DNA of 47,118 nt from a virus (Duplodnaviria; Heunggongvirae; Uroviricota; Caudoviricetes), in IMG/VR virus record IMGVR_UViG_2634166512_000003. One strand, 5' to 3'. The number at the start of each line of letters is the position of its first letter. Positions within the stretch are counted from its first letter, which is position 1. Made by a program: the position numbers and the translations under genes. The notes below the pieces were generated by a model. That model worked only from the letters and a program-made list of their open reading frames with translations. It ran no database searches and had not been told where the DNA came from. This document shows positions 1-47,118 of the stretch, one piece after another.

Positions 1-798
1 TTAATGAACATTCGTCGCCGAAAACGAGTCTGTATCATTAGTGCGATGCAGTCTCTGCAAAGGATCTTGTTGATAAAATTGGCAGAAACGTTGCCACAAT
101 GAAGGGAAACGAGGAGCAAAAAGTTCTGGGGCGCTAAAGAAATATTCAGAAAGTACGGCAAAACATTCAGCAGGATCACTGGCAGCATAAGCATCAATGC
201 TCGCCGCATTCTCGCCAACCAATTCGATTTCTTCCTGAATGTTGTTCATTGCAGCATGAAGATCGTGTTCCCAGCCAGCAACCTCACGCAACGGAATAAA
301 GGGAACTCCGCTGGCGCGATCGCCGTTACGGGTGTCCAGCTTATGAGCGACTTCATGAATAATCAGGTTAAAACCAGAAGCATCAAAAGAATCTTGTATA
401 TCCAACCAGTTCAAAACGATAGGCCCTTGCTGCCAGCTCTGACCTGACTGAACAATACGTTGGTTATGCACCAGACCGATATCGTCTTCCCATTCATCAT
501 CGACCACAAATGGCGCAGGATAAATTAAGACTTCATGAAAACCATCCAGCCATTCCAGTCCTAACTCCAGAACGGGTAGGCAAAATAGAAGTGCTATCCG
601 GCAGCTTCTTAATGAATCCAGTTCAAAGCCCTGTAAAGGAACAAGCCGCTTTTGCTGTAAAAAACGTTCGGCAAGAGTGACTAATTTGCTTTGTTCCTGT
701 TCCGTCAGACACGTTAAAAGGGGGATCGATAGTGCTTCCTGCCAGGGAAGGGCAGTTTGATGTGCTGATTCTTGTACTTTCCAGGGCCACTTAATCAT
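1..798 (-). CDS. mtfA: Mlc titration factor MtfA (zinc-dependent peptidase family); start placed at internal ATG giving MIKWPWKV N-terminus
   Basis: Translation begins [14 protein letters not shown] and contains HEVAHKLD zinc-binding motif, recalled as the E. coli MtfA/YeeI N-terminus; stop codon at 1..3; the ORF-track start at 837 adds 13 residues upstream. Confidence 0.8.
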
Positions 799-891
799 CG
801 TTTTGCTCGCAAACTCGTCACTTGAACAAAATTGCACGGACAGGGACTGTTAAAATGCCAAATTTCCTGGCATCATGGCAACCATCTGAAC

Positions 892-981
892 GGAGAGATG
901 CCGGAGCGGCTGAACGGACCGGTCTCGAAAACCGGAGTAGGGGCAACTCTACCGGGGGTTCAAATCCCCCTCTCTCCGCCA
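892..981 (+). tRNA. serU: tRNA-Ser, anticodon CGA, long variable arm, encoded CCA
   Basis: GGAGAGA acceptor 5' strand pairs with TCTCTCC at the 3' end; anticodon loop CTCGAAA (anticodon CGA); T-arm GGGGGTTCAAATCCCCC; ends GCCA; 90 nt. Confidence 0.85.
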
Positions 982-1066
982 CTTTATCAATGACTTACGT
1001 CACTCACTTTTCACCGTCGATCCCCCTGTTAGAACGGACTTAGAATATTCACTTAGAATTAGACCG

Positions 1067-2095
1067 TCACGGGTTTCTGCTCAGAACTGTGACATCCAGC
1101 ACCGGAATATCCAGAGTCGGAGAAACTGCAGGTTTGCGATCATACGTCAGCACCTGCGCCTCAGTTTTGTGACCAGAGAACAACTGCTTTTCTTTACTGC
1201 TTCCGTCGTAGTCTGAGATCCCCTTCGCTTTTAAATCGTGAAACGTTCCCGTAATCGGGTAGCCCAGCTTTTCACTTGCCGCCGCCCTGGCTTTACGCCA
1301 GATATCGTTAAATCCGGTATAACTGTATTGCCCGCCATATTTGTTACAGACCACGAAATGTTGTCCTCCCAACGATTTCGCCTGCTCAAGTGCGAACGTC
1401 AGTCGCTCTGAATACTGTTTGATCTGCTTTTTGCCAGTCTTACCCTGTTGGATAAACAAACCCTTACTCATAACCTGATCCCACGTCAGCTTTCGTATAT
1501 CGCCGATCCGCGTGGCGCACAGATAGGCGATCTCCATCGCGCACTGTAAAACGGGAGATGCCTCCTGATAAATTGCGATATATTCCTCGTCCGTGAAATA
1601 GTAGTCGCGGGGCTTGAGGGAAAATTTACTGACGCCCTGGCATGGATTCCCTTTTACGTATCCGCGTTCGTATCCCCAGCGGAATACTCGCGACATACTG
1701 GCTTTTTCATGGTTCGCCTGTGTTTTGCTTTTCAGCCCCCGCTTGTCCATATACAGCCGCACGTGAGCAGGTTTTATGTTGTCGGCTTTCATTTTCCCGA
1801 ACGCGGCGAGTAATTTCTTCTGGTGCTGCAGATAATCCTTTTGTGTACGCTGACCGAGTTCCAGATAGTAGGTGCTGTTGAGAAATTTGTTCCAGAGTTT
1901 ACTGAACGTCATGACATCAATAGCATCATTCAGGATCTCTTCGTATTTCACCCATACCTGAGCAATTGACAGATCATTAATTTTACCCAGCGTAATACAC
2001 TCTCGGGGCGTTGGTTTGAAATAATAGCTGTATTTGTTTTTATAAACGCGGGGTGGCAGCTTATTATCTTCCGCGCTTTTTCGTGTTCTGCTCAT
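1067..2095 (-). CDS. int: phage integrase (tyrosine site-specific recombinase)
   Basis: 342-aa ORF immediately downstream of the tRNA 3' end, convergent with it, a classic prophage-integration arrangement; C-terminal region reads like an integrase catalytic domain (assigned from memory of family features). Confidence 0.8.
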   Translation of the reverse strand: MSRTRKSAEDNKLPPRVYKNKYSYYFKPTPRECITLGKINDLSIAQVWVKYEEILNDAIDVMTFSKLWNKFLNSTYYLELGQRTQKDYLQHQKKLLAAFGKMKADNIKPAHVRLYMDKRGLKSKTQANHEKASMSRVFRWGYERGYVKGNPCQGVSKFSLKPRDYYFTDEEYIAIYQEASPVLQCAMEIAYLCATRIGDIRKLTWDQVMSKGLFIQQGKTGKKQIKQYSERLTFALEQAKSLGGQHFVVCNKYGGQYSYTGFNDIWRKARAAASEKLGYPITGTFHDLKAKGISDYDGSSKEKQLFSGHKTEAQVLTYDRKPAVSPTLDIPVLDVTVLSRNP

Positions 2096-2310
2096 CAGAT
2101 TGCATCAAAATTTGGTTGTTCTTCTTCGGCAATCTGCACGGACCTTGCTCCGGACAGCGCAGCGTTTACATGCGTCCATGTGACGCGAGGTCGCCCATCG
2201 CGGCGTTTTACATAAGGGATCCCGGCACGGGTCAGGGCGCCGCATTGTTTTGACGGGAACTGGTAGCCGGTCAGTTCAACCAGTTCCTCGTCGTTTAACA
2301 GATCGTTCAT
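2095..2310 (-). CDS. xis: excisionase-like small DNA-binding protein
   Basis: 71-aa ORF whose stop overlaps the int start (ATGA overlap); position and size typical of Xis; preceded by GAGGAAAGACC ribosome-binding motif. Confidence 0.5.
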   Translation of the reverse strand: MNDLLNDEELVELTGYQFPSKQCGALTRAGIPYVKRRDGRPRVTWTHVNAALSGARSVQIAEEEQPNFDAI

Positions 2311-2470
2311 GGTCTTTCCTCATTATGTAGCTTATTGCGTCATCTGCCACATGGCAGGCACGGGCAATATCAGACTCGGTCAAGGCCTGTTTCCTGACGC
2401 TGGCCGACAGTCGGCCAATTTTGATATCAAATGCGGAGAGCAGAGTTGCTCCCGGTTGCCATCGCAGCAT
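2276..2470 (-). CDS. hypothetical small phage protein (64 aa)
   Basis: ATG at 2470 preceded by AGGAGGA Shine-Dalgarno with about 6-nt spacing; 3' end overlaps xis start; the longer ORF-track version (start 2500) lacks this RBS. Confidence 0.35.
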   Translation of the reverse strand: MLRWQPGATLLSAFDIKIGRLSASVRKQALTESDIARACHVADDAISYIMRKDHERSVKRRGTG

Positions 2471-2519
2471 TGTGATCCTCCTGTTACTGGTGAATCGCAA
2501 TGCTAGCGATGGTGAGTTT

Positions 2520-2702
2520 TTATTTCTGATTAGGCGTAATCAGTTCTGGTGGGGGGAATGCCGATTTCTCCCGCGTGACCTTAATGTTTTCTGGCAGGTG
2601 TAGCCCAAGTTCGCAGCGACTCCGTGCTTCAATAATGCCATTGGTACCATCGGCAAGTACCAGGTGAACCGCGTCACCACGCTTTAATGTGAGTTTAAGC
2701 AT
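2520..2702 (-). CDS. hypothetical small phage protein (60 aa)
   Basis: Start codon overlaps the stop of the upstream gene (TAATG), suggesting translational coupling. Confidence 0.35.
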   Translation of the reverse strand: MLKLTLKRGDAVHLVLADGTNGIIEARSRCELGLHLPENIKVTREKSAFPPPELITPNQK

Positions 2703-3271
2703 TAGCGTACCCTCAGCGAACGTTCGCCGCGTTCCAGATGTGCGCCTGGTACCGGGTTTAATAACTCGGCTGGTGGTGTTTCTCCACGCGCCAGTATTTC
2801 GGCGGCAACCGCCTCCGCAGATTCAATCACTTCTTTAATGGCTCGCTTGTTTGGTGTAATAACCGTTTCTACATCAACAAGTGACACGCCTTCATACTCA
2901 TCCGGGATCTTATCTTTGCTATCGATAATTACCCGGATAGCCCCCTGTGCATCAGTAAATGTGTTTTTTGCGGTTTTTAGTTTATCCAGGCCAGCAGCTT
3001 GCAGGCAGGCGAGCATATGCTTCCGAATTGCTTTTTCCTTGCCTTCAAAGGACGTCTTACGGGTAGCCAGGCGAGACATTTCTTCAGCGCAGGTACTGGC
3101 ATTGCCCTGTAAATTGCGGCAGATGACCATCATGGCGTCCAGTTTGTCTCCCAGTTCTCCTTCCATACCTTCAAGTGTGTCGGCGATCATCTCTGGCGTC
3201 AGTTCGTCGGAGGTTTCCAGCAGGTCAATCAGGCTGGCGTATTCTTTTGCAATAGCGATAGCGGTGCTCAT
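2702..3271 (-). CDS. Gp157-family-like phage protein (recombination/early module)
   Basis: 189-aa acidic protein directly downstream of and overlapping the large annealing-domain protein; family assignment from memory and synteny only. Confidence 0.4.
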   Translation of the reverse strand: MSTAIAIAKEYASLIDLLETSDELTPEMIADTLEGMEGELGDKLDAMMVICRNLQGNASTCAEEMSRLATRKTSFEGKEKAIRKHMLACLQAAGLDKLKTAKNTFTDAQGAIRVIIDSKDKIPDEYEGVSLVDVETVITPNKRAIKEVIESAEAVAAEILARGETPPAELLNPVPGAHLERGERSLRVR

Positions 3272-5490
3272 GCTGTTTGCTCCTGTGCGGCGGCGAGAGC
3301 GGCGAGGCGTTCGGTTTTGATTTCATTCAAACGGCGCAGGCGCGAACCAAGATAAGTTGAATACTCCTTATCACCTTTGGATTCTGCGGCTTTGCGGTGA
3401 ACTTCTACTTCCCGCGCAATAAGGCCATAGACTTTATTAACTTCATTGGGGGTTACGGCTGCAGCCAGTGTTTTGGCAACACCTGAGAGTCGTTCATCCA
3501 GTTCTTCACGCAGTCGGGTAGCATCCTCTGCTTTCTCGCTTGCCTTCTTAATACCGTATTCTGTATTCAGCTCGGCGGTGTAGGCACTATCGTTATGCAT
3601 ATCCATATAAACATCTGCCGCAAATCCCAGATGAGATAGTGCTTTGACGGTGGCATCAGTAAGAGACTTTTTGGAGGCCTCTTTTTCCATTACCAGTGCC
3701 CCTTTGTTATTTTTTGATATGTAATCCGTGTGGCCATATGACGGAATAAATCCTTTCACTCCGTTCCAGACGTACCAGAGATCTATCCGGATGGTGTGTA
3801 CTGACAGGCAGAACAGGGAGCCGTCAGCATCCCTGACAGGTTTTTGTCCAATAATTTTCCCTGTCTGATCCTGTATAGGTTCAAGTAATGGCACACCGCG
3901 ATCCACTCGCTCCTCCTTGATTTCAACTCCCCAACCAATGCCTTCCATTCCCAGCACTTCAGTCGCACGCATCAAAATATATTGTGCGCGTATGGAGTGC
4001 AGTCCTGCACCGTAATCATTATGTGTGACATACGCAGGATCGGTCCGCTGAACGCGATTCCAGATAGCCAAATTTGCTTTGCTCTGGTCATCATTCATTG
4101 CTGACAGATAATGCTCCATGCGAATTGATGCAGTTTTTTCCTCGGTATGGATCCGCTCAACCAGAGCGTCAACGTTCTGCACCAGGTCTTTTACCTGCTC
4201 GCTAAGTTTTTCTTGTGGAGGAGTCTCTTCTTCCAGGATAACAGTTACAGATTCCCGCTGTGATACGGCGTTATTTTCTGGTACGCCATACACATGGCGG
4301 GGCGTGACAAACTGCTCACGCAACTGCTGCAAACTACGCTCTCCAGCATTTGCTGCTTCGCTTTTTTCGCCCTGATTTGAGGGGGGTTCTGACATCATCC
4401 CATCGATTGAGAATCGCCCGCCGCCGTGGTTGGTGACTTTTACATCACCCTTTGGTGCTGCGTCCTTTGGCTTCTCTTCAACAGCATTTGCATCACGCTG
4501 CCCGTTAGCTTGCAGCCAGTTGTCGATGTGACTGCGCAGGGATTGCGGGAAATGGTACGTGTCTTTTGCGGGGGCACTCTGAACGACACCGAATACGGAT
4601 GCCCGGTCATAGGAAAGGATCTGATCCGTTGTGCGCAAGGCCATTGACCAGCGTTTAAAATCCTCCCGATCCTGGCTGATTATTTCGTCTGCCGCTTTCA
4701 GGACGCTGGGGGTGATTTTTTCCGGGCCAACGGGTAACAGAGCGCAGGCAATTTCACGATCCAGTGTAGCGTGAGTCTGTTTGTAAGGACGTGCGGATGC
4801 TGTTTCTGGTTTTACCTCCGGCAGCATTTCATCGCGTTTACCGGGATTCTCTACCCATTTTTTTATAAATTTGGAGATAGTCCAACTGGTCGGGTTTTGT
4901 TCCTGGGTATCGCAACTTGCCAAAATTGCATGTACCAGATTATTCAATCCAGCAATATGCATGTACTCGATGGGCTTACACGCCACCATGGCATCAAGAA
5001 CGATGCGGTTAAACGCGTCAACCTCATCCTCACTGTCAGTATCACTGTTGTCGAGCATCTCCAGGTATTCACGCGTCTGCGCAAGCAATTCACTGTTGAC
5101 TTCGTTGGCGTCGTGGCTGAACAGCAGAACGGCGGCGAATCGTTCACGAGCCGGCAGTTTCATCAGGTCGTTAACCTGTGCGATATCTGCTGAACCGCTA
5201 TCTACAACGGGGGTGTTAACTACCCATTTTTCGCCATCAAAACTGTGTTCTGTGGCGAACGTCTCATCAAACTCACCAACGCCTGGGCGCGGTTGGCCCG
5301 GGGCATCTTCCCAGATTTTAGGTTTGAAATAGTTGTCGCCGTGGTCAGGGTAGGCTTCCCACAATTTGCCGATGATGATGTTCTCGGCAACTTTTTTGTT
5401 AGGGGCGTCGATGGCGATGGCCAGCGCCGGGATCGCGCCGTTTTTGAGCGCGCCTTTTTTCGCTTCTAACAAGCCGTTAAAAATGGTCAT
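3268..5490 (-). CDS. large phage recombination protein: C-terminal Rad52/Sak/ERF-like single-strand annealing domain with about 400-aa N-terminal extension of unknown function
   Basis: 740-aa ORF with GAGGAAAGACC RBS; C-terminal half contains KKSLTDATVKALSHLGFAADVY, resembling the K-x-x-TDA-x-K-x-A-...-G-x-G-...-Y signature of Rad52-like annealing proteins; N-terminal half not recognised. Confidence 0.5.
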   Translation of the reverse strand: MTIFNGLLEAKKGALKNGAIPALAIAIDAPNKKVAENIIIGKLWEAYPDHGDNYFKPKIWEDAPGQPRPGVGEFDETFATEHSFDGEKWVVNTPVVDSGSADIAQVNDLMKLPARERFAAVLLFSHDANEVNSELLAQTREYLEMLDNSDTDSEDEVDAFNRIVLDAMVACKPIEYMHIAGLNNLVHAILASCDTQEQNPTSWTISKFIKKWVENPGKRDEMLPEVKPETASARPYKQTHATLDREIACALLPVGPEKITPSVLKAADEIISQDREDFKRWSMALRTTDQILSYDRASVFGVVQSAPAKDTYHFPQSLRSHIDNWLQANGQRDANAVEEKPKDAAPKGDVKVTNHGGGRFSIDGMMSEPPSNQGEKSEAANAGERSLQQLREQFVTPRHVYGVPENNAVSQRESVTVILEEETPPQEKLSEQVKDLVQNVDALVERIHTEEKTASIRMEHYLSAMNDDQSKANLAIWNRVQRTDPAYVTHNDYGAGLHSIRAQYILMRATEVLGMEGIGWGVEIKEERVDRGVPLLEPIQDQTGKIIGQKPVRDADGSLFCLSVHTIRIDLWYVWNGVKGFIPSYGHTDYISKNNKGALVMEKEASKKSLTDATVKALSHLGFAADVYMDMHNDSAYTAELNTEYGIKKASEKAEDATRLREELDERLSGVAKTLAAAVTPNEVNKVYGLIAREVEVHRKAAESKGDKEYSTYLGSRLRRLNEIKTERLAALAAAQEQTA

Positions 5491-5520
5491 TGGTCTTTCC
5501 TCATTACAGGTCAGTGGTTT

Positions 5521-5841
5521 TTAGTAGGGGAGCTCATCGGTATCTGGCGTGTATTCGATGCAAAGTAACTGCTGGATTTTGTCATCGATAGCAGCAATAC
5601 GCTGTTGAGCGTCGGCGGCTGTATTCTGTTTTTGCTCACGCAGCTGCTCGACCTGCAAACCGATGATGTCGATTGGCTGGGGCTGGTTGACGGTAATTTC
5701 AATTTCGCGGCTTTCCAGAAGGATGTACCTGTCTGGAAAATTTTTTGACATATCAACCGTCGCAATAAACAGCTTTTCATGGCTGAAAGTTGAAGTTGCA
5801 TAATGAATAAAGAGTGTTACTGGGATGGTGCGCGCTTCCAT
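5521..5841 (-). CDS. hypothetical phage protein (106 aa)
   Basis: ORF with AAGGAG RBS upstream of ATG at 5841. Confidence 0.45.
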   Translation of the reverse strand: MEARTIPVTLFIHYATSTFSHEKLFIATVDMSKNFPDRYILLESREIEITVNQPQPIDIIGLQVEQLREQKQNTAADAQQRIAAIDDKIQQLLCIEYTPDTDELPY

Positions 5842-6689
5842 AGCGACTCCTTGGTGATGTATACTCGGGACCGATCAGCGAATATTGATCAGCTTCCATA
5901 GCGTCAGTGTCGTTGGTCTTTCCTCATCACAAGTTTGGTCACTTGTGATAAATCCGAATGGTTTGGTCGCCGTTCGGGGTAACTGGCCCGCCTTGTGCGG
6001 GTCTTTTGCTATCTAAAGGGTGCCGGTTACGTTTCCGGCGTCGTTATGTTTCCATCACGACCGTACGGGGCTGGTCTTTCCTGTTTTGAGCTGGTCAGGC
6101 TCATGGTCAACGCTGGTCAGGCGTGGTACTTCCTCCGGTCTTTCCCTGGTGTCACGCTGCGGGTTTGGCCTCTCCTGTTGGGGACTCAGGCACAGCGATA
6201 AAACCTGGCTGTGTGAAAAAATGGCCCATCGTGCGGACTGGGCAAAGACTAAACACAGCAAATTGATGATGGGCGCCCGGAATCGAACCGGGTAACGGGC
6301 AGGGAGTTCCCGTTAAACACCTGTTCACCACAACCGGGAGCGCACTCCGCCATTTCAAAATTTAACGACAAAGCTCAAAGTTGAGTCGATGAAGTGCGCT
6401 CTCGTGTTGTAGCCAGGACTCTTCCCTGGTGGTCACACCGTATCGCCTTGATGGTGAATCAATCGCTCATACCTGGCTGTGGCTTGCACATTCCGGCTAC
6501 CTGCTATGGAGACAACGCGTTAAGGCTCCGCTTCCATCCAGACCGCTTCGACACATGTGCCATATGCCGGCGAAGTCTTTCCCTCTGTCATCGTGTTGGC
6601 GCCGACGCGCAAAATTTGATGCCGTCTTTCCGGCTGTCAGAACGTGTTTCTGAACAACTGCCGCTGGGTAAGCGTTGTTGATGAAAGTG

Positions 6690-6750
6690 ACTTTACAATT
6701 TGTATTTGTAATGGTCAACGTATTTTTAAAAAATAATTTGTAGTTAGGGG
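6690..6750. promoter_or_regulatory. putative leftward operator/promoter region (OL/PL-like) downstream of repressor gene, with ATTTGTA-type repeats
   Basis: acaatttgtatttgtaatgg and aataatttgtagtt share the ATTTGTA(A/T)T motif also found in the repressor/cro intergenic region. Confidence 0.3.
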
Positions 6751-6837
6751 CAAAAAAATATTCACTGTGTAAAGGTGTTTTTGTGTTAGGGGGAAAGTTG
6801 CATGCCAGCAGCGGCTGGCCTGAAAATTTGAACTGAA

Positions 6838-7251
6838 CTATTTTGTCTGGTTTTTGGCTTCAAGTAGTTCTTTTAGCAGTAGATCGAAGTGCTCTCTTTT
6901 TTCTTTTAGCTCATTGATTAATTTATTTTTTTCGCTCTCAGGCAGTCCTCTGAATAGTTGCAGTAGAGCCTGTTCTTGCGGGGTTAGTTCTTGATTGTAA
7001 TTACCCGGGTGTAGCGTGGATTCATCCAAATATTCCCCTTCATTCATGAAGAAAAAATGAACAGGGTATCCGGTCACTTTTGCTAGCTTGTCTAATTTAT
7101 CTTTTCTTGGAGTTACCCCATTACACCATGCCTGAACTGATTGAGCCGTAACCCCAATATGGCGAGCTAACTCAGATTGAGACCAGCCTAAGTCTTTTAG
7201 AATCCGTTGTAGTCGGCTAGCAAAAGCCATGTTTTTCGTTTTTGTGTTCAT
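6838..7251 (-). CDS. prophage repressor, DicA-like (XRE-family HTH N-terminus, no autopeptidase domain)
   Basis: HTH region LKDLGWSQSELARHIGVTAQSVQAWCNG; C-terminal LLQLFRGLPESEKNKL resembles DicA as recalled; divergent from a Cro-like gene; ORF-track start at 7266 is TTG, first ATG at 7251 preferred. Confidence 0.75.
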   Translation of the reverse strand: MNTKTKNMAFASRLQRILKDLGWSQSELARHIGVTAQSVQAWCNGVTPRKDKLDKLAKVTGYPVHFFFMNEGEYLDESTLHPGNYNQELTPQEQALLQLFRGLPESEKNKLINELKEKREHFDLLLKELLEAKNQTK

Positions 7252-7266
7252 ACCGTAAGGATACAA

Positions 7267-7349
7267 GGTTTAATTGTAGGGAGCATTGCAAATATAATTT
7301 GTAATTACAGTTATGATTTGTAATGATGGCGCGGACACAAGGAGTCCAT
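7267..7349. promoter_or_regulatory. divergent operator/promoter region between repressor and cro-like genes
   Basis: Contains perfect 10-bp palindrome TGTAATTACA, two ATTTGTAAT direct repeats, a TATAAT hexamer and TTGCAA; AAGGAG RBS before cro-like ATG at 7350. Confidence 0.45.
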
Positions 7350-7580
7350 ATGGATAAACAACTGCAAGACAAAATTCTTTCCGTAATGAGTCAATCCGAG
7401 TTAGGGCGGCGATTAGGGAAAAAACCACAAACGGTAAGCCTCTGGTTCAAAGGAAGGGTTCCCGGTGAAGAGGTTTTGCGCACATCTGAAGCTCTTGAAT
7501 GGCGCGTGACCCCCCATGATCTTAGACCGGATCTTTACCCAAACCCAGATGACAGCTTGCCTAAAACGAAAGCAGCTTAA
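7350..7580 (+). CDS. Cro-like / YdaS-family HTH regulator
   Basis: Small protein with HTH (LGKKPQTVSLWFKG) divergent from repressor; start at ATG 7350 with AAGGAG RBS rather than ORF-track 7323. Confidence 0.65.
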   Translation: MDKQLQDKILSVMSQSELGRRLGKKPQTVSLWFKGRVPGEEVLRTSEALEWRVTPHDLRPDLYPNPDDSLPKTKAA

Positions 7581-7638
7581 CTGTTGGTGAGCCCCAAATC
7601 TGATTAAGCGTAATCAATTTTTAGCGACAGGAGACGCT

Positions 7639-8115
7639 ATGGAAAACCAAGAGGAATTACAAAAAGAGATTTTGACCTGGGCGGCAAGGGCAGGGCAGGA
7701 ACTCGTCACGATTGAAATCTGCCGGGCCTGGTTCAGTCAGGGACGCAATGATGAGTTGAGACTACATGAATTTGAGGACGCGGACGGCAATGTGGACTGG
7801 AGAGCCATCAACAACAATCGGCAGAAAATCTTTCGCTGGTTACGTGGCGAGACAACGGCGGCGCGCCGAAAAACTCAGGTGCTGGCCAGTGTGATGAAAG
7901 CCGTGCTACCCGCAGAACGGCGGGCACGTCTGGAGTCGCTGGGCGATCCCGTTTTGCTGGCAACGCTGGCGGCAAAAGAAGGGGTGGAAGCGATTAACGC
8001 TGTACATCTCCACTTCGCGCCAGAGTTAACTATCCAGGAAATTGACGAAGCAATAGCGGCGCTGGTAGCGACGCGAGGAGCAGTGATACGCACTGCGCAA
8101 GACCACCATGCATGA
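7639..8115 (+). CDS. YdaT-like early regulatory protein (CII-position gene)
   Basis: 158-aa ORF immediately after cro-like gene, as in ydaS-ydaT pairs of Rac-type prophages; assignment by synteny and recalled similarity. Confidence 0.45.
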   Translation: MENQEELQKEILTWAARAGQELVTIEICRAWFSQGRNDELRLHEFEDADGNVDWRAINNNRQKIFRWLRGETTAARRKTQVLASVMKAVLPAERRARLESLGDPVLLATLAAKEGVEAINAVHLHFAPELTIQEIDEAIAALVATRGAVIRTAQDHHA

Positions 8116-8154
8116 GCGCCTGACCAGCGTTTAACTTATACCGAGGAAAGACCG

Positions 8155-8379
8155 ATGTTAAGACATATTGACCGCATTACCTGGCGTAACGGCTGGCACC
8201 TGAATGGGCGCCCGGCACATGTTGCAGAGATCCAACCTATTTTTGATGGGCGTATGGCTGCCGCGCTTTCGGTGTGGGAGCAGTATGAATCCAGGAAGGT
8301 CGAGTTGCGCGACAAAGGGCTGAGCAATGCGGACTATGAAGCCGGTTGTCGTCAGATAGCCGAAGCTCTGGAGATCTGA
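8155..8379 (+). CDS. hypothetical phage protein (74 aa)
   Basis: ATG preceded by GAGGAAAGACC motif; stop 2 nt before next start. Confidence 0.45.
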   Translation: MLRHIDRITWRNGWHLNGRPAHVAEIQPIFDGRMAAALSVWEQYESRKVELRDKGLSNADYEAGCRQIAEALEI

Positions 8380-8381
8380 GT

Positions 8382-9446
8382 ATGAGTCGTTTGCTGATTA
8401 ACGAAAACCCCCTTCAGGTCCTGCCCACGTTGGCATGCACTATAGGGTTGAATGAAGCCATCGTTCTACAGCAAATCCACTACTGGCTGAATTCATCTCA
8501 AAATTTCTTCGAAAATCGCCACTGGGTGTACAACAGTGTGACCGATTGGCAAGAACAATTCCCGTTCTGGAGCGAGTCGACAATAAAACGCGTGCTGGCC
8601 AATCTGGAAAAATTGAATGTGGTATTTACTGGGAACTTTAACAGTGATGCCTGGGATAAAACCAAGTGGTATTCAATCAATTATGCCCAGTTATGTAAGA
8701 TTGAAGAGACAACATTCCCTGTGGCCAATCGATTAGGTCAAGTTGACCCAATCGAAGAGGTCAATGTGACCCAAGCATCAGGTCAAGTTGACCCATGCGC
8801 TAAGGTCAAAATGACCCAATCTCTTACAGAGAATACAACAGAGAGTACTACAGAGATAAAAGATCCCCCTTACCCCCAAAAGGGGGAGGGCGAGGAAATC
8901 ATTCTCGCTGACGCTCAAAAAGCTCTGAACTACTACAACGAGAAAGTCGGTACACGCTGCCGCGATGTTAAACCGTTTGTCATGCTGCTGACTGCCACCA
9001 CCACCCGCGCTGGTTACAGCGTGGCTGAGATTCAGTTAGTAATTCGTTGGGTTATTGCGACATGGCGCCGTCGTAGCGGAAGCGTGCCGAAACCTGCGAA
9101 CATTTGCCGCGTAAACCGGTTTGACGGATATCTGGCTGACGCTGAGGCGTGGGCCACTGCTGAGGCTGCCGTTGACCCTGCTGAAGTTGTGAAGAGCTAC
9201 AACGAGATTCTGGGCGACCTGCTACCTATAGCTGAAATTGATACTGACCGCCGTCGGGCAATCCTGCGCCTGCTGGCACATATGCGCACGCAAACTCTTG
9301 GCGCATTTATCGGCTACTTCGAAAAATTCCGCGATAACGCCCCAGACTTCTATTTCGGCGGCGAATATCGCACCGGCTGGCGGGCAGGGTTTGATTACCT
9401 GATGAAGCCAGAAACACTGCGTAAAACCAGGGAAGGGGCATTATGA
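8382..9446 (+). CDS. phage replication initiation protein (O-like / replisome organiser)
   Basis: ATG at 8382 with GGAG RBS (ORF-track start 8346 is TTG); position between early regulators and helicase; acidic linker and conserved C-terminal region typical of phage replication initiators. Confidence 0.6.
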   Translation: MSRLLINENPLQVLPTLACTIGLNEAIVLQQIHYWLNSSQNFFENRHWVYNSVTDWQEQFPFWSESTIKRVLANLEKLNVVFTGNFNSDAWDKTKWYSINYAQLCKIEETTFPVANRLGQVDPIEEVNVTQASGQVDPCAKVKMTQSLTENTTESTTEIKDPPYPQKGEGEEIILADAQKALNYYNEKVGTRCRDVKPFVMLLTATTTRAGYSVAEIQLVIRWVIATWRRRSGSVPKPANICRVNRFDGYLADAEAWATAEAAVDPAEVVKSYNEILGDLLPIAEIDTDRRRAILRLLAHMRTQTLGAFIGYFEKFRDNAPDFYFGGEYRTGWRAGFDYLMKPETLRKTREGAL

Positions 9447-9645
9447 ATCCAGAAGAACTGGAAGCGATCGTTCTCGCTGGTCTGATTAACGGTGGCGCGA
9501 CGCCTGACGCGTTTGATGTGATTGCCACTACTCCGGAGGAAGCCTTCAGCATCGTGTTTCGTAAGCGTAAACTGACCGCCGTATGTAGCCATCAGACGAG
9601 AATTGGTAACTTAGACGCCCATCTGATATAGACGGACATCTAAGT

Positions 9646-10071
9646 ATGGAATTACAGGACTGGCGAAAAGAACCTCGTAAAAACTATTCGAATGAATTCA
9701 AACTTCGTATGGTGGAACTGGCATCACAACCTGGAGCTTGTGTTGCACAGATTGCACGTGAAAATGGCGTCAATGATAATGTTATTTTCAAATGGCTCAG
9801 GCTCTGGCAGAACGAAGGGCGTGTTTCGCGGCGTCTTCCGGTAACGACCTCTTCTGACACTGGCGTTGAATTATTACCTGTAGAAATAACGCCGGATGAG
9901 CAGAAAGAACCTGTGGCGGCCATTGCGCCGTCTTTATCCACTTCCACTCAGACCAGAGTCAGTGCCAGTTCCTGCAAGGTGGAATTCCGTCACGGTAACA
10001 TGACGCTGGAAAATCCATCGCCAGAGCTGCTCACAGTGTTGATCCGTGAACTGACCGGGAGGGGAAGATGA
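9646..10071 (+). CDS. IS66 family accessory protein Orf1 (TnpA-like)
   Basis: 141-aa HTH-containing protein, first of the IS66 three-gene set. Confidence 0.8.
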   Translation: MELQDWRKEPRKNYSNEFKLRMVELASQPGACVAQIARENGVNDNVIFKWLRLWQNEGRVSRRLPVTTSSDTGVELLPVEITPDEQKEPVAAIAPSLSTSTQTRVSASSCKVEFRHGNMTLENPSPELLTVLIRELTGRGR

Positions 10072-10418
10072 TCTCACTCCCATCAGGTACCCGTATCTGG
10101 CTCGTTGCCGGCGTTACCGATATGCGTAAATCCTTCAACGGACTGGGAGAACAGGTACAACATGTGCTGAATGATAATCCCTTCTCCGGTCACCTGTTTA
10201 TCTTCCGTGGCCGACGGGGTGACACCGTCAAAATTCTTTGGGCTGATGCTGATGGTCTGTGCCTGTTCACCAAACGCCTGGAGGAAGGCCAGTTTATCTG
10301 GCCTGCGGTACGTGACGGCAAGGTATCCATTACCCGCTCGCAACTGGCAATGCTCCTCGATAAGCTGGACTGGCGTCAGCCAAAAACATCCAGCCGTAAC
10401 TCACTGACAATGTTGTAA
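10068..10418 (+). CDS. IS66 family accessory protein Orf2 (TnpB-like)
   Basis: 116-aa protein overlapping Orf1 stop (ATGA), characteristic IS66 arrangement. Confidence 0.8.
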   Translation: MISLPSGTRIWLVAGVTDMRKSFNGLGEQVQHVLNDNPFSGHLFIFRGRRGDTVKILWADADGLCLFTKRLEEGQFIWPAVRDGKVSITRSQLAMLLDKLDWRQPKTSSRNSLTML

Positions 10419-10448
10419 AAAACTCCTGACCGCATTATAAAAACGGTC

Positions 10449-12062
10449 ATGAGTCAGAAATACCTCATTCGCATCGCAGAGCTGGAAAGGTTGCTCTCTG
10501 AGCAGGCTGAAGCCCTCCGTCAGAAAGACCAGCAACTGAGTCTGGTTGAAGAGACGGAAGCCTTCCTGCGCTCTGCACTGACACGTGCCGAAGAAAAGAT
10601 CGAAGAAGATGAACGGGAAATAGAACATCTGCGGGCTCAGATAGAAAAACTGCGCCGGATGCTGTTCGGTACCCGTTCTGAAAAACTGCGTCGTGAAGTT
10701 GAACTGGCTGAGGCTCTGCTGAAACAACGTGAACAGGACAGCGATCGTTACAGTGGGCGGGAAGACGATCCTCAGGTTCCCCGCCAGTTGCGACAGTCGC
10801 GCCATCGTCGTCCGTTACCGGCACACCTTCCCCGTGAAATACACCGCCTGGAGCCAGAAGAAAGCTGTTGCCCGGAGTGTGGCGGTGAGCTGGATTATCT
10901 GGGGGAAGTCAGCGCTGAACAGCTGGAACTGGTGAGCAGTGCCCTGAAAGTGATCCGCACAGAACGGGTAAAAAAAGCCTGTACAAAATGTGACTGTATT
11001 GTTGAAGCACCGGCGCCGTCCCGCCCGATAGAGCGTGGTATCGCGGGCCCCGGATTACTTGCCCGCGTGTTAACGGGAAAATACTGCGAACATCTGCCAC
11101 TGTATCGTCAGAGTGAAATCTTTGCCCGCCAGGGTGTCGAACTGACCTGGGCCTTACTCTCCAACTGGGTTGACGCGTGCTGCCAGTTAATGACACCGGT
11201 GAATGATGCCCTGTACCGTTATGTAATGAACACCCGCAAGGTTCACACTGATGACACACCGGTAAAGGTACTGGCACCGGGTCAGAAAAAGGCGAAAACA
11301 GGGCGTATCTGGACGTATGTCCGGGATGATCGCAATGTGGGTTCGTCATCTCCTCCAGCGGTCTGGTTCGCGTACTCGCCGAACCGGCAGGGGAAACACC
11401 CGGAGCAACACCTCCGCCCCTTCCGGGGTATCCTGCAGGCGGATGCGTTCACAGGTTACGACAGGTTGTTCAGTGCAGAACGTGAAGGTGGTACACTGAC
11501 AGAAGTTGCGTGCTGGGCCCATGCCCGGCGAAAAATCCACGATGTATACATCAGCAGCAAAAGTGCGACGGCAGAAGAAGCCCTGAAGCGAATCAGTGAA
11601 CTGTACGCCATCGAGGATGAAATACGGGGATTACCGGAGTCAGAGCGTCTTGCCGTCAGGCAGCAGCGAAGCAAAGTGTTACTGACGTCGCTGCATGAAT
11701 GGATGGTGGAGAAGAATGGTACGCTGTCGAAAAAATCCAGACTGGGCGAAGCGTTCAGCTATGTACTGAATCAGTGGGATGCCCTCTGTTATTACAGTGA
11801 TGACGGTCTGGCGGAGGCGGATAATAATGCTGCGGAAAGAGCGCTTCGTGCAGTCTGTCTCGGAAAGAAAAACTTTATGTTCTTTGGCAGCGATCACGGC
11901 GGCGAGCGTGGAGCACTGTTGTACGGGCTGATCGGCACCTGCCGTCTGAACGGTATCGATCCGGAAGCGTATCTGCGCCATATCCTGAGCGTACTGCCGG
12001 AATGGCCTTCCAACCGAGTTGACGAACTCCTGCCATGGAACGTAGTACTCACCAATAAATAA
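10449..12062 (+). CDS. IS66 family transposase
   Basis: 537-aa protein with N-terminal coiled-coil/leucine zipper, CxxC zinc motif and DDE-type core as recalled for IS66 transposases. Confidence 0.85.
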   Translation: MSQKYLIRIAELERLLSEQAEALRQKDQQLSLVEETEAFLRSALTRAEEKIEEDEREIEHLRAQIEKLRRMLFGTRSEKLRREVELAEALLKQREQDSDRYSGREDDPQVPRQLRQSRHRRPLPAHLPREIHRLEPEESCCPECGGELDYLGEVSAEQLELVSSALKVIRTERVKKACTKCDCIVEAPAPSRPIERGIAGPGLLARVLTGKYCEHLPLYRQSEIFARQGVELTWALLSNWVDACCQLMTPVNDALYRYVMNTRKVHTDDTPVKVLAPGQKKAKTGRIWTYVRDDRNVGSSSPPAVWFAYSPNRQGKHPEQHLRPFRGILQADAFTGYDRLFSAEREGGTLTEVACWAHARRKIHDVYISSKSATAEEALKRISELYAIEDEIRGLPESERLAVRQQRSKVLLTSLHEWMVEKNGTLSKKSRLGEAFSYVLNQWDALCYYSDDGLAEADNNAAERALRAVCLGKKNFMFFGSDHGGERGALLYGLIGTCRLNGIDPEAYLRHILSVLPEWPSNRVDELLPWNVVLTNK

Positions 12063-13412
12063 GCGTCAATACGGTGCTCCGTTGACGCTTACCGTGTTTC
12101 ACCGTCGCGCTTTCAGCGAAATCAAAAAGCAGGCACTGGCGAACGGCATGATCGACATGTTGTTTATCAGCGAAGCGCTGGGCGGTTCCAGCCTTGCGGA
12201 TCTGTCTCAAATATCCCGGATCCCGGCAACGGCACCGAATCTGAAAGGCTATGCCGGGAAAATGGTGCGGGCATGGCGGAGCCGCAAAATGGCGGCATTG
12301 TTGCAATCTGGCGCGGATGGTATCCGTAACGCTGTAAACCAGAGTCAGCGTGATGAGGTTATTGAATCTCATGTTGCTCAGGTGCTGGATATGAGCGCCG
12401 CTACCGGCACAGTCCAGCCGGTACACATCAAAGAGCTGTTACCGCTCTACATTGACACCGTTGATAAACGGATGTCTGGTGACGCGCAGGAAATGATGCT
12501 GAAAACCGGAGTCGAGGATCTGGATGTCGCCCTGGGCGGTATCAACATGACCGATCTTGTTGTGGTTGCCGGTCGTCCAGGCATGGGGAAAACGGAATTT
12601 ACCCTGAAGATTATCGATGGCGTTACCGCAGATGGCGGCGGCGCACTGTTTTTCAGCATGGAAATGGGCGCTCAGCAGATTGTTGAACGTACCGTTGCCG
12701 GGGCTGGGAATATGTCAACGTCGCGTCTGCGTAATCCAAAAGAAATGGACGATGAGGATTTGACCAGATTAACCGCCGCGCTTGCAATCATGCAGGATCG
12801 CGATATCTGGATTGTTGATGCCACTGATTTGACGATTGAGCAGATCCGCGCCATTGCAGAGACTCATAAACGCCGTTATCCGCACCTGAAGTTGATTGGT
12901 GTTGATTACATGGGCCTGATCAAAAAACCGAAGGCCGAGCGCCACGATCTCGCTGTCGGGCATATCTCCCGCAACATGAAGACTATGGCCATGCGTCTGC
13001 ATACCCCTGTTTTTGCTCTTAGCCAGCTTTCCCGCCAGGTGGATTCTCGACCTGCTGGCCAGCGTCGCCCGGTGATGTCGGACCTGCGCGATTCCGGCAG
13101 TGTTGAGCAGGACGCTGACAGCATTTTGTTTTTGTACCGCGATGAAGTTTACACACCTGATTCACCTGCAAAGGGTATCGCCGAGGTGATTATCGGTAAA
13201 AACCGTTCTGGCGGGGCAGGTGAAATTATTTATCAGGAATTCCGGAATGGGCATTTCCTGCCAATTGATCAACACGTAGCACGCGAAAAAATACGCATCC
13301 AGAAGGAGGCAGAGCAACCGAGAAAACGTGAAAAACGGTATTCAAACAAAAACTTTAATACGGACCCATTTTAACCACGCATGACCAGCGTGAAATAACC
13401 GAGGAAAGACCA

Positions 13413-13814
13413 ATGACCCAATTAATTAACCACACGAGTGCACACTATAGTGACGACGGTAAAAACTACCTGGATTCAATTCTGTGGCACATGAACGCAG
13501 CCGCGCGAGCACGTACCCGCTCGACATATTGCCCGCCACCTAAAAACACTGACGTTGTGGTAATTGCAAAACCTGAGCACGTAGCAGTTATTCGCCCGGC
13601 AGAAATAACCTCAGGGACCGCCAAAACACATACCGGCGTTGTTATTAAAAATACTGGCGAGCGCACAGTAAAACTCCGCGAAACAGCGACTGCGTGGTCT
13701 GCGGGTGTAAGGGAGAACTACGATAAAAAAACAGGTTACCGCTTAGGCGCATCAGGCAGCACCCGGTTGTTACTCGACACCGTGAAGCCCATCAGGAAGA
13801 AGGGCAAAAAATAA
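13413..13814 (+). CDS. hypothetical phage protein (nin-like region)
   Basis: ATG preceded by GAGGAAAGACC motif. Confidence 0.45.
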   Translation: MTQLINHTSAHYSDDGKNYLDSILWHMNAAARARTRSTYCPPPKNTDVVVIAKPEHVAVIRPAEITSGTAKTHTGVVIKNTGERTVKLRETATAWSAGVRENYDKKTGYRLGASGSTRLLLDTVKPIRKKGKK

Positions 13815-14047
13815 TGACTGGCGCAGATTATCTCCCGGCTGGGTTGCCACACAACAGGGCAGCATGGCCGCAGGAGTATCAAATACTGGAACATTACGAT
13901 TTGCGCGCCGCCGGGCTGATTCGCCAGTTATACGAAAAACGAATACCACGCGGCACGGTTACAGAGGCGTTGAAAAATACTCCTGATAATTACCGGGAGT
14001 TTTTCAGGGACCGACTGAATTACTGGAGAGGGGAACGAGAAAAATGA
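13814..14047 (+). CDS. hypothetical phage protein
   Basis: Overlapping start/stop with neighbours, consistent with an operon. Confidence 0.4.
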   Translation: MTGADYLPAGLPHNRAAWPQEYQILEHYDLRAAGLIRQLYEKRIPRGTVTEALKNTPDNYREFFRDRLNYWRGEREK

Positions 14048-14268
14048 ACGAAATTTTACTCGCATTTATTCCACGATTTATTAACGACAAAGTGGCGTTG
14101 AGTGCCGTTAATGATCAATACGAAATTGTATGCAGCATGATCGACATTATCCCCGGTGAGCAGTATGACGCGATGTGTGACCTGAAAATATTCACGTGGT
14201 TGGGGTGGGCCATTCCGTGTGGAGAGCCAACAAATATTCGCCCGTTTGAGGGCAGGGAGGCTGTATGA
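14044..14268 (+). CDS. hypothetical phage protein
   Basis: Overlapping start/stop with neighbours. Confidence 0.4.
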   Translation: MNEILLAFIPRFINDKVALSAVNDQYEIVCSMIDIIPGEQYDAMCDLKIFTWLGWAIPCGEPTNIRPFEGREAV

Positions 14269-14455
14269 GTGAGTTGAAAATACGTCGCAAGACAATAGCA
14301 CGCGTTAAAAATCCATTACCGGCCCCCGCCGAATGCCATTTTTGTGGTGGGAATGTACGGATTGGTACGTATGTATGGTGATTGCGAAGTGACGTAAAAC
14401 AAATCGTTGTGGGTGTAATATCGTCAATATCATTGGTTTCCTGGAGGGAAAGGAT

Positions 14456-14677
14456 ATGTTTGGCGATAACCTGGAGTTACCACGGAACGGGCGGATAGTG
14501 CTCTATATTTCAGATTACAAAGTAACCCGGGCTGAGGTGTTGGAACCGGAAAAACATTTGGTCACGTTACCGGACATTATTGAGTTGTATAAGCGGGTCG
14601 GATATGTGGACTTGCATCGCGATGATGTTCCCGTTGAGTGTATGGAATGTGAACACCGGAGGTTTGAAGTTGATTGA
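14456..14677 (+). CDS. hypothetical phage protein
   Basis: ORF with GGAGGG RBS. Confidence 0.4.
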   Translation: MFGDNLELPRNGRIVLYISDYKVTRAEVLEPEKHLVTLPDIIELYKRVGYVDLHRDDVPVECMECEHRRFEVD

Positions 14678-14769
14678 ATTGACTTAGAAAAAGCCCGGGG
14701 CTATAGTTTCCGCGCAGCCGCAAAATCGGTTGCCGGGATTTGCACCCCGGATATCTAAAAGGCGACAAC

Positions 14770-14790
14770 GACGCGCCAGCGTCTTTTTTA
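14770..14790 (+). terminator. rho-independent terminator-like hairpin (possibly bidirectional)
   Basis: GACGC-GCCA-GCGTC stem-loop followed by TTTTTT; A-rich tract upstream; embedded in longer inverted repeat CGACAA...TTGTCG. Confidence 0.5.
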
Positions 14791-14949
14791 TTGTCGTGCG
14801 CACAGCCACATCCGCGATTTATGGTGGGGCGTGTAGGGGAGTCGAAAGGCTCGCCGGGTCCTTTTAGCCGGTAGTGCAAACCCTGCATGTCTCACCACCC
14901 AAAGATTTGCACCTGAGGGGGGTGATTATCCGACTAAAAGGAAATCGCT

Positions 14950-15744
14950 ATGACAACTCAAGTATCCGCAGCAGCCATCTCCCCGATTATCCACAACCAA
15001 CTTCCCGTCCTCACCACCGAATTACTCGCGAATCTCTATGGCACAGAGCCGGATTACATTCGTAAAAACCATAACCGGAACTCAGAGCGATTCGTGGTCG
15101 GGAAGCATTACTTTTTGCTCGAAGGTGAGGAGTTGCGCGAATTTAAGCACAGCATGTCTTTAAGACCTCCTGTGAAAATCGCCAGAAATGTCCGCTCTCT
15201 CATCCTCTGGACAGAACGCGGCGCAGCTCGCCATGCCAAAATGCTGGAAACAGAACAGGCCTGGGAAGTTTTCGAAAAGCTGGAAGATTGTTATTTTAGC
15301 CAGCGTCCAGAGAGGCGGAGTACAACCACCGATGACCGCACTCCCTTACGTGATGCCGTTAATATGCTGGTCGGTAAGAAAGGCATGATGTATCCCGATG
15401 CCTACACCATGATTCACCAACGTTTCGCCGTCTCTCACATAGAACAACTGTCACAGACGCAAATGTTAGAGGCGATTGAATACATCCACTGCCTGCTACT
15501 CGATGAAAATCAGCCAACCATTCCAGATTTTTCTTTTATCACCACTATCAAAAATGGAAAAGTGACCAGGATGCGCCATGTTGCCAAAGGCGAACATCTG
15601 ATGACGTTTGACGCTTTCAAAGAGATCGCTGAGCGGGCAGGGTATCTGGTGATCCACAGCGACAACCTGCGAAGTATGACGCTGGATAAATTGATGGTAA
15701 TGGGGAAAAAGTCGGTTGTATCCGTTGCTGATTCAGCATTTTGA
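14950..15744 (+). CDS. antirepressor / Roi-like protein with N-terminal KilA-N/ORF6N-type domain
   Basis: N-terminal region (LPVLTTELLANLYGTEPDYIRKNHNRNSERFVVGKHYFL) resembles ORF6N/KilA-N antirepressor domains as recalled. Confidence 0.55.
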   Translation: MTTQVSAAAISPIIHNQLPVLTTELLANLYGTEPDYIRKNHNRNSERFVVGKHYFLLEGEELREFKHSMSLRPPVKIARNVRSLILWTERGAARHAKMLETEQAWEVFEKLEDCYFSQRPERRSTTTDDRTPLRDAVNMLVGKKGMMYPDAYTMIHQRFAVSHIEQLSQTQMLEAIEYIHCLLLDENQPTIPDFSFITTIKNGKVTRMRHVAKGEHLMTFDAFKEIAERAGYLVIHSDNLRSMTLDKLMVMGKKSVVSVADSAF

Positions 15745-15782
15745 CAGGTTGAATGTTTGGCGCGGTTATACTCTATTTGCGC

Positions 15783-15852
15783 TTAAAAAGGTATTTAGTC
15801 ACAACCAGCACGAGGCCGAATACTCTGTCAAAGTACCGCCCATGTAAAACTG
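15783..15852. repeat. copy A of about 70-bp imperfect direct repeat (non-coding relic of a gene 3' end)
   Basis: Near-identical to 19384..19454 with a few mismatches and one indel. Confidence 0.8.
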
Positions 15853-15921
15853 TTACGTATGTACTTGATGACTAAGCTGGCACCAGGTTAACACCAGGCG
15901 CCAGCTTGAAGGAAACTTCAG

Positions 15922-16845
15922 TTATTGGTTTCTGAGGAAAGCGATTCTTGAAAGGGTCATTTGCGTCTGGCAGTCGACCATTTTCTTGACTTCAGCATCT
16001 GTTCCCTGCATTGAAACTTTACCGCACATAGCATCCTTAGTTTTGATCCACTGACGCTGAGAAGGCAGCAACTCTTTTTTCTTCGCCGGCGTTAACCTGC
16101 CCCAGACTGTATTCAAATCAGAGTCAGCATTCGCAAATGCCATTCGGGACTGATCAAGGCTTTCAGCTTTTTGCGGCTGAAGTTGTGCCTGCCTCTCTAT
16201 TTGCTTCTCCGCCTCATACCTGGCCTGTTCCTGTGCCCTGAGTTGCACCTGTTGTTCCGCTTCAATTTGACTCTGTTGGGCATCCTTAGCCTGCTGGATT
16301 TTCTGCTGCTCAACGATCGGGTTGATAATGGAAAGCGATGTCAGTAAAGCGGCGCCCACTGATATCGGATTATCAGAAGAGGTTTTTACAAAAACGTTTT
16401 TCTGATCGTCGGTCGCCTGCACGGTGTAGGTGATACGTTTTGAAAAGGCGTTTGCGTTGTTCTCCAAAAACAGATTTTCCATTTGCTTATCGAGATTACG
16501 ATTAAAATTCTTTCGGTAAGCATCAGAAAGCTGGATGTACTCGTTCGCAGGTAGAGTCATCGTCACGGTCCCTTCACAAGTTTTCATTGTGCTGCCCGTG
16601 TCACTTGATGTTGTGGAGATTTCAGAGACGGCTAGTTTGATCTTGTCCAGTGTGCTTCGTTTGGTCTGATTAGTGACATCAGGGTATTTATCGACCTGTT
16701 CAGAGAGTCCTTCATAAGCAGATTTTTTTAATAAATCCATGAGAGCTGATTGGGTCATTTCCGAAGAACAACCGATCTCATCTTTTTTGTTATCACAGCC
16801 TGTAAGGGCAATGGCGAGTAAGAGTACTGAGTATTTTAATCTCAT
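15922..16845 (-). CDS. lipoprotein with Gln-rich coiled-coil region and C-terminal DUF1311/LprI-like domain
   Basis: Signal peptide with lipobox LTGC; C-terminal QRQWIKTKDAMC...CQTQM motif resembling DUF1311 as recalled; minus-strand orientation opposite to flanking phage genes. Confidence 0.55.
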   Translation of the reverse strand: MRLKYSVLLLAIALTGCDNKKDEIGCSSEMTQSALMDLLKKSAYEGLSEQVDKYPDVTNQTKRSTLDKIKLAVSEISTTSSDTGSTMKTCEGTVTMTLPANEYIQLSDAYRKNFNRNLDKQMENLFLENNANAFSKRITYTVQATDDQKNVFVKTSSDNPISVGAALLTSLSIINPIVEQQKIQQAKDAQQSQIEAEQQVQLRAQEQARYEAEKQIERQAQLQPQKAESLDQSRMAFANADSDLNTVWGRLTPAKKKELLPSQRQWIKTKDAMCGKVSMQGTDAEVKKMVDCQTQMTLSRIAFLRNQ

Positions 16846-17471
16846 GAATTCCCTTTAGAGTAAGGATTGGTTTTTAAGACGCGGTCTGTAATCAGTTCCG
16901 AGAGCTACAGTAAACAACGCTGAGCACTGAACGCATCACAGGCAAGGTAAAAGGTGATATCGGCAAAGGCTGTGAAACCTTTAATTCAACAGATGGGAAC
17001 GGTATGCACAGGATCCTGTAACGACGCTCCCAAAACCGGAAACCTGTAAGGCATGTTTTCGCTGCTGAACTTAATATACGAACCTGCACTATCATGAACA
17101 TATTTTATATCGTTATACCCCGAGTGATTGTGCCCGGCAATGGATAGTGTCCTGGAGGAACTATTTCTACTGTAAAAGGTAGACATTTAATTTCAGTGTG
17201 GAATTATTCCCTGCTGTTAATAACCATGGCTCTATATGGCACCGAGCGGACTAGTTAACTTGCCTGAAAGCCGCTATGAGTGAGGAGCGAATATTGGCAC
17301 GATAGGATACCTGAACCATTTTTTGGACATGCGCTAAAAGCGAATGATTAGTTTTATCGGAATATTTACAGTATACTTACAAGGCAAGCTTGGCGTACCG
17401 TCTTGGGCGAGATTGCTTAAATTATTTTGTGGATATATCATTCAAACAAAAGATAATAAAATGAGGTTGTT

Positions 17472-17669
17472 ATGTCATATATTCGCGTAGAGAAAGATGG
17501 CCTTCAGTATGAAGCAGAATACTTCCGTGAAGAGGATATGGTCACAGTCTTTGGGGTTAGAGGAGGGCATTCCAGCGTGGTTCTAAATGGAATGACAGAA
17601 GTCGCGGCTGCTCGTACTGCGTTACGAAATCTTATTAGAGAAAATCAGGTTGATCCTCTAACTGATTAA
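17472..17669 (+). CDS. hypothetical small protein (65 aa)
   Basis: ORF in AT-rich island upstream of the T5orf172-like gene. Confidence 0.35.
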   Translation: MSYIRVEKDGLQYEAEYFREEDMVTVFGVRGGHSSVVLNGMTEVAAARTALRNLIRENQVDPLTD

Positions 17670-17873
17670 AAATAAGCCATCTTAACTGAGAGCATATTTT
17701 GATATAATTTAGATTAAATCTATTTTGAAGGTTAGTTTGGGATGAGAAGATTACATCAAAACCGTTATTACTAGCAATAAGTTGTGTAAATCAAATAATA
17801 CATAATCAGGTGGTAATATATACTAAGCGTAGTAAAGTTTTTATATATTCCTGTAACTTTGTGAGAAACTTCC

Positions 17874-18539
17874 ATGAAAGCCGACAACTTAAGAATTATA
17901 GAGAATGGCAAATATGTTTTCGATATGTTCTTGGATACTGGTGAATTTTACTATACAAGTCATGCCTTTGACACGAGAGAAGATGCAAAAAGCTGGATGG
18001 AAGAATGGCAGATTTGGGCAAATAATGTATCGAGTGGGAAAGTAAGTAGTATTTATTATATTTTACAAGTGCCTGATACTTGGGCCGGTTCTTCAGATAA
18101 AAATAACCCTTACTCGGGACTTTATGTGAAAATAGGGCGTTCCAATAATGTGCTAAAAAGGTTGTCTAACCTGCAGACAGGTGCATTTGGTCAATTAATA
18201 TTACACGCTTTGGAACCAGGTGGTTCAGAAAAAGAAAACTATCTTCATGAAAAATTTAGCAACGAAAGACGTCAAGGTGAATGGTTTGTTTGTACTAAGG
18301 AACTTACCAAGCATATATTTACAACATGGTTTAAAAACAAAATGCTCCCACCAGAACATCAAATAAAAATAATGCAGCTCGCAGAAAGAACAGGTATTTA
18401 TTCGCATGTTCATACACTAATGGGGGGGAAGCCAGACTTAGTAAACCCATCTATTAGTGAACCTTGGGAATGCGAAAAATATGTTTTGGTTGATATGATT
18501 TATAGCTCTTTAGCAAAGCAAGTTAATCATAAAAAATAA
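17874..18539 (+). CDS. T5orf172/MUG113-type (GIY-YIG superfamily) domain protein with uncharacterised N-terminal domain
   Basis: Motif GLYVKIGRSNNVLKRLSNLQTG...LHEKFSNERRQGEWF matches the recalled T5orf172 consensus (YVKIG...R...L..TG...LH..F...R..GEWF); AT-rich codon usage. Confidence 0.7.
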   Translation: MKADNLRIIENGKYVFDMFLDTGEFYYTSHAFDTREDAKSWMEEWQIWANNVSSGKVSSIYYILQVPDTWAGSSDKNNPYSGLYVKIGRSNNVLKRLSNLQTGAFGQLILHALEPGGSEKENYLHEKFSNERRQGEWFVCTKELTKHIFTTWFKNKMLPPEHQIKIMQLAERTGIYSHVHTLMGGKPDLVNPSISEPWECEKYVLVDMIYSSLAKQVNHKK

Positions 18540-18664
18540 AGTGTTACATTTTAACTATACAATTATTGATTCACTAATGAAGAGGTGATTTAGACGTATG
18601 AAGTTTTAATAAGCTCCAAGAATATTTTGTCATACATGGGTTAAAGAGTTATATAATAATATCT

Positions 18665-18722
18665 GCTTCTGGAACACAGCAGACAAGCACCTGCAGATAA
18701 AGGTCTGCTGAGAGCGAGAAGC
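18665..18722 (+). other. nested inverted-repeat element (possible structured RNA) in intergenic gap
   Basis: GCTTCT...AGAAGC outer stem enclosing CAGCAGAC...GTCTGCTG inner 8-bp stem with 18-nt loop. Confidence 0.3.
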
Positions 18723-18859
18723 GGATCATACGTTGGAAGTTGTTTAGGCAAATACGTTATAAACGTATTTGATTAAATTTACTTGGATCATAGTCTTCAA
18801 TAACGCTTTATTATATTGTTTTTCATGCAGCAAACAGGTTCACAGGTAGGTAATAAGCT

Positions 18860-19264
18860 ATGAGTGGATGGAAAGAGCCTTTTACATTAGCAGAACAGAT
18901 ACAATTAGCATTAAATTTAGGTTATGAGGCTGTACCAGATGAAGAGGCATATACTGGGGCATACTTCATTAAAGGTGGTAAGAAGTGGATCTTTAACATC
19001 ATCGGTCTCAAAAAGACATTGAATATATCTTCAGATGATGAACTAAGAGGGCAGGATTATGATGTTGATATGTATTTCGAAATTCGCCAAAATTGGGCAC
19101 AATACCAAGATATGATCTTTGGAAGCGAAGATATCACTCCTTCACCTAAAAATGAACTTACTTCAATTTACCATGACCTGCAGGTAACGGATGAACCCAG
19201 GGAAATGGTGTATCTTTCTGATGGGATGTGGCTGGCTCCCAACGGACGAATTGTACAACGATAG
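18860..19264 (+). CDS. hypothetical protein (134 aa), possible partner of T5orf172-like protein
   Basis: Co-oriented ORF downstream in the same AT-rich island. Confidence 0.45.
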   Translation: MSGWKEPFTLAEQIQLALNLGYEAVPDEEAYTGAYFIKGGKKWIFNIIGLKKTLNISSDDELRGQDYDVDMYFEIRQNWAQYQDMIFGSEDITPSPKNELTSIYHDLQVTDEPREMVYLSDGMWLAPNGRIVQR

Positions 19265-19373
19265 CACTCGAACACACTCAGTAATCGTCTATAAGGCCAG
19301 CACTTGTTACTTGGTCATTTGGGGTTGCTGGTCTTCTCCATTAAATCGACTAAAGTCTGTTCCATAGAGAGAG

Positions 19374-19979
19374 TTACTTGCGTTTAAAAAGGTATTTTGT
19401 CACGACCAGCACGAGGCCGAATACCTCTGTCAAAGTACCGCCCATGTACAACTGTAGTGTTAAATCCTCAAATTCCAGCTTACCTGCGCCGTCGGCAATA
19501 AATACACCATTCATTATCAGAAGTTGGCAAGCAAGGATAATCAGGAACCATTTCCCGTATCGTTTTTTTAGAGCGATTTCTGCTTCAAAATCTTTGTTGT
19601 TGAGTTGTTTGCGCTCATGCTCGGTATCAAGTGAATTCACCTGTTTCACAGATGTGAACTCGGTCAAGATTTTACTCTCAGTACGGGTGACTTGTTGAGA
19701 GGGTGTAACAGTTGGAATTCTTTTGCTAGACGCAGCTACAGCCATTTTGCGAGCTTCGGCAGCTCTTTTTCTGGCTATTCCGCGAATACGGACAGCCGTT
19801 TTTTTGGGGGCGTGCGAAACCTTTGGCTGAGGTGAAGTTTCGTCAGGAGACTGAACCGGGGTTTCATCGTCCCCCGGCTCAACCTCTTCTGCTAACTGAC
19901 GGTGTAGGTTGAGGGAATCCTTCAGTCGGCGTGCAACTTCCTGTTTGAAACGGCTGTTAAAATCGTCATCCGATGGCAT
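19374..19979 (-). CDS. Lys/Arg-rich protein with two C-terminal transmembrane helices
   Basis: Hydrophobic segments WFLIILACQLLIMNGVFIA and LTEVFGLVLVVTKYLF near the C-terminus; start 10 nt after ImmA-like stop; 3' end coincides with repeat copy B. Confidence 0.55.
   Translation of the reverse strand: MPSDDDFNSRFKQEVARRLKDSLNLHRQLAEEVEPGDDETPVQSPDETSPQPKVSHAPKKTAVRIRGIARKRAAEARKMAVAASSKRIPTVTPSQQVTRTESKILTEFTSVKQVNSLDTEHERKQLNNKDFEAEIALKKRYGKWFLIILACQLLIMNGVFIADGAGKLEFEDLTLQLYMGGTLTEVFGLVLVVTKYLFKRK
19384..19454. repeat. copy B of about 70-bp direct repeat (coding 3' end of the 19374..19979 gene)
   Basis: Near-identical to 15783..15852. Confidence 0.8.
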
Positions 19980-19988
19980 TCTAAAGCG

Positions 19989-20477
19989 TTACCCCAACCT
20001 CAAGTTCTTTAAACGATAAGTCATCGCATCGTCAGATACGCCAAAATAATGCGCCATTATATAACTTGGTTGGCCGTCAGCGTGCAGTTTTCTGACCTCA
20101 TCAACCGGCATCAGAAGTTCTGCTGCGAACTTGTTCGCAAAAATTTCATCAGGATGCGTTCCGGCGCTTGCGGTTTCGCCACGTAAATCAACGTACTCAT
20201 ATTCATCACTATGCGATGCTTGCCGGGCGATGTAATGCCCCAACTCATGCCCACATGAAAAACGTTGACGAACTTTGTTGTCATCACTGTTTAGAAAGAT
20301 CGCTGGATCTTGATCTTTTTGTTTAATCAGTGCGCCAGAAACTTTCCCAGGAAGATCGGTAATAAAAACATCTAATCCCATGTCGTGAGCAATTTTCGCT
20401 GGATCAACAGGGAAACCACGCCCGCACCAGAACGTGTCCAGCACTCGCCGGGCGTGCTCTCTTGGGTTGGTAGCCAT
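19989..20477 (-). CDS. ImmA/IrrE-family metallopeptidase
   Basis: HELGHY zinc-binding HEXXH motif in a 162-aa protein; GGAG RBS upstream. Confidence 0.7.
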   Translation of the reverse strand: MATNPREHARRVLDTFWCGRGFPVDPAKIAHDMGLDVFITDLPGKVSGALIKQKDQDPAIFLNSDDNKVRQRFSCGHELGHYIARQASHSDEYEYVDLRGETASAGTHPDEIFANKFAAELLMPVDEVRKLHADGQPSYIMAHYFGVSDDAMTYRLKNLRLG

Positions 20478-21044
20478 AGCTCCTCCAGTTACTGCATTAC
20501 GATTGTTGGTCGAAATATAGACAACATGTTCCGTACCACTTTCCTGTGAAAGTGCAAATTCTGCACTTCTGGTACGATATTAACTGTTAGTAGTAAAGTC
20601 TTCCAGATAAATCACTTTAAAATCTTGTGAATTGCTTGCTTTTTACGCTGCATTGTGGATGGCTCAATGTTTCCAGTAAAAACATACATGATAATCATGA
20701 CATTAGTGGTTTTTTAAGCGTCCATATGTTTCTTAAAAAAATGGATGCCACAAGAGGCCAGATGAGAACGGAAAGGGAAGGCTATTACATGTGTGATTTA
20801 TTACATCTGTAAAAAAATACAGATCTAACTTGATCTTTTCATTGAAGTTTTTCTTGGTCCTGGATAGGATCTGGAGGTTGCGAAGTTTTTAGAGTCGCAT
20901 CAAAGGGAAAGCCCTGACAGCGCCAACTGTCAGGGCCATACAAAAACATCGGTTAATGCTTTCGTTGAGATCTCGGTTTGGGAGATTACCTCAACCGGGA
21001 TCCCGTGTAAAGCATTCATTACCGAAAATGATATAGGTCAATGA

Positions 21045-21323
21045 ATGAAACACATCTGTAAAAAGTCACATCGTCACGACAGTATGTTTGATGTTCTTTC
21101 TGCAAATCAGGGTAACGTTGGGCGGCACAAGTGTTGTGGATGTGCCTATGATAAAGGTATGTGGCATGCATTAATCGGCGTTCCGCGTGCGGTTGATGAC
21201 TCTGTTTTAGGTGATTTACCCGAAAGCCAGGCTGGGCATGTCCGTCATAAAGATGCTTTTGAAGCATATAATATGGGCTATGACCATGGGATGCATAAAA
21301 AAGCCTACGGTATGGCCTCATAA
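21045..21323 (+). CDS. hypothetical Cys/His-rich small protein
   Basis: ORF followed by a strong intrinsic terminator; true start may be internal. Confidence 0.35.
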   Translation: MKHICKKSHRHDSMFDVLSANQGNVGRHKCCGCAYDKGMWHALIGVPRAVDDSVLGDLPESQAGHVRHKDAFEAYNMGYDHGMHKKAYGMAS

Positions 21324-21345
21324 TCTGGTGCAAATGAATAACTAA

Positions 21346-21370
21346 CCCGCTTCGGCGGGTTTTCTTTTTT
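21346..21370 (+). terminator. rho-independent terminator
   Basis: CCCGC-TTCG-GCGGG hairpin followed by TTTTCTTTTTT. Confidence 0.6.
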
Positions 21371-21441
21371 ATAGAACCCTGCGATGTGAAAACGAATAAT
21401 AAATTTTGCAAATAATGCAGTTTTTATTATTCGAGGTAATT

Positions 21442-22083
21442 ATGAAAACCTTCTATGAGGACTGGCCTGAAACTTTCGTTAGCCGATTAGATATGTTACG
21501 AGCTCTGGATGATCGCGGCTCGACCCGGAGGCTCTATCTTGAGCGGACCGGGGCAATATTTGACGCTCTGGCAGAAGAGATACGTACAGCCGTTGCCGGG
21601 CATCCTGAAATCGACGTGAGTGAACTTGATATCGGGCCGCTGTATCGCTATTACAAACGTGGAGAAAAGGGGAATCCGCTGGCTGACTTACTTATTGAGT
21701 TGGCTCCACCAACTTGTGAACGGGTTCGTATATCTCCTGAAGTGTACACAATCCCGTATCTGTTTTTTGCACTGTTGATAGCGCAAGGCGCTGACAACGA
21801 TGCCCGCGATTTTTTCAATATGATGATGCGACCGTTGATCATCGCCTACCGTTTCAAACAACTGGCGCGCTACCTTGGCACGAAGGGCGGAGGACGACCA
21901 CAGCACAGATTAAAAAGCGAAGCCATTGAACTGGCTGATCGTTTTTTTACTGAAAACCCGACAGCGCCATTATCGCGTGGTGTGCAATACATATCCGGTA
22001 TTTTTGTGGCGAAATACTCTGACCCACCTGCAGCGTCGACGATTAGAAAATGGTTAATTTCAATTTACAGGAGTGATAAATAA
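21442..22083 (+). CDS. hypothetical phage protein
   Basis: ATG at 21442 with GAGG RBS preferred over ORF-track start at 21406, which lies inside an upstream inverted repeat. Confidence 0.45.
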   Translation: MKTFYEDWPETFVSRLDMLRALDDRGSTRRLYLERTGAIFDALAEEIRTAVAGHPEIDVSELDIGPLYRYYKRGEKGNPLADLLIELAPPTCERVRISPEVYTIPYLFFALLIAQGADNDARDFFNMMMRPLIIAYRFKQLARYLGTKGGGRPQHRLKSEAIELADRFFTENPTAPLSRGVQYISGIFVAKYSDPPAASTIRKWLISIYRSDK

Positions 22084-22196
22084 TGACCATAAACGGTTTA
22101 ATCCCCTATAAAACCGTTTAATAAAATTCACGACGTGAATATAATTGTTCATTATTCCCTCATTGTATTTGGCGTTATGACAAATGCCATAAAATA

Positions 22197-22212
22197 CTGT
22201 ATAAATGTACAG
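22197..22212. promoter_or_regulatory. LexA box (SOS operator) overlapping a promoter -10 element
   Basis: CTGTATAAATGTACAG fits CTGT-N8-ACAG with AT-rich centre; TATAAA inside the box and ATGACA 17 bp upstream resemble -10/-35. Confidence 0.6.
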
Positions 22213-22234
22213 GTAATGGCGTTAGGGGGAAGAC

Positions 22235-22414
22235 ATGAATATTCAAGAATCTATAGGCGAACTACCGGAAACATGCCGGGCTGTTATCAAGCGTAAGGAC
22301 GGACACATCGTTGGTGTGCGTGTTCTGACCGATGATGAACGGATTGCCAGCCTGATGGCGTTTCTCGAGTTGGCAGAAATAGCTGGATATACTATTACAC
22401 CCCCTGATGCGTAA
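22235..22414 (+). CDS. small SOS-regulated protein (59 aa), candidate antirepressor
   Basis: ATG 22 nt downstream of the LexA box with AGGGGGA RBS; below the 60-aa ORF-track threshold; function inferred from context only. Confidence 0.45.
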   Translation: MNIQESIGELPETCRAVIKRKDGHIVGVRVLTDDERIASLMAFLELAEIAGYTITPPDA

Positions 22415-22490
22415 AACACGGTATAATGTCGGTGCTGGATTGAACACCCAGCACCACTTCTGAACACTGCCGCGCCACCTGGAGTTAACC

Positions 22491-23087
22491 ATGGCGCAGC
22501 ATTCATTTATCAGGGTATCCGGCGGTTCGCTAATACCCGCGACACCAGACACGCAACGCTGGTTGACTGAACGAGTCAAACCAGGTGCTGTTGTGTATGC
22601 AGATTTCAAACAGGCGCGTAATCCCGCGTTTCATCGTAAATTTTTCTCACTTCTCAACCTGGGCTTTGATTACTGGCATCCCTCCGGAGGGGCTATTTCT
22701 CCTGCGGAGCGCGAACTGGTTCACGGATACGTTAAGTTACTGGCGTATTACGGTGGGCATGGTGATGTCATGGCTGAGCTGGCTGATCAGTATCTTCTCG
22801 ATGAGTCGGAAAAGCGCGCGGGGAATATCAGTGCGGTGAAGTCGTTCGAGGCGTTTCGCGCCTGGGCGACTATGGAATCTGGATTTTATGACGTTCATCA
22901 GATGCCAGATGGTAGTTTGATGCGTGTACCTCGTTCAATCTCGTTTGCTGCGATGGACGATCTTGAGTTCGGTCAACTGTATTCAGCCGTTTTAGATGTG
23001 CTGTGGAATTATATTTTGTTCCGCACGTTTGCCTCTCAGGAGGCCGCTGAAAATGCTGCCGCGCAGCTGTTGGATTACACATCATGA
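22491..23087 (+). CDS. nin-region phage protein (DUF1367-like)
   Basis: 198-aa ORF directly upstream of YbcO-like gene with ATGA overlap; family assignment tentative. Confidence 0.45.
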   Translation: MAQHSFIRVSGGSLIPATPDTQRWLTERVKPGAVVYADFKQARNPAFHRKFFSLLNLGFDYWHPSGGAISPAERELVHGYVKLLAYYGGHGDVMAELADQYLLDESEKRAGNISAVKSFEAFRAWATMESGFYDVHQMPDGSLMRVPRSISFAAMDDLEFGQLYSAVLDVLWNYILFRTFASQEAAENAAAQLLDYTS

Positions 23088-23377
23088 AAAAAATCGACCT
23101 GAGAAAAGCTGCACGTGGTCGCGCTTGTACTGTGCGTATCCCCGGTGTGTGCAATCACAATCCTGAAACCAGCGTACTGGCTCATTATCGTCTCGCCGGA
23201 ACGTGCGGCACAGCCATCAAACCTCACGATATGCAGGGCGCTATCGCCTGCAGTGCGTGTCACGATGCCATCGACGGACGTACAAAAACGGATTACGAGC
23301 ACGACTCATTGTTGTTGATGCACGCTGAGGGAGTTTTCAGAACACTGGCTATCTGGCGCGATGAGGAGTTTATCTGA
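23084..23377 (+). CDS. ybcO: YbcO-like DUF1364 protein (putative nuclease)
   Basis: LRKAARGRACTVRIPGVCNHNPETSVLAHYRLAG...AIACSACHD closely resembles recalled E. coli YbcO. Confidence 0.7.
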   Translation: MKKIDLRKAARGRACTVRIPGVCNHNPETSVLAHYRLAGTCGTAIKPHDMQGAIACSACHDAIDGRTKTDYEHDSLLLMHAEGVFRTLAIWRDEEFI

Positions 23378-24048
23378 TGAGTAACGAGTATTTATTGGAA
23401 TATACCCGCATAAAACTGCGCGCTGCATTACGGGATTTGTCTGGTGGTTCTAAGGGGCAACTGGAAGCATTGTGTGAGCACCCGCCAGCAGATAAAAACG
23501 CATACCCACGCAAACATATTCATCGTGTGCAACTGGAGGACCGGACCGTTGATGCTCTGGTTACGCCAGTTTATGCCCTGGAAAGTTTCAGCAGACGTCG
23601 TCCCGCGCCGCCGATGAATGATTATGAATTCGCTGATTCATCGTGGCGCCGCGCCGTGAATTCGCTCGACGTTAGCCAGCAGGCGTGGTTGCGCTATTGC
23701 TACGGTGGTCACCTGGCGTTCAAACACCAAACAGCTATTTGTGAGGCTGTCTGGAGTCGCTATAAAGGACACATCCCCGCGTCAACTCAGAGAAAAGTAG
23801 CTAAGCGTCTGCTTTCGTTGGTGTGGTTGTCCGTGCAGGCGGTTGCAGCAGCAAATAAACGCGAGGATTTTAAGGAGATGGCTGGATCTGCGCTAGCTGG
23901 AATGTTGTCTGTTTCTCGTTCCACCTGGTGCGAAACATACTCCCCGCACTGGGTAGGAATGAAAGAGGCGGTGAGAGCACTTGATGAAATGGCACTTCTT
24001 GCAACTTTGCATCATTATCAAAACCATTTAGACGACGTTTGCGTATAA
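23377..24048 (+). CDS. late-gene antiterminator Q-like protein
   Basis: 223-aa Cys-containing protein located between nin-type genes and the lysis cassette, followed by a terminator-like hairpin; assignment mainly by synteny. Confidence 0.5.
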   Translation: MSNEYLLEYTRIKLRAALRDLSGGSKGQLEALCEHPPADKNAYPRKHIHRVQLEDRTVDALVTPVYALESFSRRRPAPPMNDYEFADSSWRRAVNSLDVSQQAWLRYCYGGHLAFKHQTAICEAVWSRYKGHIPASTQRKVAKRLLSLVWLSVQAVAAANKREDFKEMAGSALAGMLSVSRSTWCETYSPHWVGMKEAVRALDEMALLATLHHYQNHLDDVCV

Positions 24049-24116
24049 TGCTTGCAAAACCGAACAAAACAGGCCATATTAAACGCTAATTTGGTATGTT
24101 GCCAAATTTCTAAGAA

Positions 24117-24143
24117 CCTCGCCACGGCGGGGTTTTGTCGTTT
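24117..24143 (+). terminator. tR'-like terminator between Q-like gene and lysis genes
   Basis: CCTCGC-CACG-GCGGGG hairpin (one G-U pair) followed by TTTTGTCGTTT. Confidence 0.4.
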
Positions 24144-24160
24144 CTGAATCAGGAAAAATC

Positions 24161-24544
24161 ATGTCTGAACCTCTAACCGCTGGCGTTGCTGCTGGCTCGG
24201 CGGGGGTGACGTTTGCTGCGTTATTTCCTGAGGCAACACCTGCAGTGATGATCTGTGCGCTGGCTGGCGCAGCTCTCTATGTGTTGTCGTCCGGGCAGCA
24301 TCGATTCTGGAAGCAGGTTATTTTCGCACTCATTTCGTTTGTTGGCGGTGTGTATTGCGCTGAGACAGCGTCAGCCATCATTACCGGTATTCTGAACGCG
24401 GTGCTGAGTCACCTGAACCCTCCCGTAACAGTAAAAGTCTCTCCCGCCATTGGTGCACTGGTTGCATCAGTAATCAGCGTTACATCACTGTTGCGGATCA
24501 TGTCACAAGCTCGTTTATGGAAATCAGATAAGGGGATGAAATAA
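24161..24544 (+). CDS. holin (multi-pass membrane protein)
   Basis: 127-aa protein with several hydrophobic helices, first gene after the late terminator. Confidence 0.55.
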   Translation: MSEPLTAGVAAGSAGVTFAALFPEATPAVMICALAGAALYVLSSGQHRFWKQVIFALISFVGGVYCAETASAIITGILNAVLSHLNPPVTVKVSPAIGALVASVISVTSLLRIMSQARLWKSDKGMK

Positions 24545-24828
24545 TGACCCTGCACTCTGTCCTCATTAATGCCAATGCAATTATCTGTCTGATGCTGGCA
24601 CTGCGGTTGATGTTTTTTCAAAAAACAGGCCGCTATCGTTTTTTCATCTCACTAACTGCTTACCTGGCGATTCTGTCTGCTGCGTGGATAGCCCTACGAA
24701 TTTTTTACGGGAAATACACGCAGGTTGATCCCGCAGAGTTCTTTCTCAATCTCACCATCTGTATTGCTGTCTGGCGGGCACGAGGGAATATTTCAAAAAT
24801 AACAGGAGACAGGTATGACCGATCCTAA
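24544..24828 (+). CDS. holin/antiholin-like small membrane protein
   Basis: 94-aa hydrophobic protein overlapping neighbours within the lysis cassette. Confidence 0.4.
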   Translation: MTLHSVLINANAIICLMLALRLMFFQKTGRYRFFISLTAYLAILSAAWIALRIFYGKYTQVDPAEFFLNLTICIAVWRARGNISKITGDRYDRS

Positions 24829-25294
24829 ATGGCTAATTGAGGCACGAAAAAATCTCGGCATTCGGGAAATGAAAGGGAAGCAACATGCTGCAGAAATTGT
24901 GCAGTACTGGAAAGATATCAAACGCGGCGGCATTAAGGATGATGAAACCCCGTGGTGCGCTGCCTTCACCGGAGCAATGCTGGAACGTGTAGGTATTCGC
25001 TCAACGCGTTTTGAGTCTGCGAATTCTTATCTCGATTGGGGTAATGAACTGAAGGAACCCGCCTATGGATGCATTGCTATTCTGTCTCGGTCTGGCGGTG
25101 GTCACGTTGGCTTTGTTGTCGGGAAAAATGCCGCCGGGGATTTAATGATTTTGGGTGGTAACCAGGCAGATGAAGTAAATATCAAAGCTTTTCCTCGTTC
25201 CCGCGTAACAGGCTACCGCTGGCCAGCAGGCCAAACTGATGTTCCACAATCACTTCCATTCGTGAATGCTGAGAAATCTATCTCAGAAGCGTAG
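24815..25294 (+). CDS. endolysin, Cys-His peptidase type (TIGR02594-like)
   Basis: PWCAAF cysteine and GGHVGFVVG histidine regions typical of NlpC/P60- or CHAP-like lysins as recalled; position in lysis cassette. Confidence 0.6.
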   Translation: MTDPKWLIEARKNLGIREMKGKQHAAEIVQYWKDIKRGGIKDDETPWCAAFTGAMLERVGIRSTRFESANSYLDWGNELKEPAYGCIAILSRSGGGHVGFVVGKNAAGDLMILGGNQADEVNIKAFPRSRVTGYRWPAGQTDVPQSLPFVNAEKSISEA

Positions 25295-25301
25295 GTAAAA
25301 C

Positions 25302-25496
25302 GTGAAAAAACTTCTCTTAGCTGTCGCGTTCTTCACGCTGGCAGGCTGCACACATTCGACATACACCGAAGCGACTCGCGCTGACGACAGCAGTATTAAA
25401 CACGTGACGATCGCGCCGGGTACGAAGATTACAACAGCGAACGGTGGTTGTATTGATTCAACCGGGGCAGTGGCTTCATGCCCCGTTGGAAAATAG
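25302..25496 (+). CDS. small lipoprotein (possible outer-membrane spanin component)
   Basis: Signal peptide with lipobox LAGC; 64 aa; follows endolysin. Confidence 0.45.
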   Translation: MKKLLLAVAFFTLAGCTHSTYTEATRADDSSIKHVTIAPGTKITTANGGCIDSTGAVASCPVGK

Positions 25497-25634
25497 GGTA
25501 ATTTATCTTAATGAATTGACGATTGGTCATTTGGCCCAGGCAACCTGACCACACAAAGGTGCTAAAGACAGAATCATAAATATGACATATTTTTAAATGC
25601 CGATTTAACTGGGTATTTTTTAATAGGAAATTAT

Positions 25635-25913
25635 ATGTCACAGTTTTTGTTCGTTGGTGGGCCTTTTCACGGTCGTGTTGAAGACATTTATTCTAATTCC
25701 GCTATTGAACCCGTAGGTAGCACGGAGTTAAGGGTTTCTGTGGGGGATGAGGTAGTAATTTATGAACGCTCCGATTTTAGTCGATGGAATGGACCGCATT
25801 ATCGCGTTGCAGTTGCAAATGGCGCGAGTGAGTTAATTCCTCAGACTATCGACGAGATGAATTATCACACATCTAAAATTTCTCCTATTTCGAAAGTTAC
25901 TAGCACTGACTAA
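25635..25913 (+). CDS. hypothetical protein
   Basis: ORF only. Confidence 0.35.
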   Translation: MSQFLFVGGPFHGRVEDIYSNSAIEPVGSTELRVSVGDEVVIYERSDFSRWNGPHYRVAVANGASELIPQTIDEMNYHTSKISPISKVTSTD

Positions 25914-26251
25914 TAGCCCGGATAGTGACCTTCAAAGATGTGCACGGGATGTTTTGTACGTGCATATTCAGCAAGGATTTTGTTTGTTAAAGGTGTCTTG
26001 AGTGTTGTTGGCTCTTTTAATAGATCGATGGCATCAAGACGCCTTAGTGCATCGCCCTTCAGATAATTTATCGTAATGGTTGTGATTAAAAAATCACCGC
26101 AAAAACCACTGCAATGAATTTTCCAGCACGTATCGTGATTTGTCCATGTGGCATCAGAGCCGCATACAGGGCAATTTTTTGATTCCTGCATACCAATAAC
26201 CATAGAGCATTTCTCTTCATTGAATGTTCGAGTTAAAAGCATAGACGACAT
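25910..26251 (-). CDS. hypothetical Cys-rich protein (possible zinc ribbon)
   Basis: CPVCGS...CWKIHCSGFCGD cysteine cluster; minus-strand gene in AT-rich segment. Confidence 0.35.
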   Translation of the reverse strand: MSSMLLTRTFNEEKCSMVIGMQESKNCPVCGSDATWTNHDTCWKIHCSGFCGDFLITTITINYLKGDALRRLDAIDLLKEPTTLKTPLTNKILAEYARTKHPVHIFEGHYPGY

Positions 26252-26281
26252 CTGGGCACCATGAGAATACAGTAGGATTTA

Positions 26282-26452
26282 ATTACATGAGCTAACCGGG
26301 ACTGGGCTTGAGCTTCAGAAGCGATTCCTGTCCGAGTACGTCAAATCATGTGTATCACCGAAAGAATGGTGTGACGCGCAGGGACTGAGCTTCGCAACAG
26401 CTCGCCGACGTATAAAAAACAACTGCGCAATGTGCCAAAGAGCTGGTGGCTG
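26282..26452 (+). pseudogene. remnant of a terminase small-subunit-like N-terminus (no start codon)
   Basis: Open frame ELQKRFLSEYVKS...EWCDAQGLSFATARRRIKN resembles recalled HTH N-termini of terminase small subunits; frame opens directly after a stop with no ATG/GTG/TTG. Confidence 0.3.
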
Positions 26453-26519
26453 ATGAAAGAGACGCTTTACTTAAACGAGAGGCCGCCTTTTTGTTTTAAG
26501 GCGGCACACATTCAACAGG

Positions 26520-26765
26520 TTAAGGTAACCGATTTGACCATTTAGTTGCACGCCAGTTGTTCTGAATCATAATCTCCTCAAGTATCTCATCTGAAGGCTC
26601 TGCTTCGCCGCTTAACCATTCTCTTAAAGTTGGACAATGTAGGTAAGAGGAGTTCGCACGATAAAAAGATACGATGGCGTCCTCTGATAACTTCTCAGGA
26701 AATTTTTTGGGGTCAGCTTCTTTTAATATTACGCTCATTAAGGCTTCGATTTTTTCTTTGTTCAT
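26520..26765 (-). CDS. hypothetical small protein (81 aa) in AT-rich segment
   Basis: Internal ATG of the 187-aa ORF-track entry; the upstream extension overlaps the cos-like/terminase upstream region and is unlikely to be coding. Confidence 0.3.
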   Translation of the reverse strand: MNKEKIEALMSVILKEADPKKFPEKLSEDAIVSFYRANSSYLHCPTLREWLSGEAEPSDEILEEIMIQNNWRATKWSNRLP

Positions 26766-27137
26766 TTTTTTTGTGTGCTCATGGTTGTTGCTTTTCTGTA
26801 AGAATATCAATAATTTCAAGATATATACACATAGGGAAAACTTTGTTCGGTAGTCTATCGATACAGCGCAAAAGGATGGCTCGCTGCCAAAGTGAAAGCT
26901 TACGCTGATAATGAGATACACAAAGCTGATGTATGCAAACAAGTACGCCGCGAGGCTACAGTCGAGTTTGATGAACCTGATGCGAGCCCCCGATTCCTGT
27001 CCTGAAAGGGATATAGCCCCCCTGGTCGCGGGTCCTTTCCGAAATTCAAAACACCGAGGGTCGGTAGACGCGCAAAAACTCACTCATTTTTAGTATTTTT
27101 TCATTTTATGTATTTCCGGTTCCGGTGAGGATTTTTA

Positions 27138-27704
27138 ATGGCAAGTCAGGCTGAGGTCGCAGCACATTTACTGCTATCAGATCGTCGTCTGCGCGATCTC
27201 GCAAAACTTCCGGGAGCACCAGTCCCACAAGGACGTGGTGATTGGGAGCTAGACGCCTGGCGCCATTTCTATATTCATTATCTCCGGAGTAATAGACGCG
27301 ACACAGTTGGTACTGACGAACCGGAAGTGGGGGACAATTCTCCCGAAAAAAATCGCGAGCAGTGGCTGAAAAATGAGGAACGACAGGAGCGAATCCTGAT
27401 GGCTCGCGTGAAACGCCGCATTCTTGCTAAACGCTACGCGCCAATTGAATTAATCAGCGTCGCTGTATCTCGCGTCGCAGTTGAATTACGTACCCGTGTC
27501 GAATCGTGGCCACCACGGTTGAAAAAGGTGTGGCCTGAAATGCCGCAGGAGGCGAGCAGTGTTTTACGAGAGGAGCTGGCGATAGCCCTGAATGAACTGG
27601 CAGACATACGAGTCGACTTCAGCGATTACGATGTCAGCGATATCGAACGCGATCTCGACAGGGTTGAATCCCTTGCGCGTGACGATACCGATGACGGGGG
27701 TTGA
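27138..27704 (+). CDS. terminase small subunit (Nu1-position)
   Basis: 188-aa gene directly upstream of and overlapping the large terminase gene; assignment by synteny. Confidence 0.55.
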   Translation: MASQAEVAAHLLLSDRRLRDLAKLPGAPVPQGRGDWELDAWRHFYIHYLRSNRRDTVGTDEPEVGDNSPEKNREQWLKNEERQERILMARVKRRILAKRYAPIELISVAVSRVAVELRTRVESWPPRLKKVWPEMPQEASSVLREELAIALNELADIRVDFSDYDVSDIERDLDRVESLARDDTDDGG

Positions 27705-29556
27705 GTGGGCTGATAAATATTTTTATCTCCCTGAGGGCTCCAGCCACATCGCTGGCCACTGGACGACTCAGCCGGTCCAGGTAGTGATGCTCAATATGAT
27801 GACTAACGACGCGATAAAAATCGTGTCTGTTCGCAAATCAGCTCGTCTCGGTTATACAAAAATACTCGTCGCGGCGCTGCTCTATTTCGCTGAGCACAAA
27901 AAACGTAGTGCCGTGGTCTATCAGCCTATCGATGACGAATCGGATGGATTTGTTGCCGACGAGGTTGACCCCGCTATCGCCGAAATGCCGGTGATTCAGA
28001 AAATTTTCCCCGACTGGGATAAAAGCAACGAGCGTAACAATCTCCAGCGTAAAGAAATGAGCGGCGCGATTATTGATTTTCGCGGCGCGAGTGCACCAGG
28101 AAATTTCCGGCGACTAACGAAACAGGTTGTCGAGGGTGACGAAGTTGACGGCTGGCCGCTGGAAGTTGCCAAAAAAGGCAAAGGCGAGGGCTCGCCCATC
28201 GAACTGGCGCTCGTTCGAATTAAAGGGGCAGCGTACCCGAAGGCGATTTTCGGCTCGACGCCAACCGTCACCGGAAAAAGTCATATTGAAATGCTGGAGG
28301 ATGCCGCTGACCTGACGTTTCGTTTTTACCTGAAATGTCCGCATTGTGGCGAGGAGCAGGTCCTGGTATTTGGTTTCGACGGCATCGAATATGGCCTCAA
28401 ATGGGATAATAGCCTGCAGACAAATGAGGCGAAATCGTCGTCCGCGTATTACCAGTGCTGCCACTGTCCTGAGCATTTTTACTATCGCGATCTCGAAAAA
28501 ATGGAGCTCGCGGGGCGCTGGATAGCAGAGGACTGCACCTGGACGCGGGACGGTATTCGTTTTTTTGATCACGACGGTGGTGTCGTTCGCGCGCCGAAAC
28601 ACGCGGCGATCGTGATAAACGCCATGTATTCGCTGAATCTCGACGGCTGGGGCGAGATTGTCAGCGAGTGGCTGAAAGCGAAGGGCGATCCGCTCAAAGA
28701 AAAGACGTTTCATAACACGACGCTCGGCGAACTCTGGAGTGACGTAGCCAGCGAGCAGCTGGAGCACGATATTCTGGTTAATCGCCGGGAAAAATACGCC
28801 AGCCAGGTTCCTGACGGTGTTGTTTATCTGACCGGCGGCATCGACTCTCAGACGTCCGGTCGCTACGAGTGTTACGTGTGGGGCTGGGGAGTGGAGGAGG
28901 AGTGCTGGCTGATTGATAAAACAATCGTCCTCGGTCGCTACGACGAGGAGGACACGCTGCAGCGCGTCGACGGAGTGATTCGCAAACAATACCGGCGCAG
29001 CGACGGGACCACAATCGGCGTCAGTCGCTGGGCGTGGGATACCGGTGGTATAGATGCGCAGGTCGTTTATAACCGCTCGCTGAAACTCGGTCCGCTGTGG
29101 GTCATTCCAATTAAAGGTGCGAGTTCATACGGTCAGCCAGTCGTAAATATGCCGCGTACACGTAACGCGAATAAAGTCTATTTGTCGTTAATCGGTACTG
29201 ATACGGCAAAAGATTTGCTCGCAATGCGCCTGCCGCTGGAACCCGATTCTAAATCGGCGACACCAAGTGCGATTCATTTTCCCAACGACGACGAAATATT
29301 CGGCACGACAGAGGCAAAACAGCTCGTCTCTGAAGTTCTGATCCCGAAACTGATTAACGGTCGCGTCGTTTATCGCTGGGACAACCAGGGCCGGCGAAAT
29401 GAGGCGCTCGACTGCTGGGTATACGCGCTGGCAGCGCTACGTATCAGTAAAATTCGTTTCCAGCTCAATCTCGAGACGCTCGCTGAGCAACGGAAAAAAT
29501 CACAAAACAAACTGTCTCTCGAGGAGATGGCCAGAATGCTCGGAGGGAGCTCATGA
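27631..29556 (+). CDS. terminase large subunit, lambda gpA-like
   Basis: VEWADKYFYLPEG, VSVRKSARLGYTK, CPHCGEEQ, WGWG and NEALDCWVYALAALR blocks match recalled lambda gpA; start ambiguous (27592, 27631 or 27691). Confidence 0.85.
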   Translation: MSAISNAISTGLNPLRVTIPMTGVEWADKYFYLPEGSSHIAGHWTTQPVQVVMLNMMTNDAIKIVSVRKSARLGYTKILVAALLYFAEHKKRSAVVYQPIDDESDGFVADEVDPAIAEMPVIQKIFPDWDKSNERNNLQRKEMSGAIIDFRGASAPGNFRRLTKQVVEGDEVDGWPLEVAKKGKGEGSPIELALVRIKGAAYPKAIFGSTPTVTGKSHIEMLEDAADLTFRFYLKCPHCGEEQVLVFGFDGIEYGLKWDNSLQTNEAKSSSAYYQCCHCPEHFYYRDLEKMELAGRWIAEDCTWTRDGIRFFDHDGGVVRAPKHAAIVINAMYSLNLDGWGEIVSEWLKAKGDPLKEKTFHNTTLGELWSDVASEQLEHDILVNRREKYASQVPDGVVYLTGGIDSQTSGRYECYVWGWGVEEECWLIDKTIVLGRYDEEDTLQRVDGVIRKQYRRSDGTTIGVSRWAWDTGGIDAQVVYNRSLKLGPLWVIPIKGASSYGQPVVNMPRTRNANKVYLSLIGTDTAKDLLAMRLPLEPDSKSATPSAIHFPNDDEIFGTTEAKQLVSEVLIPKLINGRVVYRWDNQGRRNEALDCWVYALAALRISKIRFQLNLETLAEQRKKSQNKLSLEEMARMLGGSS

Positions 29557-29786
29557 TGTCGCGCGAGGTTTTAACAGAACGGCTGCTGGAAGCTGAAATT
29601 GCCCTGCACAAATTATTAACGGGTAGATCGACTGTATCGCTGTCTCACGGCGATTCAGCGGGAAATAACCGGAGCTATCAATACTCACAGGCGAGTATTG
29701 AACAGCTCCGAACGTACATTATCGAGCTGAAATCACAGCTCGGTCTGAGTACGGGACGCCGCCGTCCCGTGGGAGTTCGATTATGA
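29553..29786 (+). CDS. head-tail joining protein W-like
   Basis: 77 aa; ALHKLLTG and IIELKSQLG resemble recalled lambda gpW; position after terminase. Confidence 0.7.
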   Translation: MMSREVLTERLLEAEIALHKLLTGRSTVSLSHGDSAGNNRSYQYSQASIEQLRTYIIELKSQLGLSTGRRRPVGVRL

Positions 29787-31354
29787 CTGCTCAGCAGTTG
29801 CTCGGGCCTGACGGTAAAACGCCACTACGCCGTTACGCGGGGTATAACGGCGGCGGTCCCGGCTTCGGTGGCCAGCTGATTGACTGGAATGCACCACAGC
29901 AAAGCGCCGATGCGGCACTGCTGCCTAATTTTTATCGCGGTAACGCGCGAGCAGACGATCTCGTTCGTAATAACGGCGTCGCGTCGAACGCCGTGCAGCT
30001 GCATCAGGATCATATCGTCGGCAATCTGTTTAAGTTGAGTTATCGCCCTAACTGGCGTTACATCGGGATATCTCGCGAGGACGCCAGGGCGCTGGCGCGT
30101 GACGTTGAGGTCGCGTGGACTGAATACGCCGAGGACCCTCACTGCACGATTGATATCGAGCGGAAACGGACGTTCACAATGATGATTCGCGAAGGCGTGG
30201 CCACTCACGCGTTCAACGGTGAAACCTGCGTACAACCGGTGTGGGAGAGCTGCGCCGGCAGCGTTTTTCGGACGCGATTCAAAATGGTCTCACCGAAACG
30301 AATTCGAAATCCTGGCTACGCAGCTGACACTCAATTTCGCCGCGCCGGTGTTGATATCGATAAAAACGGGGCCGCGGTTGGGTACTGGATAGCCGAGGAT
30401 ACCTATCCCCTCGGCGGAGTTGGTAAATGCCGGCGCATACCAGCAAAACTCAGCAGCGGCAGACACGCATTCATTCACATATTCGAGCCGCTCGAGGACG
30501 GACAAACCCGCGGAGATAACATTTTTTACAGCGTAATGGAGCGGCTGAAAATGCTCGATACGCTGCAGCAAACACAGCTGCAGAGCGCCATCGTGAAGGC
30601 GATGTACGCCGCCACAATCGAATCAGAGCTCGACAGCCAGCAGGCGTTTGAATATATCGCCGGCGCGGGTACTGATATCGACTCGAACCCGCTGAGTTCG
30701 TTTATTCAGAGTTACGTGACGTACTACAACGGCGCAAATATCAAGCTCGGTGGTGTGAAAGTTCCCCACCTGCATCCCGGCGACAAACTCAGTTTACAGA
30801 CCGCTCAGAATGCTGATGCTGGTTTCAGTTCGCTGGAAAAATCACTCCTGCGTTACGTTGCCGCTGGCGTCGGCGCGTCATATGAGGAACTGAGTCGGGA
30901 CTACAGCCAGGTCAGTTACTCCAGCGCGCGGGCCAGCGCAAACGTGAGCTGGCGTTTTTTCATGGGCCGTCGACGTTTTATCGCCGCACGACAGGCGTCA
31001 CTGATGTTCTGCTGCTGGTTTGAGGAAGCTCTGGCGCGCGGAGTTATCACCCTGCCACGCTCAGCGGTCCGGTCGTTTTATGAAGCGCGGAACTCCTGGA
31101 CGAACGCGCTCTGGATCGGCGCTGGTCGCATGGCGATTGATGGGCTGAAAGAGGTTCAGGAGAGCGCCATGCGCATCACGACTGGCCTCAGCACGTATCA
31201 GAACGAACTCGCGCTGCAGGGGCAGGACTACGAGGAGGTCATGGAACAACAGGAATACGAAATTCAGCGCCGGCGCGAAATGGGGCTGAGCGAACCATCC
31301 TGGTCAGTATCTCACCCCTCAAATACCAACGATAACGGCTGGGGAGGTAACTGA
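29783..31354 (+). CDS. portal protein (lambda gpB-like)
   Basis: 523-aa protein between W and the protease gene; synteny with lambda head module. Confidence 0.8.
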   Translation: MTAQQLLGPDGKTPLRRYAGYNGGGPGFGGQLIDWNAPQQSADAALLPNFYRGNARADDLVRNNGVASNAVQLHQDHIVGNLFKLSYRPNWRYIGISREDARALARDVEVAWTEYAEDPHCTIDIERKRTFTMMIREGVATHAFNGETCVQPVWESCAGSVFRTRFKMVSPKRIRNPGYAADTQFRRAGVDIDKNGAAVGYWIAEDTYPLGGVGKCRRIPAKLSSGRHAFIHIFEPLEDGQTRGDNIFYSVMERLKMLDTLQQTQLQSAIVKAMYAATIESELDSQQAFEYIAGAGTDIDSNPLSSFIQSYVTYYNGANIKLGGVKVPHLHPGDKLSLQTAQNADAGFSSLEKSLLRYVAAGVGASYEELSRDYSQVSYSSARASANVSWRFFMGRRRFIAARQASLMFCCWFEEALARGVITLPRSAVRSFYEARNSWTNALWIGAGRMAIDGLKEVQESAMRITTGLSTYQNELALQGQDYEEVMEQQEYEIQRRREMGLSEPSWSVSHPSNTNDNGWGGN

Positions 31355-32664
31355 TGCCGTGGAACAATTTTCCGCACCTCGCCGCTAGGGCGTTCAATCA
31401 ACCGCTTTTGCTGGAGCCCGCCTACGCGCGGGTATTTTTTTCTGCGCTGAGCGACCGGTTCGGTACCGGGCGACTGATTGATACAGCGTCAGGAGAGGTA
31501 ATGAACAGCGACGAAATGAACGCGCTCGCGATGGGGTGGGACAGCAGCGAGCGAACACGCCAGAAATCGTATCGCGTGGAGCGTGGTATAGCCGTTCTGC
31601 CGGTTACCGGGACGCTGGTTCATAAATTGGGTTATATCAATCCGGTCAGCGGGATGAGTGGTTACGACGGAATCGCAAAACGCCTGCAGCAGGCGATTTC
31701 TGATCCCGATGTTAAGGGGATCCTGCTGGATATTGATTCCCCTGGCGGTGAGGTCGCCGGCGCGTTTGATACCGCTGATTTAATCGCCCGGGCGCGAGAG
31801 CAAAAACCGGTGTGGGCGCTGGCCAGCGATACGGCCTGCAGCGCCGCATATTTGCTGGCGTCAGCGTGTTCGCGCCGGCTGATAACGCAGACCGGCACGG
31901 TTGGTTCAATCGGTGTCCTGATGGCTCACCGCTGCGTCGAAAAGGCGCTGGAGATTGCCGGCGTTGACGTGACGCTGATTTACGCCGGCGCGCACAAAGT
32001 CGACGGGAACCCGTATTCCCAGCTGCCCGACGACGTTCGCGACGAATTCCAGCTGAGTATTAACAGCACACGCGAGCAGTTCGCGCAAAAAGTCTCGGAT
32101 TATACCGGGCTGAAAAAATCCAGGGTGCTGGCCACAGAGGCCGCAGTATTTATCGGCGCGGACGCGATTAAATCTGGTCTCGCTGATCAACTCGTTAATT
32201 ACGCGGACGCTATCGCAGTGATGGCCGACGCACTGAAACCAAAAACGGAGCGATTTATGCCAGGTACAACAGAAACCACGGCGGAGACCACGACCACAGA
32301 ACAAACCGCGGCTACGACTACGGTCGCGCCGGTTGAGTCCAACGCGGAGCAGATTCGCGCGGACGCCGCATCGAGCGAACTGGCACGCGTGATGGCCATC
32401 ATCAACTGTCCCGAAGCTGTTGGGCGCGAGGCGCAGGCAAAAGCGCTCGCTGCCGTCCCCGGGATGACGGTCGGGCAGGCGCAGGCTGTCCTCGCGGCAG
32501 CACCGCAAACAGCGCAGGCGCGGACAGAAACGGCGCTCGATACACTCATGAGCACTGAATCACCGGAAACTATTCAGGATGCCGGCAGCACCACGGCAAC
32601 AGGAACAACCGCAAACGTCTCGATGCTGGTCGCGGCAGGGCGTTCAATTTTAGGGGATGAATAA
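31354..32664 (+). CDS. prohead protease / scaffold (lambda gpC-like, ClpP/S49-type)
   Basis: GILLDIDSPGGEVAG and SAAYLLASAC motifs typical of S49-family head proteases; Thr/Ala-rich C-terminal scaffold-like region. Confidence 0.8.
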   Translation: MPWNNFPHLAARAFNQPLLLEPAYARVFFSALSDRFGTGRLIDTASGEVMNSDEMNALAMGWDSSERTRQKSYRVERGIAVLPVTGTLVHKLGYINPVSGMSGYDGIAKRLQQAISDPDVKGILLDIDSPGGEVAGAFDTADLIARAREQKPVWALASDTACSAAYLLASACSRRLITQTGTVGSIGVLMAHRCVEKALEIAGVDVTLIYAGAHKVDGNPYSQLPDDVRDEFQLSINSTREQFAQKVSDYTGLKKSRVLATEAAVFIGADAIKSGLADQLVNYADAIAVMADALKPKTERFMPGTTETTAETTTTEQTAATTTVAPVESNAEQIRADAASSELARVMAIINCPEAVGREAQAKALAAVPGMTVGQAQAVLAAAPQTAQARTETALDTLMSTESPETIQDAGSTTATGTTANVSMLVAAGRSILGDE

Positions 32665-32993
32665 TGACCACAGAAACGTATAGCCCGGATGATTTTATTC
32701 TGGGACCCGATCTTGTTGTGACGACCGTCGGTCATTTTCAGGGCGGGATCAACGTACCCCGGCTGACACCGATTATGCTCGACGCTACTGCCGGGACGTT
32801 TAAAGTCTGGGACGGCTCAATTGGTAAGGCGGTTGGTCTCACAGCCACAGCAGTTAATACAGGCTCCAGTTCTGCAGACTGCTCGTACTACAAATCAGGA
32901 TCGTTTCGTTATACGGCGATTAACTGGGGTACGGTTACTGACGTCGCTAAACGCAAATCAGCGTTTGCTGGTACGCCAGTCAGCGTTGGCTGA
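32664..32993 (+). CDS. head decoration protein D-like
   Basis: TPIMLDATAG, KVWDG, YKSGSFRY and AFAGT match recalled lambda gpD. Confidence 0.8.
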   Translation: MTTETYSPDDFILGPDLVVTTVGHFQGGINVPRLTPIMLDATAGTFKVWDGSIGKAVGLTATAVNTGSSSADCSYYKSGSFRYTAINWGTVTDVAKRKSAFAGTPVSVG

Positions 32994-33017
32994 TAGCAAA
33001 AAAAAAAACTCAAAACA

Positions 33018-33042
33018 AGCCGCCTCCGGGCGGTTTTTTTAT
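33018..33042 (+). terminator. terminator-like hairpin between decoration and major capsid genes
   Basis: GCCGCCTCCGGGCGG GC-rich hairpin followed by TTTTTTT, preceded by an A11 tract. Confidence 0.4.
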
Positions 33043-33055
33043 ACAGGATATATAA

Positions 33056-34090
33056 ATGAGCGATTCGTTTACTACGTCAGAACTGATTACCGCAACGCAG
33101 CAGGTATTTAAGTTCAATCCGTTGTTTTTAAGATTGTTTTTCCGTGAGACCTACACGTTTACGAGCGAAGAGGTTTTTCTGGATAAAATCCCGGGCAAAG
33201 TCAATATGGCGGTATATTGCGCGCCGATGATCACCGGCAAAGTTGACCGCACTCGCGGCTATTCAACGAACCATTTCAAACCGGGTTACACGAAGCCGAA
33301 ACACACGATCAATCCGAATATGAGCATTAAGCGCGCCGCCGGTGAGCAAATTGGTCAGCCGGAAACGCCGGTCGAACGTCGTGCAAAAATCATCATGCAG
33401 AACCTGCTCGACGAGGAACTCAGCATCAGTCAGCTCGAAGAGTTCCAGGCAGTGCAGGCGGTTCTGTACGGTAAATACACAGTCTCCGGCAGCAATATCG
33501 AGACCTATGAGATCGATATGAGCCGCAGCGCGACGAATAACGTCACTCAGTCCGGTTCGACAGCCTGGTCTACTCAGGACGCGGAAACGTATGACCCGAG
33601 CGACGATATCGAATCCTATGCAGACCTCGCCTCCGGTGCTGTTAACGTGATCATCATGGACGGTAAAGCCTGGAAGCAGTTGAAGCGCTTTAAAAAATTC
33701 TGGACGGCACTGGATACGCGCCGTGGCTCAAACAGCCAGCTCGAAGTCGCGCTGAAAAACCTGGGCGATGTCGTTAGCTTTAAGGGCTATTACGGCGACA
33801 CGGCGCTGTTCGTTTACAAGGGGCAATATATTGACCCTGTAACAGGCATTGAAACGCGTTATATGCCGGATAACACGATGATCCTGGGCAACACAAAAAA
33901 TCGCGGACTCCGCACGTATGGCGCGATTCAGGACGAAGACGCGCTGAAAGAGGGGATCTGCGAGGCCACGCGCTATCCAAAAGTCTGGACGACGACCGGT
34001 GATCCGGCAGTGACGCAGACAATGACTCAATCCGCGCCAGCAATGGTGCTCACGGACGCTGATGCATTCGTCGTCGTAAAAATCGCGTAA
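33056..34090 (+). CDS. major capsid protein E-like
   Basis: FKFNPLFLRLFFRETY, KPKH, TRRGSNS and LPDNTMILGNT blocks match recalled lambda gpE. Confidence 0.9.
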   Translation: MSDSFTTSELITATQQVFKFNPLFLRLFFRETYTFTSEEVFLDKIPGKVNMAVYCAPMITGKVDRTRGYSTNHFKPGYTKPKHTINPNMSIKRAAGEQIGQPETPVERRAKIIMQNLLDEELSISQLEEFQAVQAVLYGKYTVSGSNIETYEIDMSRSATNNVTQSGSTAWSTQDAETYDPSDDIESYADLASGAVNVIIMDGKAWKQLKRFKKFWTALDTRRGSNSQLEVALKNLGDVVSFKGYYGDTALFVYKGQYIDPVTGIETRYMPDNTMILGNTKNRGLRTYGAIQDEDALKEGICEATRYPKVWTTTGDPAVTQTMTQSAPAMVLTDADAFVVVKIA

Positions 34091-34120
34091 GAGCCGAAAG
34101 GCTCTTTTTAAGGAATCAAC

Positions 34121-34528
34121 ATGAGCACAAAAACAGAATTGCTGGCGCGCATCGATGATCTGAGCGCCCAGCTTGGTCGCGAATTACCGCGTAGCGGGAC
34201 TATTGCGGAACTGGAATCAATCGTCGCCGGCGCTGAGTCAGAGCTCGATATTCTGAACGAGCAATCCGGCGACGAGAGTGATGCCGACACTAATGCAAGC
34301 GCATCAGATGATGGTGACGGTGCCGAACAACCGTCAATCGCGAGCACGACGTCACAACCAGAACTGTCCCCCGCCACGCGCCGCGTCAGACTGCGTAACA
34401 CGCTGGACGTTTATCACTACGTGAACGGGCGTCGCGTTCGCGAGATTGTTGCTGCTGGCCGGGAAATTGTTGTTGATTCACCGGAGGTTGCAGACCTCAT
34501 CGCAGCTGATCACGTTTACGCGCTATGA
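34121..34528 (+). CDS. DNA packaging protein FI-like
   Basis: N-terminus TKTELLARIDDLSAQL resembles recalled lambda FI; acidic central region; position after capsid gene. Confidence 0.5.
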   Translation: MSTKTELLARIDDLSAQLGRELPRSGTIAELESIVAGAESELDILNEQSGDESDADTNASASDDGDGAEQPSIASTTSQPELSPATRRVRLRNTLDVYHYVNGRRVREIVAAGREIVVDSPEVADLIAADHVYAL

Positions 34529-34905
34529 GCTACTACGATGACCTCCGGGCTGGCGACGAGGAGATGATCCGTGAGTGGGGATGGCCCGTTAAATTACGCG
34601 GTAAAACCGACCCTATTATCGCTATTTTCAACGAGCCTTACGCGCGCGTTGACGTTCCTCACGCTGGTTTTATTACCGGTACAGTAACGAGCCTGACAGC
34701 GCTTTCAGACGACGTCGCTGGCGTTGTTGCGCGTGACGTTGTCCAGGTCCCAAAGCAGCGCAGTATCGCTGCTGACGGCTCTGTTACCTGGTCTGACTGG
34801 ACCGATTACGTGGTTAAAGAGCCTCAACCGGATGGCATCGGTCTCACGAATATTTTTTTAGAGCCTCACACGTCCAGCGAAAACAGCGAGTATTCAAAAT
34901 ACTAA
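34525..34905 (+). CDS. putative head completion / head-tail connector protein
   Basis: Position after FI-like gene; no confident family match. Confidence 0.35.
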   Translation: MSYYDDLRAGDEEMIREWGWPVKLRGKTDPIIAIFNEPYARVDVPHAGFITGTVTSLTALSDDVAGVVARDVVQVPKQRSIAADGSVTWSDWTDYVVKEPQPDGIGLTNIFLEPHTSSENSEYSKY

Positions 34906-34936
34906 GTGGGACCGCGGTCCCACTTAAGGGGGAACC

Positions 34937-35617
34937 GTGGCCGATTTACGTAGTAACGCGCAGATGTTCGATATCGATGTTTCGGCGCTGGAGCAGCTCA
35001 GAGTCGAAATCAGCGCGACGCAACATCAGATGCTGATGGCATACAACAGAGCGCTGAACCGAACTGCAAAGCATATGCACCGAATTTCAGCAGGAATGAT
35101 TTTGACTGCACTGGCAGCTAAAAATCATAAGGCCGTAAATAAACGAATCAAACCGTTCATTAAGCGCCGCAATTTTACAAAAGAAGGGGCAGGAGATCTG
35201 AGTAGCGTAAAACTCTGGTACGGCCTGAACGATTTCCGTGTATCTGAGCTAAAGGGGCAATTACAAAATCCCAGGAAGCAGAAGCAGCCTCGCAATCCAG
35301 AGACCGGTCAATTTTTGAAAACAAAAAAAGGCGCTCGAGGGGCAACTTTTACGCCCAAAAGTGCAGGGCTGGCGATGATTAGTTGGCCAGATTCATTCGT
35401 AGCGAAACGCTACGGTGCGAAAAGCGTCTGGATTCGACTGGCTCGCGGAGGAATCGAAGAGGCTCGCGTACCTGTGCACGACGCGCTTGAGGATGCTATC
35501 GATGATTATATTTTTGAAAACATTGGCCCTGTTTTCATGGGCTTTTTTGAGAAAGATTTGCGCGGTCGAGTGAAAGGACGCGTTCACGTAGACCCTAAAA
35601 CAGGTAAACGATTATGA
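34937..35617 (+). CDS. putative virion morphogenesis / tail completion protein
   Basis: 226-aa ORF between head and baseplate genes. Confidence 0.35.
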   Translation: MADLRSNAQMFDIDVSALEQLRVEISATQHQMLMAYNRALNRTAKHMHRISAGMILTALAAKNHKAVNKRIKPFIKRRNFTKEGAGDLSSVKLWYGLNDFRVSELKGQLQNPRKQKQPRNPETGQFLKTKKGARGATFTPKSAGLAMISWPDSFVAKRYGAKSVWIRLARGGIEEARVPVHDALEDAIDDYIFENIGPVFMGFFEKDLRGRVKGRVHVDPKTGKRL

Positions 35618-36150
35618 GCGGACTGGATGCATTTGACGAATATCTTGATCGCGTTAAAGGCGCGGTTTTACAAATACCGTTCATCAAAACATTCGGAATT
35701 TATCCAGAAATTCCGGCAGGATTTGAAACGCCAGCTCTGTTCCTGGAAATCAGCAACTGGTCACAGAGTGACGAATCGGTTCCAGGCTCAATTCAGTCAG
35801 TCGAGCTGTCGTGTAATTTGTATTTGCTGCGTGAGTTTGCTGCGGATCGGTACGGACTGAAATCGCAGAATGCAGCGCTCTATATGACGAGCTGGATTGA
35901 TGGGCGAATGTTCGGTCCCGGAACTAAACCGGCAAAATTCAGCGACGCGGAACCGTGTGACTGGATTAAAAACGGGCAGTCAGTCGGTTCGCATTCAGTT
36001 CAGTGCGTGTCGTTCACGCAGGTTGTCGGCGTTGGTCCCGATATTTTCGATTACCCATCACAGGGAACCCTGAAAAATTTATATGTCGGAATAGCGCCAG
36101 ATATCGGCGCAGAACATGAGGGCGACTACTATGGCCCAATCGGACGATGA
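35614..36150 (+). CDS. putative tail completion protein
   Basis: 178-aa ORF overlapping neighbours. Confidence 0.35.
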   Translation: MSGLDAFDEYLDRVKGAVLQIPFIKTFGIYPEIPAGFETPALFLEISNWSQSDESVPGSIQSVELSCNLYLLREFAADRYGLKSQNAALYMTSWIDGRMFGPGTKPAKFSDAEPCDWIKNGQSVGSHSVQCVSFTQVVGVGPDIFDYPSQGTLKNLYVGIAPDIGAEHEGDYYGPIGR

Positions 36151-37033
36151 ATATGCTGCAGCGGAGAACGCGCGCCGGCTGCGTGACGCAGTTAAACGCG
36201 GCACGATAGCTGCAGTTAAAATGAATCCTCCTCGCTGCCGCGTCTCATTTGGCGGCGAGCACCAGTCAGGCTGGCTGCAGTGGTTCACGCACGCGACATC
36301 GGAACGAGTGGATTGGAGCGCTCCATCAGTGGGTGATCCCGTTACCGTTGTTTCTGAGGGCGGGGACACGCGGAACGGCGTAGTTATGCTCGGGCTGCAC
36401 ATTGACAACAAAGCTCCGCCCAGTAATGACCCCCATGATCATGTCACTGCATACTGTGACGGGGCTACGATGACGTATAACACAAAAAATCACACTCTGA
36501 CATGGCAGGGCGTACCGGACGGCGTAGTAAAAATACTCGGTGAGTCTGAAATAGAAATATTCGGACGTGCAGACGTTACTATTAATAGCGAAAACGTTGT
36601 CAATATTCACGGTGGAAAATTAATTAACGCAGACGCTGACATTATTAATGTGACAGCAACTGACACAATTAACGCACATGCTGATTTAGTGAACGTTATA
36701 GCAACGAGTTCTGTTAGTGTTACTGCTGCGAACAGAATATCGCTGACAGCTCAAACAATCAGTGCGTGGGCTCCGGGTGGGATAACACTAGCTGGTCCAA
36801 CGCATATCACCGAGACATTAATTGTAGATAAATTAGCGACATTCCGTAACGATATTTCTGTCACTGGAGATAACGGTGGAACAGGTAATATCACAACTCG
36901 CGGTAGTGTGTTAGCAGGACAAGAGGTGCAGGATCGACAAGGCACAATAACTGAAGTCCGCACAACGTATAACGGACACACTCATACATGCCCGGACGGG
37001 GAAACACAACAACCGAACCAACCAATGGCGTAA
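36131..37033 (+). CDS. baseplate assembly protein V (P2 gpV-like spike)
   Basis: PRCRVSFGGEHQSGWLQWFTH...WSAPSVGDPVTV resembles recalled P2 gpV N-terminus. Confidence 0.75.
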   Translation: MAQSDDEYAAAENARRLRDAVKRGTIAAVKMNPPRCRVSFGGEHQSGWLQWFTHATSERVDWSAPSVGDPVTVVSEGGDTRNGVVMLGLHIDNKAPPSNDPHDHVTAYCDGATMTYNTKNHTLTWQGVPDGVVKILGESEIEIFGRADVTINSENVVNIHGGKLINADADIINVTATDTINAHADLVNVIATSSVSVTAANRISLTAQTISAWAPGGITLAGPTHITETLIVDKLATFRNDISVTGDNGGTGNITTRGSVLAGQEVQDRQGTITEVRTTYNGHTHTCPDGETQQPNQPMA

Positions 37034-37035
37034 AT

Positions 37036-37377
37036 ATGCTTGGAATGGACCGTAACACTGGTAAACCTTTATCCGGGGTTGACCACATTTGTCAGTCTAT
37101 CGTTGATATTTTAACGACCCCGCTGGGAACCCGTGTAATGCTGCCGGAATATGGGAGCAAATTATTTGACCTCGTTGATAATCCCACAGATCCATCACTG
37201 GCTATACGGATAATCATGGAAAGTGCTGGCGCAATAGTACGCTGGGAACCACGCGTCAGAATTGACAGAATAAATGTGTTAGCAGTGGATATCGGGAAAA
37301 TAACAATATTAATTATCGCAACAGATATCGAAACACAACAGCGATTAGAGTTTAATAATATGGAGCTGATATTTTGA
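37036..37377 (+). CDS. baseplate protein W (P2 gpW-like, GPW/gp25 family)
   Basis: MLGMDRNTGKPLSGVDHICQSIVDILTTPLGTRVM matches recalled P2 gpW. Confidence 0.8.
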   Translation: MLGMDRNTGKPLSGVDHICQSIVDILTTPLGTRVMLPEYGSKLFDLVDNPTDPSLAIRIIMESAGAIVRWEPRVRIDRINVLAVDIGKITILIIATDIETQQRLEFNNMELIF

Positions 37378-38294
37378 TAACATCAACAGTTCAGAACTCG
37401 ATAGTGAAAACTATTGATATGAGTCTGCTGCCGCCGCCAGCATTCGTTAAAACCCCGTTATTTTCAGATGTTAAATCTAATCTACTGTCAGAGCTGCAGA
37501 TATTATATCCACAATTTAACGCACTCCTGGAGTCAGACCCGGCAGTTAAACTGCTGGAAATAGTTGCATACAGAGAAATCATTATTACAGCTCGGGTAAA
37601 TCAGGGGATGCTCGCTGTATTGCTCGCGTTTGCAAAAGGGACTGACCTCGACCAGATTGGCGCTAATTTTGACTGCCTGCGGCTGTTGATAACGCCAGCT
37701 AATCCCGACTCAGTCCCCCCGACTGAAGCGGTTTACGAGAGTGACGACGAGTATCGTCATCGCATACAACTATCATGGTACGCGCGTAATACTGCCGGCA
37801 GTACAAACGCGTATAACTATTTCGCGCTATCGAGTGATCCCGATGTTCTGTCAGCGCAGGCATACGGCCCGCCTGTGACTCAGCCAGGGTACGTCGATAT
37901 GTACGTTTTGTCCCGGACAGGCGACGGTGTACCCCCGCAATCACTACTGAATACAGTGAATGCGGCCCTGTCTCCTGACGACACTCGGCCACTAACTGAT
38001 TTCGTGACCGTAAAACCTGCGTCGAACCTGAATTACCGGGTTGAGGCCGTTATCGTAGCGGGGCTCGGTCCCGACCAGAACGTATTACTCAACGGCGCGC
38101 AGAGCGACCTGGCGGTCTACGTGACCACGCAACATAAAATCGGGGCAACAGCAGCCCTGTCGGGAATTTACGACGCAATACATCGTGACGGCACCGAACG
38201 TGTGATTCTGATATCGCCGACAGAGGACGTCATTGCAGGTGTCGGACAGGCACCATATTGCACCGAAATTAAACTCAGCGTACAGATGGGGTGA
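37374..38294 (+). CDS. baseplate protein J-like
   Basis: 306-aa ORF in V-W-J-I order; assignment by synteny and size. Confidence 0.7.
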   Translation: MITSTVQNSIVKTIDMSLLPPPAFVKTPLFSDVKSNLLSELQILYPQFNALLESDPAVKLLEIVAYREIIITARVNQGMLAVLLAFAKGTDLDQIGANFDCLRLLITPANPDSVPPTEAVYESDDEYRHRIQLSWYARNTAGSTNAYNYFALSSDPDVLSAQAYGPPVTQPGYVDMYVLSRTGDGVPPQSLLNTVNAALSPDDTRPLTDFVTVKPASNLNYRVEAVIVAGLGPDQNVLLNGAQSDLAVYVTTQHKIGATAALSGIYDAIHRDGTERVILISPTEDVIAGVGQAPYCTEIKLSVQMG

Positions 38295-38923
38295 CAATGA
38301 CGAGCCAGAGTGTACTGCCTCCTAACGCAGTAACACCAGAAAGAGCGCTGGAAGCCGTTTTATCTCACGTCGGCGATCTGCCTGGCGATATTCGAATTAT
38401 TAAGAATCCCGATTTGTGTCCTGCAAATCTGTTGCCGTGGCTTGCGTGGGAATACGCCGTCACCTACTGGAACCCCGACTGGAGCGAGCAGCAAAAACGC
38501 GAAATTATTAAAGCAGCTGCGTGGCAGAACAAGCACCGCGGAACGCGTGGAGCTGTTGAACGAGCGTTATTAACAGTTGGATTTGAGAGCAAAATGAGAG
38601 AGTGGTTCGAAGCCGCGCCCAGGGACGACCCGTATACATTCGCAATTAAAATATATCTGCTAAAAAATATGGGGTTAGATTTAGAGCTATTGAATACATT
38701 TATTGCACAAATATTTGATGCAAAAAATTGTCGCTCTTTATTAAAAGAAATAAATTTCGAAACAGGTGTGGAAGGGGAATTTTTTATAGCTGGAACTCCT
38801 TACACAAAAATAGGCGTAAATATACCGGCAGATGGTGATGGTGGCGTGAAATTAAATGGCGGATTATATATATCAGGCTCGCCAATCGTGAGTCTGTTAG
38901 TGGAGATTGGACCCAATGGCTAA
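38291..38923 (+). CDS. tail protein I-like (baseplate)
   Basis: CPANLLPWLAWEYAV block matches recalled P2 gpI. Confidence 0.75.
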   Translation: MTMTSQSVLPPNAVTPERALEAVLSHVGDLPGDIRIIKNPDLCPANLLPWLAWEYAVTYWNPDWSEQQKREIIKAAAWQNKHRGTRGAVERALLTVGFESKMREWFEAAPRDDPYTFAIKIYLLKNMGLDLELLNTFIAQIFDAKNCRSLLKEINFETGVEGEFFIAGTPYTKIGVNIPADGDGGVKLNGGLYISGSPIVSLLVEIGPNG

Positions 38924-39869
38924 ATTAAAATCAAATCTGAAAGCTAACGCGAGCCAAGTTTATGCGGTGCTGACAGACCGTGGCGCGCAATTAGAAGCTG
39001 CGGCGCTGGCGTCAGGCGTGCCGGTAGTGCTAAATAAATTCGTTATTGGTGACGCGAACGGAAATGACGACGTAACACCAGACCCGGCCAGAACGGCATT
39101 AATTCACGAGACGTATCGCGGAGATATTAAATCGTCAGAAAATAGCGGTAATCAGGTCATTTTTACACTGTACGTACCGCCGGAAACCGGCGGTTATACC
39201 ATCCGCGAGGTGGGGATATTAACAGATAAAGGGGAACTGTACTCAGTTGCACGTTCACCGGATATTTTAAAACCTACGGACAGCAACGGCGCGCTGATTT
39301 CAATCACGTATAAATACACTCTCGCGGTGTCCAGCACGTCTACTGTTAACGTTGTTATTGATAACAGTAGCGGAATGAGCCAGGCAGATGCCGATAAACG
39401 ATATTTGCAGATAGGTAAAAATTTATCTGAAATTAAAGATAAAGGCACGGTGGCGCAAAAAACGGCGCGAGAAAATATCGGCGTAAATCTTGATAATTAT
39501 TACACCAAAGAAGACGTTGATGATTTAATTGATGCTAACGATGACCCTGCACCGGCGGTGCCTGCGTTTGCAGCTGTCGGCTCAGTTGTTTATGCTGGAT
39601 TTACATTCGATAACTCTACTGTAATGCACTATAAACCTGGTGATCAGTTACAAGGTTCGATAATTTCCCCTGCATGCATTCAATGGAAATATACCGGAGG
39701 TGTCGGCTCTATGAGCGAAGCCACGCTTACGCTAACTTTTGGAAGTGAGCCATTGCCTGGTATTTGGCAATTGTGCGGACTGATCCCCCAGAGCTATGAG
39801 CCATCTTCCGGGGCTGGTGAAGATATCTATACTGGCAAATTTGCAACTAATTTCACGAGGATAGCGTAA
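38907..39869 (+). CDS. tail fibre protein (P2 gpH-like N-terminal domain)
   Basis: TALIHETYRG...VPPETGGYTIREVGILTD resembles recalled P2 gpH N-terminus. Confidence 0.7.
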   Translation: MDPMAKLKSNLKANASQVYAVLTDRGAQLEAAALASGVPVVLNKFVIGDANGNDDVTPDPARTALIHETYRGDIKSSENSGNQVIFTLYVPPETGGYTIREVGILTDKGELYSVARSPDILKPTDSNGALISITYKYTLAVSSTSTVNVVIDNSSGMSQADADKRYLQIGKNLSEIKDKGTVAQKTARENIGVNLDNYYTKEDVDDLIDANDDPAPAVPAFAAVGSVVYAGFTFDNSTVMHYKPGDQLQGSIISPACIQWKYTGGVGSMSEATLTLTFGSEPLPGIWQLCGLIPQSYEPSSGAGEDIYTGKFATNFTRIA

Positions 39870-39874
39870 AACAA

Positions 39875-40108
39875 ATGATAACAATTGATAACTTTTCAAA
39901 TATAAAAACACAGCGCTATTCCAGCGCATCGAATAACAGTATTGATATTGTCTGTGACATACAAGGGATCGGTAATGCTATTTTATTTACTGCATCTAAG
40001 ACAGACTCCACATTATATGGCCGAGAGTTATACGAGCGCGCCGCTTGCGGTGAATTTGGTGATGTTGCTGAATATGTGGCTCCAATTATAATCGAATCAG
40101 GAGAGTAA
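39875..40108 (+). CDS. small protein at tail-fibre-assembly position (possibly truncated chaperone)
   Basis: 77-aa ORF directly after the fibre gene. Confidence 0.3.
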   Translation: MITIDNFSNIKTQRYSSASNNSIDIVCDIQGIGNAILFTASKTDSTLYGRELYERAACGEFGDVAEYVAPIIIESGE

Positions 40109-40113
40109 AATTA

Positions 40114-41607
40114 ATGAGCACTAATTTTTTGCACGGCCCCCGCACGCTTGAATACGACGACGGCACAAAAGAGATCAGCGCGGTAGATATTTCGGTTATC
40201 GGGATTGTTGGTACTGCACCGGATGTTGGGCTGGGAGGAAGAGCTTCATTAACATGGGGGTCACCCTTGTCAGATAACGTGGTGACATTTCTCCCGGTTT
40301 ATTCAGGGAGTTACGGAAATAAATTTGCAGTTGAAATTATTAAGAAGGGCATTTCTGGAATTAAATACGGATATAGCACGTTACCGGACGGGACAATAAA
40401 ATTAACGCTCGGAACAGATAGTACAACAACGCCAGAGGTGCTGTCACAAGACGTTCTGACTCACAATGAGGGACGGAACGCGGAGGATTATATTTTTGTA
40501 GCGTTGGATGAGGCCAGTAAAAATGATGGAATTGTTTATCAGATGCCCGTCACGAGCCTGACGGGCGGTTCTGACGCTCCATTTCCAGTCAACATACCCA
40601 CACTAATTGCAGGTAGTCAGAAAAAAGCGGCGCTCCTGGGTGCAGCAGGCACTCTCCCCGCAGCCATCACTGATATTTTAAATCAGACAGATGCGCTAAT
40701 TGTTGTTGTTCGCGTAGACGAAAACACAGACGCGACAAAAGAGCGTGAGAACGTAATCAACGGCATTAACGCTATGTTAACATCGGGACAGATAAACCAG
40801 GTGACTCCACGAATTTTGATTGCACCTGATTACAGTGCTAATGACGACGTCGCTGCCGCGCTGGAGGTAGTCACAAATAAATTACGTGGAGTCGGCTATA
40901 TTGATTCTCCACGCACGGCATCGCCCGCAGACGTCGTTAACCGCCGCCATAAATATAGCGCGCGCATGGAAATACTACGCCCGCGTGTGTTTTCAGCTGG
41001 CGATCTCAGTGATCTGTCGCGTCCATATTCAGCTATCGCCGCTGGTTTACGAGCCAGAATTGATAATGAAAAAGGGTTTTGGTGGAGTAAGTCGAATCAA
41101 AATATTTATGGAATAACAGGGCTTGAACAAGTCGACGATTTTATTATTGGTGAGACAAACTGCACAGCGAACCTACTGAACGCCAGCCAGGTCAGCACCA
41201 TTATTCGCTACGATGGATTCCGGCACTGGGGTAACTATCTGTGCAGTCTGGATCCACAATGGTCGTTTGAATGCGTTCGTCGGACAGCTGACGTAATTGA
41301 AGATTCTATAGCCCGGGCAATGATGACAGATTTTATTGATCGCCCGATAGACCTGCATCTCGGAACAGACGTTGTCGAGTCGATAAACGCATATCTGCAC
41401 AAATTAGAGGAGCAGGGTGCGATTAACGGAGGGCGTGCGTGGTTAGACGGTGAGCTGAATACAAAAGAAAGTCTGGCCGCTGGCAATCTTTATATTAATG
41501 TTGATTTTGGTCCGAAATCTCCGGCACAAACAATTACGTTAATGTACTGTATTAATAATGACTATACAGTTGAGGCACTGGCCTCCCTTTTTAAAGAAAC
41601 AGCCTGA
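40114..41607 (+). CDS. contractile tail sheath protein (P2 FI-like)
   Basis: 497 aa; C-terminal region GFWWSKSNQ...IIRYDGFRHWGN resembles recalled P2 sheath. Confidence 0.85.
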   Translation: MSTNFLHGPRTLEYDDGTKEISAVDISVIGIVGTAPDVGLGGRASLTWGSPLSDNVVTFLPVYSGSYGNKFAVEIIKKGISGIKYGYSTLPDGTIKLTLGTDSTTTPEVLSQDVLTHNEGRNAEDYIFVALDEASKNDGIVYQMPVTSLTGGSDAPFPVNIPTLIAGSQKKAALLGAAGTLPAAITDILNQTDALIVVVRVDENTDATKERENVINGINAMLTSGQINQVTPRILIAPDYSANDDVAAALEVVTNKLRGVGYIDSPRTASPADVVNRRHKYSARMEILRPRVFSAGDLSDLSRPYSAIAAGLRARIDNEKGFWWSKSNQNIYGITGLEQVDDFIIGETNCTANLLNASQVSTIIRYDGFRHWGNYLCSLDPQWSFECVRRTADVIEDSIARAMMTDFIDRPIDLHLGTDVVESINAYLHKLEEQGAINGGRAWLDGELNTKESLAAGNLYINVDFGPKSPAQTITLMYCINNDYTVEALASLFKETA

Positions 41608-41624
41608 TAATTTGGAGATTAAAT

Positions 41625-42137
41625 ATGTCAGACAGCAACGCTTACCGCGCGTTTGCGCTATTCGTGCAGGGCGAACGGGTTTTAAATTGTACTGAATATA
41701 CTCCAGTAGATATGAAAATAATCGAAGACGAGTTTAAAACAGGCGCGATGGATACAGCTATCACTCTGGATGGGGGGATGGAGAAAATGTCAGCCAGTTT
41801 TAAAGTTTCAGGTTCTGATTCTGCTGTTATGAGCTATTTCGGGTTAATACCGGGAGTGAAGACGCGGTTTGAAATTCGTAGTGCGTACACAGACTCTTAC
41901 GGAATAAACTTTGAGCGCATTGATACCTATGAGGGGCTTATTACAGCAATCACTGATGATGCCCAGGGGACTGATTCTAAATCGTCAGTGGGGCAATCAG
42001 TAACGATTGCGCCGAGCTATTATAAACGAGTTCAAAATGGACGAATTATTTACGAAATTCATCCTGCAAAAATGAAACGCGTTATCAATGGTGTTGATGT
42101 TCTTGCGGGCGTCGCTCGAATCCTTCATGTATATTAA
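41625..42137 (+). CDS. tail tube protein (P2 FII-like)
   Basis: 170-aa protein immediately after sheath gene. Confidence 0.75.
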   Translation: MSDSNAYRAFALFVQGERVLNCTEYTPVDMKIIEDEFKTGAMDTAITLDGGMEKMSASFKVSGSDSAVMSYFGLIPGVKTRFEIRSAYTDSYGINFERIDTYEGLITAITDDAQGTDSKSSVGQSVTIAPSYYKRVQNGRIIYEIHPAKMKRVINGVDVLAGVARILHVY

Positions 42138-42149
42138 AAGGTAAGTAAG

Positions 42150-42431
42150 ATGGAATCATTATTAGACAGTATGACTATTACGCTCTCTCGACCATTTATT
42201 ATTAAGGGCGAGAGCTGCGATACAATTACTATTCGCGAACCAAAATTACGCGACCGCATTATGTTCAGTAACGATAAAAGCGGTCTTGAAGAGCGGACAG
42301 CGACAATGCTGGCGCGCCTGGCAAATCTGGAGAGAGAGGATTTATATGCGCTCCCCGCGTGCGATTACGATCAACTGGAGGCCGCGTTTAACGAACTGGT
42401 AAAGCACCCGAAAGACCGACATCAGATATAG
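42150..42431 (+). CDS. tail assembly chaperone (P2 gpE-like)
   Basis: 93-aa ORF before tape measure gene; overlapping -1-frame ORF extends to the tape measure start. Confidence 0.5.
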   Translation: MESLLDSMTITLSRPFIIKGESCDTITIREPKLRDRIMFSNDKSGLEERTATMLARLANLEREDLYALPACDYDQLEAAFNELVKHPKDRHQI

Positions 42432-42539
42432 TAATTCTGATTCCGTTTATTGCGAAAAAACTTGCCATCCCGCCCGATACGCAAATGGACCTGCCGTATC
42501 GGGTTTTTAATTTCTATGTAAACGAGGTCATGAAAACCG

Positions 42540-44180
42540 ATGGCTATTTCTCAAAACTTTAAAACGCAGGTTGTATTTGGGGGAAGAATAGACCCGTCGT
42601 TTCGGCGCGGTACAACAGAACTCAACGATGCAATTCGGCAGACGTCGTCTACTGTCGGAAAATTAACGAAAAGCCAGGATAAATTAAAAGACAAAATCGC
42701 AGCAATGAAACTGGCGGGTAAAGACGTTTCTGATTTATCTGCTCAGTATCAAAAGCTGGACCGTCGGATAAAAGCGACAACACAGGACCAGGAAGCTCTG
42801 AATACTCAGCTCGCCAAAAAACAGCGGCTGGAGAAGTGGACGGGGCGCGCAAAAGGTGCTGCAAAATGGGGAGGGCGAGCCGCCGCAGGTGCGGTGAGGG
42901 CCACGGGACGGGGTATCAAATGGGGGACGCTGGGGGCCGTGGGTCTGCTCGGCGGCGCGGCTGCTGGCGCGTTGGCAATGAATGCAGAGACGTCAGAAAA
43001 ACTCGGTCTGGCGAAGTCCTACGGTGTTGGCATCGAAAAATACGCTGCGTGGGAAAATATTGGTAAAGCTGCAGGGCTGAATGGCGAAAACGTAGGAGAT
43101 CTGTCGGAGGAGTTGACTAATAAAATCGGGGAGGTTGGAAACGAAAAAAACCTGAACCCCATGTTGTTTCAAATTGGCCTGACAAAAAAACGGATGGCTA
43201 AATGGGATCGAGAAAAACAGTTCAATGAAGTTATGCGGCGTATCTCTGAAATGAAGGATGATCAACAGGCGGCGAGTCTGGCTGATCAGCTCATGGGGGG
43301 GGAAGCTAATAAAATAATGACTTATATGCGGGCGACTGGTAAAAGCTGGGAGCAGACTCTGTCGGACGCTCAAAAATCAAACCTGCTAACGAAAGAAGGG
43401 GCTGAGGGTGCAGCGCGCGCGCACGTATCCGTCACGAATCTGTGGGGGGCAATCACATCGGGGCTGGCAGATACTCTCGGGAAAATCGGAGGGGAACTCG
43501 CGCCGACGTTTGACGCTATGCGAGACGGGCTGGCATCCTGGTTTAAAGAGAATCAAGGGGGGGTTGTTGATAGTATTAAAGAATGGGTTAAGCCAGAAAA
43601 TATGAAAAAAATGTGGGAGGGGATAGTCAGTTTTGGCGAGGCGTGCGTTAAATTCGGAAAAATAATTTGGGCAGTCGTAAAAAAACTGGAGTGGTTAATA
43701 CCGGACGAGAAAACAGACGAGGAGCAGCGCGTATATAACGAAGAATATAATAAGGCGTATCAGGAATTCATGGATGGCGGAGGAAAATATTCACCAAACC
43801 CAGGAATGGCGGCGGATAATGTTGCAAAAGCAAAAGCCGCCGAAGCCGTGGATAATATGCGACACCCTGAACGTCTTGCTCGTGCAAAATCACAGGCTGA
43901 ATCACTGCTCTCGTTTGCTAACCCGTTTACTGGATTAATAAATAAAGGCTCAACGCCTGAATCACAAAACTCAGCAACGTTGAATATTGACGCGCTGAGA
44001 CAAGCAGTCGCAACTCCAGCGCCAGAGCAAAACAATAAAATTGAAATCAATATTATCGGAGCGGCAGATCCACAATCAACACAGCAGGCTGCTGCATCGG
44101 GTGTGCTCGACGGGCTGAGACAAGTTGCGAGTTCGTACAACCGTGGTGCGATGTTTGATAAACCAGCGGCGGCGGGGTGA
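42540..44180 (+). CDS. tail tape measure protein
   Basis: 546-aa protein with coiled-coil N-terminus and Gly/Ala-rich hydrophobic segment, after the chaperone gene. Confidence 0.75.
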   Translation: MAISQNFKTQVVFGGRIDPSFRRGTTELNDAIRQTSSTVGKLTKSQDKLKDKIAAMKLAGKDVSDLSAQYQKLDRRIKATTQDQEALNTQLAKKQRLEKWTGRAKGAAKWGGRAAAGAVRATGRGIKWGTLGAVGLLGGAAAGALAMNAETSEKLGLAKSYGVGIEKYAAWENIGKAAGLNGENVGDLSEELTNKIGEVGNEKNLNPMLFQIGLTKKRMAKWDREKQFNEVMRRISEMKDDQQAASLADQLMGGEANKIMTYMRATGKSWEQTLSDAQKSNLLTKEGAEGAARAHVSVTNLWGAITSGLADTLGKIGGELAPTFDAMRDGLASWFKENQGGVVDSIKEWVKPENMKKMWEGIVSFGEACVKFGKIIWAVVKKLEWLIPDEKTDEEQRVYNEEYNKAYQEFMDGGGKYSPNPGMAADNVAKAKAAEAVDNMRHPERLARAKSQAESLLSFANPFTGLINKGSTPESQNSATLNIDALRQAVATPAPEQNNKIEINIIGAADPQSTQQAAASGVLDGLRQVASSYNRGAMFDKPAAAG

Positions 44181-44605
44181 CAATGAGTGATGCGATAAAC
44201 GGTGCTGAGGATATCATGCTAGGCGTGGGTGATTTCATTTTTGCTATATCAACAGTAGCGTACAACAAACTGCAACGTAGTGACGCCTGGCGCTGGGCTC
44301 AGCAAACACGGTTCGGAAAAAACGACGCATTGCAGATAACCGGACGACCGAACCCCACAATCACGATCGATGGGAAAATAAATGCCTTATTCCTTGATGG
44401 GTGCGGCATTGGCTTGTTAACAGATTTGCGGGCGCTGGGGAACTCGGGAGAACCCCAGCAACTGGTGCTGGGGACCGGGGAGGTGAAGGGGTACTGGGTT
44501 ATCAGGGAGTTAACAGAAACGCAAAACAGTTTTCTGAAAGGAGGGACCCCAAAATCGCAGGACTTTTCACTCACGCTCGAATATTACGGAGCTTCGCTGG
44601 ATTGA
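44177..44605 (+). CDS. tail protein U-like
   Basis: Position after tape measure (ATGA overlap), size 142 aa. Confidence 0.65.
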   Translation: MTMSDAINGAEDIMLGVGDFIFAISTVAYNKLQRSDAWRWAQQTRFGKNDALQITGRPNPTITIDGKINALFLDGCGIGLLTDLRALGNSGEPQQLVLGTGEVKGYWVIRELTETQNSFLKGGTPKSQDFSLTLEYYGASLD

Positions 44606-44844
44606 ACTTCTTTCGGTTTTTTATCACCGAGAGCGGACCACAGCAACAGAATGATCCACATCAAAAATATCCATCCGAATAATATATTCAGAATAACGAC
44701 CATTGCGCAGCTTTTATGTCCCCTTATTAGAGCAATTACTAACGGTATTACGTATAAAATGATGGATATTAACGGGTTCGCCATTAACCATATATACAGA
44801 GCGATAACCCACGCAAATAATTCCATTTGAGGCCTCATAATCAT
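44584..44844 (-). CDS. small membrane protein resembling superinfection-immunity (Imm-type) proteins
   Basis: Two hydrophobic helices and motif ALIRGHKSCAMVVILNILFGWIFLMWIILLLWSAL matching recalled R-x-HK...N...GW...W signature; antisense to the tail operon. Confidence 0.5.
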   Translation of the reverse strand: MIMRPQMELFAWVIALYIWLMANPLISIILYVIPLVIALIRGHKSCAMVVILNILFGWIFLMWIILLLWSALGDKKPKEVQSSEAP

Positions 44845-45055
44845 GATTACATATACGACGCGGGACGGTGACCGTCTCGATCAAATCTGCTTTGCGGTCT
44901 ACGGGAGAGCGTCAAAAACGACAGAGACTGTTTTATATCAGGTTTCGAATTACGGCGTAACTGATATGTGTGCCGTGTTTCGTGCTGGAGAAAAAATTGT
45001 TTTACCCGATATCGAACCAGAACCGGTTAAAAAAGAAACGCAATTATGGGATTGA
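44843..45055 (+). CDS. tail protein X-like
   Basis: 70-aa ORF before gpD-like gene. Confidence 0.55.
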   Translation: MITYTTRDGDRLDQICFAVYGRASKTTETVLYQVSNYGVTDMCAVFRAGEKIVLPDIEPEPVKKETQLWD

Positions 45056-45058
45056 TGA

Positions 45059-46102
45059 ATGAGTGATTACGTAAATACTGGCGTGGAGGCGTGGAAACCT
45101 AATTTTTATATATCTGCTGATAATAAAAACATCACGGATAAAATAAGAAAAGGTTTGATCAATATCACGCTGACAGATTACGGCGGTTCCAGTAAACAGA
45201 CAGACGAACTCCGCGTAGCAATAGTTTCTGAAACTCTGAAAATTCCGGCCCGTGGAGTGAAAATTAGCATTGGGCTCGGTTTCGGTAATCAGATAATTGA
45301 TAAAGGCATATACATCGTTGACGGTGCTAGCAGTGGCGGTGAACCCCGGGTAGTTGATTTCACAGCAAAAGCGGCTCCGATGAACGCGGCAAAGGGCTCT
45401 CCAACAGTTCAGAGCAAAAAGACGCGCTCATGGAGCGACGTCACCGTCAGCGATATCGTTGCGACAATAGCGAGCGATAACGGGCTAAAACCTCGCGTAT
45501 CAAAGCGGTTTGCAGACAACATTATCACGCAGCTCGATCAAGTCGGTGAGTCAGATATGCACCTGATGTCGAGACTAGCAACACGATTCGATGCGGTGAG
45601 CAAACCCGCAGGAGGGTACTGGATATTCCTGCCGCGTGGCGCGGGCGAATCTGTTAACGGAGCACCGCTTCTGCACTACACGCTCACGCGTCGTGATAAC
45701 TCCAGCTGGGGTTATTCGAGAAATGGACAAAACGGCGATAGTGGCGGAGGTGGCGAAAATTCGGAGCCGACATATCTGATCAAATACCACGATACGGCAA
45801 CAGGGCAGATCAAGGAGCTGCGCACAGGCAGTGGTGGTGATCCTGTCATTGAATGGCCGGCAGTTGAGCCGTCGCTCGACGCAGCGAAAGAGGCCGCGCC
45901 GGGGCTAAAAGGAGGTGCGGCTAAAAAAGAGTTTTCCATGACGTACACAACGCCAGCAACGCTCGATTTAGTATCGCTGACTGCAGAATGCAAAGTCACA
46001 ACACAAGGGTTCGGGACAGAGGAGGACCGAGACTGGACAATCAATACGTTGACGCTGACGCTGGCTGAAAACGGATTCTCTGCGCGACTGTCGCTGGAGT
46101 AA
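45059..46102 (+). CDS. late control / tail protein D-like
   Basis: 347-aa ORF at the end of the P2-like tail gene order. Confidence 0.75.
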   Translation: MSDYVNTGVEAWKPNFYISADNKNITDKIRKGLINITLTDYGGSSKQTDELRVAIVSETLKIPARGVKISIGLGFGNQIIDKGIYIVDGASSGGEPRVVDFTAKAAPMNAAKGSPTVQSKKTRSWSDVTVSDIVATIASDNGLKPRVSKRFADNIITQLDQVGESDMHLMSRLATRFDAVSKPAGGYWIFLPRGAGESVNGAPLLHYTLTRRDNSSWGYSRNGQNGDSGGGGENSEPTYLIKYHDTATGQIKELRTGSGGDPVIEWPAVEPSLDAAKEAAPGLKGGAAKKEFSMTYTTPATLDLVSLTAECKVTTQGFGTEEDRDWTINTLTLTLAENGFSARLSLE

Positions 46103-46107
46103 ATGAA

Positions 46108-47118
46108 ATGGCAATAATATCGGGTGTATACGCAAATGGGGTCGGCGAGCCCGTTGTCGGCGTTCAGTTAGTATTAACAGCACGGGTCACGAGTTCACGC
46201 GTAGTAATGACCACTGTTGTAGAGCAAGAAACAGGCGCGGCGGGTGAGTACAAATTTGATATGAATCCCGGAGTTTACGTTGTCACTGCTAGTGCGGCAT
46301 ATCTCGGCGTGATTAACGTTAACCCGGACAGTGTTGACGGCACGTTAAACGACTATTTGACTAATTTTAGCGCAGACGAACTGACGCCAGCTGCGTTGGC
46401 GGAGATTCAAGAGCTAGTATCGGCTGCGAAAAATGCTGCAGCAGCAGCAGACGCCAGCGCCAGTGCGGCGCACACATCTGAAACTAACAGCGCGAACAGC
46501 GCAGCAGCAGCAGCAGCGGCAGCCGCCAGTCTTGACTCGTCAAAATTCGCAAAACTCGATAAGGAAAATGAATTTCTGGAAAAAAACAAATTCAAAAAAT
46601 TGGCGACATTTTTGTTGGGTGCCACGTTTGACTCACCGGCGACATTTAATAACAATATCCAGATAGGGAAAAATTCAGCAGGCAACACAAATACAGCATC
46701 ATGCTATACTGACTTTGATTTATACTTCGGTCGTTCTGTCCGAATTTATTCCACTACAGTTGACGGGGTCAAAAAAAACGGTCAATTAGCATTTTGGAGT
46801 CCCGGAGGAATATTTCCTGACGCATATATAGAACGCAAGGAAAATTCTTATTTGCAGATTTACGATCACAACGCCTCTAGCCTAAAAATTGACTTTCCCT
46901 ACGGTGCTGCAAATGGTCTGCAATACGTTGGGGCTGATAGGATTGCCCGATCAATATTTCATGATGGGCATCTCCCGCCCGCAGCAGCTGTAGTGAGTAA
47001 ACTACCCACAGGAGCAGAACCTAAGACCGCGTTTTACTTCATCAGCGGAGACGAAAAACTTTATTTTGCATACGGAAATAAAAAATATTATATACCCGTG
47101 ATCATTGATGATGATTGA
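46108..47118 (+). CDS. tail fibre protein (prophage tail-fibre N-terminal domain, Ala-rich linker, divergent C-terminal domain)
   Basis: N-terminus MAIISGVYANGVGEPVVGVQLVL typical of side tail fibres as recalled; poly-Ala tract encoded by GCA/GCG repeats; AT-rich C-terminal part. Confidence 0.6.
   Translation: MAIISGVYANGVGEPVVGVQLVLTARVTSSRVVMTTVVEQETGAAGEYKFDMNPGVYVVTASAAYLGVINVNPDSVDGTLNDYLTNFSADELTPAALAEIQELVSAAKNAAAAADASASAAHTSETNSANSAAAAAAAAASLDSSKFAKLDKENEFLEKNKFKKLATFLLGATFDSPATFNNNIQIGKNSAGNTNTASCYTDFDLYFGRSVRIYSTTVDGVKKNGQLAFWSPGGIFPDAYIERKENSYLQIYDHNASSLKIDFPYGAANGLQYVGADRIARSIFHDGHLPPAAAVVSKLPTGAEPKTAFYFISGDEKLYFAYGNKKYYIPVIIDDD

Follow-up and report, generated by a model that had tools for sequence, protein, structure and literature searches.

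Between a GIY-YIG/T5orf172 gene and the ORF downstream of it lies a gap with a nested hairpin, and the question that this locus raises is whether the hairpin serves the genes beside it or belongs to something that is independent of them. The first-pass annotation of the window (the whole stretch of 47,118 nt that was analysed, an E. coli lambdoid prophage whose integration site adjoins tRNA-Ser(cga) and mtfA) had described an 8-bp stem with an 18-nt loop enclosed by a 6-bp outer stem, and had offered a regulatory RNA structure, an RNA-based antitoxin-like element or a protein-binding site within a candidate module as possible roles. We find that the hairpin is one copy of a dispersed palindromic DNA repeat family of ~72 bp, here termed E. 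Rather than attesting to one regulated module, it more likely indicates where two gene blocks that were acquired independently adjoin. The features of this part of the window are as follows.

17222–17295, + strand: second copy of E, degenerate, in the same orientation as the full copy
17296–18657, + strand: block between the two co-oriented copies of E, with ORFs at 17344–17490 and 17472–17669 and the GIY-YIG/T5orf172 gene
17874–18539: ORF of 221 aa, the GIY-YIG/T5orf172 gene (Pfam T5orf172, E 4.4e-7; MUG113, E 6.5e-10)
18540–18859: intergenic gap of 320 bp, between the 221-aa and the 134-aa ORF
18658–18729, + strand: full copy of E (left arm, central stem-loop, right arm), matching the strict pattern
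18658–18675, + strand: left arm, AATATCTGCTTCTGGAAC (consensus AAyGTCCGCTyyTGGCAC; two substitutions in the 14-mer core)
18665–18670 / 18717–18722: outer stem, GCTTCT / AGAAGC
18677–18710, + strand: central stem-loop, the 8-bp stem of the first-pass annotation with its loop
18677–18684 / 18703–18710: inner stem, CAGCAGAC / GTCTGCTG, read directly from the sequence
18685–18702: loop of the inner stem, 18 nt
18711–18729, + strand: right arm, AGAGCGAGAAGCGGATCAT (consensus wGAGCGArrAGCGGAmrTT; 14-mer core exact)
18730–19351, + strand: block to the right of E, with the 134-aa ORF
18860–19264: ORF of 134 aa downstream of the gap, with no family match

A dispersed palindromic repeat

Both stems and the loop are present where they had been annotated, but the outer stem can be extended to 10 bp (ATCTGCTTCT / AGAAGCGGAT, 18661–18670 / 18717–18726, with one T·G pair), and the element as a whole is slightly larger than described, comprising the 72 nt from 18658 to 18729. 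We agree that it is not a simple terminator: the loop measures 18 nt, the 3' flank (CATACGTTGG) lacks a U-tract and the terminator scan did not list it. Folding, which had been proposed as a check, came out clearly in favour of the hairpin, with −31.5 kcal/mol for 18640–18760 on the + strand (z −2.79; z −3.24 on the − strand) and none of 200 shuffles folding as well on either strand. That the hairpin is far beyond chance also follows from the match of a covariance model derived from homologous copies elsewhere (R1), which identifies 18658–18729 in a search of the whole window with 78 bits and an E-value of 6e-20.

The gap region is near-identical in 17 of 5426 complete E. coli genomes. When 18600–18800 was compared with complete genomes by blastn, 18658–18725 alone matched, at ~79% identity, in ~50 further E. 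coli genomes, where it resides in unrelated islands with unrelated neighbours (DJ-1/PfpI, DinB, an MBL-fold hydrolase, yfjT); one matching place each was found in 68 of the 5426 genomes, and the same stretch was found in 512–517 plasmids of Klebsiella, Pantoea, Enterobacter, Rahnella, Erwinia and others. An exact-pattern scan with ACANAGCRGACAARC-N26-CGANNAGCGGA, a strict pattern that the window copy at 18658–18729 fits, retrieved 20 loci from viruses and 32 from genomes, nearly all of them in Enterobacterales and in many genera, the 32 matches coming from 185,579 species-representative genomes at 1–3 per genome. No annotated feature overlapped E among the plasmid matches listed or among the copies that were viewed with annotation. 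Rfam gave no match at gathering thresholds and, in a permissive search, a eukaryotic miRNA model as the best one (19 bits versus a threshold of 70), and blastn of the gap sequence against the phage collection gave none either. Literature searches by sequence, accession and keyword returned no description of E; most subscription journals lay beyond their coverage, so an earlier description is possible. An element that recurs in such different gene neighbourhoods, pointing either way, is not a regulator dedicated to the two genes flanking it here. Its assignment to a T5orf172 'module' is likewise difficult to reconcile with a 72-nt element that recurs in dozens of unrelated contexts.

Copies that conform to the strict pattern have a constant length of ~72 nt, with the consensus AAyG TCCGCT yy TGGCAC a s AGCrGAC, an 18-nt loop, and GTCyGCT r w GAGCGA rr AGCGGA mrTT, folding into a 22-pair hairpin interrupted by a G-G and an A-A mismatch, both of them conserved; paired cells make up 84% in these copies versus 30–44% when the partner columns are slid. 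Searching the same loci with R1 added many diverged copies, raising the total to 93 distinct E sequences. Throughout these, the outer arms of ~18–20 bp (AAyGTCCGCTyyTGGCAC / GAGCGArrAGCGGAmrTT) are kept, and the centre varies in sequence and length, usually still as a stem-loop with compensatory substitutions (stems such as AGCAGAC/GTCTGCT, AGCGGAC/GTCCGCT, GCTGCC/GGCGGC, TTGCGG/CCGCAG and AGTGCTG/CAGCTAA). For instance, the pair 36–87 of alignment A5, equivalent to 24–49 in A4, is AT in 40, GC in 20 and GT in 19 sequences. Conservation of the pairing among homologues, a further check that had been suggested, thus holds for the centre, but formal covariation among the 47 strict-pattern copies was no better than in shuffles, which can be attributed to the strict pattern itself having fixed most columns. 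RNAalifold returned only a trivial consensus for the strict copies, and between the yy and rr positions of the arms there was no covariation, the two varying independently.

Arms also occur on their own. Among 217 arm motifs identified in E loci with at most one mismatch, 94 failed the strict partner-arm test; they include some full copies that escaped it along with many genuine solo arms. A frequent form of the solo arm is GTCCGCT-yyTGGCACnnn-GCGGAC, a small palindrome of 24–28 bp, and a second variant, TGGCACAGAGC...GCTCTGTGCC, is present as well.

A small tyrosine recombinase between two arms

Clustering of the genes within ±4 kb of E revealed no universal neighbour; a recombinase emerged from whole-locus phmmer comparison of all ORFs. 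This protein of 200 aa, int200 (WP_013578387.1 on Rahnella pRAHAQ02, NC_015063.1), is a tyrosine recombinase that recurs in five E-bearing loci. It consists of the catalytic domain only (PF00589, assigned to all homologues), is 76–93% identical across gammaproteobacterial orders and has invariant catalytic residues (R51, H148-x-x-R151, H174 and Y183, corresponding to R...HxxR...H...Y). Its best profile matches are Xer-like (E 1e-14), well below the family cut-offs, weak NCBIfam similarity to tyrosine-type DNA invertases is seen at E 2e-4, and a sequence search of the PDB gave no match. Among the 5426 complete E. coli genomes, 875 (~16%) have int200.

The conserved nucleotide block around int200 extends over only ~710 bp, and its ends are the two arms of E. 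The 5' end reads ATGTCCGCTCTTCGCTC... and the 3' end ...CAGGGCTG-N6-CAGCCCTG TGCCAGGCGCGGACATT, so that the unit has the order arm, int200, stem-loop, arm. Right arms were found at the ends of 9/9 units and left arms at those of 6/9, and a tenth unit, that of E. coli Nissle 1917, has both. At nine loci the units lie inside E arrays, including that of Nissle 1917 with the int200 protein WP_001305361.1, where one E-bounded block is a TonB-receptor/ABC iron-uptake operon. In the reverse direction, starting from int200 homologues, E copies or solo arms were present at less than 10 kb and co-oriented with the unit in all four Enterobacterales contexts (Pantoea, E. coli, E. coli Nissle 1917 and one taxonomically unassigned metagenome contig). 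The int200 units of the Providencia and marine ICE loci have a conserved right arm and a degenerate left arm, and R1 detected no E copies within 10 kb of them. Only ~10% of the E-bearing 8-kb loci contain int200.

E is best read, as far as the sequences indicate, as a gene-less miniature of this ~710-bp unit. Going one step further, we incline, if only by a modest degree, to the view that E acts at the DNA level, as a recombination site and cassette boundary. The arms would then represent recognition and crossover sites, int200 would recombine the arms of different copies in cis or in trans, the exchange would be site-specific rather than homologous, and blocks between co-oriented copies would be excised, inserted or swapped like cassettes. 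A point against this reading is that the arms do not show the dyad with a 6–8-bp spacer that is usual for the core site of a tyrosine recombinase. Among the roles offered by the first-pass annotation, a protein-binding site comes closest, inasmuch as the arms probably serve a recombinase as recognition sites.

Terminal inverted repeats shared with an autonomous-looking partner are, at the same time, what one would expect if E were a decayed selfish miniature of the MITE type that once spread but has no present function, with RecA or phage Red/RecET shuffling the blocks at 20–70 bp of shared sequence. E resembles MITEs in being short and gene-less, in having terminal inverted repeats identical to the ends of an enzyme-encoding unit, and in its dispersed intergenic copies; that many copies are degenerate or reduced to solo arms fits as well. 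However, a search of 90 E copies for enriched direct repeats (k = 2–9, any offset) revealed no target-site duplication, and the parent unit encodes a tyrosine recombinase and not a DDE transposase. The arms and the pairing of the centre are conserved across genera, and int200, situated inside arrays, is under strong purifying selection, both of which speak against a mere remnant. We regard this explanation as rather unlikely, yet as the main rival; additional evidence on it comes from the arrays and junctions described below.

Arrays, gene blocks and mosaic junctions

At least two copies of E were present at 31 loci, and adjacent copies, mostly ~0.5–5 kb apart, were co-oriented in 52 of 55 pairs (p 1.5e-12). 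Together with solo arms and an occasional full-length int200 unit, the copies stand between accessory-gene blocks, be it in prophages, on plasmids or in genomic islands. On Rahnella pRAHAQ02, six same-strand copies divide blocks encoding MFS plus LysR proteins, AraC plus an aldo-keto reductase, an acyltransferase, and GNAT...NUDIX, and two copies on the opposite strand follow ~14 kb further along. Between these two arrays lies the gene of a 349-aa tyrosine recombinase that is non-recurrent, with weak XerC/XerD-like matches far below the family cut-offs. E-bounded blocks comprise one to six genes, have their own regulators and occur in both orientations. Co-oriented arrays could also result from Campbell-type integration of circles by homologous recombination and would in this respect be compatible with a MITE-like remnant, although E, unlike a MITE, is not scattered at random but co-oriented in arrays and coincident with mosaic junctions.

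The orientation of E relative to genes also bears on the idea that it acts as RNA, be it as a 5'- or 3'-UTR structure (stabiliser, processing site or non-canonical terminator) or as an sRNA or antitoxin by which the genes on either side are regulated. One particular side of E is faced by the 3' end of a gene, at a distance of 25–180 nt, in 30 of 45 copies and in 5/6 on pRAHAQ02, the hairpin is stable on both strands, and direct reading of the window revealed a σ70-like TTGTCA-N19-TATAAT just upstream, at 18627–18657, which the promoter scan missed on account of its 19-nt spacer. Set against these points, the orientation of E tracks the array while genes point both ways, no Rfam family matches, a U-tract is missing, and G·U versus A·C substitutions (137 vs 96) indicate no clear strand bias. 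Moreover, homologues of the downstream gene manage without an intact E, and the same arms flank a recombinase gene. We consider an RNA role very unlikely, and the earlier suggestions of a regulatory RNA or an RNA antitoxin have accordingly found no support.

Pairwise comparison of loci disclosed that E coincides with the borders of exchanged segments. In 11 locus pairs, one flank and E are common at 96–99.7% identity and the other flank is unrelated. In L007 versus L008, the replaced segment has a full E at one end and a solo left arm at the other, and the yy dinucleotide differs. E. coli G47-1 and an unrelated bacterium share, at 98% identity, a block of 1842 bp that comprises E, two genes and the left arm after them; the left-arm motif bounds it on both sides and the flanks are unrelated. 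A block of 958 bp at two loci of one Phytobacter genome behaves in the same way.

The window itself provides a further example. R1 detected, with filters off, the degenerate second copy at 17222–17295 (23.1 bits, E 3e-4 in the window), which means that the GIY-YIG gene is flanked by two E copies. ST131-type prophages (e.g. EC958) match the window up to 17246, inside this degenerate copy, and again from 19352 onward, with another gene in between; the degenerate copy is thus the left junction of the segment that differs. Homology of the window to locus L070 stops at 17246, and this locus has its own E copy there. The right junction of the variable segment, at 19346–19352, is without an E copy. 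According to the recombination-site reading, the copies at 17222–17295 and 18658–18729 would bracket the GIY-YIG block, and the E copy studied here would form the boundary between this block and the one containing the 134-aa gene.

The module proposed by the first-pass annotation is not upheld by these comparisons. ST131 prophages swap out the whole segment 17247–19351, and three loci (L003–L005) retain a relative of the 134-aa gene together with ~110 nt of its proximal upstream sequence, E being reduced to a decayed right half or arm. Downstream of the homologous gene, L003 and L004 have E at 3552–3618, and L004 has an extra copy at 4804–4875, ~1.2 kb on. The decayed half in L003–L005 does not represent an empty site; no clean empty site for E was found, one search, based on the Klebsiella plasmid copy, being dominated by IS903 matches.

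Breakpoints at the edges of E were initially taken to favour site-specific crossover, an argument that we have withdrawn: any crossover inside identical repeats looks alike, as would be expected for the MITE-like remnant too, so that the positions of junctions alone do not tell whether recombination was site-specific or homologous. A putative overlap region of 8 bp (TCCGCTyy), deduced from two clusters of junction positions, was rejected on the same grounds, since apparent junctions just fall at positions that vary. Several junctions nevertheless share only ~25 nt of arm, the rest of E being absent. This is a poor substrate for RecA and argues against RecA-type exchange.

Relation to attC sites, REP sequences and other recombination systems

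In three independent loci (L010, L025 and L034), a 1.5-kb insertion sequence of the IS110 family interrupts an arm precisely at the yy dinucleotide, in either arm type. REP sequences are established targets of IS110-family elements, as are attC sites of the IS1111-attC group, and we count the insertions as an independent hint in favour of the recombination-site reading. The E arm appears to be a natural and specific target for an insertion sequence of this bridge-RNA type.

Like integron attC sites and the CALIN arrays formed by them, E is an imperfect palindrome (~60–140 nt in the case of attC) in which the outer boxes are conserved and the centre, though variable, is paired. It forms co-oriented arrays that separate exchangeable cassettes, has a tyrosine recombinase as the presumed actor and is targeted by the IS110 family; the left end AAy and the right end rTT are reminiscent of attC as well. 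If E were an attC site, its arrays would be CALINs recombined by a canonical IntI. We hold this to be highly improbable in view of several discrepancies. The RYYYAAC box is found at the left end of 0/93 copies and the GTTRRRY box at the right end of 2/93, with AAC at columns 1–3 in 20/93 and GTT at columns 70–72 in 23/93. The place of the unpaired central spacer would be taken in E by TCCGCT/AGCGGA, an invariant and perfect duplex that is paired in ~80–90% of the 93 copies, and extrahelical bases are not evident. A phmmer search of the E loci, which are short, with IntI1 as the query revealed no IntI-like protein, with int200 as the sole marginal match, and the recombinases of pRAHAQ02 fall short of integron-integrase models. 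The candidate enzyme is a 200-aa protein consisting of the catalytic domain only and encoded between the arms of one repeat, as opposed to an IntI encoded beside attI. Finally, the blocks contain several genes, one to six, with their own regulators and in both orientations, and solo half sites of 24–28 bp occur. E is most attC-like in its deployment and MITE-like in its origin, but defining features of both are lacking.

REP, BIME and REPIN sequences are likewise extragenic palindromes that form long-hairpin doublets, are often located just 3' of genes and are a preferred target of IS110-family elements. REPs are species-specific, reach high copy numbers (tens to hundreds), mostly in core DNA, and have a GTAG head as well as an HUH enzyme encoded by a single-copy gene (RAYT). 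That E is a REP/REPIN handled by a RAYT (Y1 HUH transposase), or else a local operator for a nearby regulator such as an ImmA/IrrE-linked pair, is in our estimation the most improbable of the explanations discussed here. The doublet architecture resembles REPINs, and an ImmA/IrrE protease gene is located 1.3 kb off. Unlike REPs, however, E has a low copy number, with 1–3 strict matches per genome, retains ~80% identity across genera, is confined to mobile and accessory DNA rather than core intergenic space, lacks the GTAG head and is linked to a tyrosine recombinase. The neighbours are completely different among copies, for which reason E cannot be the operator of a locus-specific regulator.

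The broadest version of the recombination-site reading would be that E and int200 together constitute a cassette platform which resembles integrons, has not been described before and operates in Enterobacterales as well as in further Gammaproteobacteria. This is a possibility that we put forward tentatively and consider doubtful at present. A FimB-sized recombinase, carried between two arms of one repeat, would here recombine arm motifs of 14–20 bp (TCCGCTyyTGGCAC), both in full repeats and in solo half sites, and multi-gene blocks for defence, detoxification, transport or iron uptake would be excised, captured and moved around between prophages, islands and plasmids, E. coli Nissle 1917 and ~16% of complete E. 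coli genomes being among the hosts. Should the arms be live recombination sites, mobile elements of Enterobacterales would have a second general route, besides integrons, to assemble and exchange accessory genes, the blocks involved including an operon for iron uptake, candidate anti-phage genes, and detoxification enzymes along with the regulators belonging to them. Such a route, if true, would explain the sharp mosaic junctions in the accessory regions of lambdoid prophages, in plasmid cargo regions and in CP4-57-like islands, and the arm motif together with the covariance model could provide annotators with a simple marker of cassette boundaries.

Two further systems invite comparison. The pdif (Xer) modules of Acinetobacter plasmids are similar to E-bounded blocks in that discrete accessory modules with short tyrosine-recombinase sites are shuffled among replicons. 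pdif sites are 28-bp XerC/XerD sites served by the host Xer, whereas a dedicated small recombinase is carried in E arrays, and the E arms bear no resemblance to dif in a comparison made by eye. FimB/FimE-type invertases and Hin-type segments share with the int200 unit a recombinase of ~200 aa and a gene placed between inverted repeats, as is the case for hin between hixL and hixR. In contrast to these switches, no inversion polymorphism was seen for the int200 unit, the best profile matches of int200 are to Xer-like proteins, and the unit and its miniatures occur as dispersed marks at cassette boundaries and not as one fixed promoter switch.

Exchange of the hairpin-bearing segment

Besides the ~72-bp palindromic repeat (element E) at window 18658–18729, the window holds a further copy and two motifs next to the hairpin:

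17222–17295, same orientation as the copy at 18658–18729: second, degenerate copy of E
18627–18657: sigma-70-like TTGTCA-N19-TATAAT, directly 5' of the hairpin
18749–18771: AT-rich 10-bp hairpin with T-rich tail, between the E hairpin and the 134-aa gene

ST131-type prophages (EC958) carry their own E copy (L070:1876–1948) at the place equivalent to window 17222–17295, the two sharing the left arm only. Comparison with L070:1898–3822 and L069 shows the whole of window 17247–19351, comprising the GIY-YIG gene, the hairpin and the 134-aa gene, to be swapped for a different 232-aa gene; this alternative is found in hundreds of E. coli genomes, both within and outside ST131. The flanks are unchanged, with the LprI-family gene on one side and the ImmA/IrrE gene on the other; the right junction (window 19346–19352) is without a repeat. 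Neither the sigma-70-like motif nor the AT-rich hairpin is conserved alongside the E family.

Arms, variants and E-bearing islands

A 1.5-kb IS110-family insertion sequence encoding a 414-aa transposase was found at L034:2489–4003 (oriented 5.3-kb excerpt) and also in L010, L025 and L040, the last copy being rearranged. In L010, L025 and L034 it is inserted exactly at the variable dinucleotide (yy) of an E arm, in the context GTCCGCT-yy-TGGCAC or GTCCGCT-yy-TCGCTC; the E arm looks like a natural sequence-specific target of a bridge-RNA-type insertion sequence. Another form of the repeat lacks the usual right arm: after its left arm, TCCGCTyyTGGCACAGAGC, comes GTCAGATTAGATTTrGCTCTGTGCC, and its palindrome centre is GGCACAGAGC/GCTCTGTGCC.

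Loci with the second repeat variant
L010, ~7530 (oriented excerpt)
L070:3573
L074:14259
L086:14160

Downstream of the int200 (200-aa tyrosine recombinase) unit in E. coli Nissle 1917 (L086:12785–20446), E copies and solo arms flank gene blocks. Bracketed in this way are two genes, one of the ETEC_3214 family and the other hypothetical, as well as a complete operon for a TonB-dependent receptor and ABC transporter. An island in E. coli AR_0119 contains three E copies. At its end (L068:34184–38924) two genes for tyrosine recombinases of 399 and 513 aa adjoin each other and a 668-aa gene comes next, with a relaxase gene a few kb beyond; this arrangement presumably resembles a gamma-mobile-trio type of element.

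Neighbouring genes and RNAs

In homologues of the 134-aa gene (L003–L005, ~2990–3020), the start lies within tandem GGAT repeats (ATGGATGGATGGATGG...) whose run length varies between loci, and could be a slippage-prone region. Convergent with the 134-aa gene is a pair that the ST131 prophage variant retains:

19374–20477, minus strand: ImmA/IrrE metallopeptidase gene (upstream) and gene for a 201-aa protein (downstream)

The best PADLOC match of the metallopeptidase is CapP (E 2e-25), its 201-aa neighbour has no family match, and together they may form a protease-controlled regulatory or defence pair. Further left lie:

14714–14902: tandem pair of RNAs, Hfq-binding isrK (76 bits) and the C4 antisense RNA (74 bits)
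14950–15744: ORF6N-domain gene, immediately downstream of the tandem

Together the RNAs and the gene look like a c4-ant immunity arrangement of the P1/P7 type, here within the lambdoid prophage of the window.

Follow-up and report, generated by a model that had tools for sequence, protein, structure and literature searches.

An HTH-less M78 peptidase and a membrane protein in a lambdoid E. coli prophage: a probable Kita-type RosmerTA toxin–antitoxin cassette

Introduction

Why should the gene for an ImmA/IrrE-type peptidase in a prophage be followed by one for a membrane protein and have no HTH partner next to it? The question is raised by positions 19374–20477 of the IMG/VR virus record IMGVR_UViG_2634166512_000003 (Caudoviricetes), a stretch of 47,118 nucleotides, referred to below as the window, which represents a lambdoid E. 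coli prophage. The original prediction for these positions started from the view that ImmA-like peptidases normally pair with an XRE-family repressor, and offered two speculative roles, namely an induction protease acting in trans and a protease-controlled membrane effector. That starting point was incomplete, since protease-antitoxin pairs of the RosmerTA type have also been described, from 2022–2023 onward. The analysis reported here suggests, with a probability that we place at about 0.7, that the two genes constitute a toxin–antitoxin (TA)/abortive-infection cassette of the HTH-less, Kita-type form of RosmerTA, carried as a moron of the prophage. This reading is the most likely one because both proteins are homologous to those of the tested RosmerTA pair of phage Kita, and the window pair is a further member of a known phage-defence module, not a new system.

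Results

Layout and position of the two genes

Two ORFs on the same strand exactly fill positions 19374–20477, with the membrane-protein gene downstream of the peptidase gene (Table 1), and their common strand and 9-base spacing suggest co-transcription. In relatives the two genes overlap by 1 base at one extreme and are about 10 bases apart at the other, and those of the Kita pair overlap by 4 bases. A read-through fusion across the stop codon was considered, the two ORFs being in the same frame here, but was rejected because the spacing in relatives breaks the frame.

Upstream of the peptidase gene, an alignment of five relatives shows conservation of GGAGGA and the gene start only, everything further upstream being different, so that this alignment contains no conserved promoter or operator. 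Promoter and terminator scans remained at chance level, not above shuffled controls. No HTH-like ORF of at least 20 aa was found in the 567-bp upstream gap, and a Pfam search detected no HTH domain in the neighbouring ORFs, in agreement with the absence of an adjacent HTH partner that had been predicted.

Table 1 Features of the cassette in the window
Feature	Coordinates	Strand	Description
rmrA-like gene	19989..20477	(-)	162-aa stand-alone M78 (ImmA/IrrE-type) zinc metallopeptidase, without HTH or GAF; predicted antitoxin
rmrT-like gene	19374..19979	(-)	201-aa 'D5' family membrane protein; predicted pore-forming, depolarising toxin
Intercistronic spacer, 9 bases	19980..19988	(-)	Tight spacing suggests operon or translational coupling
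Shine-Dalgarno GGAGGAG	20480..20486	(-)	Precedes the peptidase start codon; conserved 5' edge of the cassette
Weak sigma-70-like promoter candidate (TTAAAA-18-TATCAT)	20688..20717	(-)	Consensus scan; site number not above shuffled sequence
Toxin residues 4–32	19884..19970	(-)	Amphipathic helix, predicted cytoplasmic; AlphaFold2 pLDDT ~76–86
Toxin residues 34–118	19626..19880	(-)	Disordered linker, hypervariable in length and sequence; pLDDT <50
Toxin residues 119–199	19383..19625	(-)	Juxtamembrane helix, TM1, short acidic loop, TM2; family-defining core

The cassette is located among the accessory genes of the prophage, with the replication genes on one side and Q on the other. Its transcription runs counter to the early/late direction of the phage and uses the strand that also carries int and the repressor gene, an orientation typical of lysogen-expressed morons. 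A distance of 13 kb separates the cassette from the repressor and cro-like genes, and the location is therefore not that of the immunity/lysogeny switch. As had been predicted, the distant repressor (ORF 6838–7266, minus strand, adjoined by a YdaT-like gene) has no autocleavage domain; it contains HTH_3 only and no S24 domain. A non-autocleavable repressor lends some support to the idea that the peptidase acts in trans as an ImmA-like anti-repressor, cleaving the DicA-like repressor and so inducing the prophage, with the membrane protein as an accessory or anchor; ImmA-type M78 peptidases do act in this manner for ICEBs1 and some phages (PMC13228613). The position of the cassette in an accessory region, 13 kb from the supposed substrate, speaks against this idea, as does the presence elsewhere in the prophage of another candidate antirepressor with an ORF6N domain (14950–15744).

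A stand-alone M78 peptidase with an intact zinc site

The assignment of the upstream protein as an ImmA/IrrE-type peptidase is borne out by its matches to Pfam PF06114 (Peptidase_M78; E 7.7e-18, 65 bits against a cut-off of 22) and to the metallo-protease family phrog_87 (E 4e-30). The zinc site HExxH…E is intact, with H77, E78, H81, and E111 invariant in 40 homologues, and the HEXXH-dependent fold is retained in the AlphaFold2 model (pLDDT 90, pTM 0.86), whose best matches among solved structures are CapP and IrrE/PprI. The 162 residues span only the N-terminal domain of these proteins (TM-score on the target 0.40), and the sequence starts directly with the peptidase domain, with no XRE HTH fused at the N-terminus. 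Among the PADLOC 2.0.0 models, the best match was capP (2e-25), and those to RmrA were partial (6e-12 and weaker), the peptidase aligning only to about positions 145–290, in the C-terminal half, of RmrA models that are 357–400 aa long.

The likeness to the CapP/CapH and IrrE(PprI)/DdrO systems thus comprises the closest solved structures, the best PADLOC match, and the same zinc ligands, to which can be added a conserved β-sheet surface (VSGAL.K, P.I.L) matching the position of the modelled substrate-helix surface of CapP (PMC13228613). CapP and IrrE consist of three domains (peptidase, HTH-like, and GAF) with an ssDNA groove between the domains (PMC13228613), whereas the window peptidase has neither the HTH-like nor the GAF domain and hence no such groove. 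It also has no cysteine in the loop between HExxH and E111, no gene for an HTH substrate accompanies it, and the pair is not a regulator set beside a larger defence operon.

A two-helix membrane domain preceded by a variable linker

The downstream protein matched nothing in Pfam or PADLOC (including the RmrT models) and was assigned to phrog_5346. In its AlphaFold2 model, helices comprise residues 4–32, 119–164, and 174–199, while residues 34–118 have pLDDT values below 50, and the hydropathy peaks lie near residues 142–164 and 174–196. The two C-terminal transmembrane (TM) helices and the disorder of the original description are thus recovered; the description as Lys/Arg-rich is not, the linker (residues 34–118; 15 K/R against 10 D/E, 8 Pro) being only mildly basic, with an acidic, Pro-rich first third. 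Linker length varies between homologues by tens of residues, up to about 100. The N-terminal helix (residues 4–32) is conserved in the enterobacterial subfamily only, where L19, L23, and R27 are invariant and V15 and N24 nearly so (alignment A1). The core, by comparison, carries a motif, LKK.Y..WF..IL..QL..MN..F..G..L.F...L.LYMGGTL.EVFG.VLV.T.YLF, that is near-invariant across alignments A1 and A4. The polar residues Q152, N157, T182, and E185 are located within the TM helices, and the distribution of charges according to the positive-inside rule predicts a hairpin with both termini in the cytoplasm (N-in/C-in).

The family is large, with 649 clusters at 50% identity among 1.84 billion representatives. 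Searching 60 of its members against Pfam and PADLOC gave scattered weak matches (DUF1129, DUF2207_C, and one CBASS 2TM), which were judged to be compositional. Assignment as a CBASS-type 2TM effector was rejected, as PDLC00669 was matched by one of the 60 members (E 0.006) and not by the window protein. With tblastn, the toxin gave no match in phage genomes and a single one among plasmids, which is really a chromosome record.

A conserved cytoplasmic helix followed by a disordered, hypervariable, and protease-accessible linker is also what might be expected of a gasdermin-like pro-toxin, in which the helix and linker would inhibit the toxin until the peptidase, serving as a sensor, cuts on a phage cue and frees the pore. 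The zinc site points in the same direction, in that its invariance across the whole clade would imply selection for catalysis and not for mere binding, and other M78 enzymes (ImmA, IrrE, and CapP) are signal-activated proteases (PMC13228613). Most members of the family, however, lack the additional N-terminal helix and linker, amounting to 80–100 residues in the E. coli toxin, and have almost no extension that could serve as a pro-domain, and the peptidase is without the GAF and HTH domains that in CapP and IrrE build the ssDNA-sensing groove.

A mobile cassette with a constant membrane partner

In a genome scan run with alignment A5, which is narrower than the 60-sequence alignment A4, the peptidase was immediately upstream of the membrane protein and on the same strand in all of 30 loci from several phyla, comprising Gamma- and Betaproteobacteria, Nitrospirota, Desulfobacterota, and a Bacillota MAG. 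The same pairing is present in the loci examined from Klebsiella, Cronobacter, E. coli, Pectobacterium, Silvimonas, Endozoicomonas, Salmonella, and metagenomes. No family is common to the flanks, and the 68 ORFs flanking 23 loci included no recurring HTH or other regulator family. The sites also differ between prophages, being either the nin-like region or a position beside int/attL, and the cassette occurs as well in P4-like islands and at plain non-prophage chromosomal sites. Together, the two genes make up a mobile cassette that is self-contained.

These observations bear directly on the proposed induction protease acting in trans, which is rendered unlikely by a membrane partner that accompanies the peptidase in every scanned locus, by the unrelated contexts, and by the lack of a recurring regulator. 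An anti-repressor would have to operate at prophage-free sites and beside very different prophages and satellites, where the membrane protein is always present and a recurrent HTH protein never. The ImmA/ImmR system resembles the window pair in that a mobile element carries a small M78 peptidase that stands alone and is of similar size, but the adjacent HTH repressor that is its substrate is absent from the window and all relatives, and the peptidase here is partnered by a membrane protein and encoded outside the immunity region. The closest tested homologue, that of Kita, being an antitoxin (PMC10440598), we consider the anti-repressor scheme hardly tenable.

About 8% of the complete E. coli genomes carry the cassette, and many of these belong to ST131. 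Some 400 genomes form a group at 98.9% DNA identity, and in the ST131 genome examined from this group the peptidase is identical in protein sequence. Retention of this kind, the TA-like architecture, and carriage by prophages, satellites, and islands would all suit a pure addiction module, in which post-segregational killing would keep the prophage or island stable and protection against other phages would be absent. On the other hand, relatives of the peptidase are neighbours of other TA genes and are also present in a P2-like phage past the last of the conserved genes, where antiviral hotspots of such phages are reported to lie. Since the tested Kita homologue does defend against phages (PMC10440598), a role in addiction alone appears very unlikely. 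Addiction and defence roles can coexist.

Relationship to the RosmerTA pair of phage Kita

Apart from an identical E. coli copy, the best phage match of the peptidase is Kita gp32, which is RmrA-D25 (44% identity, E 5e-31); a direct BLASTP comparison with RmrA-D25 (YP_009301393.1) gave 43% identity and an E value of 1e-41. The neighbouring Kita gp33 is RmrT-D5 (YP_009301394.1), which scored 40 bits against the profile of the toxin family, and hhalign of the family with RmrT-D5 returned a probability of 96.4% (E 1.3e-9). The likeness of the toxins is remote and detected at the profile level only, the link having been reached through the peptidase and then by profile comparison.

The two pairs agree in the stand-alone, HTH-less M78 peptidase of about 160–180 aa, in the small protein directly after it with a C-terminal two-helix membrane domain of the same family, in gene order, and in residing in an accessory region of a temperate phage; the validated Kita pair also gives the same PADLOC pattern as the window pair. 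They differ in host, that of Kita belonging to the Actinomycetota, in the arrangement of the genes, which overlap in Kita and are separated here, and in the toxin, which in Kita has 119 aa and is without the N-terminal helix and long disordered linker of the E. coli protein.

RmrT-D5 has a C-terminal membrane region and causes rapid depolarization and permeabilization of E. coli, RmrA-D25 neutralizes it partly and not fully, and the pair protects against coliphages Bas54 and Bas59, no reliable model of the complex having been obtained (Ernits et al. 2023, PMC10440598). The protease-controlled membrane effector of the original prediction therefore comes close to what is described for the Kita homologue, a depolarizing toxin with an M78 antitoxin (PMC10440598), and would apply to the window pair by analogy.

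The merely partial neutralization by Kita RmrA might be taken in favour of the pro-toxin (PMC10440598). Yet the Kita toxin is already toxic on its own and the protease lowers its toxicity, which is the opposite polarity (PMC10440598), and rmrA genes behave as essential antitoxins, in that an rmrA deletion was not transformable (bioRxiv 10.1101/2022.05.11.491447) and rmrA was essential by Tn-seq in three Pectobacteriaceae (PMC13566846). We thus regard a pro-toxin released by a sensor protease as unlikely.

Discussion

By analogy with Kita and with RosmerTA in general, it may be supposed that the 201-aa protein inserts into the inner membrane as an N-in/C-in hairpin and, if unchecked, oligomerizes through the polar TM residues, and that the oligomers would depolarize and permeabilize this membrane, while the cytoplasmic 162-aa zinc peptidase would keep the toxin harmless in the lysogen. 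More tentatively, the peptidase may bind, and probably cleave, the cytoplasmic N-terminal or juxtamembrane region of the toxin; certain phages may then upset the balance, so that shutdown of the infected cell forestalls completion of the phage cycle, and the cassette may additionally stabilize the prophage as an addiction module. Were the protease instead an infection sensor that processes the cytoplasmic region of the toxin, the pair would constitute a minimal protease-gated membrane-pore immune switch, which we think improbable; the enterobacterial N-terminal helix and linker may in that case serve as a tunable substrate or decoy and determine the range of phages that trigger pore formation.

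The pair is worth comparing with other RosmerTA modules. With canonical RosmerTA (Millman et al. 2022), with which the prophage TA of E. coli E101 is grouped here, it shares the two-gene TA/defence organization, the COG2856/M78 zinc-peptidase antitoxin, a toxin of no known family, and prophage carriage, whereas the canonical RmrA proteins are twice the length and have the peptidase joined to an N-terminal XRE HTH. A dependence on clpP and clpX has been reported for other RosmerTA systems. According to Ernits et al. (PMC10440598), D25 proteins often carry an HTH, and the toxin comes first in 58% of the D25 pairs collected with NetFlax, in contrast to the peptidase-first order in the window.

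Several reported loci were set apart from the window pair. The toxin gene comes first in the prophage TA of E. coli E101 (WP_001179380.1 and WP_000481765.1; Rousset et al. 2021), which was rejected as the same pair on the basis of this gene order and of protein accessions that differ from those annotated for the window pair. PD-lambda-2 (Vassallo et al.) is composed of HigB, an Xre-peptidase, and a third gene and thus differs in architecture, and the peptidase in a Bacillus hotspot (PMC9122126) is a landmark gene only. Literature searches for ImmA/IrrE with transmembrane or anti-phage, for Peptidase_M78, and for M78 returned nothing directly on the window pair.

No new category of biology is opened by the pair, but an unannotated combination of a hypothetical protein and an ImmA/IrrE peptidase, well represented in the pandemic ST131 lineage, becomes a testable RosmerTA-type module. 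The 'D5'-type membrane-toxin family of NetFlax proves to be large and to be linked in every examined locus to a short, HTH-less clade of peptidases, and none of the searched Pfam or PADLOC 2.0.0 models matches this toxin family. Being native to E. coli, the pair would be a convenient model for the neutralization of a membrane toxin by an M78 protease. RexA/RexB of phage lambda, a two-gene module expressed in the lysogen, can be regarded as a functional analogue of the window pair: a cytoplasmic partner controls a small inner-membrane protein that collapses the membrane potential on superinfection. The two systems are unrelated in sequence and fold, and they differ in that RexB is a protein of four TM helices and RexA no protease.

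Composition of the two-gene locus

The segment 19374-20477 of the window consists of exactly two minus-strand ORFs, separated by 9 bases, the upstream one encoding a peptidase and the downstream one a membrane protein. The original prediction had taken the former for an ImmA/IrrE-type enzyme, an assignment upheld by its Pfam match (PF06114, E 7.7e-18; 65 bits, cut-off 22), by the invariance of the HExxH residues H77, E78 and H81 and of E111 in an alignment of 40 homologues, and by a CapP/IrrE-like fold; in PHROGs it matches phrog_87, 'metallo-protease' (E 4e-30). The AlphaFold2 model (pLDDT 90, pTM 0.86) is confident and retains the HExxH-bearing M78 fold. Its significant matches among solved structures are only CapP, IrrE/PprI and an M. 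tuberculosis XRE-peptidase regulator, a CapP/IrrE-type relationship also seen at the sequence level. Whereas these proteins are ~290 residues long, the peptidase spans their catalytic domain only and, unlike CapP and IrrE, contains neither an HTH-like nor a GAF domain. Cys75, two residues ahead of HExxH (RFSCGHELGH), is also invariant in the 40 homologues and shared by the Kita and Che9c proteins, being Val in a P2-like relative and Gln in Thauera CapP; it is a different residue from the cysteine of the 'cysteine switch loop' in CapP.

The membrane protein has no match in the Pfam and PADLOC models, and its PHROG has no assigned function. Hydropathy and AlphaFold2 (mean pLDDT 62) concur on its layout, including the two C-terminal transmembrane helices proposed originally. 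From its charge distribution, the protein is predicted to form an N-in/C-in hairpin, which would place the entire N-terminal region on the cytoplasmic side, where the peptidase is. Conservation within the family is strong but confined to the last ~85 residues (LKK.Y..WF..IL..QL..MN..F..G..L.F…L.LYMGGTL.EVFG.VLV.T.YLF); the transmembrane helices themselves contain polar residues (Q, N, T and E). The N-terminal helix is conserved in enterobacterial members only, and linker length varies among homologues by tens of residues to as much as about 100. What sets the window pair apart is the extended, disordered N-terminal region of its toxin.

Features of the locus, its surroundings and related pairs
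Feature	Position	Strand	Description
Peptidase ORF	19989..20477	-	162 aa, M78 (ImmA/IrrE-type)
Cys75 codon of peptidase	20253-20255		
Membrane protein ORF	19374..19979	-	201 aa, phrog_5346
Membrane protein layout (hydropathy + AlphaFold2)	residues 4-32; 34-118; 119-164		helix (cytoplasmic); disordered; long helix into TM1
Membrane protein C-terminal end (hydropathy + AlphaFold2)	TM2, residues 174-199		preceded by 9-residue acidic loop; terminal KRK
Spacer target in peptidase gene	20383-20414		PAM ATG 20380-20382; array of GCM39-10-2-9-3-1, NZ_CM170158.1
Spacer target in toxin gene	19392-19423		PAM AAG 19389-19391; array of 23CRST031, NZ_AP045800.1
Repressor gene	6838-7266		HTH_3 domain only
ORF6N-domain protein	14950-15744	+	PF10543, E 1e-18; candidate antirepressor
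IS66-family element	9646-12062		tnpA 9646-10071; tnpB 10068-10418; tnpC 10449-12062
Low-GC block	17400-19200		GIY-YIG/T5orf172-type nuclease 17874-18539; 134-aa ORF without family 18860-19264
GC-rich hairpin	20910-20937		12-bp stem
Near-palindrome	about 20557-20571		GTGCAGAATTTGCAC
Che9c pair	Mycobacterium phage Che9c 27464-28359		membrane protein 129 aa, one C-terminal TM
P2-like pair	NC_070905 31040-32216		membrane protein 159 aa, TMs at both ends

Relationship to the RosmerTA pair of phage Kita

In PADLOC, capP is the best match of the peptidase; RmrA, the antitoxin of the toxin–antitoxin system RosmerTA, matches more weakly and only in part. A RosmerTA pair of Gordonia phage Kita has been characterized experimentally (PMC10440598): its antitoxin RmrA-D25 (YP_009301393.1) is a Peptidase_M78 protein, and its toxin RmrT-D5 (YP_009301394.1), annotated only as 'transmembrane' and with a C-terminal membrane region, abolishes macromolecular synthesis and depolarizes and permeabilizes E. 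coli membranes. Its neutralization by the RmrA-D25 protease is incomplete, and E. coli carrying the pair is protected from Bas54 and Bas59 (PMC10440598). When the window peptidase was compared by tblastn with 50,697 phage genomes, Kita gp32, which is RmrA-D25, and its cluster mates ranked at the top, with 44% identity across 93% of the query length (E 5e-31), behind only the identical copy in E. coli; BLASTP with RmrA-D25 gave 43% identity (E 1e-41). The gene for Kita gp33, the toxin RmrT-D5, follows gp32, overlapping its end by 4 bases, and its product scored 40 bits against the profile of the window toxin family, with an hhalign probability of 96.4% (E 1.3e-9) over 79 columns including the T..EV.G….IT..LF core. 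Since the Kita proteins behave in PADLOC as the window pair does (capP best, RmrA partial, toxin without match), the latter is judged, on sequence, to be homologous to a validated RosmerTA subtype, lacking an HTH and missed by those models, and to belong to the already known Kita type. As originally predicted, there is no adjacent HTH partner: no HTH ORF was found in the 567-bp gap upstream of the pair or among the neighbouring genes.

A self-contained mobile cassette

Among 5,426 complete E. coli genomes, 448 carry the cassette, in every case on the chromosome; about 400 of these copies share 98.9% identity, many from O25b:H4-ST131. A second E. coli subtype (peptidase 75% identical) is rare, occurring in only six genomes. 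One ST131 genome carries the cassette at the same prophage position with different accessory neighbours, its peptidase identical and its toxin differing by 4 residues. In NZ_CM135823.1, a genome without the full cassette, 78 bases (4198625-4198702) match the toxin gene's 3' end at 90% identity, perhaps as what is left of another copy; most cassette-bearing E. coli genomes have a second short matching place.

Each membrane-protein homologue in Klebsiella, Cronobacter and other E. coli has a 162-aa M78 peptidase directly upstream, at sites that vary between a nin-like region and the attachment site outside int. Distant peptidase homologues (45-60% identity) of Pectobacterium, Silvimonas, Endozoicomonas and Salmonella are all followed, 0-7 bases on, by a 111-145-aa protein sharing the C-terminal motif. 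The toxin profile retrieved 649 clusters from 1.84 billion representative proteins (181 at E <=1e-10), the best 150 all being small, with a C-terminal two-TM domain and no other fused domain. In all 30 loci of a genome scan covering Gamma- and Betaproteobacteria, Nitrospirota, Desulfobacterota and a Bacillota MAG, the peptidase (E 1e-59 to 1e-81) lies immediately upstream on the same strand. Across 23 of these loci, 68 scanned ORFs from the flanks (flagellar, housekeeping, Mu portal, integrases, Ogr/Delta, P4 beta) include no common family or recurrent XRE HTH, and upstream DNA is not conserved past the ribosome-binding site. The two genes together make up a mobile, self-contained cassette.

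Of the two readings offered originally, a protease-controlled membrane effector comes close to the Kita system, whereas an induction protease acting in trans on the prophage repressor is unlikely: the cassette is tied to no one prophage or repressor and retains its membrane partner throughout, the nearest tested homologue of the peptidase is an antitoxin, and the prophage itself encodes a candidate antirepressor with an ORF6N domain. The repressor, next to a YdaT-like gene, has an HTH_3 domain only, in agreement with its earlier description, and given this lack of an autocleavage domain the ORF6N protein is a candidate for a more conventional induction route than the M78 peptidase.

Mycobacteriophage Che9c and a P2-like phage encode related peptidases (37-45% identity) followed by small membrane proteins unrelated to the toxin family, an arrangement that fits the partner-swapping which Ernits et al. 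2023 (PMC10440598) describe for node D25, their 'ImmA protease antitoxin' hub. These membrane proteins are possibly alternative toxins for the same antitoxin clade. The Che9c pair adjoins a HicAB-like pair.

Predicted mechanism

By analogy to the Kita experiments and to RosmerTA generally, the membrane protein would be a depolarizing toxin and the peptidase its antitoxin, and the module could abort infection by some phages; a pure addiction role, compatible with defence, may also apply. The antitoxin role is supported by an rmrA deletion of RosmerTA that could not be transformed (bioRxiv 10.1101/2022.05.11.491447) and by the Tn-seq essentiality of rmrA, and likewise ClpX, in the same three Pectobacteriaceae strains (PMC13566846). 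We speculate, more tentatively, that neutralization proceeds through binding and cleavage of the cytoplasmic part of the toxin; that the Zn site is invariant points to a role for catalysis. CapP has been modelled to hold an amphipathic substrate helix by its active site on a hydrophobic surface (PMC13228613), to which the conserved beta-sheet face of the peptidase (VSGAL.K and P.I.L in the homologue alignment) corresponds, and the toxin has conserved amphipathic helices with disordered sequence after or before them. CapP and IrrE sense ssDNA through a GAF/HTH groove (PMC13228613); ssDNA is an unlikely trigger for the window peptidase, which is without this groove. Either polarity may hold in the window variant, the peptidase acting as antitoxin or, less probably, as activator.

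Two E. coli type I-E CRISPR spacers, both flanked by canonical 29-nt repeats, match the cassette at 32/32 positions each, so that some E. coli have acquired immunity to DNA bearing this module.

Prophage surroundings

A lambdoid prophage of E. coli, inserted next to tRNA-Ser and mtfA, makes up the window; around the pair, its sequence matches that of strain RM10042 and several further strains at 100% identity. The pair lies in an accessory block between a DnaB-like helicase and antiterminator Q, on the strand of int and the repressor gene, opposite to early and late phage transcription. The GC-rich hairpin, which on the minus strand precedes the operon by ~430 bases, and the near-palindrome, ~80 bases upstream of the peptidase start, are not conserved in relatives. 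An IS66-family element, absent from the otherwise matching RM10042 prophage, is inserted between a replication-initiator-like gene and the helicase gene; the helicase ORF has 430 residues against 463 in RM10042, so that this prophage copy may be replication-defective. The ST131 prophage copy retains the toxin–antitoxin pair but has different genes in place of the low-GC block, whose GC content of 33-37% contrasts with about 45-52% in the adjoining DNA.

Follow-up and report, generated by a model that had tools for sequence, protein, structure and literature searches.

A predicted SOS-controlled antirepressor gene of the Rem/GfoA/FsoA family in an Escherichia coli prophage

The induction of prophages by LexA-controlled antirepressors is a mechanism established in 2011 with the Gifsy phages of Salmonella. 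In these prophages the inducing antirepressor is made from a LexA-regulated operon, of which irsA is a part; GfoA and GftA, both LexA-controlled, bind their respective repressors, GfoA and GfhA cross-react with heteroimmune repressors, and non-polar deletions of irsA and of dinI have no effect on Gifsy induction (PMC3121763). The genes of Gifsy-2 follow the order terminator, LexA box, dinI, gftA (STM1020.1n), STM1020 (DUF1367, the irsA homologue), nin genes and Q. A comparable logic is found in Tum of coliphage 186 and AntC of N15, where the product of a LexA-repressed gene inactivates a non-cleavable repressor (PMC3121763). Two further antirepressors are related to GfoA. The gene of FsoA belongs to the PL operon of Fels-1, which is controlled by the CI-like repressor of that prophage and not by LexA, and the target of FsoA is exclusively a foreign repressor, GtgR (PMC3121763). 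Rem of the Qin prophage of E. coli K-12 relieves the repression of dicBp by DicA 165-fold, and was found by transitive PSI-BLAST starting from GfoA and FsoA (Ragunathan et al. 2023, PMC10448788). The preliminary description of the locus reported here had invoked the induction of prophages with non-cleavable repressors by LexA-repressed antirepressors, which is precisely the Gifsy paradigm (PMC3121763).

The locus lies in a stretch of 47,118 nucleotides, hereafter the window, and the features discussed below are collected in Table 1. For the 2.1 kb surrounding it, identity is 100% with prophages in the chromosomes of several E. coli strains (e.g. RM10042) and 97% with phage vB_EcoM-705R4. Of 5426 complete E. 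coli genomes, 470 contain sequence similar to this region, so that the prophage carrying the gene would be present in about 8–9% of them; a literature search for papers on this E. coli locus returned none. The annotation of RM10042 shows a lambdoid-type early region, with the integrase by tRNA-Ser/mtfA, the HTH repressor, the cro-like and YdaT/CII-like genes, the replication genes and an accessory cluster, followed by DUF1367, DUF1364/YbcO, Q, the lysis genes, lambda-like head genes and a contractile tail. With respect to RM10042, the replication region of the window carries an inserted IS66-family element (9646–12062). Even with an intact switch, therefore, this prophage copy is probably defective and may not be fully induced.

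Table 1. Features of the window relevant to the proposed switch, in order of position.
Feature	Coordinates	Strand	Remarks
DicA/GtgR-type immunity repressor gene, presumed target	6838..7266	-	RefSeq start gives 130 aa (6838-7230); longest ORF 142 aa
Operator-like repeats: two 19-nt copies that form an overlapping palindrome of 22 nt	7284..7325	.	between repressor and cro-like genes
cro-like (YdaS/Cro-like) gene	7350-7580		Pfam, PHROG
YdaT/CII-like gene	7639-8115		Pfam, PHROG
Second, free-standing Rem-like gene (73 aa)	14456..14677	+	phrog_340 E 3.6e-21; hhalign 96.3% to the family profile
Third Rem-like module: C-terminal residues 188-239 of the ORF6N Ant-like product of gene 14950-15744	15511..15666	+	phrog_340 E 3e-12 on residues 199-240
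Predicted sigma-70 promoter of the 59-aa gene	22177..22205	+	-35 ATGACA 22177-22182, 17-nt spacer, -10 TATAAA 22200-22205
LexA (SOS) box TACTGTATAAATGTACAGGT	22195..22214	.	predicted site; PWM 22.3 bits, top in window
16-nt core CTGT-N8-ACAG, CTGTATAAATGTACAG	22197-22212		read from the sequence
Shine-Dalgarno (A)GGGGGAAG / AGGGGGAAG	22224..22232	+	2-10 nt 5' of the ATG
59-aa Rem/GfoA/FsoA-family gene, WP_001025459.1	22235..22414	+	phrog_340, BLASTP, hhalign; putative small antirepressor
GC-rich hairpin GGTGCTGG / CCAGCACC, 8 bp, no T-tract	22431..22455	+	fold; kept in variants
DUF1367 gene (irsA / STM1020 homologue)	22491..23087	+	Pfam DUF1367 E 1e-78
YbcO/DUF1364 gene	23084-23377	+	Pfam YbcO
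Antiterminator Q gene	23377-24048	+	Pfam Phage_antiter_Q

The region upstream of the 59-aa gene contains a CTGT-N8-ACAG palindrome with the sequence and at the position originally claimed for an SOS box. The scan for LexA sites that had been proposed as a check was performed with a 20-nt position weight matrix (PWM) derived from a set of 25 SOS boxes of E. coli, and its scores are approximate. With this matrix TACTGTATAAATGTACAGGT scores 22.3 bits (training boxes: median 19.8, range 12.9–26.2), which makes it the best site in the 47-kb window, about 7.5 bits above the runner-up (14.7 bits). The value of TACTGTATAAATGTACAGGT was not attained in any of 500 random 47-kb sequences from a first-order Markov model (mean maximum 11.3, highest 20.7 bits). 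The match to the consensus TACTGTATATATATACAGTA extends over 16 of 20 positions. The CTGT-N8-ACAG pattern by itself lacks significance, with two matches in the window against 0.52 expected and at least two matches in 10 of 100 shuffles. The other match (20807–20822) was considered as an SOS operator and rejected, since its score of 13.1 bits is reached by 19% of random sequences.

The palindrome with its AT-rich spacer and a score like those of known boxes, which are features of E. coli LexA operators, are accompanied by a third, the position over a promoter. A closer inspection of the flanks showed a predicted sigma-70 promoter in which both the -35 and the -10 hexamers match the consensus at five of six positions; its -10 TATAAA, together with the likely transcription start, falls inside the box, in line with the overlap pointed out in the preliminary description. 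This element was missed by a consensus promoter scanner because the scanner demands a T at position 6 of the -10 hexamer. Among the allelic variants found in E. coli the -35 and the CTGT and ACAG arms of the box do not vary and the -10 hardly does, whereas the flanks diverge, including the bases adjoining the arms and the first 100 nt of the 59-aa ORF. The promoter is predicted to be functional, and would be bound by LexA and induced in the SOS response. Further upstream, a conserved palindrome ATTCACGACGTGAAT (22126–22140) overlaps a second promoter-like site.

The PWM was also applied to 16 related loci of ~8 kb each, from Escherichia, Salmonella, Enterobacter, Kosakonia, Serratia, Citrobacter/Klebsiella and Pluralibacter (seven genera), whose small proteins are 34–76% identical to the 59-aa protein. 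In 16 of 16 the top site of the 8-kb locus is intergenic and placed just 5' of the small gene. Fifteen of these sites score between 20.7 and 28.0 bits and the remaining one 14.6 bits, and the second-best site of each locus does not exceed 13.8 bits. The distance from the box to the start codon is 17–20 nt in 13 loci and 148–170 nt in two loci of Serratia. Most of the promoters in this set, of the TTGCAC...TATATA type, are unrelated in sequence to that of the window, so the recurrence of the LexA site reflects selection on the site itself and not shared ancestry of the flanks.

The ORF placed under this promoter begins with an ATG 22 nt past the core of the box and is preceded by a good ribosome-binding site, as proposed; its 5' leader is unstructured, its fold being no more stable than those of shuffled sequences. 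It had been presented as unlisted, which is correct for the earlier ORF track, from which it is absent, but not for RefSeq, where it is annotated as a hypothetical protein. That the ORF is a real gene is upheld by its membership of a conserved family and its homology to tested antirepressors (FsoA, Rem and the GfoA type). The protein matches phrog_340, a family of 'unknown function', with an E value of 1.6e-20, and the same family takes in FsoA (E 1e-26), Rem (4e-21) and a GfoA-like protein (6e-21). Pairwise comparison by BLASTP gave 41% identity over 39 aa with FsoA (E 2e-7) and 33% over 51 aa with the GfoA-like proteins SEN34_55 and mEp237 gp49 (E 3e-9), with which the protein also has in common the C-terminal sequence GY-x-(I/V)-TPP-x-D. 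Comparison of the family profile with K-12 Rem by hhalign aligned about residues 33–81 of the latter with a probability of 94.6% (E 7e-8), or 88.6% with a smaller profile.

A tblastn search of phages with the 59-aa protein found only three records at E<=1e-3, and a profile search was thus needed for the remote relatives. Searches with phmmer and profiles collected about 90 cluster representatives, from Enterobacterales and almost all of 59–67 aa, with the motif LPxxGRVxI...NG...R...DDEH(I/V)ASL..(F/L).ELA..AGY. In alignments that include a MAFFT alignment with GfoA-like proteins, FsoA and Rem, the protein has the features of this group, namely a small single domain (about 60–85 aa) with the core LPxxGRxxI...G...R...DDEH(I/V)..L..(F/L).E(L/M)A..AG(Y/F) and homology to the validated Rem/GfoA/FsoA antirepressors (PHROG 340; PF27490). 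Neither NCBIfam nor a local Pfam library without PF27490 ('Rem') gave a match, and many relatives of the protein have faint or weak precomputed matches to PF27490. The AlphaFold2 model of the monomer, obtained with the family alignment (pLDDT 89.8), comprises a helix (residues 3–8), a beta-hairpin (15–31) and a second helix (40–49); it has no match among solved structures, and a search of the PDB by sequence likewise found none. Two other classes of antirepressor were considered and rejected. Membership of the GftA family (PHROG 4847) is contradicted by BLASTP (no match), by hhalign (7% and 19%) and by the comparison of GftA with phrog_340 (E 0.23), and the domains of large Ant-type antirepressors (ORF6N, Bro-N, KilAC, ANT) were not detected with Pfam or PHROG. 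Pfam and PHROG also showed no similarity to DinI.

The comparison with the described antirepressors relied on identifying their sequences. FsoA was taken as STM0898.2n of Fels-1 from primers le154 and le162 (MNSQQMM... / ...EAGIRFEEISNVG), and the C-terminus of GfoA (...RRLGYRVTPPSDI) from primer le163, all in Table S1 of Lemire et al. (PMC3121763). A blastn search of phages with le163 located a near-identical gene in each of SEN34 and mEp237, flanked by dinI on one side and the DUF1367 gene on the other; exact-match scans of viral contigs with the GfoA primers found nothing. The locus resembles GfoA and the Gifsy module in protein family, in the LexA box, in the position of the gene just 5' of DUF1367/irsA and in the non-cleavable HTH repressor of the DicA/GtgR type. 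It differs in size, since GfoA has about 77–82 aa and the 59-aa protein is devoid of the N-terminal ~20 residues, and in the absence of dinI, with the box only 22 nt from the start codon. Moreover, the Gifsy phages belong to Salmonella, whereas the host here is E. coli, the tail is that of a myovirus and the function is predicted. By identity, FsoA is the closest proven relative and falls into the same PHROG; its regulation, in contrast, resembles that of the 73-aa paralogue of the window more than that of the 59-aa gene. The reverse holds for GftA, which is similar in genomic position, LexA logic and repressor type and shows no significant sequence similarity. Tum and AntC, set apart on the basis of their descriptions, are larger proteins (Tum has 146 aa, with a DinI-like half).

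The likeness to Rem extends to its target and surroundings. Both proteins belong to PHROG 340, Rem antagonises DicA, to which the repressor of the window is 32% identical, and both rem and the 59-aa gene follow a ACCCGCTTCGGCGGGTT terminator and precede the nin/Q region. On the other hand, Rem has 83 aa, and upstream of rem there is no CTGT-N8-ACAG, in contrast with the intact, strong box of the window. K-12 shows AAAATACTTAAGTAGCGCGCAGG where the window has AAAATACTGTATAAATGTACAGG, which suggests that a LexA box upstream of rem has decayed in the cryptic Qin prophage.

The repressor of the window was confirmed to have no peptidase domain, as stated in the preliminary description: Pfam detects HTH_3 only, and no S24 domain. 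Over its full length it is 33% identical to GtgR of Gifsy-2 (E 6e-23) and 32% to DicA (E 1e-17), and it matches the DicA subfamily of NCBIfam with an E value of 3e-20, below the cutoff of that model. A C-terminal helix, LLxLFxxLPExE, is conserved in the three proteins. It can thus be assigned to the DicA/RacR/GtgR family of immunity repressors without autocleavage domain, and the repeats between it and the cro-like gene are, judging from the sequence, its putative operators. In E24377A-type prophages (12 genomes) the identical 59-aa allele occurs with a repressor only 33% identical, and conversely the repressor of the window (99–100% identical; 437 genomes) is accompanied by three 59-aa alleles only 75–76% identical, which differ mainly in the N-terminal 35 residues. 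This lack of co-variation is mild evidence against strict pairing; since most carriers form one near-clonal lineage the comparison has low power, and co-occurrence carries little weight in either direction. GfoA and GfhA are reported to have a broad specificity, with which the loose pairing agrees; it also agrees with a target other than the resident repressor.

Downstream, the order is LexA box, 59-aa gene, DUF1367, YbcO and Q. As in Gifsy-2, SEN34 and mEp237, the small gene is placed outside the immunity region, past the replication genes and directly upstream of DUF1367/irsA, and, as in a Gifsy-type module, the LexA box covers the operon promoter. The one departure is dinI, which is absent, as the 22 nt between box and gene contain no ORF; this layout is also seen in a subfamily of 63-aa proteins. 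The lack of effect of the dinI deletion on Gifsy induction (PMC3121763) indicates that dinI is typical of the Gifsy phages and not a functional requirement. The DUF1367 protein is 56% identical to STM1020 of Gifsy-2. The 76-nt spacer that precedes its gene contains a GC-rich hairpin which, having no T-tract, is no canonical terminator, and read-through into DUF1367, and perhaps into YbcO and Q, is likely; a similar element (CTGG..TGAACA..CCAG) precedes STM1020. The DUF1367 gene starts 64–78 nt past the small gene in every locus looked at, which is not the case for Q. An Rfam scan of positions 20300–23200 revealed nothing relevant.

Two additional Rem-like modules are encoded in the early-right region. 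The 73-aa gene is unannotated in RM10042 and hypothetical in E24377A, and no high-scoring LexA site was found by PWM in its vicinity. The module at the C-terminus of the ORF6N protein was detected by BLASTP (34% identity, E 9e-6) and hhalign (96.7%). Both would be under the control of the phage and not of LexA, in which they resemble FsoA. The window also encodes an ImmA/IrrE protein (19989–20477) that matches CapP, a DNA-damage-responsive protease, with an E value of 2e-25; its gene is part of a minus-strand accessory cluster and no HTH partner adjoins it.

We regard as probable, on the strength of the sequence comparisons, that the locus is an SOS prophage switch of the Gifsy type with the 59-aa protein as its trigger. 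The reading as an SOS-triggered antirepressor given in the preliminary description is in this way sustained by the strong LexA site on the -10, the family homology, the Gifsy slot, the non-cleavable repressor and the recurrence of the site in seven genera. In the lysogen, LexA would occupy the box, covering the -10 and the start site and keeping the gene silent. Upon DNA damage, activated RecA would promote the self-cleavage of LexA and the promoter would fire. The accumulated 59-aa protein would then bind the DicA/GtgR-type repressor, which has no autocleavage domain, and inactivate it, as proposed by analogy with its proven relatives. Release of the repressor from the operators between its gene and the cro-like gene would derepress the early lytic operons. 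DUF1367 would probably be co-transcribed with the small gene and YbcO and Q possibly so. The other two Rem-like modules, with the ORF6N Ant-like protein, and the CapP-like protease could contribute to induction.

Other explanations of the same data were weighed against this one. A chance palindrome in AT-rich intergenic DNA, followed by 59 codons that are no gene, would agree with the near-chance frequency of the bare CTGT-N8-ACAG pattern in the window, and is effectively refuted by the PWM score that no random sequence attained, by the recurrence of the site in all 16 loci and by a family of about 90 cluster representatives with conserved length and motif and a confidently predicted fold. It is very improbable, too, that the SOS promoter serves chiefly DUF1367, YbcO and Q, in recombination/repair or in the direct activation of late genes, with the 59-aa ORF as an accessory leader gene. 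The constant spacing of DUF1367, the hairpin without T-tract and the presence of irsA in the LexA-regulated Gifsy operon (PMC3121763) speak for such a role of the downstream genes, whereas Q is missing next in many related loci in which the small gene is always present, the small protein has homologues in three antirepressors proven by experiment, and the loss of irsA or dinI by non-polar deletion leaves Gifsy induction unaffected (PMC3121763).

Unlikely, though less so, is that the main target of the 59-aa protein lies elsewhere, in the DicA-type repressors of other prophages, and that the prophage itself is induced through the 73-aa paralogue, the ORF6N-Rem fusion or the CapP-like metalloprotease. 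This would account for antirepressor and repressor alleles that do not co-vary, and it has a precedent in FsoA with its exclusively foreign target (PMC3121763); the presence of three Rem-like modules and of a protein matching CapP would also find an explanation. Against it, the LexA box is found, among the Rem-like genes, only at the 59-aa gene, and in Gifsy phages exactly this place is taken by the gene of the cognate inducer. The remaining Rem-like genes, placed in the early-right region without a LexA site, would be expressed only after derepression, and the CapP-like gene is on the minus strand and has no adjacent HTH partner.

A broader scheme, which we put forward tentatively and consider possible but rather doubtful, distributes these modules over a three-tier Rem system. 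In this scheme the LexA-controlled 59-aa protein would be the trigger, and the 73-aa protein and the ORF6N module, made only after derepression, would serve to lock the switch or, in trans, to induce heteroimmune prophages of the DicA type. Since 59-aa alleles mix freely with repressors 33% identical, docking would take place on the invariant LLxLFxxLPExE helix and not on the DNA-binding domain. If this is true, Rem-like proteins would be near-universal inducers of DicA-type repressors, and the signal for Rem of Qin would be the lost LexA box.

With the mechanism itself known from Gifsy, the locus represents a consolidation and an annotation and not a discovery; its new details are a minimal 59-aa core, the absence of dinI and the fact that the protein is one of three Rem-like modules in a single prophage. 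A function and a route of induction are proposed for a gene annotated in RefSeq as a 'hypothetical protein', and PHROG 340 ('unknown function'), Rem of K-12 and GfoA and FsoA of Salmonella are linked as members of a single antirepressor family, wired to the SOS response and directed at DicA-type repressors. The switch predicts that DNA-damaging antibiotics would induce this prophage lineage without cleavage of its repressor, and that co-resident prophages with DicA-type repressors may be cross-induced.

The predicted small antirepressor of 59 aa encoded at 22235–22414 was accompanied in the same prophage by two further Rem-like modules. One is a second ORF of the Rem/GfoA/FsoA family, which is placed in the early-right region directly 5' of the ORF6N gene and carries no annotation in the near-identical prophage of E. 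coli RM10042. No LexA box was seen at this 73-aa ORF, and in its regulation it is similar to FsoA. The other module lies at the C-terminus of the ORF6N 'anti-repressor' protein, which thus consists of a large-Ant N-terminal domain fused to a small-antirepressor core. The PHROGs v4 label for phrog_340 is 'unknown function'; its members include Rem and FsoA, both of them antirepressors studied by experiment, together with GfoA-like proteins.

Coordinates of features in the prophage
Feature	Position	Strand	Basis or location
IS66-family element (HTH_Tnp_1 orf, TnpB_IS66, DDE_Tnp_IS66)	9646–12062	+	domain content
second Rem/GfoA/FsoA-family ORF, 73 aa	14456–14677	+	phrog_340, E 3.6e-21; hhalign 96.3%
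Rem-like C-terminal module of ORF6N protein, residues 188–239	gene 14950–15744	+	34% identity to 59-aa protein
ImmA/IrrE metalloprotease	19989–20477	-	CapP match, E 2e-25
phrog_5215 gene, 'All2787-like', 213–225 aa	within 21344–22083		between terminator and LexA promoter
promoter-like site TTAATA-16-TATAAT	22118–22145		overlaps palindrome ATTCACGACGTGAAT

Among the relatives E24377A, YZMc3-1 and HCP5S3_I2 (the last without the ORF6N gene), antirepressor and repressor alleles were found reshuffled: the 59-aa allele of the present prophage recurs unchanged next to a repressor of only 33% identity, and the repressor of the present prophage is paired with 59-aa alleles of 75–76% identity. In two Serratia loci (L017 and L021) a strong LexA box is placed 148–170 nt 5' of the Rem-like gene, instead of 17–20 nt; a spacing of this size implies that the gene has a long leader or that a small ORF absent from the annotation lies between the two.

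The IS66-family element separates the replication-initiator ORF from the DnaB helicase gene and is missing from the otherwise identical RM10042 prophage; judged from this arrangement, the copy analysed here is probably replication-defective.

Upstream of the LexA promoter, the ImmA/IrrE gene is followed by that of a 201-aa phrog_5346 protein (19374–20477 region, minus strand), with no adjoining HTH partner. CapP is a DNA-damage-activated protease in CBASS regulation. A second literal CTGT-N8-ACAG, CTGTAAAAAAATACAG (20807–20822), stands in the interval that separates the ImmA/IrrE gene from a 92-aa ORF. Its score of only 13.1 bits is attained by 19% of random 47-kb sequences, so this match is unlikely to serve LexA as an operator. 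The phrog_5215 gene, with its own weak hairpin at 22090–22120, follows a Gifsy/Qin-type terminator (21344–21361) and looks like a moron inserted between this terminator and the SOS promoter. The palindrome ATTCACGACGTGAAT (22126–22140) is kept across E. coli variants, only its central bases varying, and is a possible operator for some regulator; the LexA promoter stands 50 nt further downstream.

The ACCCGCTTCGGCGGGTT terminator is common to the prophage studied here (at 21344–21361), Gifsy-2 and E. coli K-12 Qin, where it stands upstream of rem (L018 4904–5010, minus strand). No LexA box was found in this Qin stretch, only AAAATACTTAAGTAGCGCGCAGG, which by its sequence looks like a decayed form of the box at 22195–22214. 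Such decay of the box in Qin may be the reason why Rem has no known signal.

Follow-up and report, generated by a model that had tools for sequence, protein, structure and literature searches.

Location of imm in the tail operon of an Escherichia coli prophage

A small gene, referred to here as imm, lies antisense to the tail operon of the window, by which we mean the whole 47,118-nucleotide stretch of DNA that was analyzed. The features of the locus are listed in Table 1. Upstream on the plus strand are a tail tube gene and a gene for a tail assembly chaperone (Phage_TAC_7), followed by the gene for a 546-amino-acid protein that is presumed to be the tape measure; a gpD-like gene lies downstream. 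The preliminary description of this DNA placed a small antisense open reading frame between gpU-like and gpX-like genes, and this arrangement was borne out. The minus-strand frame runs uninterrupted from position 44844 to position 44584, with 86 codons and a stop codon at 44586 to 44584, and the products of the flanking genes match Phage_P2_GpU and Phage_tail_X. An Rfam scan of positions 43500 to 46000 returned no match.

Table 1. Features of the imm locus, in order of their first position in the window
Feature	Positions	Strand	Basis or remark
Presumed tape-measure protein gene, 546 aa	42540-44180	+	Position between Phage_TAC_7 chaperone and gpU
gpU-like tail protein gene	44177-44605	+	Pfam Phage_P2_GpU, E 1e-32
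Imm-family coding sequence, preferred gene model	44584-44826	-	80 aa plus stop; PF14373, homologue lengths, purifying selection
Tail-to-tail overlap of imm and gpU coding sequences, 22 nt	44584-44605		gpU end conserved in the element with the alternative cassette
Replaceable low-GC cassette, 237 bp	44606-44842		Edges coincide exactly with gpU stop codon and gpX start codon
Six additional in-frame codons (MIMRPQ) of the 86-aa frame	44827-44844	-	Present in 0 homologues
GAGG Shine-Dalgarno sequence	44833-44836	-	6 nt 5' of ATG 44826; read from sequence
gpX-like tail protein gene	44843-45055	+	Pfam Phage_tail_X, E 2e-15
Candidate extended -10 element, TGaTATAAA	44932-44940	-	Our own looser scan; 111 nt upstream of the start codon, within gpX
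gpD-like late control/baseplate hub gene	45059-46102	+	PHROG 52, E 6e-93; weak match to Pfam Phage_GPD

The tape-measure candidate had no Pfam or NCBIfam match and is labeled "hypothetical protein" in RefSeq. It contains hydrophobic segments near residues 128 to 148 and 361 to 380. A tape-measure protein is likely to represent the class of target on which an Imm-type protein acts.

A 1.8-kb region of the locus is 100% identical to the chromosomes of E. coli E24377A, RM10042, and several other strains and 99.9% identical to that of SE11. In RM10042, the element combines lambda-like head genes with a contractile tail of the P2/R-pyocin type and is integrated beside tRNA-Ser and mtfA; the same junction is found in the window. 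Within positions 1 to 2095, mtfA comes first, followed by tRNA-Ser (anticodon CGA, 892 to 981) and a tyrosine integrase gene (1067 to 2095, minus strand). With mtfA, tRNA-Ser, and the integrase at its start, the window thus covers the prophage from its attachment site to a tail-fiber gene that runs off the end. These matches indicate that the window is an E. coli prophage, a temperate myovirus inserted at tRNA-Ser.

Two of the chromosomal copies carry insertion sequences. In the E24377A prophage (locus L001, 3869 to 7569), the portal gene is split by the IS21-family element ISEc62, and this copy is probably defective for that reason. In strain CFSAN061769 (H5), ISKpn26 interrupts the tail region around the Imm gene.

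Reading frame and start codon of imm

The preliminary description gave the product as 86 amino acids. That figure holds for the length of the open reading frame and probably not for that of the gene, which encodes 80 amino acids when read from the ATG at 44826. All of the homologues found are 79 to 80 amino acids long and begin with MEL or MEI, which corresponds to codon 7 of the 86-codon frame. A GAGG or AAGG Shine-Dalgarno sequence precedes this ATG by 6 to 8 nt in eight loci, and GAGGG is found in locus L030. Moreover, the first 20 codons, upstream of the start annotated in RefSeq, show purifying selection, with pN of 0.08 to 0.16 against pS of 0.64 to 0.85. Because the homologue lengths and N termini, the conserved Shine-Dalgarno sequence, and the selection on these upstream codons agree, translation of imm most likely begins at the ATG at 44826 and yields a product of 80 amino acids. 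The additional segment at 44827 to 44844 holds the Shine-Dalgarno sequence that serves this ATG and is probably a 5' leader rather than coding sequence.

Two other starts were considered and rejected. The start at 44844 was set aside since the extension that it adds is missing from every homologue. The RefSeq model (WP_224695433.1) begins at the ATG at 44784 and predicts 66 amino acids; it was rejected on account of the purifying selection on the 20 codons upstream of that position, and it appears to be short by 14 residues at its N terminus.

Comparison of the whole gene with homologues of 70 to 81% identity gave a pS of about 0.8 to 0.9, which is saturated, and a pN of 0.10 to 0.16. These values are given as proportions, with no dN/dS ratio, because synonymous sites are saturated. 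A Pfam score above the gathering cutoff, together with saturated pS and low pN, indicates that imm is a translated and selected gene and not a chance open reading frame. The final codons of imm (SSEAP-stop) are read from the strand opposite the end of gpU, which is conserved, so the C-terminal tail of Imm is set by the neighboring gene.

Family assignment and predicted structure of the Imm protein

The preliminary description likened the protein to Imm-type superinfection immunity proteins and named a search against PF14373 as a check. When this search was performed, the protein matched PF14373 (Imm_superinfect) with 42.5 bits against a Pfam gathering score of 27.9, and residues 30 to 70 of the 86-codon frame spanned positions 1 to 41 of the 42-position profile. 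PF14373 was the only Pfam family matched at E values up to 1, which places the protein outside the YebO family of HK97 gp15. It also matched PHROG 1039, "immunity to superinfection" (E of 3e-14), and in a BLASTP comparison with T4 Imm, taken from the T4 genome, it was 34% identical over 65 residues (E of 5e-13). RefSeq already gives the name "superinfection immunity protein" to the gene product in E. coli E24377A, SE11, and RM10042, in agreement with the resemblance first proposed. Beyond the prophage clade, the nearest relatives are the Imm proteins of T4-like E. coli phages, with 33 to 41% identity.

The resemblance extends to residues that matter in T4 Imm. T4 R33 and W50 correspond to R35 and W52 in the 80-amino-acid protein; in a family alignment of 36 sequences, conservation reaches at least 90% at these equivalents and at other positions that include Y25 and P28. 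The loop RGHKS of the prophage protein is nearly identical to RGSKS of T4, and an LF-x-W motif is common to both. The product is thus supported as a genuine member of the Imm (PF14373) family, as judged from these sequence comparisons.

Members of the Imm family are expected to be small (about 60 to 90 amino acids) and to lie in the inner membrane with the N terminus in the periplasm. Hydropathy analysis revealed two long hydrophobic blocks separated by a short basic loop, in a profile that parallels that of T4 Imm. A "two-helix" membrane protein had been proposed; the two hydrophobic blocks stand, whereas the two helices do not, since an AlphaFold2 model built on the 36-member family alignment (mean pLDDT of 77.7) splits each block in two and predicts four short helices, at residues 2 to 16, 18 to 35, 40 to 50, and 54 to 66. 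The model agrees with the description of T4 Imm in a recent preprint as helix 1 plus a three-helix hydrophobic core (bioRxiv 10.64898/2026.03.06.709160). In a Foldseek search of predicted viral structures, the best matches were phage superinfection immunity proteins, with E values that were weak, as expected for so small a protein. A sequence search of the PDB with the family profile returned no meaningful match and hence no deposited Imm structure for comparison.

Searches of NCBIfam and PADLOC with the Imm protein gave no match. A tblastn search of 50,697 phage records with the 86-amino-acid protein returned zero matches and missed even T4. This result shows the low sensitivity of tblastn for short hydrophobic queries, and it also shows, as far as such a search reaches, that a close copy is absent from these records of sequenced phage isolates.

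Some distant members of PF14373 lie outside phage settings. A 68-amino-acid member with about 26% identity is encoded between panB-like and panC-like genes on large metagenomic contigs (loci L034 to L036, 4001 to 4207), and in other members the domain is fused to a further one, as with PF10571 in P0051. Because the family has chromosomal members in nonphage, housekeeping contexts, the name Imm_superinfect by itself does not prove an exclusion function.

A replaceable cassette at the gpU/gpX junction

When the locus was aligned with that of a related element, vB_EcoM-569R10, similarity ended exactly at the gpU stop codon and returned exactly at the gpX start codon. The slot in vB_EcoM-569R10 holds an unrelated 173-bp sequence with a different minus-strand open reading frame of 44 amino acids, MRINFSSRRGISISASKKIPSGCFTFMFVVFFIIFILVKCSGSA (locus L002, 3799 to 3933, minus strand). 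This frame encodes a basic N terminus and one strongly hydrophobic segment and has AGGA 7 nt before its ATG; searches of Pfam, NCBIfam, and PADLOC with it gave no match. In a set of 5,426 complete E. coli genomes, the Imm cassette was present in 17, always in identical form, and the unrelated alternative was present in 435; the latter is at least 99% identical in 431 of the 435, and its carriers include ST131. In the eight genomes listed, no annotated feature lies beneath the match to the alternative cassette.

The Imm cassette has a GC content of 38%, compared with about 50% in the late region. Such deviant composition and absence or replacement at the same site in close relatives, here 17 genomes against 435, are among the marks by which morons are recognized, as are a promoter and a terminator of their own that permit expression from the repressed prophage (PMC3594210, from Juhala et al. 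2000). The imm gene is also judged to be dispensable, because another cassette stands in its place in 435 related E. coli elements and because one more distant copy, that of locus L015, has an in-frame stop codon.

Between the window and the element with the alternative cassette, the tail tube, gpE, gpU, and gpX are 94 to 99% identical; of the tail proteins compared, the tape measure has diverged furthest, with 88% identity. The tape-measure differences between Imm-carrying and alternative-cassette elements fall mostly in residues 300 to 510, with no interpretable pattern that would mark a putative Imm-binding region.

Linkage of imm to the tape-measure gene

Homologues with 70 to 81% identity, from other E. 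coli, Salmonella, and further loci, are found in the same antisense position, with gpU on one side and gpX on the other. At these loci, the flanking proteins are 59 to 72% (tape measure), 65 to 85% (gpU), and 73 to 87% (gpD) identical to those of the window. Because Imm and the flanking tail proteins have diverged by similar amounts, imm appears to be a long-term resident of the tail module and not a recent insertion. Relatives with 43 to 53% identity, from IMG/VR contigs, one Citrobacter genome, and one metagenomic contig, are likewise antisense and come immediately after the tape-measure gene, with gpX and gpD beyond them.

Several of the related loci have features of their own. In L015 (4489 to 4724), an IMG/VR contig, the 43%-identical relative has an in-frame TAA at codon 5 (MSGY*), and the near-identical copy in L014 is intact. 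After the Imm gene, L014 (3760 to 4680) carries extra cargo on the Imm strand, consisting of genes for a 132-amino-acid protein, which is hydrophobic at its N terminus and matches a tRNA_anti-like OB fold, and a 99-amino-acid hydrophobic protein. The first 40 residues of a 70-amino-acid open reading frame on the opposite strand of L014 match the gpD N terminus exactly, which suggests a rearrangement hotspot. A gene for a Rha-family (Phage_pRha) regulator is found near the gpD/tail-fiber end on the Imm strand in L005 (559 to 1146), L010 (1160 to 1786), and L030 (4027 to 4737); the L030 copy is immediately upstream of the Imm gene.

Expression signals

The antisense orientation of imm means that a separate promoter is required. 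Since the cassette extends just 16 nt upstream of the imm start codon, any such promoter must lie in the antisense of gpX or beyond. Scans of the minus strand near imm found neither a consensus sigma-70 promoter nor an intrinsic terminator, and folding of the 131 nt downstream of the imm stop codon gave no terminator hairpin (z = 0.6). The looser scan yielded the candidate extended -10 element given in Table 1, which is weak, was missed by the consensus scan, and lies outside the cassette itself. In six loci whose Imm identity goes as low as 70%, the same position has either TGaTATAAA or TGaTATAGT, a conservation that may simply reflect coding constraint on gpX. Independent expression of imm in the lysogen, as envisaged in the preliminary description, is plausible.

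Proposed function of Imm

We propose that imm encodes an Imm-family inner-membrane protein, carried as a cargo cassette in the tail operon of a temperate myovirus, that blocks DNA entry by contractile-tailed phages by way of the tape measure; we put the probability of this reading at roughly 0.65. Under this proposal, the gene would be transcribed on the minus strand from a promoter in or beyond the antisense of gpX and translated from the ATG at 44826, the step for which the present analysis gives support. The product is predicted to be inserted in the cytoplasmic membrane, where its four short helices would form a compact bundle. There it would stop the passage of DNA from an incoming contractile-tailed phage across the inner membrane, as T4 Imm does, and homology and the conserved functional residues suggest that it would do so by binding the tape measure and blocking the membrane conduit. 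The most likely targets would be phages whose tape measure resembles the prophage's own, which is the weakest step of the scheme. Such targets are favored because the tape measure acted on by T4 Imm is that of T4 itself and because imm stays linked to the tape-measure gene.

T4 Imm copurifies with a fragment of the gp29 tape measure, and the substitutions R33A and W50A reduce exclusion (bioRxiv 10.64898/2026.03.06.709160). The tape measure of the window has no significant sequence similarity to T4 gp29, and the binding mechanism is for that reason transferred to the prophage protein by inference. A literature search found no published test of this protein or of a prophage-borne Imm relative.

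The same activity could instead be directed at a heterotypic target, with the prophage Imm guarding the host against virulent T-even phages and not against its own kind. The closeness of the prophage protein to the Imm proteins of T4-like E. coli phages (33 to 41% identity outside the prophage clade), the near identity of the RGHKS and RGSKS loops, and the common LF-x-W motif would all fit such a role. Specificity is not readable from sequence, however, and a link to the prophage's own tape-measure gene, kept across lineages down to 43% identity, would be needless for defense against T4; we therefore regard a T-even target as unlikely. It would be less likely still that the family name misleads and that this PF14373 membrane protein has a general membrane or stress function or a part in phage lysis or assembly. 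The chromosomal members, such as that between panB and panC, the fusion of P0051 with PF10571, and the lack of any matching PADLOC defense-system model are consistent with a nonexclusion role. Nevertheless, identity to T4 Imm and T4-like Imm is 34 to 41%, compared with about 26% to the chromosomal proteins, the residues important in T4 Imm are retained, and the gene sits in a prophage cargo slot that is distant from the lysis genes and antisense to a structural operon.

We consider it very improbable that imm is an unexpressed relic, hitchhiking in the tail operon and silent in the lysogen. The missing recognizable promoter and terminator, the mere 16 nt of cassette between the start codon and gpX, and the replacement of the gene in most related elements are what such a relic might show. 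Strong purifying selection over diverged copies (saturated synonymous sites and pN of 0.10 to 0.16) and a conserved Shine-Dalgarno sequence would be unexpected if the gene were not expressed.

Relation to known exclusion and immunity systems

P22 SieA belongs to a different protein family from the prophage Imm and lies at a different genomic location in its prophage. Like the role proposed for Imm, that of SieA is to keep the genomes of superinfecting phages from entering the cell; SieA is an inner-membrane protein expressed from the prophage (PMC10883804; summarized in PMC3594210).

T4 Imm (UniProt P08986), the founding member of PF14373, is homologous to the prophage protein and of similar size (83 amino acids, compared with 80), and both have two hydrophobic blocks around an R-G-x-K-S loop. 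Their settings differ. T4 is virulent, and its imm gene, as in other T4-type phages, belongs to the early genes, next to genes 42 and 43 and distant from tape-measure gene 29, whereas the prophage gene belongs to a temperate phage and lies antisense in the late tail operon, one gene downstream of the tape-measure gene.

HK97 gp15 is an inner-membrane exclusion protein encoded by a tail-operon moron beside the tape-measure gene and expressed from the prophage (Cumby et al. 2012, reviewed in PMC3594210), and its action against an incoming phage depends on the tail region of that phage (PMC3594210). It is like the prophage Imm in being a small membrane protein in a cargo element inside a tail operon. 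However, gp15 is a YebO-family protein unrelated in sequence to the prophage Imm, and HK97 is a siphovirus. The gp15 moron also has its own recognized promoter and terminator, whereas scans for both at the prophage imm gene found neither.

The layout is also analogous, without homology, to that of pore-forming colicins, in which the gene for the membrane-inserting protein is closely followed by an opposite-strand immunity gene that encodes a small inner-membrane protein and has a promoter of its own (PMC9517006). A functional comparison of Imm and the tape measure with colicin immunity is also made in the T4 preprint (bioRxiv 10.64898/2026.03.06.709160). Unlike in the colicin layout, gpU separates imm from the tape-measure gene in the E. 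coli/Salmonella clade.

A tentative and rather doubtful extension of our proposal is that imm and the tape measure are a cognate pair of weapon and immunity that moves together in the tail module of temperate enterobacterial myoviruses, with the gpU/gpX junction as a polymorphic exclusion slot and the 44-amino-acid open reading frame as a second, undescribed exclusion protein. The arrangement of the pair might then mirror that of a pore-forming colicin gene with its immunity gene on the opposite strand, an analogy that we offer with the same reserve. If such a pair exists, a prophage that gains a tail module by mosaic recombination would at the same time gain repressor-independent exclusion of phages with the same tape measure.

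Significance of a prophage-borne Imm

The Imm family and the RefSeq assignment of the gene were already known; added here are the corrected start codon, the swappable cassette between gpU and gpX, and the retention of imm in antisense linkage with the tape-measure gene. This conserved position is in keeping with the binding of the tape-measure protein that was recently reported for T4 Imm, and the prophage gene offers a temperate-phage system in which the cognate specificity of Imm and tape measure can be tested. If active, Imm would provide a repressor-independent barrier to phage DNA entry in a minority of E. coli strains, including the enterotoxigenic strain E24377A and SE11, and would be relevant to phage host range and to phage therapy.
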